From contig OZ024740.1 of assembly GCA_964016885.1 (NCBI GenBank), forward strand, positions 285,944,001 to 286,008,000: 64,000 bases of DNA, in the 5' to 3' direction. Origin of the DNA: Eledone cirrhosa (Eukaryota). The first letter of the stretch is position 1, and each line of letters starts with the position of its first letter. The translations under genes were made by a program, and so were the position numbers. Under the pieces are notes generated by a model. The model was not told the origin of the DNA. It did no database searches and was given only the letters and a program-made list of their open reading frames with translations. Shown here piece after piece: positions 1 through 64,000 of this stretch.

Positions 1-63
1 CATGTTTTTCTATTCTTTAAGTATGTGTATGTATTGTAACATTTCATTGTACATGTTGTCTAA

Positions 64-142
64 TGTGTGTGTATGTATATATATATATATATTATATGTA
101 CATTATACATACATATATATATATATATATTATATGTACATT

Positions 143-174
<32 letters not shown>

Positions 175-295
175 GTACATATATATGTATATATATATGT
201 ACATATATATGTATATGTACATATATATGTATATATATACATGTATATATATATATATATGTGTATGTGTATTTATATCTATATATATATATGTA
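64..295. repeat. (TA)n/(TATG)n/(TACA)n compound microsatellite
   Basis: Directly visible degenerate TA run; explains the Y/I-rich ORFs at 2-388. Confidence 0.95.
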
Positions 296-435
296 TTGCG
301 ACAATACTATGTGTGTATGCTGTATAAATATGTAATAAATTGCTTTTATATTTGCACACATAATATGCTACAAAATATCTCTGTTTGAAAAGTGTTGTTA
401 TAAATCATAATTATGATTTACGGTTTTTATACATT

Positions 436-632
436 GTCAGAATTGTTAGAGCATCAGACAAAATGGTTTGCAATATTTGTTCTGCCCTTTACGTTCTGAG
501 TTCAAATCTTGCCAACATCAATTTTGCCATTGATCTTCAATAAAATAATAAGTACTAGTCAAATATTAGGATTAATTTAATCAACTAATGCCTCCTCTCA
601 GGTTTCTGGTCATATGTTAATATAAGAAATGG
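436..632 (+). mobile_element. tRNA-derived SINE, family b (core TTCTGAGTTCAAAT...CTTTCATCC...GATAAAATAAAGTACCAG), decayed
   Basis: B-box-like GTTCAAATC and the same body as many other copies in the window. Confidence 0.7.
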
Positions 633-804
633 TTAACCTTTTGATATCAATTTGCTTTGAACCACACCTGGTTCAATGTTACAAAACTGTTGATTTTAAA
701 GTGTTTATATTTATATAAAAACCTTCAATCATAATTTTATGTAAAAAAGTTAATTTTCAAACACCGGCTTAATAATTGTTTCAGATTTAGGCACAGGGCT
801 AACA

Positions 805-920
805 GTTTAGCTCAAGGCTATAGTAGCAGACACTTGCCTAACGTGCCACTGAGTGGGAATGATCCAAAAAGCATGCGTTTATGAAGCAAACTCCTTACTT
901 AACCATACAACCATGCCTAT
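805..920 (-). mobile_element. tRNA-derived SINE, family d (…CCCACTG…GGCAAGTGTCTTCTACTATAGC…)
   Basis: Matches copies at ~2880-3015 (-), ~27555-27690 (+), ~42530-42755 (-) and ~50545-50705 (+). Confidence 0.7.
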
Positions 921-1519
921 TATGCTAGACAAAATACTTTGAACATACGTTATAAAAAATGTCATATTTTGTAACATATGGATTAAAATACCAATAAATG
1001 GACTCTCTTTCTCTCTAACCCCCCCCCCCTCTCAGTAGCTGTGATATTTTATATTTTTCAGATGTAAATTCTAAATTTCATTTCCTATTGACATGACAGC
1101 TGAGAGGGGAGAAAGAGGTGAGGGGGTGGTAGGAAGAAATGTTGAACATTCAACACATTTTTCTAGGTCAATAAAGTTATTTGAAAGTAATTTCATGCAG
1201 GCACACTATAACATGCCTGCACTATTTATATGTCAGTGTTGTTTTCTGGAATATGGAATAAAATCATGGTATCTATTATTTTTGCAGTTTGAGTAATTGA
1301 CTCTTGTTGCCATGTATAGATTAAAATAAATAAAATGCAAAATAAACCATGTGTTTGTTTGAGCAAAGTATAGTCCCCAGACCCATCTAGAATGACAGTA
1401 ACTCTGAATAAAGGTTTGATCTGTAGTGACCCATCAAGGCAGTGCAAATCATGTACAGATATGCAGTTAGCACTGTGAGAGCTAGCAATTTAGTTCAGCA
1501 AGAAATTTAGCATGCACGA

Positions 1520-1890
1520 AAGCCTCCCTTGTGCTGGTACGATGATAAAATGCACCGAGTGTACACTGTAAAGTGGTTGGTGTTAAGGATGGTATCCAGT
1601 TGTAGAAACCATATCATACAAAGGGTTGAGAGGATGTTTCAGTTGTCAAGGACATGGCAATTGCTTTAGTGCTGGTGCCACAATAAAATGCATTTGGTAC
1701 AGTCTGTAATGTGGATGGTGATAGGAATGCATCCAGTTGTAAAAACCATGCCAAAACCAGAATATATGTAAGCAAGATTTGGCTCCTAGACTGTCTTGGA
1801 GGGAAATAGCTCTGATAAAGTACTGATTTGGTTTGTGATGACTCATCCAAGCTGTGCTAGCATGAAACAAAATGGATGTTAATGATGACT
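1520..1890 (+). mobile_element. SINE/LINE-tail repeat, family c (…GTTGGTGTTAGGAAGGGCATCCAGCTGTAGAAACC…CCATGCCAGCATGGAAAA…(GAT)n)
   Basis: Internally duplicated body with a (GAT)-like tail; further copies at ~4650-4790, 38970-39105, 40480-40725, 43440-43605, 58940-59150 and 59310-59730. Confidence 0.75.
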
Positions 1891-1899
1891 ATGATGTAA

Positions 1900-2450
1900 G
1901 CATACACCACAGCTCAGCCTCCTCCAGTTTATGATAGTTCTCCTGACCATAACAGAAGGGCTCAAGACCGGCTGTCCATGCAAACTCCTGTATGTGGATG
2001 ACCTCGTTCTTTGAGCTGAATCTGTAGATGATTTAAAGAAGAGATTCAAGATTTGGTGGCAAAACCTAGATTTGAGAGACCTCAAAGTAAAGTTAAAGAA
2101 AGTAGAGAGGACTCCATTGCAATCAAAGAAATTGTTGTGCTTGATATGCAGAAAAGTAGACAGAAATTTCATTTGATGCAAAATATAGATGCACAAGAAG
2201 TGTTGTGGAATCTTCAAGGAGGCTGATAGATAGGTAGATTTTGTATCTGGCAAATGCATAGGAGCACTCAGCAATAAAAGTACATGTGAAATAAATACTT
2301 TCAAATTTCCACAGAAGGTTCCTTAGAAGTAATTGATAGCATGTGCTACCTTGGTGTCCTAATTAACAGTAGAGGTAGGTGTTCCAAAGGCATAGTAACC
2401 AAAGAAAGAACAGGATGGAAAGAAATTCAGGGAGCTATTACCTCAGCTGA
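1900..2450 (+). mobile_element. Decayed RTE-type LINE reverse transcriptase fragment
   Basis: Translates to CPCKLLYVDDLVL*AES (a YADD-like RT motif); later LEVIDSMCYLG and KERTGWK; interrupted by stops and frameshifts. Confidence 0.75.
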
Positions 2451-2603
2451 TAAAAGGTTACAGCGAAATAACATTCTTTCTCAATGATGCTATTACTTTG
2501 TTGTCAGGTCTTATTCTCAACAACAGACTATTCATCACCTTATTTCAGTATCTTTCGAGTTGTATGGTGAAGGTACTTATTGAATTCTTGTTATTTGGTA
2601 GTT

Positions 2604-2830
2604 TAAATCCTTTGATACCAACCCACCGGAAGTGTCCCTTGGTTCAGTGATAGGAAACTATTTGTTTTAAAGTATTTATATTTATCTTAAAACATTACAT
2701 TTTTGTTTTGTTTTTTCATGTAAGAACCCCTTATGTTCCCAATATCAGCTTAATAATGAGAAAGTTAGTTAAAATACTAAATACTTTGTCACTTTTTGTC
2801 AAACTACTTAGTTATGGAATAATGGAATAT
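2604..2830 (+). mobile_element. piggyBac-type MITE family B, decayed
   Basis: TTAAATCCTTTGATACCAACCCACC start shared with the complete copies at 12699-12926 and 51157-51376. Confidence 0.65.
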
Positions 2831-3169
2831 TAGCAAAAACAACAAACACACGCACACACACGTGTGTGTGTGTGATGAGTTTCTGGAGTTTCTACCAAAT
2901 TTTATTCACAATCAACTTAATCCTGTAGTAGAAGATAATTGTACAGGTTGTCATGCAGTGAGACTGAATCCAAAACCATGTGGTTGCGAAACTAATTCCT
3001 TAACAATGCAACCATGATTATTGTTATTTTAATTTTAGATGTAGTTTCTGATTTTTGTTAGCTTAACATGAAACCATGTAAATAGAACCATGAAACAAAA
3101 AAGAAAGGAGCTGATTGTCAGAAACAATGTTTTCATTGTTCTTTCTGTTGCTTATACTATTATACACAG

Positions 3170-3421
3170 AGGAGACTGAGGTTGGCTGGACATGCTCACC
3201 GACATCCAGAGTTGACATTGCACTCGGTGCTCCTGTGGGAGCCCCTGCATGGACACACTGGAAGAGGAAGACCAAGGTTAACGTATGTTGATGCCCTAAG
3301 GACGGACACTGGTCTGTTGGAGACGCGGGACATGGCAGCGATAATGAGGGACAGAGACCGCTGGAGAGAACTCGTCCATGGATCTCGGGAATTTTACCCG
3401 CCTTAGATAGATAGATAGATA
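3170..3421 (+). mobile_element. 5'-truncated RTE-clade LINE 3' end with (ATAG)n tail
   Basis: Open frame RLRLAGHAHRHPE...VLLWEPLHG...RGRPRLTYVDAL...DRDRWRE is typical of the RTE ORF C-terminus. It is GC-rich relative to its flanks and ends in a TAGA repeat. Confidence 0.85.
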
Positions 3422-4880
3422 CTATTTGCCAGTTGCAACTGCTGGCAGAAGGAGGCAGGATTTGGACTTAGAATGAACAGAGACAGATTAGATACCACAA
3501 ACCGTCCCACTCCAACTCTTAACAACTCCACCAATCTTCTGTTCCTGGGCAAATACTTTATTTATCAACCTTGAAAGGATGAAAGGCAAAGTTGACCTCA
3601 GCAGGATTTGAATTCAGAGCACACAGAGCTGGAAGAAATATGGATCCATTTAATTTGAACAGCCCTGCCAATTCACCACATGAAACCAGCAGTTATTGTA
3701 TGATGAATGTGTTGTTTCAAAACTAGGAACTCTTCATTAGCAATTTAGTGTTTCTGCTGAATAAACTATCTATGGAGGCAGAAAGTGAAAACCGACTCTT
3801 ATAGTTATTAACATGAGATGTCTAAATGAAAATGTTAGCAATTTAAGACAAGAGAAATAAATTACTTCTTCAGATAATTGATTAATAATTGTTTGTAATC
3901 ATTCAATCTCAAAAGTAATATGAATTTTGTTGCAAGAAAATTTCTTTATTAAAATATCGGTTTCTTCCAGTTCGAATGTCGATGTTCATATAACTGTTAA
4001 CTTTCTCTTCCATAAACTATCTTTAGTAATAATGTAATAATGATAGGTATTTTCAGAGATAAAATATTCTATTTCGACCCCCAACACCTCCTTTAAATTA
4101 AATGAAATTAAATTCATTTACATACGAAAAAGTTAATAGAAATTGAGAATTTTCTAGGCTGTTTTCAGAAATCATTTTATGCATGGTTAGTTATTTATCT
4201 AAAATGGAAATTTCTGTTAAATTGAAATTGTTTGCAATACATATATATAAATAAATGAATAAGAAACTAGTTTTCAGAATATATTTATACAGTTTCTTGT
4301 TTAATGTTGCTTTCAGGCAGTATTTTGATAATCTTTAGGTGAGATAGTGTTTTAGTAATATGATAGTAAACTAGATTATTTTATTTGTGCCATTTTTGTG
4401 ATTCACAGTTTTCAATTCTGAACGTCACTTCTGTTTCGATTAATTTTAAGATTACTAGCATGAATAAAATTACTAATAGTATCTACAATATACGTTTTAA
4501 CACTTTTGATACTAATCCACCCGAGATCGCCTCTGTTCTTGTGATACAAAACCTCCAATTTTAAAGTGGTCATATTAATGAAAATGTCTGTTGTTTCACT
4601 AAATGCTTCCAAACTCTTTATTTTAAAAATGAATTGAAATACATGGTTTCTATGGTTGGTGTTAAGAAGCACATTCAACTGTAGAAACCATGCCAAATAT
4701 GGAACATTTGAGCAATGATGAGGTCTTGTCTCAGACCAAGACAACCTGCTCCACCTTTGCCAGCATGGAATATGAACATATGATGATGCATGATAATGAC
4801 ATGGAAAGTGTATTTTATTATAAAGACAGTAAAGTAGAGGTTAAATGGTAAAAAACTAGAACATAACTGGCATTTTGACT

Positions 4881-5096
4881 TTAACTCTTTAGCATTTAAA
4901 CCAGCTGTATCTGGCCAGAATTCTTTCACCTCTTTCTGTTCAAACCGGACATAACCGGCCCCTCATAATGACATTAAGGTATTGTTCTCAAAATAAATAA
5001 TATCAAAATCTCATAGATTCTATATTATGTGAAGTAAAGCCTTTACCGTGAAAATACAGTAGTAACTATATAGTAATGTAAATGCTAACAGGTTAA
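4881..5096 (+). mobile_element. piggyBac-type MITE family A
   Basis: TTAA-CTCTTTAGCATTTA...TAAATGCTAACAGG-TTAA; TIRs with flanking TTAA. Confidence 0.85.
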
Positions 5097-5329
5097 AGGT
5101 CTCTTTAAATCTTTCAGTTATCTGTATTTTTAAACCTGCTGATCAGAATGAGTGATTGAACCCATAATAGACTTATACTTATAAGGAATCCATTTTGAGG
5201 CAATGTTTTATAACCAGATACCTTCCTAGCAACAAACCTTTAAATCACCTATTATGACATGTAGGGATACAATGTATCTCTTTTAAACTGGATATACAGA
5301 TAAACAAATAATGAGCACATTTGATAGTG

Positions 5330-5470
5330 TGATCCTTGGTACATTGTGTCTGAAAAACAAAAACAAAATAGAAACACAAATAAAACAAAATAAAAGATGT
5401 GGTGACCATAAATGAAATGTCTTAGGATCATCTGCCTGATCAGGGCTAACTTGGATCTAAACAACAGCAA
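5330..5470 (+). mobile_element. SINE-like family e, 3' part (…GATCAGGGCTGACCTGGGGCTAAACAACAAC)
   Basis: Shared with ~12420-12600, 16110-16300, 17220-17460 (-), 18860-19040 (-) and 28900-29060. Confidence 0.6.
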
Positions 5471-6632
5471 CAGTGAATAATAAACACATCAACTCTATTT
5501 CTGGACAACTTTCAAGGCCATCCATCAGGTTACTGTAAAACAGCACAGGTGTTGGTATCAGGTCAGACCAGTGTGACAGTTAGTAGTGGTGGTGGTGGTG
5601 GTGGTGGCAGCTGGCAGGTTTTGTATAGCTAGTTATATTTGTTAAGTATTCGAAAATGATAGGCAGTGTCTTACATTGGAAATATGGTAATGAAAGGGTT
5701 ATTCCTGTTTTGGGTCTTTTACTGTTCCAGTCTTTGATGTTCATTTTTTTCCATTCAGGAGACATATACCCTGTTATTAGACTATTTTCCATAGTAAAAT
5801 AAATACGGCGAAAACTTTTAATACAATTTTAAAACAAAGGCTGTGTTTTGATTAAATTGGCTTCTGAACCTGTGCGTCAGAATCTAAACTAAAATGTACT
5901 AGTATGTCTTTGGCACACAAGAAGTGGACAATAAAAGGTGTCCCACAACATTTTTAGTACTCAAAGAGTTAACAGTAGCACATTAGTAGAGAGGAGAAGT
6001 TGCAATAAACTCTCAGATGGTTTTGTACTTAAAGCAGTGATATTCCAAAAACATAGTACTAAAATGAGCATGAAGGAAATGAAGAAAAAGCCTGGTGCAA
6101 AGTGATCATAGTGTTCCACTGAATTCTACACATTAGAAATGTGAAGTGACTTTCGGTAGCTGTCAAATATTAAGCACTCTTAATCTACATTGTATGTACT
6201 TCGTGGCTCTACCAGCTATGAAAAACTTGTGAATACATTATGGCTAGTCACTTAATTGAAAAGCAGTCATGTTCACATGTGTATGCCGAATATACAGCAA
6301 GGAACAGCTTTACCTTCCCTACCCTTCCCCTCATCTTTTCTCAGCATTACCAGCATGCTGTTTTCTCAGTAGTACTGACATAGTTTCTCAGTTGTAGCTG
6401 TTGCATTTTCAGTTTCGGTTTTAAGCTGAACTCATGCATTGCTTGCTGCATCCATTAGGCCACTGTTTAGAGTTAACAGAGTAAAATCTTCAAACAGAAT
6501 TACTGCATGAAGATTTTTTTAATAAAATTGAGATTTTCATTTAACAACTACTCAATGGTAAACAAATCTGCAAATTAATTCTGCCAATGGATAACTCTAA
6601 CAGTTCAAAGAGTTAGATAAATGAAACTCCTA

Positions 6633-6692
6633 CAGGGCAAGAAACTCCTACAAACCAAAATATATTTTGGTTTGTAGGAGTTTCTTGTCCTG
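6633..6692. repeat. 60-bp loopless near-perfect palindrome
   Basis: CAGGGCAAGAAACTCCTACAAACCAAAATA|TATTTTGGTTTGTAGGAGTTTCTTGTCCTG; one mismatch between arms. Confidence 0.95.
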
Positions 6693-6749
6693 AAAATTGA
6701 TGTTTACTTTCGCCTGCATCCCATACACCAAAGATATGAATACAATCAT

Positions 6750-6965
6750 GATTTCTAACCATGGTACAAGGCCAGTAATTTGATGTGGGGAGGAATAATT
6801 AATTAAATTAACCCCCACTATTTGACTGGTACTTTATTTTATCGACCCTGATAGGGTGAAAGGCAAAGTTGATCCCAGTGGGATTTGAACTCAATATAAT
6901 GAGATAGAACAAATACTGCAAAGCCTTTTGTCTGATGCTCTAATGATTCTGCCAACCCACCAGCC
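6750..6965 (-). mobile_element. tRNA-derived SINE family b, near full length
   Basis: CTGGTACTTTATTTTATCGACCC…GAAAGGCAAAGTTGA…GATTTGAACTC…GATTCTGCCAAC. Confidence 0.85.
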
Positions 6966-8627
6966 TAATAATAACAACAATATGTATATTATACACATGC
7001 CACATGTAAGTACAGCTGTATTTAAATAGATATGCATAGTTTAGTTTATTTTAATATCTAGTTAACATCAATAGTGATACTTTTCTTTAAAAAAAAAAAA
7101 AAAATGTTTTCTTCCAAATAATTAGGATGCATACTTTATCCTCCAAAATACATTAGCTATAATTGTGAACTAAATTTATCGATAAGAATTAGAGAATAGA
7201 CATCGTTTTATATTTTCTCTCACAGGAATTGTTTTCTGACAAATATGTTCACTTTAGTTAAACTTATCAAATTGTGGTTACAGCAAGTATATATAGTAGG
7301 GTACTGCAGTTAGTATTTTGTAATCTTGATGAAATTTAAGAACAACCATTTATTCAAATGCCTCTTTTTTCTGGGAAGATTTTTAACAAAAATGTCAGCA
7401 GTGCTGTCTTAATTATTTAAGACAATGAAAACATAATCACATTTCAAACTAGTGTTTGAACTTGGTTAGATTTTCTGTCATTGCTAATTAGTAAGGTGGA
7501 GTCGAAGTGCCCAGAAATTAGCCTACTTTGTTATTAACTACGATTTTGGTTTCTCAAACATAAGGTTAGCCCCAGCATAAGGTCACTCAAAGGTTATATC
7601 TTCATCTTGTCTTCCATGTGATTGTTCATTGTGAAATGGGTTTGGCATTTTCCTATCTACTCCTCCATCCTGCTTTTAATATCAAAAACAGTAAATGTTT
7701 TCAAAATATTTAACTGATTGTGTGGGATATTCAAAGATTTTGCTAATGCACCAGTAGTAAACGGTCATATGTTGTTTTGTTATGAAAAGTGAACTGTAGC
7801 AGACGGAGCTTGTTAAGGTCATCGCTTTATGTTAGTCTTGAAGTTTTTGTTTCCTATTTATGCAAGGATTTATTTTTAAGTTCTTCATACTTTTGTGATG
7901 GTGGCAGGGAATATTTTAATAAAGAAAGTAAGGAAAGGATCCAATTGTCAGATTGTACCAAGGAAACTATGTTTCCATCAGTCTTTCTATTGTTGATACT
8001 ATCTGTCTGTCACAACTCCTGGCAGAAGAAAGGTGTGTTGATCATCAGATTGAACCAAAGAAACTGTTTCCATTGCTGATATTATCTGCTGATCACAACT
8101 CCTAGAAGAAACAACTGTTTTTTCTGTAACAGGCAGCAAGATTTGAACTCAGAAAGTACAATTTCTCCAATCCAATGCCCATGGATTGGTATTTCATCTA
8201 TTGACCCTGAAATAAAGTTGACCTCAGAAGGTTTTGAACTCGAAGTGCAGAGAGTCAGTCCAAGAGCATTTAATCAAATGCTCTAATGACTCTGCTTTAG
8301 TGTTTTGATGAACATGTCTTCATATATTACTCATTTAAACATGTCTTCATATATTACTCATTTAAACATTTCAGTTGTTTAATGTGAACATGTTACTAGG
8401 GAGTCCTATGGATTAAAGTTATTTAAAAAGAAGAAAAAATAGAGAAATCTTTCACAAGAGCTTTCTTCCAATATTTCCCTACGTTTCCATGTATAGAAGG
8501 AATGAGTATTGACTAGTGATTCTCAAACTTATTTTGTTGTGGAATATATATATGATTCTTTTTCTAATTATAGACTCTATACTTTTATTTAATGAACAAT
8601 ACCTATCACTGTAATTTTAATAAGTTA

Positions 8628-8904
8628 TTAACCCATTTCATATCAAACAGTCTTAAACTACCTCTGGTTTTCTGATACAAAACTGTTTTTTTTTTTGTTT
8701 TGTTTTTTCAAATTATTAATATTTATCTAAAAATGTTTCAGCATAATTCTATTTTCAGACTTTTGTAATGTTCCAAACACAAGCTTAAGTTCGAATGGAA
8801 AAGTTATGTTACTAAACCCCTTCAAATTCTTGATTATTTAAAAAAAATCTCTGACAATTATAGACTGTCCTTTTTCATTAGAAATGTGTTAACAAAAGTG
8901 TTAA
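8628..8904 (+). mobile_element. piggyBac-type MITE family B, decayed
   Basis: TTAACCCATTT…AAAAGTGTTAA ends; internal sequence shared with the family. Confidence 0.65.
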
Positions 8905-9251
8905 ATGAAACAAAATCTATTTTAGAGAGAATATATATATATCAAGTTTAATATAGAAATAGCTTCTATAGGACTAAAACTGTTTCATTTGAAGGAAATG
9001 ATCAGGAAATCCAACTGTCATTGTAATACAGTGGTATTTATATGTTTTCTGGTAGTTGGGGAAGGTGGTGGTTTTGAGGATGGTAGAGGTTATTGGCCAA
9101 AGGATTTTAAAAAACAGCGATTCTTTGAAACAAACTATTTTTAGAAATATATATATTAACACAATGACAGATAAAAGACAAGGTTCACATTCACACTCAA
9201 GGACCTATATATATACATACACAAACACACACATTTAAAAAAAATTACATT

Positions 9252-9470
9252 TTAACTCTTTAGAATTTAAACCGGCCAGAATTCTCTTACCTCTTCCTGT
9301 TCAAACCGGCTGTAACTGGTCACTCATACTTATGTTAAGGTATTGTTCTCAGAATAAATAACATCAAAATCCCATTGATTTGATATTATGTGAGATAATT
9401 ATGTAAGATAAAGCCTTTACCACAAAAATACAATAGTATATATAGAGTAATGTAAATGCTAAAAGGTTAA
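9252..9470 (+). mobile_element. piggyBac-type MITE family A
   Basis: TTAA-CTCTTTAGAATTTA…TAAATGCTAAAAGG-TTAA. Confidence 0.85.
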
Positions 9471-10542
9471 GACATATCTTATCTTGTGGAACCCTAGTAT
9501 TTTTTACAGAATCCACTCTAGGAAACACAGACTTTGATTTCTATAAAGTATTAATAAAACTATCATGGTAGTAGTGTTTATTTGCAATGCATGCACACAA
9601 GATGTGTGGACATAGCTATATTAAAAAAAATATCCCAAACATTCATTTTTCATTTTATTTATTTATCAAAGAATACAAAATATATTTTACATAGTTTAAA
9701 TTTCCAAAGCAACTATTTATTACATGTGTTACATGAGGGTAAAGTAATCATGGCCTAGAAATAGTTTACCTCAAGATACATTCTTTTAGAAATTTTAATC
9801 TTTCACATCCCACTGAACTCTACACAATTTCAAATAATTATGTATGATAATGCCTCTTTTCATCAGTAGAATTCTTTTGACTGCCCTCACTACTTTATCC
9901 AAAATAATAAACAACTTTTAAAAATGCCCTTTAGCGTCATTTGGCGCCAGAAGTAATGACTAAGAAGATCCACACTAGTTAACAGATAAAGGAATATTTG
10001 TTTCACTTCTTAATGAAAGCTGTTATTGTCCAATAGACAAGAGTATCTTCACAGACTCTGCTAGAGATGTCTTGTATTGACAATCATCTTATATCTTAGT
10101 ATCTAACCATGATCTCTGTATCACTCTTTTTCTTTTTCTTCTTATTATTTTATTTTTGTCCAGTGGAGGCCTATACCAAGAAAGTATAAACTTACCTAAT
10201 TACACTCAATTTCCCCCTTTTCTTAGAAATTAATATATCTTTTCAATGTTCTAAATAAATTATTATATACCACTGAAGGTTATGACATTAAGAGCAGATC
10301 ATATTGAATCTAACCTTTCCTTATACATATTTGCATACTTATATTCTTATAACAGCAAATAGACAGTCATTAGAGCATTGGTTTGAATTTTTTGCAGCTA
10401 TTGCATTTGTTTCAGCTCTCTACACTCTGAGTTCAAATACTGCTAAGGTCAGCTTTACTTCATCTTTTTGGAGTTGATAAATGAAATATCAGTTTAGTCC
10501 TAGAGTTGATTCTTCTACATGTTTTTTTCTTCTCTTTCTGTC

Positions 10543-10546
<4 letters not shown>

Positions 10547-10596
<50 letters not shown>
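10547..10596. repeat. (CT)n microsatellite
   Basis: Directly visible. Confidence 0.95.
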
Positions 10597-10601
<5 letters not shown>

Positions 10602-11087
10602 GAAATTGGCTGTGGTCAAACTTGGAGAGAGAAATAATTTTTTTTTTCCTGTTTTACTTCAGAAAGGATTCTATGAAGGGTATGAAGCCTACCATGCCCC
10701 CCCCCCCACGCCACCACCACTAAGGCTTGTTACTGCTGCTGTTGCTACAACTTCTATTACCATCACCCTCATCACTACTTACTACTGTTACATGATCTGT
10801 CAAGTTTACCTGCTTTGGAATGTAAGCTTAAGTTATGCCCATCCCTTGTGATGCAAACAAAAATGAATCTCATTCCTCTGGGGTTATCTCTTCTATTGTA
10901 TATAACATTTGTGTGTGTGCACGTATGTATGTGCACATATGTACAGGTATATATATAGTATATTGGTGTGTAACATTTGCTTACTATTAGTTCACCATTT
11001 TCTGCACTCAGTACCAATATGGGTCCAGTTGCCACTGGCAACATTTGGTGGTACAACATAGTCAGTATTCTTAAGCAGCAGAGTGTT

Positions 11088-11501
11088 AATAATAATAATA
11101 ATTGTTTCTACATTTGGCACAAGGCCAGCAATTACCCAGTGTATTACTGGTACTTTATTTTATCGACCCCGTAAGGATGAAAGGCAAAGTCAACCTCGGC
11201 GGGATTTGAACTCAGATCGTTAAGGGACGTAACTACGCTGGAAAGCGTGGCGTCCGACCCGAATAATAATAATAATAATAATAATGGTTTCTTATATTGG
11301 CACAAGACCAGTAATTTGGGGGGAGGGGAAAGTCGATTAAATCGACCCCAGTGCATGACTGGTACTTTATTTTATCGGCCCCGTAAGGATGAAAGGCAAA
11401 GTTAACCACGGCGGCATTTTAACTCAGATCATAAAGGGCCGTAACTCTATGCTGCAAAGCATGGCGTCCGACCCTCTACCGATACTGCCAATCTACCGCC
11501 C
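11088..11501 (-). mobile_element. Two tandem young SINE family b copies with (TTA)n tails
   Basis: Two near-identical cores (~11145-11260 and ~11378-11500) that retain CpGs; each abuts an (AAT)n run on the + strand. Confidence 0.9.
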
Positions 11502-12698
11502 ACATTATAATAATGTGGATGCAAAGCGAACTCTTTAATGATACTTGTATTCATTGCATCAAAATTTGCTGTTTTGCTGCCTCTTTACATGTGGTACATC
11601 AAAAAACTTTTCTTACTCTGTTTAGTAAAAAGAAATGTCAAACCCAGTTTGTGATAGTGGTTTCTTGCTTAGAGAAGCATCTATGTTAAAAAAATATTCT
11701 TCAAAATACAAGGTTCAGCTGCAAAGTTCATAGGCTGACTATGAAGGAGTGATGCTAGAGTTGTGAAAACTTGCCTGCATTAAGTTCAACTCTTCCCATT
11801 AATAACGCGTTGTTTCTTTCCAGGGACAACGTTGAAAACTAAACCTTATTTGGTCATTCTATGAGAGTATCTTGGTCAGCCTATGTATTTTTCAGATGAC
11901 CCTTGTATTGAAATCCAAATTTACTCAGCCATAGTAAAATGAAAGGAAAGCAGCCAATCATTAGACCAGACCAAGGAACTTATGTTTCCATTGGTGTTTT
12001 GTTTGTTGATACTATCTGTCCTGGCAGAAGTAGGTGGAGTTTCTCAACTCAGAATGAACACAGCTAAATCAGATACAGCAAACAATTAGGCCAACCCATT
12101 TCCCCTGCTCTGCCTTTCATTTATTGATCTTGAAAGAATGAAAGACAGAGTTGACCTTGATGAGATTTGAACTTAGAGTGCAGAGGACTATTACAAATAC
12201 AGAAGCATTTAATCCAATATTTTAACTACTCTGCCAATTTTTGTCTTATAAGTGAAAAGAAACTATTTTTCATTCTTTCTGAAACAAGTTTTGTGGGAAT
12301 GTAATAAGTTTATCTATATATTTAAGTTGTTGAATTCCTGTATTTAATTAGCACATGGGAATGATTTGGTTGACATATGCAACTATTCTTAGTATCATTG
12401 TCAACTGAGCTATAGAGCCAATATGGGAGCCTCTATGCGGTCATTTTATCTATTAGAAATAACAGCCATATTCTTTCATCAATGTCTTAAAAAGGGAAGG
12501 AAATAGCCTATGTTGTCCTTCCTAGATATACAAAAACACCACCTTGTCATGGTGGCAATGCCTTTGATTTTATGTCTGTTGAAGCAGGGCTATCACCCTT
12601 AGTATATTTTTTGATAGCAAGCCAATTTATTTTGCTTGTAATGATGTACTCATTTTAGTTTGAAAAATCGTGTTCTGATCAGTATTTCTTTTGAGTAA

Positions 12699-12926
12699 TT
12701 AACCCTTTCATTACCATATTTCTAATGAAGTACACGTCATTTTAATTAATTGAAGAATTCTGAAGGATCTACTGAACTTATTGTTTCATTACTAAAATAG
12801 AAACTTAACATATGGTTCTTAAATAAAATTATGTGAAAAGATTTTAATTTAAATAGTGATTAAAATTGGAGGTTTTGCTTCATAGACCAGAGCCGGTTTT
12901 GGATGGGTTGGTATCAAAAGTGTTAA
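12699..12926 (-). mobile_element. piggyBac-type MITE family B, complete
   Basis: TTAA-CCCTTTCATTACC…GGTATCAAAAGTG-TTAA. Confidence 0.8.
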
Positions 12927-14141
12927 GGGAGAGTTTTTTTATATAGTGAAGGCACTATAGAGAATTAGATTTGCAGTCGTGAGGTTGCCAGTTTTATTCG
13001 CGGACCGGGACATTTTATTTAATGTTACTCTTTCTGCTAGGAGTTGCAGTTGGTAGATAGTATCAGCAATGGAAATATTGTTTCCTTGGTCCGATTTGGC
13101 AAGTTCCATACCACTTGGTAAGCAAATACTCTGTTTCCAAAGAGGTAAACTCATTCATGATGCTGTCACAATAGAAGCCCTCTCGATGTGGTGTAAAAGC
13201 TGCGGAGGATAGGTGAAATTGGGGAGTAGTATGGTTTAGTCAGATCTTGAATTGATGTTTGGTTTTTGCAAATATGGTGTCTGCTGTTGGAATTGTGACT
13301 GGTTGACGATCTCCACATCAGGCATCTGTAATTGCCATGCACTTTTGATTTCTATTTGCAATAATATGGATTCACTGGTTGGAACTTAACTTAACCCATC
13401 TCATGTGAATGCTGACACAGATGTAAGTAAGAGCTCAACTTTACCTTTCATCCTTTTGTTGTCGATGAAATAAAGTACTTGTCTAGACTGGTAGATTGGT
13501 TAAAGCACCAGATAAAATGGTTTGCGGTATTTGTTCTGGTTTTTGTGTTTTAAATTAAAATCTTACTGTGGCTTTTTTGAGTTGTTGGGTTTAACAGCAC
13601 AACCTGGTCCCTGGGTGTGTTAGTAGAGTCCTCTCTGTTGCAAGCATTTGGTCTAACTCTCTAATTTGAGGATACATTCTTCCCTCTCTCCCACAAATCA
13701 TGGACACTGCCTTTTCCTTCCTGATTAAGCAGTAAAAAAATGTAAATATTGACTTCTTTTGTGTATATCTGAGCAGCACTGAGAGTTAAAATCATACTGA
13801 GTTCAACTTTGCCTTTCATCCTTTCAGGGTTGATAAATAAAGCACCAGTCCAGAGATGATGGATTAGTTGAATTATTAAAGAGTTGAACAGGTTGCTTTG
13901 TAGCATCTAATCTAGTCATGTGCATTCTGAGTTCAAATCTTGCCCCCTTCTGCCAATTGTTGCAACCAGTAGATAGTATCAGCAATGGAAAAACAAATAA
14001 AAAGATAAGTTTCCTTGGTCTGATCTGATAATTGGCTTTTTCCTTTTTTTATAGAATATATGTATACTTTATTAAGTCAGTCCTAATACATAACTGGTAA
14101 TCATTTTATTCACCTGGAAGAGATAAAAGCATTCAATTCTG

Positions 14142-14372
14142 TGAAGGTACATGGTTTAGTGCTTAAGTATTTCAGCTCATGATTCCTGGCAGTGCATCAT
14201 GTTTTCGAGCAAGACACTTTATTTCATGTTGTTTTTGTCCATTCAGCTGGCAGAAATGTGCTGTACCTGTAATTGAAAGGGCTAGTCATGTCACACGCTG
14301 TGTGTGGTTGAATCTCTCTGAAAACTATGTTAAAGAAACACGTCTGTTGAATTTTAAGCCTTCGAACAACTA
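14142..14372 (+). mobile_element. tRNA-derived SINE family a (GAAGGYRCATGGCTTAGTGGTTAG…GAGCAAGACACTTTATTTCAC…)
   Basis: A-box-like head and shared body; other copies at ~27055-27420, 30131-30655, 34222-34540, 43263-43405, 49436-49950 and 60497-60615. Confidence 0.75.
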
Positions 14373-14421
14373 GAGTACTTGTCATCAGAACCAAGGAAGA
14401 TCCAACAGACAGACACACACA

Positions 14422-14453
<32 letters not shown>

Positions 14454-15883
14454 CACACACACATATTACCAGTAATTAATTATATTCACCTTCGGCAGAT
14501 AAAAGTCAAAGCTAATTGTAGCAAGATTTCAGAACATCCAAACTTGTGTTGTAGTCATTACATACATGCTTACAATAGTAAGTATTAAATCTTTGATATA
14601 TTATATCATGCTGATATTGGTTAAAGTATATTGATTAATATGATCGATTAGGTTTATTATTAGATATCTGCCTAAACCTAATTTTTTAGTAACTACAGGA
14701 GAGAGAAGTAAGCAATCACTACTGGTGAGTAGGAATAACCATTTGTAACTGGGTACACTGATTTGGTTTTTCTTTTCTATCTAGATCCCCTTTATCTCTT
14801 TCTCTTCCTTGTAAATAGCACTTATTTAGGCAACTATTTGCTTACAAACTTATACAGGCAACTATTTGCTTACGAACTTATACTTACATACTGGTGCGAT
14901 TAATACCTTAAAAACAACAACAATAATAATAAAAACGATATTTTTTTGCTCTTTTTATTTCTAAATATCTTTGTAGTTCATCCCAACTCAGTATCCTCTT
15001 AAACTGACATTTAAACATACAGCATGGTTACCATTCTCTGTTTTAGATCTTTACTGCTTTCAGTTTCTCTCTACCCAGGTTTCATGATAACACTTCTGAC
15101 ATATAATCTTTTTTTTTTATACCTGGTGGCTAATTTCATGTTTAAGAATAGGTACTTTGATGTTTCTCTAACCCTAAACCTTTTTCTTTTCATTCTGTTT
15201 ATGGGAACATAACCAGTATTCTTATTTTGCTTCCATTGATTTTTTTTTTTTTTTCCGACTCAATTTATTATCTAGAAATAATGTATAGGTGACTTTGAAC
15301 AACCTGTGAGGAAGGAGAGGGGGTGGTGATGGATAAATATAGGTATGCAGATCCAATCCAAGGCCTTCTCACTCCTATTGGAGGACCCCCCCCCCCCTAG
15401 TTGACCTCCATGCTTTCTGAATGGTTTTGGTCATGTCAGAGGTGTAGCTGTACTGACTATGCTTGGCCAATTGTAGGTTGGTGAGGCTATTTAACTTATA
15501 GCTGGGTTGGATGGCTGTTGACTGAGTTATTCATTTGCCTTTTTAACAGCTCTTGTATTTTGTACTGCTGGGGTTCTACTTACTCTCTTCACCAGACCAA
15601 GATCTGGTGGGGGAGCCAGTTTAGTCGCTGACCACTTGACCGTGGTACCAGTAGCAGGCAGAACCCTGGCTTGACCTGATGCAGGTAACTCATCCAAAAT
15701 GCAGGATTTAATTTTAAGTGGAATTATTGACTGATATAAGAAGAAAAAATATAATTTTCCTCACACCTCATGTTCAACCTAATGTAATTTTTTTTTAATC
15801 ATGAAATATTGTTTATGCTTGTAAAATAGTTCAGATTCTGACTGTACTGGTTAATTAAGTGCTGGATGTTATTTCTAGAGTAG

Positions 15884-16037
15884 TTGACATTTATCGATGA
15901 AATGTTAAATTTTTTTCTTTTTTCAGTTTCCTAATTTTTTTTTTATTTATATTCAATTGACATGTTAGATCATGTTAAGTCAATTAAACTAAAAATTTAA
16001 GAAAATAACAAGTTAATATTCCATCGATAAATGTCAA
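15884..16037. mobile_element. Short foldback/MITE-like element
   Basis: 25-bp terminal inverted repeats (TTGACATTTATCGATGAAATGTTAA and the reverse complement at the other end, 2 mismatches) plus a central AATTGAC…GTCAATT hairpin. Confidence 0.6.
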
Positions 16038-16510
16038 AGGTTGACATTTTTAATCCATGGAAGTTCTCTAATAGGTGATGATCACAGATATTTGCATTTG
16101 TAAAGTTACAAGAGCCTCCGCATATTAGAAAATGAGCAAGCCTTTAGAAGTAGTTGTGAAATCTACCTCAAATCTCATCATATTGGATAATGTAGTCCTG
16201 GCTACACTGTCATGATAAAAGATGGGGCAGCTATGAATAGGATGTCTTTGACTATAATTTATGTGCTCAATCAGAGCTGACTTGAGGTTAAACAACAAAA
16301 GATCTATAAGACATTTGTCTAAAGTTAGAATATTTTAGTTATAATAATACCCATATTTTGCTACCTCACCAATTATGTTCCTGTTAAGCTTCCATTTGCC
16401 CTCGTGGTCCTTTCATTGGCCTCTTATCACTCACCCTCTCTCCTATTCACACCATCTTTATAAGGCGGGATTGTATTGAAAGAACCTTTATCAAGTTGCA
16501 AACTCCAGCT

Positions 16511-16728
16511 TAATAATGGTTTCTTATATAGGCACAAGGCCAGCAATTTGGGGAAAGGGAAAGTCGATTAAATCGACCCCAGTGTGTTACTGGTACTTTA
16601 TTTTATCGCCCTCGTAAGGATGAAAGACAAAGCTAACTTTTGCAGGATTTGATCTCAGAATGTAATGGGACGTAACTAGATAGCACAGAACGTTGTCTGA
16701 AGCTCTATCGATACTGCCAATCCACCAT
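16511..16728 (-). mobile_element. tRNA-derived SINE family b, full length
   Basis: Colinear with the 11280-11500 copy. Confidence 0.85.
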
Positions 16729-19319
16729 TCTTGGTTAGTTTCAAACTTATTTGAATACCATAGGTTCCTTTCATATAGTAACAAAAAGGTTAAAGGGTAA
16801 TAATTGGGGTGTTTTTTTTATCAGAATTGGGCAAAGTTCGATACTCTTTAAATTAGTATCAATAAAGCTCGTAGAGTATAAACAACTAATACTTAGAGAT
16901 GTCTGAATTCTTATTTAAAAAGAAGAAATTTTTCACATTGTTATAGTATCATATAAATGATTGAGTATTGTATCATACATGCTTCTGTATAGGTGTGTTA
17001 TGAATGTAATTTTTGTGAGTGGGTTAGTGTGTCTGTCCTCTTTTCTCAATGCTTGTGTGATATGAGTATACTTATGCACACACTGCATGTTTACATCCGT
17101 ATATGGATATACATCTCAATATTGTTTTTGAGTCCTAGATTAGCTGTGATTCAGTAGGAAACAGACATAAAAATCAAGCATAGGGCATCTAAAATCTATC
17201 TGATGTGTCCTTCTACTTTAAAGATAATCAAGTGTGTGATTAGGGAAATTTGGCTGCTATTTCTAGTAATTTGTGTGACTATATATAGCATCCCACTTTG
17301 GGTGTGTTGTTTTAGACCCACGTCAGCTCTGATCGAACAAACGTATTACCAAAAACATTCCAAATGTGACCATCCTGTTTTTTGTGTACTTCATCCTTTA
17401 AGAAGGCACGGTGTGATTAAAGGGAAAATTTGCTGTTATTTCTGGCAGATCTGGAGACTATACATGGTCTCTGTTAGTTTGTCTTTTGTTGTTGTATACA
17501 CGTGTGTGTTTGTACCGTTTACTTTAGCAAATGTGGTAAAGTTTTGCTGAGGAGGTCTAATACAACAGAAACATGCAGTTTTTGTTTTTGTATTTGCTGA
17601 AAAAATTTCAATCACCAAACTAATATCTTTTCCTCGCCCCATAAATATTTTAAATTAAATTTTTAATGCTCAAAAGTGAATAACATTAAACATAATTATT
17701 GCATGTATCCTGGGTGGTGGGGAGATACATTCAACACTGAACCATGCTGTCAATGAAGTGTGTGTGTGTGTGTACATATACATACACACTTTTTCTACCA
17801 GCCGAAATACGATTCTCGTTGAATTTATATATATAAGTATTAGTAGTTTATATTCTTAAAATTTTCTTGGTATTATTAATTTGAAGAGCAAAGCGTTGGC
17901 AAGGCATTCTTTTGTCATTTCATCACGTTTGTGAGGATTGGAATCGTGTGTGAGAGAGAGAGTTTAAATAGCAACACAAATGAGTGACATTGAAAAATAT
18001 AATTATTACGAAAAAAAAATTGTTTTCTTTGAGGGGGAGGTGGGTTATTGCTTCAAGAGTATCGGTGAGTCGAGTTCACAACGACTTGGCTTTAATTCTG
18101 TGTTGTGTCGTTACCTTATTAATATAACATCGTTAATAAATTAATTGAAATGCTGTGCATTTAGTTAGTACAGCCGTGAAAAGAGTTAAATTACATAAAA
18201 TACATAGAACACATCAAAGTTCTTCTTTTCTCTCCCTCAACTATATACCTTCAGAACAACTTGAATGTTCACTACCTATCATCCCTTCCTCCCTGTTTAA
18301 CATCTCAAGCATCATACATGTGTAAGAAACATTTTTGTTTTGCCTTGCCCGCTATATATTTTGCTTAATGATTATAAAAACGAACATCCACACTATTTTT
18401 CTTTGGCCTGTTAAACCTTTTGTATTAATCTTATTTACACTGGTTGTAATAATATCAAACGAGACGCCCACTTCCCATTATAGTAACTTTTACAGTAGTA
18501 CACATTTTTTGTGCTCGTTTGTGAATGCGACTCCTTGAGTTTTAAGTTCAGTGTGGTAGTAACCATCATGTTTACTTGTTTTTTTCTTCTGAAAACTAAT
18601 TACTTTTGACTTGTCACACACGTATTTTGTTAATTATATAGTCCACAGATTTAATTGGCACGAAAGAAAATTCAACAATAGCAGAAATAATAGTTGTTTA
18701 CATAGTCAGAATACCTAAAATTGTTTCGAGGATAGGTGAAGAAATGTGTAATTGTGATATTTCTGTTATTTTTTTACAGCTTTAGCAACAAAATTAATGT
18801 GAAACAATTACTACGAAGGATCCAGTAGAAGATCGAAATTTGTTTGCTGTCTGTTCATTTCTTTTTGTTGTTGTTTAGCCATAGGTATACTCTGATAGAG
18901 CCGGCCTATGATTGTCACATTCCAGCTGTGACCATCTAGACATCATCATCATCCATGGAGTAGTTCCCTAAAAAAAGTATGCCGATTAAGAAAAATTTGG
19001 CTGCTATTTCTAGCTGGTCGAGCAACCACGTTTTAGGCTCCAAGAACTTGCTGTACCACAACGTCTTTCCTGCTTAAGTAATTATCTCTTATACTACTAG
19101 CCTTAACGAATTAACATTTCGAGAAATGAATTGAAAGAAAATGTTAGCCTTTGTCTTTCTTGGAAATGAAATATCTATATTTGGGAAAACGAAAGCAGAA
19201 TATAATAAGGTATTTAAAATTACACAAACAACTAGTTGTTGGAGAGACTATGTATTGAATGTTGATTGTAGTAACAAGTTACTAGTTTTTATTACTTAAG
19301 AGTTAAATTTTATAGATTC

Positions 19320-19731
19320 AAAATCATTTGTTCACCTTAAAATTAGCCATTTTATCATATACACACATGCACGCACGCGAAGACTTTCGGTAAAATGCTG
19401 CACAACAACCGTCGCGCTGCAAGCTTCCTTCCATCATCCCCGGGCATGTGTGCCGTATTAGACTCGGCCGGGCCAGTTCATTATCCCAATCCTTATTACC
19501 TCTCTTGTAAACACCCCACCCTAACATCATGCATGCTTCGCTACTGTTTGACAGCCCTGCTCTCACAGACAAACGTTGCAGACTAACTAGGTACATTTTA
19601 CAAACTAAAGGAAACTACTAATCGCAATTTAATTTGTTTTTGTGTTCATTTTAACATTGATCGCGGGATATATACTATTATATACACATACATTCGTTGC
19701 TTTACGTACGTTTGTTTTTATTATCCTCGGA
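19320..19731 (+). promoter_or_regulatory. CpG-retaining promoter/5' UTR-like island
   Basis: Non-repetitive, with many CpGs in an otherwise CpG-poor background. YY1-like GCCATTTT at 19346-19353; followed by an ATG and a strong donor. Confidence 0.5.
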
Positions 19732-19753
19732 ATGGAAGCGAGCACTTCAAAAG
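19732..19753 (+). CDS. Candidate short first coding exon (MEASTSK, phase 1)
   Basis: GGAATGG start context and an AAG|GTATGT donor at the end of the CpG-rich stretch; no homology recognised. Confidence 0.35.
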
Positions 19754-20383
19754 GTATGTATATCTATATGTATATATTACACGACATCTTAATCAACAAC
19801 TACTGATTTTATTGTTCTTTCATTATTTTATCAAACTCACAGTAACAATACAAACTTTTAGGATTATATTATATTGTATTTTATTACTGCGTGTTGTATT
19901 TTTACTTAGATTGTTGTCTTTCTCTCACTCTCTTCCTCTGTCGGTTAGTAGTCGTAGCTGAGATGTAGTAGGGGGGAAACAAACACACACTCGCGCACAC
20001 GCATACAAAGAGTTCCTCTGTTAATTAATATTTTCCTATGAAATTCAGTACAAACTAATAAGCTTCATCGACTTCCCATTTTCATCTATTTATTCCCTAG
20101 GTATTCCACCGTATTTAGATTGATTATTCTCGTTTCGTAGTTCGATCTAGATTACAATGTATTTTGTATTTATTATCTATCTGAGGGGGTCAGTAAAATA
20201 ATCATCAGCTAATCCTTTATAAAATGACAATTATACACCTAGTGAATATTTCTTCTTTAGACATCGTCTCATAAGTGTAGTCTTCTCCCTTATTTACAAG
20301 CGGCACTCGATTCAACATTATAAATGTCGGTGCTACACATAAATGAACTGGCATTAGAAATGATTGATCCTCTCACTTTCTCC

Positions 20384-20414
<31 letters not shown>

Positions 20415-21244
20415 GTGTGTGTGTACGCCTTGTTTGTAATTGGTAATACTGTGGCATGTCACTTACCTTCTCATGTGTTCGCATGTTTACGTCTGGTTTT
20501 ACTGTCGCTTGTCTTTTTCGAATTAAATTTAGATTTTATTAGTTATTTTAATTATATTTATTCACGTTGAGAAACCTTATTTAAAGAAATACACGGGCTG
20601 AATGGATAGGTTTAAAGCTATATTTAATATTTGGCTTGTATTTTGTAGTTTCCTAAAACATTTAATACCTTTTCTCCCTTCTGTGTGTGAGGAAAATATT
20701 TCGATGCACCTTAGAGATATGTATCCTTCCTTTTTTTTTTTCTCTTCCTTTTAATATTTCATCCCTGCTCTTCCACACTTTGATTCTTTATTAGAGCTGA
20801 ATTTCAAACATAACTGGATCGAGGAAGTTCGAAAGATAGATGATAACATTCTTGTTACACTGAATGCATGCACCAAAATGGTGCCTGGTGTCTGGGTTTA
20901 CTTATGACACCCAGTTTCTAACGCACGCTGTTTCTACAAATATAACACACATACACTCACAAAACTTACACACTCATACTCATATCATATTTAATGTTGT
21001 TCCCTAGTTATATTTTTTGCTTCGTGCCTATAATTTTACATAATACAAGAAGTTTTCTTAGTATTTTAACTATGATTTTCTTTTTCTTTGCATTAGGGCA
21101 TGACATTTTAAGTTCTGATATCTACGCTTTTACTAAGAACTTTAGTATAATACAAATTGATAAAAAAATGTATTCGTATCCAAATATTCCCATGTAAATA
21201 TTCAATGTTGATCCTTTGACAAGTGCTCTTAACCTAATTTCTAT

Positions 21245-21277
<33 letters not shown>

Positions 21278-22749
21278 TTGTGTGTGTGTGTGCGCGCGCG
21301 CGCTTCAACGTTACACTGTACTGGCTAGCACAGACAAATCTATTTTGTTGACAGTAATGTTCGGTGACAAAATTAACATGACTTTGCTTCAGAAACTAGA
21401 GATCAACTTTCTAAAAAAAGTGTTTCTTATATTAGAGGTTTTAGTTTAAATTCAAAAAAGAAAAGAATAAAGTTTCTACTAACTCGCCTCCCATCTAGCC
21501 TTTGCATCTTATTGTATTCAGGCTGTCTGTTTAATCATTTAATTAAATTTACTGAAAATATCAATTGTGTCTAAGATTATCCGCACTTCAGTTCGCAGAC
21601 AGAAATTCAATTATCAACTGAGAAAATCCTCGCAAAGAAAGGTTCTATACATGCATGCACATGTACAGAAGTATTCTTAGTCTCTAGTCTGTCTACCTAT
21701 CACTTTAATAGCAGCATTATTTTATGTATAGGGCCAACTCACTTTCACCCCCTCTCTCTTTCTACCTTAGCCCGTTTTGGGAATTGTCTGCCTGATTTTC
21801 TCTAAGGGTTGCATCTGCTACTAACTGAAAAGGGAATATCATATAAAACAGGTGACACACAAAGAATAGGTTTGGAGGGTTTTTTTTTTTACCCATAACA
21901 TACTGTGTAACTACCCCCTTCCCGGTCTCTCATGCATTTCTCGTCTGCTTCCCATTCCTCTCTACTTTCTCTTTTGCTTTTTTCTCCCCCACCCCCTATT
22001 TTCTGTCTTTGAGCCTCTTACAATAGATATGAAGATGATAGCCATTTTAGTTTCGAAATGGCTTTCTCTCGCTAAACCAATTACTTTAGCTGAGGAAATA
22101 GATAAATAACTTTCTCTGGAATGCCATTTCATTATTTATCCAACTCATCACTGATCCTGTGAACTGCTACAGCTTCTGCTGCTGAGAACCTAAATGATTT
22201 GGATTTATTCAGTTGCCTATATTTATTTCCTCCAAGCCTAAAAGGTATTGGCGAATTTACTTTGATGTATCCAGATAAATAGCTATTGCAATTTTGATGG
22301 TATGGAAGATTCAGCCTCTCATATAAAAGGCATTGATAATTTCTTTTAGATATAGTAGCATTTGTATCTACTTACAAAAAGCTGTATTGTAATAAACTGT
22401 ACTATTTTATACACATAAATCTATTTTGTTAACATTAATGTTGAAATTTTAGACAGTTATTCAATAGTCAACTGAAAAGAATACAGGCAAGGAAGTGAAC
22501 CCACCAATATACATGCATGTACATGCACAGATGCACGCTGTCTCCCCATTACTTTAATAGCAGCAATAATTAACCCTTTTGTTAGCACATTTCTAACAAA
22601 ATACATAGCCAATATGTTTCCATTAATTTTGAATATGATAAAAAAAATTTGGACTAAGTAAAATAACTAACGTTGCCATTATTAAGCTGTTTGGAGCATT
22701 ATTTAACGACAAAAAAAAATAATAATAAAATAACATATGAACTCTTTCA

Positions 22750-23250
22750 AATGAGCAGTGAGAGAAGAGGGTGGAAGAAGTTCAGGGAGCTATTCTGCTG
22801 GCAACTACAGGCTTCTCTCTGTGAATGAAGGGCAGGTTATATGATGCTTGTATTTGAACTGCTATGCTGCATGTCAGCAAAACATGCACCTTGAGTGCAG
22901 AAGATCTGTGGTGGCTAAAAATAAATGATGCAAGCATGCTACGCTGGATATGTAATGTTAATATACATGAATTACAGCATGAGAGCTGAAAGAAAAGCAA
23001 AGTATAAGAGTAATTGAATGTAGCATATGAGAGAGACAATTGCACTTGTAGAGGCATGTAATTCGTAAGAAGAAAGTTGCATTAAAATGAGATGATTGGG
23101 ACCTGTGAAAGGAAGGCATGGAACGAAGTTGTGAAAAATGACCTCAAGAAACTGAATCTGACACAGGACTGAGTTGACTGGTGATTTGTCATAATACAAA
23201 AGATCTTACCTCTTTTATATGACATAAAAAGTAAATGTGGTAAGTGACTG
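22750..23250 (+). mobile_element. Decayed RTE LINE C-terminal fragment
   Basis: …KGRLYDAC…NDASMLRWICNV…RKAWNEVVKNDLKKL; stops and frameshifts present. Confidence 0.75.
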
Positions 23251-23790
23251 GAAGTGTTGGTGATTGAACAGAGAGCATGTATTGACCTCTCTGGTGCTGG
23301 GTCCATGATAAAATATACCTAGTACCTATCCAACCCATGGCAGCATAGAAAATGATCTTTTAACGTATCTTTCCAAACTATTTTTTCAAATGTGATTTAC
23401 ACATATATAAAAAAAAAAATCATTTACCCACTGGGTTAATCCACAGACCAGTTTAAGACCATCATCTTCACCCCTCCTGTCATGGAGGCCCCAAAAGAGT
23501 CATGGGCACTGTTCTTTCCACCCTGATTAAACAGTAAAAAAATGTTTCATTTGGAAATATTCTCACCATCTTATAAACCTCATTGGTGATAAGGTCAATA
23601 TTTTTCTTGATCTTGTGGTTAAATTTTTGAATTTTTAAGTGCTTCTATCTAGTTTTAGAGTTTATTTTAATAAAGTGATGACACCCCCCCCCCCCCCCTC
23701 ATAATTTTCTTTCTATAACTCAAGACTTTATAAAGTTAAAAAGTTGGTAAGTAAAATTGTATTCTACTTGTCAGTACAACACACTGTCTA

Positions 23791-24030
23791 TTAACCCTTC
23801 TGGTTCCAAACCACCCAAAACTGACCCAGGTCTACCATTCAAAACTGTTTAAATGTGTTTATATTTATCTAAAAAATATTTAATCATGATTTTATATAAG
23901 AAACTTTGTTCTAAATATCAGTTTAATAATGAGAAAGTTAGTTATATTACTAAATCCTTCTAAGTTCTTGATTATTCTCAAAATTATTTGAAAATCATAG
24001 GCAGTGTATTTTATGAGGAATATGGTAATT
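23791..24030 (+). mobile_element. piggyBac-type MITE family B
   Basis: TTAACCCTTCTGG start and family-specific internal sequence. Confidence 0.7.
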
Positions 24031-25840
24031 TGAATTCAAATCCTACTAACGGGTTGAATTGTCCACCAATTGCTAATAATTTCAATGTGTGGCACATATG
24101 TAGATCATAGAAAATGAAGCTGGTGTGATTTATAATGACTTTTACTTTCACTAAATGAAATGTTTGCCATTTCCTATAAATAGCTGTCTATTTTAGAGAA
24201 TTCTGCTATATTAGGTTTAATAATGTAAATAGTAACTAACCAATGAGATTTATATATATATATATATATCATCATCATAATCATTTATCATAGAAAATAG
24301 ATGTTAAATGATTATACACACACACACACAGACCTGTTTATATACATGCATGCACACACGCACACACACACAATGTTATTGGATCATGGGTGTGCTAATC
24401 TAATTTATTTCTGCACAACTATTTTGTGGACAAGAATCTTAACTATTTAATCATTATAATCTTCAACATACTAAGTAAAATGTTATTTGAATATTTCTGT
24501 AATAGCATCAATCTTTTATAGTCTGTAAGTTATATGCTGAGAAAGTGTGCAGAAAATAATTTTTTAATTATTATTTAATAGTCATTAATACGGAAGTTGA
24601 GACCAGTTGATAGTATCAGCAACAGAAAAACCAATTAAATCAGGGTTTCCTTGGTATGATCTGGTGATTGGCTCAATTCCTTATTTTTTACCAACACAAA
24701 GAACAAAATAATTTATAAGTAAATTAGAAATAATAATTTTTTCTTAGTAACAGCAATTTCTTACATAGATATAATTTATAGGAGAGGAAAATGAATTTCT
24801 GATGTTCATGCTTAACCTAAGTATTCTGTCTCCTGTTTCGTCAGTGAAGGAAGGGCAAATCCCATGAACTTTTTCAGGGTTTCTGAGTCTAGTGGAAGGG
24901 AGGAAGAAAGGTGTTCTTGAATTGGAGACCTGGTCTGAATGTATGCAACAATGTGGACTCTGGTGGTGTTAAACAATTCTACCAATCCATTGCCTTGATA
25001 CATTATTTTATCAACCCTGATACAATTAAAAGCAAAGATGTTTCCACTCATCCACCACCCTGGACTGATATTTTATATTATATTTGTAACTTATATAGGA
25101 AATAGGTTTAGCCTTTTCATGAAAACAAGTTGCAAATAGAATTTATAACATAAAACACATGAATCTTTGGATTGAATTTTCAGGAAACTAACAAGTTATC
25201 GCAGGTTTATCTAAGCCAGTTGCTATGGTATAAAACTAATGTTATTACCAGTTTACCATATGCCAGTCACTGTGGTGCAGCTTTAAGTTCTTAATGAAAT
25301 GAGCCTACAATCTAGTTTTAATTTCTAGTTCCTAAGCTATATTGATATAATAAAGCAAAGCTCTAATCTAATGGCATGTTTTGCCCTGTCAAAATCATCC
25401 CTTGGGGAGGAAATATGATGTGGCAATTGGAAAGGAAGAGTTTAAGATATGAAAGACTTGGGGAATTGTGTGAAGTACAAGGACTGCAGTGCACTATTCT
25501 TCCAGAAGGATGTTGTGGCCTCAATTTGGCACCAGACCTAGTCTAGAGTGAAATAGAGAATCCCTCAGAAGCATGAGAAAGGCCAAAACAAGGAACAAAT
25601 CCACAGCAAAGTAGTAGAACAATGCAATTAATTGCCCTATGGTTGCACCTGCTTTGGTGTAGTGGCTATAAGGACTGGAAGAATAAAAATTAGCAAGGTA
25701 TCATGTGGGGCAAAAGAACCCCAAAATTACCAGGTAGCATCGATGCTGAATGGTATAGCTGGAGCGATTGATGATACTGTTTGAAGGTGCTGAAAATGTT
25801 GTGAACTGTCAACAGTTGATGGATTGTTTTGCACTGCAAC

Positions 25841-25884
<44 letters not shown>

Positions 25885-25895
<11 letters not shown>

Positions 25896-26260
25896 GTTGA
25901 ACAAATAAAACAACAAACAGGGATGCAAAAAGATCTTATTAGGATCGCGCTTAAGAGGAAGTGAAGGAGGGTTTAGTTCTTCGGACAGAAGTTCTTCATC
26001 AGGAAATGGAGAGTTCAGATAGGGAGAGAACAGGTAGATACATGAAGGTTTTGAAAAGATTGTTAAAGTTGAGGGTGGTAGCCGAGTGGTCCAGCATTCA
26101 GGTGGTAGCCGAGTGGGTGTGGTCGTGTGTGTGCCAATAGGGTGAAATTGGTAGGTGTGCATTATTGCTTCTGTTTGTGTGTGTACATGTGCGTGTCTCT
26201 GAGTCTTATATCATTGGTGTGTGTGTGTGTATGTAAGTTCTTTGTTTTTGTGTATATGAC
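25885..26260 (-). mobile_element. Probable Penelope-like element pLTR remnant next to (TA)n/(TG)n
   Basis: The minus strand has a pyrimidine-rich tract, then CTGATGAAGAACTTCTGTCCGAAG (degenerate hammerhead core), and ends in a microsatellite. Confidence 0.45.
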
Positions 26261-29200
26261 TTTTTAGTATTGTTAGGCTTAATCTGTTATCCAGTTTAAT
26301 ATCACCACCTAACCCTTTGATGTCTTTAGCAGAGACTACACTGTTGCAAGTATTCATGCCAAGTCTGATTTGAGGATACCTTCCTTACTCCCACTAGGTC
26401 TTGGGGGATCTGAAAGGATTAAGGTCACTGCCTTTCTATCTCTGACTAACCATCGTCATTGCCGTTTTACAATGGGTTTTCTATGCAGATATGGGCTGGA
26501 CAGAAACATTTAAAAAAAGAAAAAAGTAATTTTTTGTTTTCTGCTCTCCAAGCTGCTTCTGATCCTCTGTTCTTAAAACAACTTTCCTTTTTTTTTTTTT
26601 AAATCTCTTAAATATAAAGAAAAAGATACTTCAGAAAATAATTTTATATAATGCTGGAAATTGCATTTGGTGCCAATTTTGATATGCTCTTTGTAAGACA
26701 ACAATGTTGATATAAATTGTAGAATTAGCAACTTGAATGAGCAGTTAATCTATGTGCCTGGCAAGTTGACAAGATAAATTAAGGAACAATGGACTATAGT
26801 GTATTATAGAGGGAAAGGGAATGGAGGAAGCAACCTTTGTTACATGTCTTCTTTAAACTTATCTAACTTCAATGGCACTATATAATAAAAACAAGGTACT
26901 TCTGTTTTTTTTTTGTTTTTGTTTTTTCAGACAGGATTACTATTTATTGTTTTCTTATCTGTTAAGCTGTTACACTGTTCTATTTTGTTGAGTTGTCAGT
27001 TCACTTTCAAACAGACATTTTTATTTTTATTTTCACCTAGTTGCTGGCCTGCAAAGATGCATGGTTTAGTGGTTAGTTTGTTGGGTTCACGATTGCATGG
27101 CTGTGAGTTCAATTCCCAGATCAAATGTCTCAGTGTCTTTGAACTAAACACTATTTGATGTTGCTTCAGTCCATTCAGCTGGAAAGAATTAGTTGAAACG
27201 ACATTAATGTCAAATTGTATTGGAATTTACCTTTCCCTTGGATAACATTGGTGGTATAGAGAGGGGAGAGTGGCATGTATGACTGTTGGTCTTCCACGAA
27301 ACACCTTGCCCCGGCTTGCATCCCTAAAGTGAGCTTCCCATGTGCAAACTCAGGGGCAGTCAAGATCATAAGGTGGGAGAGAGGCTACTACCTGTTTGCT
27401 TCTAGTTGCCTGTATTTGTTGGGGTGGGTGGAAGGGTATTTGATCTTCATGAGCAAAAATGAAATATTTGCTCGTAGATATTCTGAAAATAACTTTAATT
27501 CAATAAAACCTGCATTGGTTACTAGAAATAATCATCCTTATTATAATATTAGCTACAGGTATAGACATGGCAGTGTTGTAAATATTTGCAGTCCCACTGT
27601 GTGCCACTTTCTGCAAGTGTCTTATGCTATAGCTGCAATGAGTGAAATTTGGCAGATGGAAATTGTACACAATTCGTAGGGTGTATCTATTTGTCTCTGC
27701 ATGTCTTCACATTGCCATAATTTGAGTCTTGCAACTCATCAGTTTGTGCAATGAGTAGTGGGATAAAATCATACCTTACTTGCAAAGCAAATAAGGATTG
27801 ATATCAAGAAAGACATATGGTCATATAATACTGTTTCTAGATGTTGGACCTATGCCAACATGGATACAAATTGGATGTAAAAATGAGGATCATGATATCC
27901 TTAGTAGTGAAGTGATATGTTTGGATTTGTTTTTAAGACAAGTTTTCGGATTTATATCTGTTGCAAGGAAATACTGAATAAACTAAACTGGAGATTAAGT
28001 AGGGAATTAATTGTATTTAATGAAATCCTATTGCTGCACCATAGCTTCCATTGCAATAAGAATCTGTTTTATTAAGTAATGAGTTCTCGGCAAATCATCT
28101 GATTTGTCTATGCATATGATACAATACTTTCTGTCTTGTAAGATTTCTATGAACTGAGTCCACAACATGATTTGATTTTAGCTATAACCATTACATTTAT
28201 ATGCCTTAATGGAAATGGAAAAAAAATGAATATCACAGCTTCCAATTTCTTGAATATATCAATGAGTTGTTACGGGTGTAGCAAATTAGCAAGCAGTTTT
28301 CCTAAATTCTAATATAATTTAATTTAGATGTTTTTAAAGTTAACCAATCTCTCTTGAATTTGCCATTGGAATTTGATAGTTCTTTTTTTTTTTTACTTTA
28401 TTAGGTTTACCTACTATATCCATTCATAATCTTGACCTATTTGTCATCAAAGTACCTGAAAGTGCCCTTGATTCTGTGATACAAAACTGTTTATTTTAAA
28501 GTGTTTATAATTATCTTAAACACTTCATCAGAATTTTATATAGAATACTTTATGCTCCAAACACCAGATAGATCATAAGGATGTAATTGCCTTAGTTTCA
28601 ACACCCTTTCTTAGATCAAACCATTTGCCAGACAAGTATAACTGAGAGTCAATTGTGGTCTTTATTTTCTGATCTCATCTAGAAACATGAAAATGTGATT
28701 TTAAAATCATCACAGTTTATTGGTGTAAGAGCTTCTGATCTCTTTAATTTTTACTGCACATATTTTGGAGCAATAAAATCTTTAGTGGATGATGCAATGT
28801 GAAAGTTGAAAAATGCAACTCAGAAATTAGAGCTGATTGCCTTTAATTTCAGAAAGTAAAACTAATAAATGTATATTCATGTTTTATGCAGTTTCATATG
28901 AGGCAATAAGGGATCCTTTTATGTTGTTGCCCAACCTGCTAGAAACAGCAGTAAAATAGCTTTGAAATATGCCTGAAAAAGAATTCTAATGGTTATGGCT
29001 AGAATGTTTTTGATCATATGGCTAGTTTGATCATGCTTGACCTATGGTTAAACAGCATTTTATGATGATAAAGTTGCAGGAGGTAAAATTCTTATTTATA
29101 CAAAGACTTTCAAATTCATCTGAGTTACTAAATATGTTCTACAAACTTCTAAAAATGGTTAGATTTAGATTTATTTTAAATATATATGTGTGTTTTTGTG

Positions 29201-30130
29201 TATAAACCTGTAACTCCTGATATAGTTGTAGGGTTACTGTAGTCACATACGGTGTTGTGGGTACTTTAAACTTGGTGGAGCTCATCCCCTTTCCATATCT
29301 GAACACAATCAAAATTCTTCCAGAGAAAGAGTGAGAGTGATAGAGAGGAAATGAGAAATAAAGTACTGAACCGGTACTTTTTTTTTATTCATTGTAAAAA
29401 GTTGAAATGCAAAGTTGACCTCAACAGGATTTGAACTCAGAGTACAGAGAACTGGAACAAATGTCGCAAAGCATTCTATCTGATGTTCTAATGACTTTGC
29501 TAATTCATTGTCATTTGTAGATATATAAGTAATCAATATTTATCACTTGTCGGGTAAGAGTTGGCTAAAACAATTGAATAACACATGGAAGTGCCTTGCT
29601 GCATTTAGGTTTGTCCTTTCATATAATGAGTTGAAATTCTGTTGTTATTTTTTATCCACTTTGGGTTATATTTTAAAACAATTGCTAATAACCTACTAAA
29701 ATTGATTCTATCAACTGTAACCCTCTTCTCTATAAATTAGACTTTAACTAAATGCTAAATCTTATCTACTTTTTCATTTTATTAGTTAACTCCTAAACAT
29801 TTTACTACTTGATGTTGTTATGGCTCACACCTTGTGTAGGTTTCACCTCTATCAACCTTGAGTGGGTGAGAAGCACAGTTAACTTCAGCAAGATTTGTTC
29901 TCAGACCACAGAAAACTGGGTCAAATACCACTAAGCATTTAATCCAAAACTCTAATGACACTGTCAATTTGATGCTAATGTAGGGTAACAGATAGAAAGA
30001 AAAAACAATTTTGTGCAAGCATTCAAATTATATAAATGTTTAAATTTCTTTAAATTCTAGGTTTTTAATTTTTTTTCACATAAATGATAGCATCTAAGAC
30101 AATTCTTTTTAGTGTATTACTCCATCTTCT

Positions 30131-30655
30131 GTGAAGGTACATGGCTTGCGATCATGAGGTTGTGAGTTCTATTCCTGGACTGTGTGATGTATTGTCTTTA
30201 ACCCTTTAGCATTTCAACCGGCCATATCCGGCCAGAATTCTCTCACCTCTTTCTGTTAAAACCAGCTGTAACTGGCTGCTCATACTTACATTAAGGTATT
30301 GTTCTCAAAATAATTACATCAAAATCTCGTAGATTCGATATTATGTGGGATAATTAAGTAAGATAAAGCCTTTACTGTGAAAATACAATAGTAAGTATAG
30401 AATAATGTAAATGCTAAAGGGTTAAGCAAGACACTTTATATTGCTCCAGTTTACTCAGCTGTAGAAATGAGTTGCGACATCACAGGTGTCAAGCTGTATC
30501 AGTCATTGCTTTCCCCTTGGTCAACATCAGTGGCGTGGAGAAAGGAGATTGGTATGTATGGTCTTCCACAAACAACCAAGCCCAGACTTATGCCTTAGAG
30601 GGGAACTTTCTAGGTATATATCCACTGGTCTTTCGTGACCGAGATGGTCTTTTTA
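30131..30655 (+). mobile_element. SINE family a interrupted by a piggyBac-type MITE
   Basis: The SINE reads …GTCT[TTAA…TTAA]GCAAGACACTTT across the insertion. Confidence 0.85.
30198..30425 (+). mobile_element. piggyBac-type MITE family A with TTAA target duplication
   Basis: TTAA-CCCTTTAGCATTT…AAATGCTAAAGGG-TTAA; perfect 13-bp TIRs. Confidence 0.92.
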
Positions 30656-31377
30656 CTCCATCTTCAATTATAACCTTACATTATAGTCAGTATTAAACCT
30701 TTAGAACTTGGCTGTATTAGTGTAGCTGAATTTTACATATTTGAATAACATAATTGTTAAAATAATATCCACATAATTGTTATGTGCATGAAGCACATTA
30801 AGACCTGCAAAATTCATGGGCATTGTCCCTCCTCCTTTGGCTAACTTATTAGTAATGTTTACCTGGTATGATTGATAGTTTTGATTGAAGGACTTCTGGT
30901 GCTAAGTAGCTCACTTCATGTAGATCTGTAATGCCAACTAACTGATCTTGGAGGAAAGAATGATTATGTTAACTGGTTAGCTTTGAAAATAATTAAGCCT
31001 GTAATACTGATTGATGGCCTTGAGTTAACTTTGGTTTAAATTATTTAAGTAATCACTTAAGGTCAATGTGATCTCAGTGTATTCTGAACGTATACGGAAT
31101 AATTACCTGAATGGTCTTAAGAAAATTCTGCTAAAAAAACTAAAAGCTTGAATTTGTTACTATTAATAGTATTATAATCTTAAACCACACGAAAAGAGTC
31201 TAATAGAGTTTTATTCATTACCATTCCAGTAATTTTTCAAAATACATTTAGGGTAAACTGAGAACCCATATATATATTTTTAGATTATAAATGTTATAAG
31301 TAATAGCATCGTGTCTGTATTCTGTATTAAATTATGTACAACAGGGAAAACAGACATTAAATGATGATGTGGATATA

Positions 31378-31626
31378 CCAAGGAACCTCGGTCTACAAAC
31401 TTAATTTGTTCCTGAAGGCTCTTCATCAACCAAAATGTTTGTAATCCAAAACTATTTTTCCCCGTACAAAATGTTACGAGAGAAATACAGTGAGGGAGAG
31501 ACTGTGTGTGAAAGACATATTGATATCACCATAGTAACTAACTGACAGCAAGTGTTGCTTTCCTGCTGATTGCTTTCCAACCAATTTGTTCGTGATGAGA
31601 GGCACTCGTGAACGGAGGTTCCACTG
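31378..31626. mobile_element. Tc1/mariner-pogo (Tigger-like) MITE
   Basis: Right end GAGGTTCCACTG|TA and degenerate left end TA|CCAAGGAACCTC; TA flanks. Confidence 0.65.
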
Positions 31627-34600
31627 TATAACAATTTATTTGGCTGACCTAACTTTATCTAGATTTTTTCATTAGCTTATTATGTCTTGTTTTGTTACAG
31701 TAGGTGTTTATTTTGTTCATTAAGTGTTTATTTTGTTCATTAAGTGTTTTTTTTTCCATTTTATCAATTTGAAATATAAAACACTTATCTGTACTGATAT
31801 GTTGATTTTCAGGTTTCTCATCTCCACTGTTTGATATCTTTAGAAAAATAGTTGCTATAATTTATTGAATAAAACAGTAACGATAACTATCTAGTATACA
31901 ATTCTGAGCTCAGCACTCTAACCATTAAACCATGTGCCTTCACATGGAGGAATATTGCAATATCAAGTGTTCTTCTAAAGAGATTTGCCATAATAGTTTC
32001 TTGAGATGTGTTTGATGAACTTCTCCAATGATGGAGTCTCTTCAATTAAAACTAACCCACTCAGCAACAAAAATAATAACATCTTATCTACCCTGTAAAG
32101 TATGTTTGACATAATCTTTATAAATATAAATGGCTATTAGGTATTAGCACCAATGATATATTGAAAAGAGCATGGCAGTTATATAAAATATCTATCTGAA
32201 TGTTGAGAAAACAACTGATTTCGTGATTACCAGGAACAATCTCAGTGAAGTGGTTTCCAATTAGGAAAGTTTGTAAAGACTTCTAACACCATTATCTAAA
32301 TGCTTGTGATTTTAGTTGACAAATACTAGGACCAACCATTTCACCTACCTACATAACCTTTTATCAAAAGTTTAAAACTGAAAACACTTGAGCTAATTAA
32401 TATTATTGCATGGTGATTGTGGGTGTGGAAATTATTTTATGAGGGAAAGGTGTGTGTGCATGCATGCATATGTGTCTGTCTGCATCTGAGTTTGGGTTGG
32501 TGAAAACATATTTTGTCTGTAGTCATATAATTTTTTAATTTGGCTATTTAACCAAAATTCATGATTTTGATCGTTCCAAACTATTTATCACTGATGTGTG
32601 CAAATGTGTCATACACTTTTTTTTATCCAAGTCGGACTGTAATCAATTTTAATATCATCATCATCTTTTTTTTTTTCACACTAAAGGTTTTATTTTATTT
32701 TTAATGACCCTATTATAGCATTCTCATTATTGCTGTTTTTAATTAGGTTTTATAGTGATATCTTTACACACTGTTTCCCTTGTTTAATTTCTACAACATG
32801 AAGCAATAAATATTTAACTTTATAGCAACTCTGCACCATCCATTCACCTACCACAAGTTAAATTCTTCTTGTTAAAATATCTGATAGCCATTTTTTAAAA
32901 GTTTGTTTAGGCAATGTTGCAGTGAATTGGCAGTGTCAGAGTGAGGGAGGTATTTGTTCCATCTCTCTACATTCTGAGTTCAAATCATGCCAAATTCAAC
33001 TCTGCCTTTTATCCTTTTGTAGGTCGATAAAATAAAGTACCAGTGCAAGGCAGTGGATAGGCAGAATTGTTAGTGTTGGATGAGATGCCTTGCAGTGTTT
33101 GTTCTAGCTCTTTGCATTCTGAGTTTAAATCCTGCTGTGGCCTACTTGGGTGGTAGACTTAATTTATCAACAGTTATGTCTGTGTTTCTTCTATAGATTA
33201 TTATTGGGATATTCCTGAATAATATCCAATCATTCATAGCACCAAATTATGCTGTATTGGTTTCCTATAAAGCACGTGTATTGACCTTGTGTTATCCAAT
33301 ATCTAAAAACAAAAAAACGTATCCATTTTATGCAATTACTTAGTAAAATGTTTTTGTAAGATAAAATTTAAAAACATTTAAAAAAATATCTTCCTTCCTT
33401 ACATTTGCTAATACTTCAAGAGAAAACCTAAAGAATAAATAGATTAAGAAATACATTTCTACATGTTAAATATAAATGTGATCATTTATTAGGTATGATA
33501 TAAACAGAATTTTAAAAATATCAAGCACTGAGGTGTGGGGGGGGGGGGGGGGGTAAATTGGTGTGTTTACTATGAAGTTAATTTACTAAGGTTAAAAACA
33601 CTGTTGATATAACAGGAACTAAAAAAAATCTAAGATCACTCAATCGGTTGTGAAGAATTTCTGGAATTATGGCTTTAGCTGTTATATCATTTTTATTAAT
33701 GCCGATAACTCACTGATAAAATTTTAAACTTTTGTATTTACTATTATTGAGTTGTTTTTCTGGCAAAGTGCCATTGAAAAAAATTACAGTCCTCCCTGAT
33801 ATGCCTATCATTTGAATTATTGAAAGTATGAAGGTTCATTATATAAAGTTCTCTTTTTCTCTCTTTTACACCCCCTCTCTCTCACTTTTGTCTCTTTCTC
33901 CTTCTACTCCACCCCTCTTTTATCTCCCTTCTTTCTCTCTTTCATCTACCCTCCGTCTACTCCATCTCTCATTCGTTTCTTTATTTCTCCCTTGACAACC
34001 TTAGACATTCTTGCCTATCGTTTTGTTATAGTTACCGTTAATCAGTAATGCTAACCCTGTACTCTTTTGTGTTATTTTGTTGTTTACATGATTTGCTTTC
34101 GTATTTTTTTTTTTTATAGCTTTGAATTTCTTAAATGCATGAGATTCTCTGAAAATAAATATTTTTTTTATCATTTAGCTTTTTAAGTATCTATTTTCTT
34201 ATTGATTGTTTGCGGAGGATGAGTGAAGTTGCATAGTTTAGTAGTTAGGATGTTTAACTCAGGATCGTGAGTTTGATTCTCAGTGGCGCATTGTTTCATT
34301 GAGCAAGACATTTTATTTTCACGTTGCTCAAGTCTACTCGGTTGGTGGGGAAGGATGAGTTGTTCCTGCAATCCAAAATGCCAGACTTGTACACATCGTG
34401 TAACGCTGAATGTGTCTTAGAACTACGTTAAGGAGACACATTTTTGTAGAATACTCAGCCACTTGCGCGTTAATATCACAAGCCGGCTGTTCCGTTGATC
34501 GAGCTTTTGGAACACGTCGGAACTGACGGAGATCCAACACATAACATAAAGAGAAGCTGATGAGGAATACAGAGTATACACATGCTTAGTTTTCCCGTTT

Positions 34601-34857
34601 CCCCTCTTTTAAATAAGATATCGTATAGTTCTGTTCAGAATGAAGGGTTAAGTTTGTTTTGTATGAGTTATATGTAAACCATTAAATTTTCCGCCAAGCT
34701 GATTAATTCATCACAAATAGAAAAATTATTTAAATAAGTTTGCTGGTGAATCCCACTCAGTACGCTATTCAATTCAAAATTAGAGATAACCTGTTTTCTT
34801 CGTGTTGTTTTTAGTCCATAATGAATTTTAATCTTGATTTCACTTGCTTCTGAAATG

Positions 34858-34893
<36 letters not shown>

Positions 34894-35343
34894 TTATTCC
34901 TTGTTTTCTTCTTCTCCAGTAAACATTATTGTCTTAAATTTAATCACTCTCCTTGTCCATCTCTATATACTTATCGGTAAATTTTAAACTATACACTGTT
35001 TATCAATTCTCGCCACTTAGTCTTGCTATAACACATATAGTATTTGAATTTTTTGCCTTATAGTGCTTTTTTATCTTTCAAAATTCTCTTGAGCTCGTTT
35101 TATCACTATCTTATGATCTAAGATTACAATACAAACCTATTATCATCATATGATGGTGATGATGATGATAATAATGCGGGAGATCATTCGGTACTGCTAG
35201 TTTATAACCCCTCTCCCACTCATTCTCTGATTAGTGTACAAAGAAATGTGTAATTTGAAGGGCTTTTTAACAGTTATCAAGAGGCTTATTTGAAGTTAAT
35301 GTGAAAGAAGAGTATCGCTGTTAGTTGTTACCGTTGCCCTTAC

Positions 35344-35358
35344 CGGATTCACAGTCAT
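35344..35358 (-). CDS. Candidate short first coding exon on the minus strand (MTVNP, phase 0)
   Basis: ACGATGACTGTGAATCCG|GTAAGG in a CpG-rich non-repetitive stretch downstream (minus sense) of the X-boxes; no partner exon found. Confidence 0.25.
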
Positions 35359-36024
35359 CGTTGCCTGTCAAAGGTTTAAGTTAGACTCGGTCATTTGTCA
35401 CTGCAATCTGGGTCGGGTCGTCGTCTTATGACATTTAGTTTATCGTTGTGATTGTCATAGCAGCATCACTGTTCAGTTGATAATTGACAATGTTGTCACA
35501 GCCACCGCAGTAGCTCGTTGGTGCCTGGTCGAGGTGGTTCTTTCTCCTTAGGTGGGAAATTGAATTCAGAACAGAAATGACGTAATTAAATACTACAAGG
35601 CTGACGCTCTACTAATTCTGTCAATCCTATGCCTTTTAGAATATTTTCGTGAGTTAAAAGAACAAATGTATATGTGTGGTTGTATGTATAAACATAGTCG
35701 TAATCTACATATTCGAAAATGTATCTCTGCAAAATATGAATTAAGAAAGTTGTGTAGAAACGACATAAGACTGAAGTTATGCATGCACGCACGCACACAC
35801 ACGTGGCTTGTGTTCCATTTGCTATGCTGTGTATGAGTGTATGTTTGTGTTTGTGTGAATGTATGTCTGTGAGTGTATTTTTGTAAGTGTGCTTGTGTTT
35901 GCGCGTTTATATTTATATACTCATACATATAGATGTATGCACATACAAACATATATACACATACGCGCCAGCATGTTGAAATAAAATCCTAGTACCAAAA
36001 ATTCTGCAAAATGGATAAAACATT

Positions 36025-36201
36025 GTTGTCATAGTAACTACATGGTTGCCAGGCAACTCAAAAACACATTAGATTGGTAATGCGATTTTGGCAATATTGT
36101 TTAGGTTAAAGTCTGTGTAATCAAATTTTATAACAAGAAAAAAAAATCAAAGAAATATCATTATATATCCCCTGTTCATCTCCTGTCGTATCGGTGGCAA
36201 C
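36025..36201. promoter_or_regulatory. Cluster of RFX X-box motifs
   Basis: GTTGTCATAGTAAC (36025-36038), GTTGCCAGGCAAC (36045-36057) and the weaker GTATCGGTGGCAAC (36188-36201). Confidence 0.55.
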
Positions 36202-37075
36202 GGAGAACTCCCCCCCCCCCCCACTCCACCATATAGATTGCATTGTTGTTGTTTCATTTAATATCAAACGGGGCAAAGAGAAAGTACTTGGCAGGTACAA
36301 TAACTCTTTATGCCTGCAAAGTTTCATAGTCACTGCTTCGGTGATTCTGGGAAAAAGTTTGAACACTAAAATTTTAACACATCTGAGTACAACTGATGAC
36401 CTGATCAGAAAAATGACATCAACATTTTTGTAATGCAGAAATGTTTGCCTGTGATCTTTTAGAGTATTTGCCGGATCTTTTAGAGCCACCTTCCCAATCG
36501 GCTGACGGAGCCCCTAAAATGCCCGGGTTTTATAGGGTTTCAGAACGTATATTTTGCTAAGATACATTTTCTAAGGTGTAGATTATGATTGTTTATCATT
36601 AAAAAATAGTCATTTTTCACTCACAGAAATTGCCGAGAGTTGTCTGTGATCTTAATACGAAGGATTACCAATATTATATCCTAAATAACATTAAAGAGCA
36701 ATCAGCGATTACAGTCTTTTGGTCATCGTTATTATCAGGGTCCCACGGTCGTTAATACCATCGCTATCACGCTATCATGAATTAATAATAATAATAATAA
36801 TAAATATCCAAGAACAATTAAAAAAGAATTTAAAATATGTATAGTTTAAATATTTCCCATTGTTCTGGGACGGAGAGTGGAGATGGATGGAAATAAACTT
36901 ATGGCTTCTGTCATACTGGAGGGGAAATAGTGCATGAGAATTATTAACCCCCTTCTCTCTTACTCGTTATTAAATATAGAAATAGAAATATAGTTGCTTT
37001 GTGTTTTACCCTATAATAATAACCCACCACCCTTGTCACTGGGGTTTTCTTTTTATTATTTTTCATGACAAAAGC

Positions 37076-37083
37076 TGACGTCA
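37076..37083. promoter_or_regulatory. Full CRE palindrome TGACGTCA with nearby CCAAT
   Basis: Exact motif inside the CpG-retaining island; CCAAT at ~37111 and ~36494. Confidence 0.4.
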
Positions 37084-37793
37084 TCGGAATAGCTTCTGAC
37101 TGATGACTATCCAATCCGTTGATGTGTGAAAGCAATCAGCCTTGACTAATATTGTCGAACTCAGGACTTGACACCAGTACTGTCAATTCCGTTTCGTTAG
37201 CCCAGTTGTTATTAATTTCATTTTTTTTTTCCTTTTCGTTATTTGAATGCAAATAATCGCCGTCATCATCATCATCATCATCATCATTAGTGTCTTCTGC
37301 GGTGATGTTTTTTTTTTAAGAGCATTTAATTAGTCCCCCCCCCCCACCACACACACACATTTTGTTTTATTATGGATTTTTCGTTGGTTTGTTTCCAACT
37401 ATTGTGTAAACTTTAATTCGTCTATTGTGTATTTATCACTTTTCCAGTGCAGTCCTTTGGTAAATGATTTGCCTAGCTGGTGACATCATAATCATAATCA
37501 TCATTTTACGTCCGGTTTTCTTGCTGGTATGGGTTGAACATATTTCTAAAACATTGCAAGTGCATTTCTTAGTCAGCTGTTAGCTATTTTGGTATGAGTG
37601 GATAAAAATAATAATAAAATAATAATCTCTCTTTTTGTATTGAATCATTACCTATTTGTAGAATTAATAGAATAATCCACCAATTTTCTTTGTTTCTAAA
37701 ATGCGTATCATTTGAAAGGAATGAACGATTTCAAATCACATTTTCTTTCTTATATAACGAATGAGTGTTTATGTATGTGCGTGCGTGTATGTA

Positions 37794-37828
<35 letters not shown>

Positions 37829-37909
37829 AGAGAGACGTACCTCCAGCAATGGGACTCTGTTTTTGTCCGTTTTCCCATTGTCTTCGCCCAATTTTTTTTT
37901 TATTCACGT

Positions 37910-37941
<32 letters not shown>

Positions 37942-38552
37942 AAATTTGCAGAATTTTTCATAAAATATGTAAACGAAAATCAGTGCGTGTGTAAGTCCCT
38001 ATTCCTCTCCAATTTAATCTAATTTTATATAAAGACGTGTGATCATAATACTAGATTAAAATGAGAACATTATATTACTGAATCTTTCCAAATTCTTTAT
38101 TATTTTCAAAATTCTTTGAAAATCATAAACAGTGTCTTTCTTTAGAAATATAGTATCAAAAGGGTTAAGATATCAGTTTTAATATGTATATTTCATTCCG
38201 ATTATAAATAAATTGTAAAATAAAGGTCAACTTTGAAACAGTTTCTGCCGTGACAAGAAACTTTTGACCATAATTGTTTTTTTTTTCTCAGGATCTGTTA
38301 GCTATAGTTAGAAACAATAATAGAAAAACAATTCCAATAAGGATGGGGAGATGTGGTAAAATATGTTAAATCATTCAGCTCTCCCTATTATTAGTCACTT
38401 GCATGCATAATGAAATTTCGTGATGATGAAGCTTCTCTTCTAAGCTGAACAATAGAAATAACTGTTGTGTACATTCATGTTGTTCATTTATTATTGTTTA
38501 GTCTTTTCATTTATTTTTTTAATATTCTCAAATAGAAGTGGGTTAGGGTCTT

Positions 38553-39243
38553 GAACCCTTTCATTACCATATTTCTAAGGAAAGACATTGCCTTTGGTTT
38601 TCAAATATTTTTTTTTAATAATTAAGTATTTAATAAGACTTACTCATTGTTAAGCTGGTGTTTAGTATATAACAAAAGGTTATTAGAACGTTTTACTCTA
38701 GATATGAACACTTAAGAATGAATAGTTTTGTATCATATATAGAAAGACATGTGGTTTCAGGCAGGTTAGTTACTATCAAAAAGCTTAATGTTCTACCTAT
38801 TATTACTTTTACAATTCTATAAGTATTTCTTTTTACTCTTTTAATAACAAACCATCTGAAACTGCCCCTGGTTCTAAGATACAAAAATTATTCATTTTAA
38901 AGTGCTTAATACTTGTCTTAAAACCTTCCATCATAACTTTGTGTATATCCCAGTTTTTAGAATAGGCACACAGTATTCATGAGTGTTGTAAGAAGTGACT
39001 AAAAGGGTTGGTGTCAGGAAGGACATCCAGCTGTCAAACATTCTCAGAACATTCCATTCAACCCATGCCAACATGGAAAAGTGGATATAAAATGATAATG
39101 ATGAACCTTTAAATTATACTTCAAACACCAGTTTGAATGAGAACGTTATATTACTAAATCTCTCCAAATTCTCTATTGTTTTCAAAATGATTTGAAAATC
39201 ATAGGCAGTGTTTTTCATTAGAAATATGATGACAAAAGAGTTA
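38553..39243. mobile_element. Head-to-head pair of family B MITEs; the second is interrupted by a family c repeat
   Basis: Minus copy ~38553-38790, plus copy ~38840-39243 with an insert at ~38945-39105. Confidence 0.7.
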
Positions 39244-39269
39244 CTTTTCTGTCTGCACAAATATTTTCA

Positions 39270-39770
39270 TGTGTATGCACGCACCAGAGCTCCCAGAAAT
39301 CGTGGAAGTATTGCCAAGAGATTTATGCTTGTTTTGTAGACATTGAAAAGGCAGATGACTGCATTCTATGGGATCCGTTGTGGAAGGTTCTGCAGGAGTA
39401 TGGGATTGGTGGATAGGTTCTTGTTGCCATGATGTCTCTAGTATTTGTTTTTCAAATAAATGGTATTAAAACCATTCAGGGTCAGATTGTGCCTAAAGTG
39501 TGTATTGCCATCTTTCCTGTTCCTACCCTTCATGGATGTGGTATCAAGACTGGCAGGTGTAGGATCAGTCGACTGGAATTTCTGGACAGCATAGTATTAT
39601 TACTAACCTGTCAGAAGGTGATCTCTGACATGAACCTGTTAGATTTGCTGCCAAGTGCTGCACAGCAGGAATGAAAACCAGTGCTGCAAAGACTGAGACA
39701 CTCATCCTTTCAAAGAAGCCTACACAGTGCACTCTACCCGTGAATGAAGTTCCACTGAAGCAGGTGGATA
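39270..39770 (+). mobile_element. Decayed RTE LINE reverse transcriptase fragment
   Basis: YACFVDIEKA…LWKVLQEYGIG…; KTSAAKTETL…PLKQVD; frameshifted. Confidence 0.75.
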
Positions 39771-40248
39771 CAGAATGTATTAAGTGCTTATTATCGTGGC
39801 ACTGCCACTATCATTTTTCCGAGAGTATGGGGTGTTCTTTATTTTAGCACTGCCACTACCATTTAATAAATGTGTTCCATAGGAAGAAACTGTAATTTGG
39901 GGATGACTTTCTAAAATGATATATAATCTGGTAACCTCTTGTTGATTTCAAATTTAATGAATGAATGAATGAATTCCTACCAGGAAAGACTAATTTGTTT
40001 TTATGTGTGCAAAGTAAATATTCATGTAATTATCTTATTTCATTAATGGTCTTAGTGTACTTTTTAAAATGATGATTTCTTTAATGAGGGGAAAATTGGT
40101 TATTTTAAGGAATTGCTTTTTTTTTTAAATTACATTTATATTGTTCTTAGGTAATAGATTCTTAAATCCACAGGCAAAGCCAGGCAATATTTGCAGCTTG
40201 ATTAAAAACAGTGCACATGCAATGGAAGGAAAATAATTAACTGAGATT

Positions 40249-40304
<56 letters not shown>

Positions 40305-40731
40305 TAACACTTTTATGAAATAGATTGGACACATGAAAGTTTACAAAATTACGCAGATGGTACATAGAAGAGGTTTGAATGTATGGTGCTGCTGTATAAT
40401 GCATATGAACCATATATATATATGCACACACACACACACAACATTGGGTGGAGAGGACTTAAAACCTCCCTATTGTTGGTGCTACGATAAAATACATCCA
40501 GTACACTGTCAAGCGTTAGTGCTGGTACTATAAAATGCATTCTGTATACACTGTCGTGATAATTATTGCTCATTCCATGATAAAATGCACTTAGTACACT
40601 ATGTAAAGTAGTTGGCATTAGGGAGGGCATCCAGCTATAAAAACCGAGCCAAAATATGGAATGTATGAACCAGATGTGTTCCTCCAATCCATGCCAGTAT
40701 AGAAAATGGATGTATGATGATGATGGTTTTA

Positions 40732-41166
40732 TCTCCTTATAATATATAACCAGCAATTTCTCTGTCTGTCTGTCCGACAGTGGAAACACGTGCGCGCGTG
40801 CGAATGTTTTTTGCGCACGCGTAGAGAGAGAGAGTGAAAGAAAGAGACAGACTACGAGAGGGGGATAGCGGGAGAGAGAGTGAATAGACGCTAATACACG
40901 TGCGCGCGAGCGAATGTTTTTTGCGCACGCATAGAGAGAGAGTGAGAGTGAAAGAAAGAGACAGACTACAAGAGGGGGATAGCGGGAGGAAGAGAGGGGG
41001 GAATTGAGGAGTGCTACAGAAACATATATACATTTCTGTGTGTCGCACGCATAGAGAGAGAGTGAGAGTGAAAGAAAGAGACAGACTACAAGAGGGGGAT
41101 AGCGGGAGGAAGAGAGGGGGGAATTGAGGAGTGCTACAGAAACATATATACATTTCTGTGTGTGTG

Positions 41167-41207
<41 letters not shown>

Positions 41208-41334
41208 AATATATATACATTTCTGTGTGTGTAATATATATATATATACACACAGAAATATATATACATTTCTGTGTGTGTAATATATATATATATACTA
41301 GCAGAAAACCACTCGGTGGGTGGTTTTCTACTAG
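40732..41334 (+). mobile_element. Non-autonomous Helitron-like element 1
   Basis: Starts A|TC, followed by (CTGT)n and internal 120-bp tandem units. Subterminal hairpin CCACTCGGTGG(GTGG) and 3' CTAG. Confidence 0.65.
40924..41163. repeat. Two 120-bp tandem units, plus a diverged partial unit from ~40785
   Basis: Sequence at 40924 and 41044 is identical at an offset of 120. Confidence 0.9.
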
Positions 41335-41772
41335 TCTATATATATAAAACTGAGGATGTCTGCTTGAATCCCTAAAACTCGAAGTACCCAACTGACTTTT
41401 TTCAAACTTTACATGTGTATTACTTATATTTCAGGGAGTGTTATGCACGTAAAAAAATTCAACTTTTTGATCCCCTAGGGCCTGCATTAGGTGAAAAACT
41501 GCGTTACGTCTAGCCGATTTTCCCGAAATTTCAAGGCATATTATGCACATAAAAAAAAATTCAATTTCTTGATCCCCTAGGGCCCCCATTAGGTGAAAAC
41601 CTGCATTTTTCCTGCTTCATCAAGGAAAATCTTAAAGATTATCCAGCCATCAGAGTATTCAGTTTATTTTCTTTACATATTGTCCACGCATGCAGTTTTT
41701 CCACGATTAGGTCTGTTGGCGGCCCGCGTTCCAAAATATCTTATCCCGTGCAACGCCGGGTACCACTGCTAG
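41335..41772 (+). mobile_element. Non-autonomous Helitron-like element 2
   Basis: 5' TCTATATATATAAAA; 3' CCCGTGCAACGCCGGG hairpin, then TACCACTGCTAG|T. Confidence 0.75.
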
Positions 41773-43603
41773 TGCCTAATAAAATGCTATTAGGTCATGA
41801 TACAGAAATGCAGGCACTGGGAAAGCTTTGAGCTTTAGCACTTAAATTCAGATTAACAACTGATTTAGATAATGCAAGATAGAGATTAGATATGGTCTTG
41901 TGCAAACTAGACTAATAGATTCTGGATGATTAGATTTTATGGTGAGTAATTAGTTTTTACAACACCAACTTTTCATATTTTTGAAATTCCATTAAAATAC
42001 CTTATTGATTTTAAGTAGATTGTTAGCTTTTTGTTCAGCATGGCTAAATATTAGCCAGTTGTTGAGTAGAACAGTTTTGTCATTTATGTTGATAGTCATT
42101 TAAGCAGCAAGTGTTTTAAGGCCATTTTTCCCTGCTAAAGCAGAAGTTAGCCTTTTATGACATAGATTATGTAGGTCTTATGCAAAGTTTCATGCTCATC
42201 ATGGTGTCGTTTTTGAAGCAATGTTTTATGGTTGAATGCTCTTCCTGGTGTCAACCCTTTTAGTCACTTCTTACTAGAATCAAGTGCATCATTAAGGATA
42301 ATTGGAGGTAGCATACAGCTAGCAAGTTTAATAACAGTAGAATATGTAAATGACCATCCATTGGTTTCAGTGATGAGTGTCCAGTTGTTTTATCAAAGGA
42401 ACAGCATACTTGTTAAATTAATGTATCATGTCACATGTATTCTTAAAGTAACTCTGAGGAAGATTCAGCATGACACAGTGTGTGACAAGGTTAACACTTT
42501 GAATTACAGACAGGCCATCTGATGAGCACAGTTTCCATTTACTGAATTTCACCAACAAGGCTTGAGTTGACTCAAGGCTTTAGATAAATGACACTTTACT
42601 CAATATTCCATGCAATGTAATACAACCTTGAAAGCCATGATTGTGAGGCCAAACTGTAGACATTGTCACATTGACATAAATGGTAGACTGTAGGATCATA
42701 ATAAACTCATCATTGACATTGTTGCAAAGCAAATTCTTTAACTACACAACTGTGCCTGTTGAAACTTAAAGGCCTTGAGGTACATACTTGCTATATATAG
42801 CTATATGTATTTACATCAATTATCTGATTATGCTTTCACCCATTTATTAATTGTCAATTTATGAATATTACTATAGATCGTATCATTTACATTCTTTTTC
42901 AGTTTATAACCCCTCCCACCCCCTCCCTCCTGATAAAATCAATTTACATAACAAATTTTTTTATAGTCACAAAACCAGCCTTGATTTATGATACAAAACT
43001 GCCCATTTTAAAATGTTCATACTTATATCAAAACCTTTCATCATAATTTTATTTTAGAAATTTTTGTTAAATAATGTTCTAAATATCAGTTTGCTAATGA
43101 AAAACTTATTTTATTAAATTCCCCCAAATTTTTGGTTATTTTCAAAATTAATTGAAACACATTGGTAATGTTTTTCTTCAGAAATATGGTAATGAAAAGG
43201 TTAACCAGTAAGTCAGTTACTAGTAATGATGTTTCTATCTATCAATCTATCTATATATATCAGGAGGCACATGGCTTAGTGGTTAGAGCATTGGCCTTGC
43301 AATCAAAAGGTTGTGAGTTCAATTCTCAGACCGGGTGATGTGTTGTTTCCTTGTGCAAGACACTTTATTTCACATTGCTCCAGTTTACTCAGCTGTAGAA
43401 ATGAGATGATAGGGACTGGGGTCCATATCATTCCACTGCAAAGTGGTCGTGGAGATGCCACGGCAAAAAAAGCATCCAGCACTCACTGTAAATGAGGTTG
43501 GTGTTAGGAAGGGCATCCAGCTGTAGAAATAAAGCCAGAATCAGTTCCCGTCCCACCCTTGCAAGCAGGGAAAAGCGGGCGTAAAATGATGATGATGATG
43601 ATG

Positions 43604-43842
43604 ATCAGTAATATTAATAAATGGAAGCTATCTTTATAAAACCATATTTATTTTATTATATATATTTCAAGGGTACCAAAATTTTGGTACGTTCTCATCA
43701 GATAAAATACAAAAGTTGGTTTACAGATAGTGACATATTCAAACTAGATGAGAGTGTACCAAAATGTTGGTACCTTTGAAATATATATAATAAAATAAAT
43801 ATGGTTTTATAAAGATAGCTTCCATTTATTAATATTATTGAT
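43604..43842. repeat. Long inverted repeat (96-bp arms, 47-nt spacer); probable inverted pLTR pair of a Penelope-like element
   Basis: Arms 43604-43699 and 43747-43842 are reverse complements with few mismatches; (TA)n follows at ~43930. Confidence 0.85.
43649..43709 (-). ncRNA. Minimal type-I hammerhead ribozyme motif
   Basis: Minus strand: UAUUUUAU-CUGAUGA-GAACGUACCAAAAUUUUGGUACCCUU-GAAA-UAUAUA-UA^AUAAAAUA. 8-bp stem I, intact core, palindromic stem III, imperfect base of stem II. Confidence 0.65.
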
Positions 43843-45876
43843 ATTATACTCCAGAAGAATCTTGTTGAGTGCTTCTAATCTGTTATAAACTAAATTTGTT
43901 GAATAATCAACAAATTAAATAACTGATTGCTATATATATATATATATAGATATATATAATACTGCTAACATTTGCCCAAATTACCATGCAGTAATTAGGT
44001 TGGAAATCTTATTTTTTTCATTAATGTTCATATACGAATTTTAAACTATATCAAGTTAGACAGTGTAAGCTGGCTTTTTTTTTCTGCAAGTGAGATTAGT
44101 CTTGTTGGAATTATTTTTTTTATAATAAGATACACCACATTTTGTTTTTTCACTTAATCATCATCATCAATTAATGTCCGCTTTCCCTGCTAGCAAGGGT
44201 TGGACAGCTAATATTTAATTTAATTTAATTTCAACTGTAATATTTATTCCCTTAATATCTGTATGCAGCTGCTGTTTCCGTCTGGTTGTGCTTCTTCAGT
44301 ACAGACTAATTAGGGATCTATTAAATTTATTAAAAACATTTTTCTCTCTTTTTAGAATCACAAGCCCTTCTCTGGCTTGCTGGTAGAAAATGTAATACCA
44401 AATTTCTAATTAATCCTATTTCTTATGCATTAATCCTCTGATGCTCATTTTAATATTTGGATTTTTTTTAAAATTTCAATTTTATTTTATTTAGTTTGTG
44501 GGAATATTGTAAAAGATATGGAAGATGTTGATTGAAAATTTCCCATATTACAACCTCATTTAAAAGATTTTTGGTAATTGTCAGTTTACAACTGGAAATC
44601 TCTTTTCATAATAATTTGATGTTATCAAAAAAGGTCAAAGGATTTCAAAATGTGTTATCTAGATGTTATTTGCCTGTATGAAAGCTATTTTTCTTCTAAA
44701 ATAATAGTTATTTTTTATTCATGTAATCTAACAGAGGGATCCAAAACAATTTGATAGTATTTTTTTTTTTTTAATCAGTTAATATATCAAGTTAAATATT
44801 TCCACTACTAAGTGAAAGACTTGCTAGCAGAGGACAAGTATGTTTGACAGTATTTTATAATTAAGTACAATTTTTAAGTTTTCTGCTATTAAATTTAATT
44901 AATTTTCCTTCCTGCTTTCATTTGCTCAGCAGGCAAAGTTATATATAAACATTTTGTTGATTAGCCTACTTTAGACGAATTCAAAGAATGGTATGAAATT
45001 TAATTTCAAGAATGTTGTTCTTTCAGTATCATTTTACCTATATTTGATAGACATCCTCTGTTAATGATATCAAAATATATTTTGGAATGGAGAAAAGATC
45101 AATAATTAGCTATTTTCTAAGTATTAAATTCATTCTGATGGTAATTAATGCTATTCATAAATGCTTCATTTATATCTAATAATTCTATTTTATGGGTTAT
45201 TTGTTTAATACTCTTTCCCTTATTTGATGAGCCATATTTTTGCCTTTTTTGGAGTTATAAAGAGATTGATGTACTAAAAGGGTCGAGAAATTTTCATTTT
45301 TCTTACATCCCTACTCCCTTTTCTGGAAGGGCTGAGTCATCTATTGGTTAATGTGTGCAAATCTTCCTCCCTATTTCTTTTCATTCATCTCTCTCTCCCT
45401 CTCTTCATCCCTCCCTCCCTTAGCTTTTTTTGTTTCTCACTCTCTTCCCCTTTACTCATCATCTACTGCCATGTGCCAAAGGTATACTGAATCATTCCAG
45501 CAGCTGTTAGATAGTAAATCTATTGCTCTTGTTGCCCAAACAGCAGGCAAAATTCATCTGTCTTTTAGTTGTTCTGGTGCCACTATAAAGAAAGAAACTG
45601 TGCTAAAACCTGATAGTTTCCTCAGTTCTACTACCTTTTTTAATTTTATTTACTTAACATAATGTTAAATGTAGACACATTGCCTTGACCTCCACAGATA
45701 TCCGATTGTTCTGTCATAATTGTATTTCATGCAGGCTGTTTAAATAGTGGAGTGAATTTAGGTTAATTTAAATGTTGATTACTACTCTTTCTTCATTATC
45801 ATATTTTGAGTGTATTGTATTATAACTTGTTTCAAACAGCAGAGTTTCTAGTGCATTCTTTTATTTTAGTATCATC

Positions 45877-46107
45877 TTAACCCTTTAGAATTTACATTAC
45901 TCTATATTTACTATTGTATTTTTGCAGTAAATGTTTAACCTCACATAATTATCTTACAAAATATCGAATCTATAAGATTTTGATATTATTTATTTTGAGA
46001 ACAAATACCTTAACATCAGTGTGAGTGGTCGGTTACAGCCTGTTTAAACAGAAAGAGGTGAGAGAATTCTGGCTGGATATGACCAGTTTAAATGCTAAAA
46101 GGGTTAA
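45877..46107 (-). mobile_element. piggyBac-type MITE family A
   Basis: TTAA-CCCTTTAGAATTTA…TAAATGCTAAAAGGG-TTAA, in reverse orientation. Confidence 0.88.
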
Positions 46108-46486
46108 AGAACACCTACCAGAATGATTCACTATTAAAGAGATGTGCATATGTTACATGTCTTATACAGGGTCTAGGAACATTTGTTAAAAGCATATTCA
46201 TCGAAAACATATTTGTAGAATATTGATTGAAAATATATTCACCATTAGAATTATTCATGGAATGACACATTTGTAGAAAAATAGATTGAAAATATATTAG
46301 TTGAAAAATATCTGGAATATTCTTCAAAATATGAATATTTTTCCAAGAAATTAATAGACTATAATTGTGCATATAATGATATTGACACCTTTAAATTAAA
46401 TTAACTAGTAATCAAATATAAATTTGTGCATTTGATCAATGGTCATACACCCACTTATAATACTGCTCTTTTGGTAATATATAAGA

Positions 46487-46747
46487 TTAACCCTTTCTCA
46501 TACTGAACCATATGAAACTGCCTCTGGTTCAGTCATACAACCATGTTTGTTTTAAAGTGTTCATACTCATAAAAAAACCTTCCATCATAATTTTATGTAA
46601 AAACCTTTTGCTAATTAATGCTCCAAACACCTTAATAAAGAGAAAGTTAGATATAGTACTAAATCCCTCCAAATCTTAATTATTTTTGAAAATTATTTGA
46701 GCATCATGGGCAGTGCTTTTCATTAAAAATATAATAATGAAAGGCTG
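46487..46747 (+). mobile_element. piggyBac-type MITE family B
   Basis: TTAACCCTTTC start, …AATGAAAGG end and family internal sequence. Confidence 0.7.
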
Positions 46748-46972
46748 TCAAAACATGGAAAATATATACACATACTGTTTTCATCATTGAAAAAGGGGCG
46801 AAAAGAAAATCATATCAGTTTTTTTTAAACTTTTTTTTTTAATACAACAAAAGAAAGGCACTAACTCTTATCTTTTTCTTTTGAGCTTATTCCTCTTCTA
46901 CTCTGCAATTCTCTTCTTTAATCACTATAATATAAAGTGTACTGATTGTATAAGTAAGTCAAATCCTTAAGC

Positions 46973-47355
46973 CAGAGATCCCTAACCTTTTTCATCCTAT
47001 TTACTCTATTGCAAGTTTTCTAAAGTAAATTTATCTCCACCCTGTTTAGTCCAGTTATTTGATCTATATTATATTTACAGCAATGGACAAAAAAGAAATT
47101 TTAAAATTCTGTTTTTAACATTATTGTTTAAGATTCCAATAACAATAATAGTACACCACAATGTTATTTCTTTTAATCATAAATAACTAATAATGAACCA
47201 ATACTGGTACTAGGTCCAAATTCAGCCAGTTAATGCGAACACATTAATGAATGAGACTCGTACACATTGTGAAGTCTAAAATGGTAGAAAATAAACAAAA
47301 TAGGCCTACTTCAAATTCTCTAAACATCTTCCAATTGTTTTTAATGATAATTAAA

Positions 47356-47391
<36 letters not shown>

Positions 47392-47472
47392 TATATATAT
47401 ATATATATATATAGAAATCCAGAATCAGCAAATTCAAATAGGTAAAATTTACCCCTGGGTTGCAAACCACTG
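46973..47472. mobile_element. hAT-type non-autonomous element
   Basis: Ends CAGAGATCCCTAACC / GGTTGCAAACCACTG; 8-bp flanks CCTTAAGC and CCTTAATT match at 6 of 8 positions. Confidence 0.6.
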
Positions 47473-47571
47473 CCTTAATTGTCTGTTGTAATTAAGGGGA
47501 AAGAAACAGATAAAATATAACAAACATTCTCTTATTGCCACTCCTATAAATAAATCTATTCCTACCCATAA

Positions 47572-47740
47572 TTGTTTCTACTTTTGGCACAAGACCAGCA
47601 ATTACCCAGTACATTACTGGTGCTTTATTTTATCGACCCCGTAAGGATGAAAGGCAAAGTTAACCTCGGCGGGATTTGAACTCAGATTGTAAAGGGACGT
47701 AACTAAGCATGGCGTCCAACCCTCTACCAATACTGCCAAT
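47572..47740 (-). mobile_element. Young SINE family b, short-tail variant
   Basis: Near-identical to 11104-11260 and 53065-53240. Confidence 0.85.
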
Positions 47741-49646
47741 TTTAAACACATGATGTCTAGAACATATCTCTATGTATTTCACTGTTTAAAAACCTTAATT
47801 ATTATATGATGACATTTCTGAATAAAATAATTTCTGAATAAAATAAGTTAATATAGTGCTGATGATGATGATATGTAGAAAACTTTGACATATTTAAGTA
47901 GGGCAATAATGTATTAGTGTCATATATACCAGTCTCTCTGACCACTTTCAATTTAATTATGAAAGTTAACTAAATGATCAAATGTAAATTTATCCTTCCT
48001 GTAAATTTACCCTTCTGTATTATATAAATATATTCCCCACATGCAAAAAAAAACACTCTTTGTATCTCGTCTTTCAGTTTCAATTTATATAGTTTTTGTC
48101 CTTCCTTCTTTTCCCTCTCAATCCAAGATGGATTGGAAATAAAAGAAGTTTCACTATAGTTTATTCAAAGATATCTTTTATTGACTCTTTCAGTTGATTA
48201 CTTTATCAGTTCAGTTTGTAAATTGGCAAAATAGAAATGAGCAGATGTTTTAACAGACAGGCTGCTTCATAGATATTATAATAAATGTGGTTTGTGAGTT
48301 CTGGCATGCAAGATATTTATCAAAGTACTTCCTACAGTTTTCTCTCCATTCAACAAATATAAATTAAAACTCTATCTTTTCAACCAATTTTGTGTGCTGT
48401 TGATAAATATACTTCATATGTTTATATTTTATCTCTCTCTCTCTATCTTGCTCTTTCCCTTTCTCATATACAAATATTTCCAAAGGGTATGGTGACTGGG
48501 AAGGCATCTCATTCTTGTGGCAACAAATACCAGATTAGATGATGAATCATCAAAAAGCAGTAAATCTGCTGAAAGAATTGTCATAAAAGCATTATTGCAC
48601 ATTTTAGCAATATGCATTAATATCTAACATATAAATGCCTGTCATATTGTGTAATGAATGTGTTTTTCAAGTGTATACCAGCTTGTTATCTATTCATTTG
48701 TTATAAATTTAACACTCATTAATCTATAATCAATGCATGTTAACATATCTAGACTGTAAAATGGTATTTTAAGTTGCTTGATTACTATCATAAATTCTAT
48801 CAAAATCTAATTCAATCTCTCCCTGATTGATCCTAATGATGTATATATAATGTGAACGCCATAATGTATATATAACGTTAAAATATTTCAAAGAATTAAC
48901 ATCATAAATAGAATCTCTGTGGAAACATGTCTTTACTTTAGATATTTTTATGTAAATTTTTTTTTTCTTCTTTAATTGAAGATTTCAAAAATTCTATTCT
49001 AAGTAGCTTGAAAAAGTAAATTTTTAAGAAATTGATCTTGTAAGCAAGCTAATTAAATGAATCAGGATTCCTAAATTTAGACTACAACAGAGGTAGTGGT
49101 GGTGGTCGTCATTGTTGTCATAGCAATTAGAACTATGGTCAAAAGATGAGATACTGAGTTGCTGGTGGTGGTGGTGGCAGTAATTAGAACTATAGTAAAG
49201 TGGATTAGATACTGGGATATTGGTCATGAATTCACATCTTGTTTTATATTTTATAATGTCATTGCCAAAAATATTTAACATATTTTGTAGTGAAGCATAT
49301 GTAAAATATACCTCTATGTTATTCTTTGGGAATCCGGTTGGCGTGTTATGAGATTGCCAAATCCAATACGGAAGAGATCATTTAGCAGTAGTAGTAGGAG
49401 TAGTTTCCTCTGTTTTTGTAATTGTATTATAGAGTTATGGTGCATGACTTAGTGGTTAGGGTGTTCAGCTCACAATCATAAAGTCAAGAGTTTGATTTCT
49501 GGTGGTATGTTATGCATGTCCTTGAGCAAGATACTTTATTTCACACTGTTCCAGTCCACTCAGCTCGCAAAAGTGAGTTGTACCTGTAATATCAAGAGCA
49601 AGTATTGTCACACACTGTATCACACAGAATCTACATGAGAACTACT

Positions 49647-49872
49647 TTAACCCTTTAGCATTTAAACCAGCTGTATCCAGCCAGAATTACCTCACCTTTT
49701 TCTGTTCAAACTGGCCATAACTGGCCACTCATACTTATGTTAAGGTATTGTTTTCAAAATAAATAACAAAATCTCATAGATTCGTTATTATGTGAGATAA
49801 TTGTGTGAGGTAAAGCCTTTACGACAAACGTACAATAGTAAATATAGAGTAATGTAAATACTAAAGGGTTAA
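49647..49872 (+). mobile_element. piggyBac-type MITE family A nested in a family a SINE (49436-49950)
   Basis: TTAA-CCCTTTAGCATTTA…TAAATACTAAAGGG-TTAA; the SINE resumes after the second TTAA. Confidence 0.9.
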
Positions 49873-50065
49873 AGATACACGAGTCCATGGATTGTTCAGC
49901 CACTTGCATGTTGAATAATCGGTGATGGAACTGACGGATGTCCAACACATATTTCAAAGTATTACATCCCTGGTATACAACAACAATATTGAATTTAACT
50001 GAGTCAAGTTTGTTGTGATCTGTGTATTTTGAAGTATATTAATAATGATTTTATTAGATTAATAA

Positions 50066-50280
50066 TAATTTCTAATTTAGGCACAAGCTCAACAATTTTG
50101 GAGGAGGGAACGTCGATTAAATGGAACCAATATTTTACTGGTACTTTATTTTATCGACCCTGGAAGGAAGAAATGCTAAGTTGACCTCGGCAGAATTTGA
50201 ATTCAGAATGTAAAGGGATGTAAATAAATGTCTCAAAACATTTTGCCCAACATTCTAACAATTCTGCCTTTGCACCCCAC
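50066..50280 (-). mobile_element. tRNA-derived SINE family b, full length
   Basis: Colinear with other family b copies. Confidence 0.85.
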
Positions 50281-50972
50281 TCTTTTTAATGGATTAATAA
50301 GAATTTTGTTTTGTAAAATTATAAACACTGTGTGATCTAGCAGTGTTGATTATCTCTATTTTATTGGTGTTAGTAACAATTATTAGCTAATGTGTTTAAT
50401 TTACTGTTTAGTTCCAGAACATTTGATGATACAGGTTAATTTTATAAAAAACAAAAATGGTCAAAATACTTCAAGTAAAGAACATGCTCTTCCATCATGT
50501 TACTATATTTTTCAGGATATGTTTCTTTTGGATATTATAATATAGGTATAAGCATGGTTATGTGGTTAACGAATTAGCTTCACATTCACTGTGATTTGTA
50601 TTCAGCTCCACTGCATGGTACCTTGGGCATGTGTCTTCTTACTATAGTCTTAGGTTGACCAATGCTTTGTGAGCATGGATGGAAACTTTGTGAATCCCAT
50701 CATATTATATATATATATATATAGAGAGAGAGGTGGGGATAGATAAAATAAGTACTGGACTTGGAAAAGTGCTGGCATTGATAAGAAATTCTTATGAGAT
50801 GTAACTTAATAGGAGGCCTGCTAAATTTACACAAGTGTGAGCTGTAAATGCCATTTTTTTTCAATTACTTACAGTGTTAAGTTCAAGCTCTGTTGTATGC
50901 TTGGAAAAGATTGACACCACTCTAATTACTACATGAAAAAGAAACCATTAGTAATAACTCAGTGATATATTC

Positions 50973-51113
50973 CAGTAGTTCCCAACCTGTGGTCCATGGA
51001 TGCTTTGGTGTTACCAAAGGTGGTGTAATGATGGGGTCCCTGAGTTTGAGTTCTGTAGGAAAATTCATTTAAATAAATGTGGTTCTTCGTAATGAAAAGG
51101 CTGTGAACTAGTG
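50973..51113. mobile_element. Short hAT (Charlie-like) MITE
   Basis: CAGTAGTTCCCAACC…GGCTGTGAACTAGTG degenerate TIRs. Confidence 0.5.
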
Positions 51114-51156
51114 GCATACTCCATCATTACCACTGCTGCTACTTACATGGTAAAGT

Positions 51157-51376
51157 TTAACCCTTTCATTACCATATTTCTAACTAAAAACATTACCTTT
51201 GATTTTAAAATAATTTCAAAAATAATAAAGTCTTTGGAAGGATTTCTCATTATTAAACTGATGTTTTTAGCATAACTTAACAAAATTGTGATGGGTTTTT
51301 AGATAAATTATAAACTCTTTCAAACAAACAGCTTTGTATCATAGAACCAGGGGTGGTTTGGTATTGAAAGAGTTAA
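51157..51376 (-). mobile_element. piggyBac-type MITE family B, complete
   Basis: TTAA-CCCTTTCATTACC…GGTATTGAAAGAG-TTAA. Confidence 0.8.
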
Positions 51377-53064
51377 TGCACAGTAGTGGCATTAAAATTA
51401 CACTTACGCACATATGCACACACACGTCGCACCATGCATGGAAATATTGAATATTTGTTTTTTATTTGAAAATAATGATATCTCTCAAGTTGGTTAACTA
51501 AGAAAATTTTTAAAGTAAAAAACAAACAAACATGGTTTGATGTTTTTAATTAGATATTTTAGCTAGTAAAAAAAAAAAAAAATCAATGTTTCTATGGCTA
51601 CCTACACACTTTTAATTCAGACAGATGGCACTCACCTGATTCTAAAAATAAAAGTTTAATACCCTCAAAAATGTTTACTTTTTTTTCCCCCGTTATGGTT
51701 ATAATGATTTTCTAGCATAGGCACAAGGACAAAGATTTTGTTACAGATTACAGCTGATTATATTGATCTCTCAGTATTTTATCGACCTTTGAAGGATGAA
51801 AAGTGCAATTAATCTTGGCCAGGGTTGTTGGATTGGTCTATAGGTAGTGGAATACACTACTTTTCAGAACTGCATGCAAATTTTTATTTTAGATTTAGGC
51901 TATTGGTAACACATGCTATTGGTAACACATGCTATATGGTCAGGTCATCAGCAACTAGACCGACAACCCCACCAAGCTTGCTTGGTAACGAGGAGGATTT
52001 TTTTAGGGTCACTCTGCTGGATGAAAAACAAAATCTGTCAAAAGGTGAAAGAGTTCAGGAGAGTCAGCAGCCATCCAATACAGGGAGACAGAGCTTGTTA
52101 GCCTTGCAACATGCTGAAGAGAAGAATCACTTTCATTTCAAAACGGAGGAGGGGGGGATAGGAATCTTTAGTCACATAAGTGACAATGTTTCAAGTGTCC
52201 AATGGCTTCATCCTTGTGACAGCAGATAGGCTATGACTTGGTAGTCAGCTTCTAAGTAATTGTTGAATGAGGATTTGATACTCACTGGCACCATTTTTTT
52301 CCTGATGAGAGTTGCAGACACAGATTGTCCATGATCACCATCCTTCAGTAATGAGGATGGGAAGACACCAGGCCATACTTGTTTTACATTGCTTCCAAAA
52401 GGAACTCATGATAAGCATGAACTTTTCATGGGACTCACAAGCCCCAGCCTGCACTACCAAGGGGAAATAGCTATAATTTAATTCACGAGTAGCTTTTATT
52501 TTGGGCAACCTTCTAACACGATGCGCTATTTCTAGAAAATCATGTGCTACATTTTATAAAATTAATCTAGCAATCCAAATTTTGACAGAATTTGAATATA
52601 AAGGAAAACGTTTAAAAAAAAAATAGCAAAACATTTTGTCTGCTTCCCTGAAAATTCTGCCAAGCCTAACTCTTCCCATTATAGTAATAGCAAATTTTAT
52701 ATAATTTTAATAAGTTTTAGATTACTGATTTTGTTTTAAATTGGAGGTTGTTCTGTCATTTTGTATGAGAAAAAATTTAAGTGGCAATGGTAAAGTGAGA
52801 ATGTTCTTTTTGTTGATGGCTTAGGTCAGAGGTTTTTGACACTATTATCAACTATATGATAACAATGTTCTTAAACTGACTTGTTTGTAGCATAGAATAT
52901 CAAAACATTAAGTGCTTGAACTGTGTTTAAATTACCCATAATCACCTTGAATTATGTATTTAAAGCTTTTGTTTCAAACTGTACAGGTGGTATTAATAAT
53001 AATATAAATATGTTTGACTGAATGTTGTTACATTTTAACAACTATCAAATAAGTAAAGATAATT

Positions 53065-54100
53065 GATTCTACTTTTGGCACAAGGCCAGCAATTTCCCTG
53101 TGCATTATTGGTACTTCATTTTATTGATCCCATAAGGATGAAAGGCAATGTTAACCTCGGCGGGATTTGAACTCGGAACGTAAAGGGTCGTAACTCTATG
53201 CTGCAAAGCATGGTGTCCGACCCTCTACCAATACTGCCAAAGATAATAATTGCCAAATAGGTCTCCTTCCGTCTACCAAAGTGGTATAAAAGTATAAAAG
53301 CATGAAATAGATTTAATAAAGTTTTGATTTAGTGTGAGTGTGTTCCAATACTCTGCTCTCTAAGTTCAAGTCATGCCAAGGTTGACTTAACTTTTTATCC
53401 TTCTGGGGTCAATAAAATAAAGTAGCAGCTAAGCACTTGTGTCGATATAACCAAATTTTTCCCTCTACTCAAAATTGCTGGCTTTGAGCCTAAATTAGAA
53501 ACACTTATCAACCCTGAGGGAATGAAAGGCAAAGTTGGCCTTAGTGTGATTTCAAATCTGAACAAATAGAAATATTTGTTCTAACCTATGTTCTGAGTTC
53601 AAATCTTGCTGAGATCAACTTTGCTTTTTGTCCCTTTAGAGTCTATTAATAAAGTGCCAGAAGGTAAAATTGAGCTTACTAGGATTTGAACTCAGACATA
53701 AAGAACCTGAACAAGTTCTCTTGTTGATATAATTGACTCCTTTGCAAATTTCTGGCCTTGTCCCTGTGATACAAACCAGAGTTGAGACGGTGTTGTGTAA
53801 AATGCTGTATAGCATTTAGCTACAGCCCTTTACATTCTGAGTTCAAATCCTGCTGAAGTCAACTTTGCCTTTCATTCTTCCAGGGCCGTCTTGTTCCTAA
53901 AATAGATGTCATTACTACAACCACCATTACTGCTGCAGCGAATTAACAGAGCCATTAAAGCATCGGTCAAATGCTTAGCTATATTTTTGGGGGCTCTTGA
54001 CATGCTTTTGTGGTCAATAAAATAAAGTACCAGTAAAATATTGAGGTCAAATAATTGACTTACTTTTTCCTCCAAATTGTTGGCCTTGTGCCAAATTAAA
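53065..54100. mobile_element. Dense cluster of family b SINE copies and fragments in both orientations
   Basis: Repeated GAGTTCAA / TTGAACTC and GATAAAATAAAGTACCAG-like motifs on alternating strands. Confidence 0.8.
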
Positions 54101-55857
54101 TACTACTACTACCACAAAGAAGAAGGAGGAGAGTTATGTCCATAATCTCTAAGGGCTTTCAAAACAGCTGGGATGGATACGGTTGATGTTTATATGGAAG
54201 TCAGGGAAGGAGATCCACAGGGCTACAATTCAGTGTTTAGTATATGGTTTGTGGGTGAGACATAATAGATATGAGAAGAAGAATATTCATTGGATGGTTC
54301 AGTTTGTTAGTGGAGAAAAGCTGGAAGCATTATAGTAGGACTAGAGGAGATAGGGGCAGGAATCGGTACATTGATAGGCCAGTGGTTGTAGTGTGTCAGA
54401 AAGTGGCAATTTGACAATCAGGTGGCCTCTTTTCTAAATGCAATATTGTGTGTGTATCTGTGTAGCAGCTGCGTGATCTCAGATATGTGGGTCATACTTG
54501 TGTTGTGCAGAAGGTCAGCTGTTATTCAAAGCTAAAGTATTTTCCCTCCATGAAGAGGAAGCCTAGTCTTTGAGATGCAGTGTTTTGACTGTGTTTTTGA
54601 TAGGTGGTTGCCATGAAAGGTCATCAGAAATTATGAAGTTTTAACATTTGTAGAGTTTGTGAATATGTTAGTTGCATGCTTGGTAGATTTAATCTCTCAT
54701 TTAGTTTAGCACCACACTACCTAGCCCTCTGGTTCCTGTTACCAGAGTTTACTCTTTTCCAAGCATTTGGGCCAAGTCTCCAGTTTCAGGATACCTTCTC
54801 CCCTTTTCCCACAAGTTTCAGAGGTCCTGAAAAGTTTCATGGGTTTTGCTCTTCCTACCTTGACCAAAAAGTAAAATAAGTAACTACAGCTGGAAATTAC
54901 AGGTTTGAAAAAGAATAAGTGAAATGTCTTGGTCAAAATTTGAACCTGCAACACAGACTCAACTGGCAGCTTACAGTTCTCAACTAGGGTTGAGTAGATT
55001 ATGCATACTTGCCCACGCTCTCTCTCTCTCTCGCGCGCGCGCGCGCCAGAATGAAAGGTTTTTATTTAAAAGATTCTAAAACAATTCTGGAATGATTAGT
55101 AAAATAAGCAACACAGACAAGAGCTAGAACACTGATTTGAAACAGGCACCTCTCTTGTTTTAATCTAATGTCATGAAACCACTATATAGACTCTTTACAT
55201 AAATTACTTCTCTGTTATAGGAAAAGAAAAAAAAGGAAAAAAAAAAGAAGACTCTACTAAAATATATAGTAAATAACCTACTTTGTAACTTTTACATTGC
55301 TGCTGGCTCTCTTATTAGACAACTAACAGCTGTGACTGATATCATTGGATGACTGTATGTATGTTAGTTGGTTCACAAGAACTCCAGCCATAGAGTATCC
55401 TACTTCATCTTCATGTTGGAAACCTATTAGTTATTTACCTAAAACGGTTATCTACTTATTTTTTGAATATTTAGAATATATGGAACTGGAGATCACATTT
55501 TTAAGTCACTACTAATACTTTAAGAAAATATGTGAGAAATATTTAATGAGTGCATGAAGTAAATAAAATGTTTAAGTTATTTCTAACCGTCTTGATTTGA
55601 CATATACTTTGAGAATTTGGATTCTAGTATTAATCCATATATATATATTATTTGTGTGTTGAACATATGTTGAGTGAACTGGAAATATGTGAAATAAAGT
55701 GTCTTGTCACTATGGATCAAACTTATAATCATGTGCTGAGTGCCCCTAACCACTAGGGCACTCGCCTTCACATTTTTGTTGTTGGCTGCTTTAAAATTTA
55801 TCATTTAAATATGTATTAATATTTGAATTTGATTAAAAAATGTAAACATATATAGTT

Positions 55858-56990
55858 CTTCTTCTTCACCCACTTATTCCTGGGAGGGTCATGGTGGTAG
55901 AGTCCTCAATCATCCCTTCCAGTGAGTCCTATTAGAAGCAACCAAGTACAATTGATTTGGCTGAATGTCCAAGCGAGATCAGCTGAGCTCTTGAATGTTA
56001 TCCAACCATCCTGTTCAGGGTCTTCCCCTGGGTCTCCTGCTGGTTAGTTTTGCCTGCAAAATCTGCCCAGCAATTCTTTGCTGAGACATTCTAACACATC
56101 TGTAATATCAGAGCTGTGATCTCTGAATGACGCATTCTGTAGAGTAAAGTTACTCAAAAGACCCTTTGGAGGAACCCCATTTTGGCCACTTGTATTCACT
56201 ATCGTGCTCTTTTGACCATTACCTAAGATTCATCACCATAGGATAACATGAATACTGAATTGAAGAAAGCAAGTTTGGCTTTTACACCTATCTCCCTTCT
56301 GATTACCGAATGCTGAAGTTAACACATAGTTTGATTTATAAAAAATGATTAACCAACATAAAGTGTGTACTGCACTGCACTTTACTTCTGGTTGTCTATC
56401 AATTTAATGCTGTTGCTTCTCTGAATCAGATATCACAACCATACCGCTAATGAACACATGGATGTCATATAAGTTCAATATGTGGAAGACAGATCCGAGG
56501 GACTAACCAGACATAGACAAAAAACCATATTGTTACTGTTGGCTGATTGAACTTGACAATGGTACCCAGCTGCCCTTCAGTCATCCCTTTGCCTCGTGTA
56601 ATCAGTTTCGAACTGTTGCACACCATATACAACTCTTTTCCACACCTTCTGATCTGTAGCCTGTCCTTCAAGATGCTTGGCAGAAATTGTACAGGCAGTG
56701 AGAATGCACTTCTGATGGTCTATCCAACACTTCTTAGAATTACTGCATTGATGAGAACCCTCAGGTAGTTCACCTTTATGCACTATCCTTAACAGTCAGG
56801 ACTCATTCATATAGATTGTGTGCCTGGTTCAACAGAGAATATGCTCCATGATCATTGCTTCAAGGATTGTGAACACCCAAGAATTTTTCAGTATGAGGAA
56901 TTTTGTTCCTCCCTGAGCTGATAAGGAGGTCATCTAACACCAGAGGAAAAGTTAGGGTTCATCTAGTGTGAATGGGTGAGATGGATTTAT
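55858..56990 (-). mobile_element. Decayed RTE LINE fragments (3' end with (GAA)n tail plus an upstream ORF piece)
   Basis: Minus strand RRPRGRP*TGWLDNIQELS near 56000-56040; TTCTTCTTCTTC tail at ~55857. Confidence 0.65.
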
Positions 56991-59151
56991 GTGGTTAAGA
57001 AGTTCCCTAAAATGTTCTGCTCATCAATCTAGTGTGTGTGTGTGTGCATATGTGTATGTGTAGATATATATATATAAATTCTGTTGAAGACAACATACCC
57101 CAAAAATTCCTCTAGCCAGTAAATAGCTAATGAAAATATGAACTTCATTGTAGCCATTTTAATATTTTCTCCAGTAATTACCAGTGTCTTGTTTTCATTT
57201 TGTCTCTTTCAGAATAATCTGTTTTTGTCTTTTATGTATTTACATGTGTCTGCATATATATATATATATGTGTACACAGGTGTGTGTATGAGTCGTAAAT
57301 GTGTCATCCAAGTGAGAAAATGTGTCAAACAAAGAGTGGAAAGGACTCATTAGTTGTGACAAAGACATTACAACCTCCCCAATACTGGTGTCACAAAAAT
57401 ACACCCAATACACTCCGGAGAGAGAGAGTAGCTGTGTGCAAATGTTTGTACATAAGATACAGTCCCAAGACATCTGAGAGGTCAGAAGCTCTGATTAAAT
57501 ACTGATGTGGTCTCTAACAGCAGTCCAACCTTCTAACAGAGAGAACTAACATTATCATGATGATAATATATATGTTGCTATACACACACCCACACACATT
57601 TTATATATATTGTGACAAAAAAAGAATTTGAATCAATAATTATTATATGTGGGAAATATACCACTGAGAATTTTATGTTGCTATGACATCTTTTCAAGAG
57701 ATTCTTTCAGAAAGCCGTTCAGTTAGTTGCTAATTAAGGTTTATATCTGATATATGACTATGCATCTTGATCTCCAAGCTGGTTGGCACTAGCCACAAGA
57801 ATTTTCAGAGATGCATTTACACGTTTCATTCATGCACTATTTTTTTTTTGTTTTCTAAAATATTATTTTTTAGTAGCATTCATTTGAATTCATTTTCGAA
57901 ATTGAAGTATTTTAAATCAGTAGGTGGGTGTGTATATGTGCGCGGACACACACGTTTATGGATATGGCATGCTAGGTGCTGGATCAATGTGAATTGTTGA
58001 CATATGATATTTCTGAAAACATTTCATCTAAAGTAGATGTTTTACATGATTGAATGTTTTATAATCTTTCATTTAGGGCATTACATAGTGGTTAGGGAGT
58101 TGAACTCATATTTTTCCAGTGACAAACAGAAAGCAGGATTTTAACTCAGAATGCACAGAACTGGAACCGATACTACACTAATAATTCTACCTATACAACA
58201 CGTTAGACTGGTACTATATTTACTAGCTTCAAAAAAATCAAATGTGAAGTTCATTGGCCAATGGTGGCGTTTGAACTTAGATCGAAAGGAGCTAGATAAA
58301 ATACCACAAGGCATTTAATCAGAAACTTTAATGACTCTATTTCACTACCTTCATTTCCCTATATTGACATGCACTGGACAGGTTTGCAATATAAACAAAC
58401 TACCTCATTAGCTTAACTCTTAATTTTCAGCACTGAAGCACATTGTAAATTCATTTGGTGGTGTTTCAGGCTATATAGATTTGTTTCTTCGGTTGATTAA
58501 ATTTGAAACTTTGGATATAATGATTTTTTTTTCTTCCCAGAATGGTTGAAAAGATCTGCTATGTTCACTTTTTCAGCTATTTAGTGTTTTCACTCTACCC
58601 TTTCCCTGTCTATCAATCTGTTTCCTTACCCTTGTCTACTGTTGTTTTGTGAATGTTTGGATAAATAATTGAATCTTTAGTTTAAGAGCATGATAGACAA
58701 TATTGACAACCTCTCTAGTGTTCATTTCATGATTAAATGTACCAAGTTTATAACATAAAATGTTTGCTAGTGGGAAGAGCATCCAGTTGTTAAAAACATC
58801 TTAAACAAAAAGAGAGGACCAAACAGAAGACATGATTTAGTAAGCTACATCATGGGCAACCCTTCTAGGATGAGAGTAACTTCAAATAAGAACTCCTACA
58901 GTGTAAAGGAGACTTTACTCCTACTGCAGATAGCCTCAGCCTCTCTAGTGCTGGTGACTTGATAAAATCCATTCAGTCCCATGCTAAAAAGTGGAGATGG
59001 GGAGGGTATCCAGTTGTAAAAGCCATACAAAAAAATTATGCAGCACAGACTTTGGTGGTATTCCTGTCATGTTTGCTAAATGTCAAAGGACTTTGACATG
59101 ATGCTGTGAAACCTGCCCAATCCATATAAGAAGGGGAAAAAAATGGATATA

Positions 59152-59191
<40 letters not shown>

Positions 59192-60194
59192 ATTGAAAAA
59201 CTCCTGAATAAAATTTTTTATATACATTGAATATATGTATTTAAAAAAAAAAGAGATTGTGTTAGAAAATAGCCCAAAATGAAAATTTTGCCATTAAATT
59301 AGTATCATTATTGTTTTACCTCCATTTCCTATGCCGGCATGGGTTGGATAGATTGTCACAATCTAAGAGAAAATATGGTTGAATAGCCACATCTTGCTTA
59401 GATATTACATATTTTGACATGGTTTCTGACAGGATACCCTTCCTAAAGTTAGCCACTTCATGGGGTGTACTGGGTGCATATTATGACACCAGCACTAGAG
59501 AGGTTGTCAACATACTCAGCTTTATTATAGAGTCCTCTCAATGTTGGCACCATGATAAAATGTACCCAGTACAATTTGTAGCATGTGGGATCATAAGTAA
59601 GTGAGATGCAGCCCCTAGCCTATATGAGAGATCAGTAAACCCAACTGACTTGGTCTCTGATGACTTGTGACCTGTGTTCAATCCTTGCAAGCATGGAAAA
59701 GAGATGTTAAATGTTGATAATGATACTGATTCAGTAGAATCTTCTTTTATATACGAGAACATTTAAAGTATCAAATAGTTCAAATTAACATTAACAAAAA
59801 TAGTAGCCTGAAGTTCTAAAAAGTAATGTAATCCACCACATGCAACCCAATCTGGCAACCATGGCACATGCGCGTGCACACACGCACACACACATGTGCA
59901 TACATACACATACACGCACATGTGCATACACACACACATACACACACACAGTTATTTCCTCAAAAGATACCCGATATTTTGAAAGATCTGTTTTGTTTGC
60001 ATTGTTTTGATCATTTGTCATGCCATTTACTCTAGTTTCTTGATAATGATTGTTTTACTGACCTTATTGGCTAATCTAATCAGTTTATTTGCTTTGTTGT
60101 AAGAAAATCAATTGAGTTTTATAAGAAATTGCAATCTCTGTCGTAAGTGAATTTTATGGGATTTTAATTTCAATTTTTCTTTTTCTTTTTTCAG

Positions 60195-60270
60195 TTTTGG
60201 CAAACGTCCTCCAGGATGTACACGGCGGACCAGCGAGTGCCTTACTTTGGAGCCATCGGAAATGATTGTG
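60195..60270 (+). CDS. RAPGEF2: Internal exon of PDZ-GEF (Rap guanine nucleotide exchange factor 2/6), N-terminal cNMP-binding-like domain
   Basis: Long polypyrimidine tract with CAG acceptor and GTCAGT donor; 76 nt, phase 2 to phase 0. Encodes FGKRPPGCTRRTSECLTLEPSEMIV, matching the recalled RAPGEF2/6 segment FGKR…RR..EC..LEPSEMIV in motif and length. Confidence 0.9.
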
Positions 60271-61348
60271 GTCAGTGTTATTGCTTATTATGTATGTTTT
60301 GTGTGTATCTGTGAATATAAAATGTATTGTAAATGTAATTGTGTTCAGTTTCAGTGTTTTAGAAGAAAACTGGATATGATAGTGTAAAGCAACTATTATA
60401 GTGCTTGCAGTTGTAGTGTTTAAATGTTGGCATTTCACTCCTTTCAAATTGATTTACCAAACACAAGAATACTTAATGTGGGAATGAAATTTTGGTGAAG
60501 CTGCATTGCTTAGTGATTAGGGTGTTAGACTTATTATGATCATAAAGCCATGTGTTTCATTCCTAGACTGGGTAGTGTGTTGTGTTCTTGAGCATGATGC
60601 TTCATTTCATGTTGCTTTTCTTGATATGGCTTTGACCCCTAACATTAAAGCACCCAGGAATCCTCCTGTGAGATGCAACTTTGAGGGAGGCTAGCTAAAC
60701 TTGTGCTGGTGTGAGCTGTAAGTTTCATTTCATTTAAATTCTCTACTAAGTGGGCCCTTGTCAATCTAATAGTTCTTAACATAGCGTGTCCATCACCTCC
60801 AGGCAGCCATATAAGCAACTTGTCCCTACCTTCCTGCTTGCTCTATATTAGTGGTCCCTAATCTTACCACTACGTTGAAATAAAATTTCCTACAGATCCC
60901 CACCTCCCACTTCAATTACTTCCATCCCAGATTGCTATACAGTGAGAATAACAATCAGAAAAGAGAAATGTTTAGACTCAGAGAAGAATGGATACCCAAC
61001 AGAATGTGCATATTATGTTTTTAACAAAGTGTTTGAAATTTCAAAGCTCACAGAGTTGGGAGCAGCTGCTCTATATGTTAACTTAGCAATCATCCTTCAG
61101 AAAGCTCTTTGTAGTGCTGTCTACTTATCCCAAAATGTTCTAACTTCAATTGAGCTTGTTTATGACTGACGGTGGGAAATTGGCAGAGTCGTTAGGGTGT
61201 CAGCTAGAATGCTTTGCTGTATTTTTTTTCAGTTTCCTTTGATCTAAGTTCAAATGCTGCTGAGGTCTACTTTATCTTCTACCTTTTTGGGGTTGAGAAA
61301 TAAAATACCAATCTAGTACCGAGGTTGATTCTTTTTTCTCTCTTGCTC

Positions 61349-61500
61349 TCTCTTTCACTCTCCCTAGCCCTCTCTTTCACTCTCCCTAGCCCTCTCTTTT
61401 ACTCTCCCTAGCCCTCTCTTTTACTCTCCCTAGCCCTCTCTTTTACTCTCCCTAGCCCTCTCTTTTACTCTCCCTAGCCCTCTCTTTCACTCTCTCTAGC
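61349..61500. repeat. 22-bp minisatellite (CTCTCTTTYACTCTCCCTAGCC), about 7 copies
   Basis: Directly visible tandem units. Confidence 0.9.
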
Positions 61501-61959
61501 TCTCTCCCCTCTCTCTCACATGCACTTAATAAATTGGTTTAACAATTAACACTGTAAAAGTATAGTGGTGGAAAATTTTACGAGATGACAAGATGGAGGA
61601 GAAATTGAGGAAACCTGGGCTCAAAAGAGGAAGATTGTGACCTGGGTCTCTAAGAATCACTAATATAGAGGCTCTCTTGTTCACTTGTCTGTGTAAATGC
61701 GGTGAGTAAAGGCTGTTCATGTGTGTGTGTTTTCATACACTTTCAGAATGTTATATTTTGATGGAATTGTTGACATCCAGTGCAAAAGATTGAAAATTAT
61801 AAGTGTAAAACATTTCTCCTCTCCCACCAAACTCCCTCTTATGTAACCTTAGCAATGTTATTCACTTCTCCCACCCTCCCCAATGAAATTGTCCATTGTG
61901 TCTTACTTATTTCTCATTGTACTTTCAGACATAGTGACTCTATACCTTCACTTCTCCTC

Positions 61960-63290
61960 TGTCCCCCCCCCCCCAACCTCTCTCATTCTCGCTCTTTCTC
62001 CCTTTTTTTTCCTTCTCCTCTCTCCACCTCCCTCTTTCTTTTCTCTCTTTCACTCATTACATTTATCTTTCTTCTCTCTCTACATCCCTCCTTTTCTCTC
62101 TCACCATCCCTCCTTTTCTCTCTCACCCTTCTAAATCCTTTCAAACTGTTTCTCCTCTCATTCATATGCATCCCTCTCCTTCCTTCTCTTCGCATTCCAC
62201 CTATCTTTTCACCTTCCCCTTTCTTCACCCTCTTTCCTCCTCACCCCTCTTCTCCATCTCTCCTCCCATCCTTCCCTCCCTCTCCAGTCTCCATCCTTTT
62301 CTGTCTTACTTTATCTCTTCTCCTCCTCACTTCTCTCCTCTCACTCACTTCTCTCTCTCACTCACTTCTCTCTCTCACTCACTTCTCTCTCTCACTCACT
62401 TCTCTCTCTCACTCACTCACTCTTCTCTCACTCACTCACTTTTCTCTCACTCACTCACTTTTCTCTCACTCACTTTTCTCTCACTCACTCCTCTCTCACT
62501 CACTGCCTTCTCTCTCACTCCTCTCTCACTCCTCTCTCACTCACTCACTCACTCCCTCACTCACTCACTCACTCCCTCACTCACTCACTCTCTCCTCTCT
62601 CACTCACTCCCTTCTCTCTCACTCACTCCCTTCTCTCTCACTCACTCCCTTCTCTCTCACTCACTCCCTTCTCTCTCACTCTTCTCCCTTCTCTCTCACT
62701 CTTCTCCCTTCTCTCTCACTCTTCTCCCTTCTCTCTCACTCCTCTCTTCTCTTCTCACACTCTTCTCTTCTCACACTCTTCTCTTCACTCTTCTCTCTCT
62801 CTCTTCACTCTTCTCTCTCTCTCTTCACTCTTCTCTCTCTCTTCACTCTTCTCTCTCTCTCTTCACTCTTCTCTCTCTCTCTCTCTTCACTCTTCTCTCT
62901 CTCTCTCTTCACTCTTCTCTCTCTCTCTCTCTTCACTCTTCTCTCTCTCTCTCTCTTCACTCTTCTCTCTCTCTTCACTCTTTTCTCTCTCTCTTCACTC
63001 TTTTCTCTCTCTCTTCACTCTTTTCTCTCTCTCTTCACTCTTTTCTCTCTCTCTTCACTCTTTTCTCTCTCTCTTCACTCTTTTCTCTCTCTCTTCTCTC
63101 TCTCTTCACTCTTCTCTCTCTCTCTCTTCACTCTTCTCTCTCTCTCTCTTCACTCTTCTCTCTCTCTCTCTTCACTCTTCTCTCTCTCTCTCTTCACTCT
63201 TCTCTCTCTTTTCACTCTTCTCTCTCTCTCTCTCTCTCTCTTTTCACTCTTCTCTCTCTCTTCACTCTCTCTTCACTCTTCACTCTCTTT
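61960..63290. repeat. ~1.3-kb polypyrimidine CT/CTCA/CTTCACT low-complexity array
   Basis: Almost G-free on the + strand; the source of the spurious 518 aa and 391 aa ORFs. Confidence 0.95.
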
Positions 63291-64000
63291 GTGTGTGTGT
63301 ATTTTGTGTTGTGTATCTGCTCTTATGTTTCTTTGAAGTAGGTATTTCCACGAGAGTTCAGTGTTTAAATCAAGGAAATGACTCTTGTTCAGGGAATATT
63401 GTCTATTGGCTGCACCAATAATGAGTCAAACGGAAGGAACATGAAGTGTCTTGACAGAGAAAGCATACTTTTCTATTTTATCTTGGATATAAGCAGGCTC
63501 TTCATGATGTGTGCTTGCTCAAGCTGTTGTTCTAGGATGGTCAAAACTTGTACCAGGCTACAAAAGTTACTCGTTTGATGGGAAAATATTAATGCAAACT
63601 ACATTTTAAAAAGCGATAAACATTTGCATATTCCAATATATAATAATTTATCTAGGATTTCTTAACTTCAAGCTTCATAATTCACAATAAGATGATGTAT
63701 ATATATATGCAATGGAGTTCTTAAAGTGTTTTGATGATAACTTTTTAGCTGTAAGCATCTGCTTAACTAAAGCAATGCACAGCCACTTAGTGCTTTACTG
63801 ATGATTTACTTTAACAAAAGAAATATTTTGACCACTGTTTTTGTGACCTATTTGGAGCAACAAGGATAATAGATTTGAAGGTAGTTTTTATAGATGTAAA
63901 CATTTTATTTTAAACAATGACTGGTAAGTAAGTCGTGTGTTGTTTATACTTAAATTTGTTCAATTCTCATGGCCATATGTTATTATTATGTTAGAATTTT

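Follow-up and report, generated by a model that had tools for sequence, protein, structure and literature searches.

A hammerhead-bearing inverted repeat of Eledone cirrhosa is very probably the truncated, inverted end of an abundant Penelope-like retrotransposon

Introduction

An inverted repeat that holds a hammerhead ribozyme motif, intact on one strand and apparently broken on the other, raises the question of whether the break matters to the gene around it. Such a repeat occurs in the window analysed here, 64,000 nucleotides of Eledone cirrhosa (assembly GCA_964016885.1, contig OZ024740.1, positions 285,944,001 to 286,008,000). A sequence-only reading had taken it for the end of a Penelope-like element (PLE) in an intron of the PDZ-GEF gene, with the intact core antisense and the disabled one sense to the host. 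We find with high confidence that the insert to which it belongs, of 328 bp, comes from an abundant Penelope-like retrotransposon of the Hydra clade, whose hammerhead-bearing end it represents in 5'-truncated, inverted form. It was likely placed by one insertion event at (TA)n. The break on the sense strand has another origin than first thought.

Structure and extent of the insertion

The two arms of the repeat were located at 43604-43699 and 43747-43842; each is 96 nt long and they are 95% complementary, with 5 differences between them and a 47-nt spacer. The repeat itself is as first described; its extent was underestimated, the element continuing through a missed tail (43843-43931). Since aligned copies begin at 43604, run to 43931 and then enter (TA)n, the 89-nt tail stands at the right side only. 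The whole insertion, to which we assign no strand, is 43604..43931, and the family boundaries are sharp at both ends in 28 aligned copies. It joins an inverted and a tail-bearing 3' end, i.e. two pieces of the pLTR. The left, inverted arm (43604..43748, minus strand) begins about 47 nt before the hammerhead core, reaches an end site called A, and is 95% identical to the end of an ORF-bearing copy, L061. The right arm (43747..43842, plus strand) is followed by the tail on the same strand, which ends at a second site, B. Beyond lies a (TA)n microsatellite (43932..43960), the likely target, as most family copies end in (TA)n. No contig bridged this site when an empty allele or a target duplication was looked for.

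On its left the insertion is directly abutted by a separate element, a tRNA-like SINE with an (ATG)n tail (43263..43603, plus strand, approximate start). Rfam scores a tRNA in it at 28.5 bits (43272-43329; cut-off 29), ARAGORN finds no tRNA gene, and the SINE is abundant in all four DNA runs. The same adjacency recurs in L016, L029, L032, L040 and L050, for which shared microsatellite targets are the likely cause. Elsewhere in the window, 40786-41300 holds two identical copies of a 120-bp direct repeat, together with a (TG)/(TA)/(CA) hairpin array, which matches many microRNA models below threshold, a low-complexity artefact.

The hammerhead motif of the window copy

The type I layout claimed for the minus strand of 43649-43709 is real and each of its elements lies where it had been placed: the 5' strand of an 8-bp stem I (43709-43702), CTGATGA (43701-43695), stem II (43693-43670), GAAA (43668-43665), the palindrome ATATATAT (43665-43658), A17 (43657) and the 3' strand of stem I (43656-43649). 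The palindrome AUAUAUAU takes the place of stem III and the predicted cut falls between 43657 and 43656 of the minus strand; the CUGANGA core, GAAA and UH triplet are all present. The search by descriptor and covariance models that the sequence-only reading had proposed gave a divided answer. The hammerhead descriptor matched once in the window (43701, minus strand) and not at all in each of 100 Markov-resampled windows. By contrast no Rfam hammerhead family matched the window at E<=10; that search returned sub-threshold matches only, chiefly of microRNA and snoRNA models on hairpins.

A mismatch at the base of stem II had also been noticed. It is an A-C at 43692 and is private to this copy, the pairing base being kept in 98% of the family depth. 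Another mismatch, a C-C at the third stem II pair (43691/43672 in the window, minus strand), recurs across subfamilies whose neighbouring pairs differ, and may be a conserved structural feature. As a monomer the window copy disfavours the hammerhead fold, at -1.9 kcal/mol against -9.0 for the minimum free energy structure. The sense strand of the insertion is predicted to fold into the long hairpin that had been foreseen (96 bp, -150.6 kcal/mol, z -20). Either strand forms such a hairpin, so that the "intact" antisense core would be buried too, in any read-through RNA. This burial, the private mismatch and the lack of a tandem partner together make the window copy probably inactive.

The sense copy was truncated, not mutated

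The sense copy had been described as disabled, with CTAGATGA (43744-43751) replacing CTGATGA. This apparent core is in fact an inversion junction: its CTAGA belongs to the left arm, whose far end it forms, and not to an altered core. Among 22 occurrences of the left-arm end in the fetched loci (duplicates retained), 20 continue with ACTT and the other 2 are the window locus itself. The right arm opens at GATGAG, and its GA (43747..43748, no strand) is common to both arms, a 2-nt microhomology which yields CTAGATGA by juxtaposition. That the sense copy lacks the 5' strand of stem I was correctly seen, because the right arm starts two bases into the catalytic core, without C3, U4 and that strand; L160 starts at +2.

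The sense copy was therefore truncated at insertion rather than mutated, and its layout is not peculiar to this locus. In 80 copies chosen solely by a 26-mer of the tail (80 of 171 matches), the inverted piece is present in 45, of which 16 have the layout of the window, and it is absent in 35; the junctions vary. Tail arms end past the core in 36 of 79 mapped cases.

Linkage to an autonomous element

Walking upstream from the element end, we met a 3' UTR of about 1.1-1.4 kb, then a GIY-YIG-type nuclease and a reverse transcriptase (RT). A 184-residue piece of this protein, used as query, gave 66,021 first-look candidates. The element end is present in 17 of 20 loci picked by protein in 10-kb fetches (it is absent from L102, L108 and L116), collinear with the 3' UTR of the RT/GIY-YIG ORF, which bears out the reading as a Penelope-like end. 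The linkage with PLE ORFs, suggested earlier as a check, extends to tandem pLTR-to-ORF junctions: in L109 and L113 one finds successively the hammerhead, site A, the tail, site B, about 55-60 nt and the ATG. Some PLEs also have a spliceosomal intron in the leader. In full-length relatives the order is pLTR-ORF-pLTR, the pLTRs being direct repeats that carry the hammerhead on both flanks of the ORF. Two members of a sister subfamily, L300 (574-4310; G000:C4:336034600..) and L301 (564-4270; G000:C3:35526500..), are full-length: each has an uninterrupted ORF of about 742 codons enclosed by a matching pair of hammerheads, at a spacing of 3,851 bp in L300 and 3,724 bp in L301. This subfamily is probably young.

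The predicted fold of the ORF (pLDDT 88) matches reverse transcriptases. By Foldseek E-value the bacterial DRT2 reverse transcriptase comes first and telomerase second, and telomerase chains have the highest query-normalised TM-scores (0.37-0.39). The GIY-YIG-type nuclease motif was read by eye. Pfam recognised none of three copies of the ORF but did match a homolog, P0071; a PDB sequence search with the ORF returned no solved structure. In the majority sequences of three subfamilies the long 3' UTR contains no second ORF of at least 70 codons besides the nuclease end. Two further retroelements lie in or near copies of the family: an unrelated LINE on the element-antisense strand beside the Hydra copy of L061 (197-2921), and an unrelated RTE-like RT inserted inside the Hydra ORF of L062.

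Conservation of the hammerhead was assessed in 22 leaders (20 found by protein, plus L109 and L113), located by a 3' anchor and not by the core. The anchor occurs in 15 of them and the hammerhead layout in 14 of those 15, with CTGANGA in 13 of 14 (position 7 is variable) and GAAA in all 14. Pairing is kept by compensatory changes from A-U to G-C, in stem I of L301 and at the first, basal pair of stem II in L300, L301 and L317. The family maintains both the core and the stems. The type I hammerhead with its palindromic stem III belongs to the element itself, and its cleavage is predicted as a dimer or with help from a protein. Relatives found by the descriptor, a partly circular selection, show other palindromes such as ATGCGCAT. 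With this palindrome and the same stem I, another hammerhead family occurs at L006 1351, L018 3067-3196, L047 2698-2766, L058 2378, L102 9047 and L113 1000-1123, also as inverted pairs.

The linkage bears on two other origins for the insert. An insertion that is short, inverted, TA-flanked and very abundant might suggest a foldback DNA transposon or MITE, with a chance likeness to hammerheads in its terminal inverted repeats. MITEs have terminal inverted repeats and a fixed internal structure; here the repeat is not terminal at the right, where the tail follows, the inverted arm is missing from many tail copies, and the junctions vary. Above all the insert aligns collinearly with the 3' UTR of a reverse transcriptase ORF, and this linkage refutes such an origin, leaving it a negligible probability. 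The second is a non-LTR retrozyme, a non-coding tandem unit making circular RNA, which would share the type I hammerhead and palindromic stem III and would suit the many short non-coding copies. Retrozymes are short, non-coding head-to-tail units, each with a hammerhead. No such array exists at the locus and the only tandem unit seen is the ORF-bearing element of 3.7-3.85 kb, so that this origin too is extremely improbable. We retain the Penelope-like end.

Probable membership of the Hydra clade

The Hydra clade is defined, in the accessible text of Craig et al. 2021 (PMC8557442), by RWK, DKT, a CxCX5C linker, loss of CCHH, (TA)n targets and canonical hammerheads. Our family has DKT instead of DKG (SDKT in L099 and L298-L301; among 120 homologs, 95 have DKT and 0 DKG). 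The CxCX5C linker, of the type CNCRNELSC, is found in 112 of 120 homologs, and C526, C528 and C534 are invariant in 116 sequences. CCHH is absent, as judged by eye from the lack of CxxC within the GIY-YIG nuclease core, and the preference for (TA)n is that of most copies. The RWK position is occupied by RWR in L113, L298, L300 and L301, a conservative change. The likeness to the clade as described there further includes the single ORF with RT and C-terminal GIY-YIG, CxxC and CxH in the nuclease, a hammerhead close to the 3' end, its stem II flanked on either side by one extra base, and the palindromic stem III. Besides RWR, our family differs by its unit length (3,724 and 3,851 bp versus "<3 kb", a descriptive and not a defining feature), its 3' UTR of 1.1-1.4 kb, its tail of 82-89 nt versus 30-40 nt, and its tens of thousands of copies. 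By these motifs, and by comparison by eye with named Hydra proteins, the family appears to belong to this clade, which the sequence-only reading had not named.

A named element from an octopus is Hydra-1_Obim of Octopus bimaculoides, listed in the accessible supplement of PMC8557442. It is of the same clade, and its N-terminal, DKT and RT blocks align with ours by eye, but its hammerhead sequence is unrelated, its length is 2,507 bp and it is recorded with "no pLTR". Since the hammerheads differ while the proteins align, ours is, as far as these sequences tell, a separate family within the known clade. Compared with the minimal PLE hammerheads of Cervera and De la Pena 2014 (PMC4209133, in the parts available), that of our family is alike in being type I, with a long stem II, an extra base after A9, a palindromic stem III, predicted cleavage as a dimer, and many solo and opposite-strand copies. 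It differs by a longer stem I (8 bp), by the recurring C-C mismatch of stem II, and by a first stem II pair that is A-U in this subfamily (G-C in a sister one).

Penelope-like expansions have been reported in O. vulgaris, in a paper whose accessible text mentions neither hammerhead nor Hydra (PMC13282606). No paper on this family came up in a search of mainly open-access literature, and it may already be catalogued elsewhere, as in Repbase.

Family size and lineage

Searching the genome with the element gave 4,353 first-look DNA candidates, and an exact 24-mer bearing the core occurs 2,037 times, its reversed control 0 times. In the DNA run that holds the locus, depth adds up to about 5e5 on the element, compared with about 10 on the single-copy flank; this is a rough guide and not a copy number. 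In the DNA runs of three other organisms, all three examined, the neighbouring SINE is abundant but reads at 85% identity leave the element essentially uncovered, so that the family looks lineage-restricted. It is a large burst of Hydra-clade elements, apparently confined to the source lineage. Within it the window locus is an ordinary decayed copy among tens of thousands, and is unlikely to be relevant to its host gene.

The host gene and the orientation of the copies

The PDZ-GEF gene named by the sequence-only reading is RAPGEF2. The exon that closes the host intron lies at 60193..60273 (plus strand) and is 96% identical to residues 4-29 of Octopus vulgaris RAPGEF2; upstream exons are found at C1:285723913 and C1:285774381 (plus strand), 264 and 213 kb upstream of the element, and the remaining exons follow on the plus strand. 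As homology places exons on both sides, all on the plus strand, the element would lie, as claimed, within a long-isoform intron of about 230 kb. The nearest identified exon is 16 kb away. Several other motifs were seen along the gene. A second copy of the family (L192 2082-2337; G000:C1:285746082) lies on the sense strand, with GAAA changed to TAAA in its core. Hammerhead-like motifs of other families occur in RAPGEF2 introns in L153 (minus, C1:286012643), L154 (minus, C1:286018416), L206 (minus, C1:285889914) and L216 (plus, C1:286119826), the latter in sense about 300 nt upstream of an exon. L154 also contains, at 7142-7408 (C1:286025142), a RAPGEF2 exon with a polyglutamine/histidine tract whose length differs from that of Octopus vulgaris.

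These copies give some ground to the idea that selection acts at the locus: sense hammerheads would cut the pre-mRNA, and intronic copies would persist only with a broken sense core. Over 414 kb of RAPGEF2, 5 of the 6 descriptor matches are antisense (one is weak; p=0.22), and the sole other sense copy of the family seen in this gene is the one with TAAA. Tandem retrozymes are moreover excluded from introns, according to the accessible part of a preprint (10.64898/2026.07.22.740005). Several observations go the other way. The break in the window is an inversion junction of a kind frequent in the family, many tail arms being truncated past the core as well, and a single minimal hammerhead was left uncleaved in vitro, as reported in the available text of PMC4209133.

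An indirect form of the sense and antisense count that had been called for revealed no bias of orientation. We used T-over-A skew as a proxy for the direction of transcription, this skew being positive in 36 of 41 pieces of RAPGEF2; with downstream-only 8-kb flanks, single-core copies divide into 16 versus 16 (mean -0.003 +/- 0.009), an indirect measure of low power in which a likely duplicate pair, L292/L293, was retained. An earlier version with 3-kb flanks leaned the opposite way (42 versus 18 of 60), probably through unmasked T-rich UTR, and was set aside as contaminated by the UTR of the element. Selection on the sense core is in sum rather unlikely.

Co-option of the hairpin by the host, as a regulatory dsRNA or as a substrate of A-to-I editing in RAPGEF2, is less likely still. 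The strength of the predicted sense-strand hairpin would suit such a role, and RNA editing is heavy in octopus. Incidental editing would nevertheless imply no function, the arms have drifted by 5%, the nearest identified exon is far, and the family is undetectable in the DNA runs of the other organisms. We consider this co-option very improbable, and the locus remains for us a truncated end of the element.

A possible mechanism for the inverted ends

Two fixed 3' end sites recur in the copies, A at about +100 to +105 from the core and B at +187. Inverted arms end at site A in 35 of 43 cases, and the partner arm ends at site B. Many 5' ends gather at -81..-73, some 77 nt before the core (those of 19 of 37 inverted arms and of 12 of 43 tail arms). 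A hairpin has its 5' side here, a position more in keeping with an RNA start than with a stall of the polymerase. A rare C at 43819/43627 is common to both arms of the window copy, T being found in 98% of the family depth, and fits the use of one template. We also considered a pile of 5' ends at the hammerhead cut site, as a hint of cleavage in vivo; 3 of 24 fall in +37..+47, no excess, and TA microhomology confounds this count.

Twin-priming offers an analogy for such structures. In the mechanism that we propose, the RNA of the element would begin some 77 nt before the hammerhead. The protein would nick both DNA strands, and each would prime reverse transcription within the leader of the uncleaved RNA, one strand using site A and the other site B. 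The two short cDNAs might then be joined by microhomology into an inverted repeat with a one-sided tail; in the window copy the B arm stops within the core. A full element would have its hammerhead cleave as a dimer or with protein help.

Much of this has a parallel in the Poseidon element PAc of Anolis carolinensis (Frangieh et al. 2024, PMC11167929). In vitro, according to the accessible text of that paper, both DNA strands are nicked and extended, the spacing of two internal RT start sites defines the tail, targets are AT-rich, uncleaved RNA is the main template and the hammerhead requires protein. The two elements differ in that the ORF of PAc starts inside the hammerhead, with the start sites within the ORF, whereas in our family both sites precede the ORF, within a leader whose ATG comes about 240 nt after the core.

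A similar hairpin, RCUC-stem-loop-NN-GAGY-RCU, follows each of sites A and B at a distance of 5-7 nt, and site B is itself spanned by a helix. The first of the two leader copies is at 43848..43873 (plus strand), 5-7 nt 3' of site A. A pseudoknot around site B was dropped, since a nested fold accounts for the pairing. Within the source genome, covariation of the leader hairpins is weak (two-sided change at 3 of 24 pairs). The motif is also recognised by eye in the available sequences of the published Hydra-2_Amil, Hydra-1_Ajap (twice), Hydra-2_Ajap and Hydra-1_Crog, from coral, sea cucumber and copepod, with a weaker variant in Hydra-1_Obim; it is not seen in the incomplete Hydra-1_Amil. No description of it was found in the Penelope-like literature searched, PMC11167929, in its accessible part, being the sole related paper returned.

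We tentatively propose, with somewhat less than even confidence, that this twice-repeated leader hairpin might be a docking site in Hydra-clade elements. Each hairpin would set one RT start 5-7 nt upstream, so that the spacing of the hairpins would set the tail length (82-89 nt), and a protein dimer priming from both DNA strands would produce the inverted A and B ends. The commonest short copies would then be cDNAs that extend from site A or B as far as the RNA start before the hammerhead.

Significance

The family is more useful than the locus, as it offers intact full-length relatives and a large burst. Two priming sites, a probable RNA start and a repeated hairpin of the leader can be read from its copies, and the formation of PLE tails and inverted ends becomes testable in a second clade. 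Combined with gene annotation, the copy number would also make it possible to ask, with good statistical power, whether host pre-mRNA is cut by these hammerheads in vivo.
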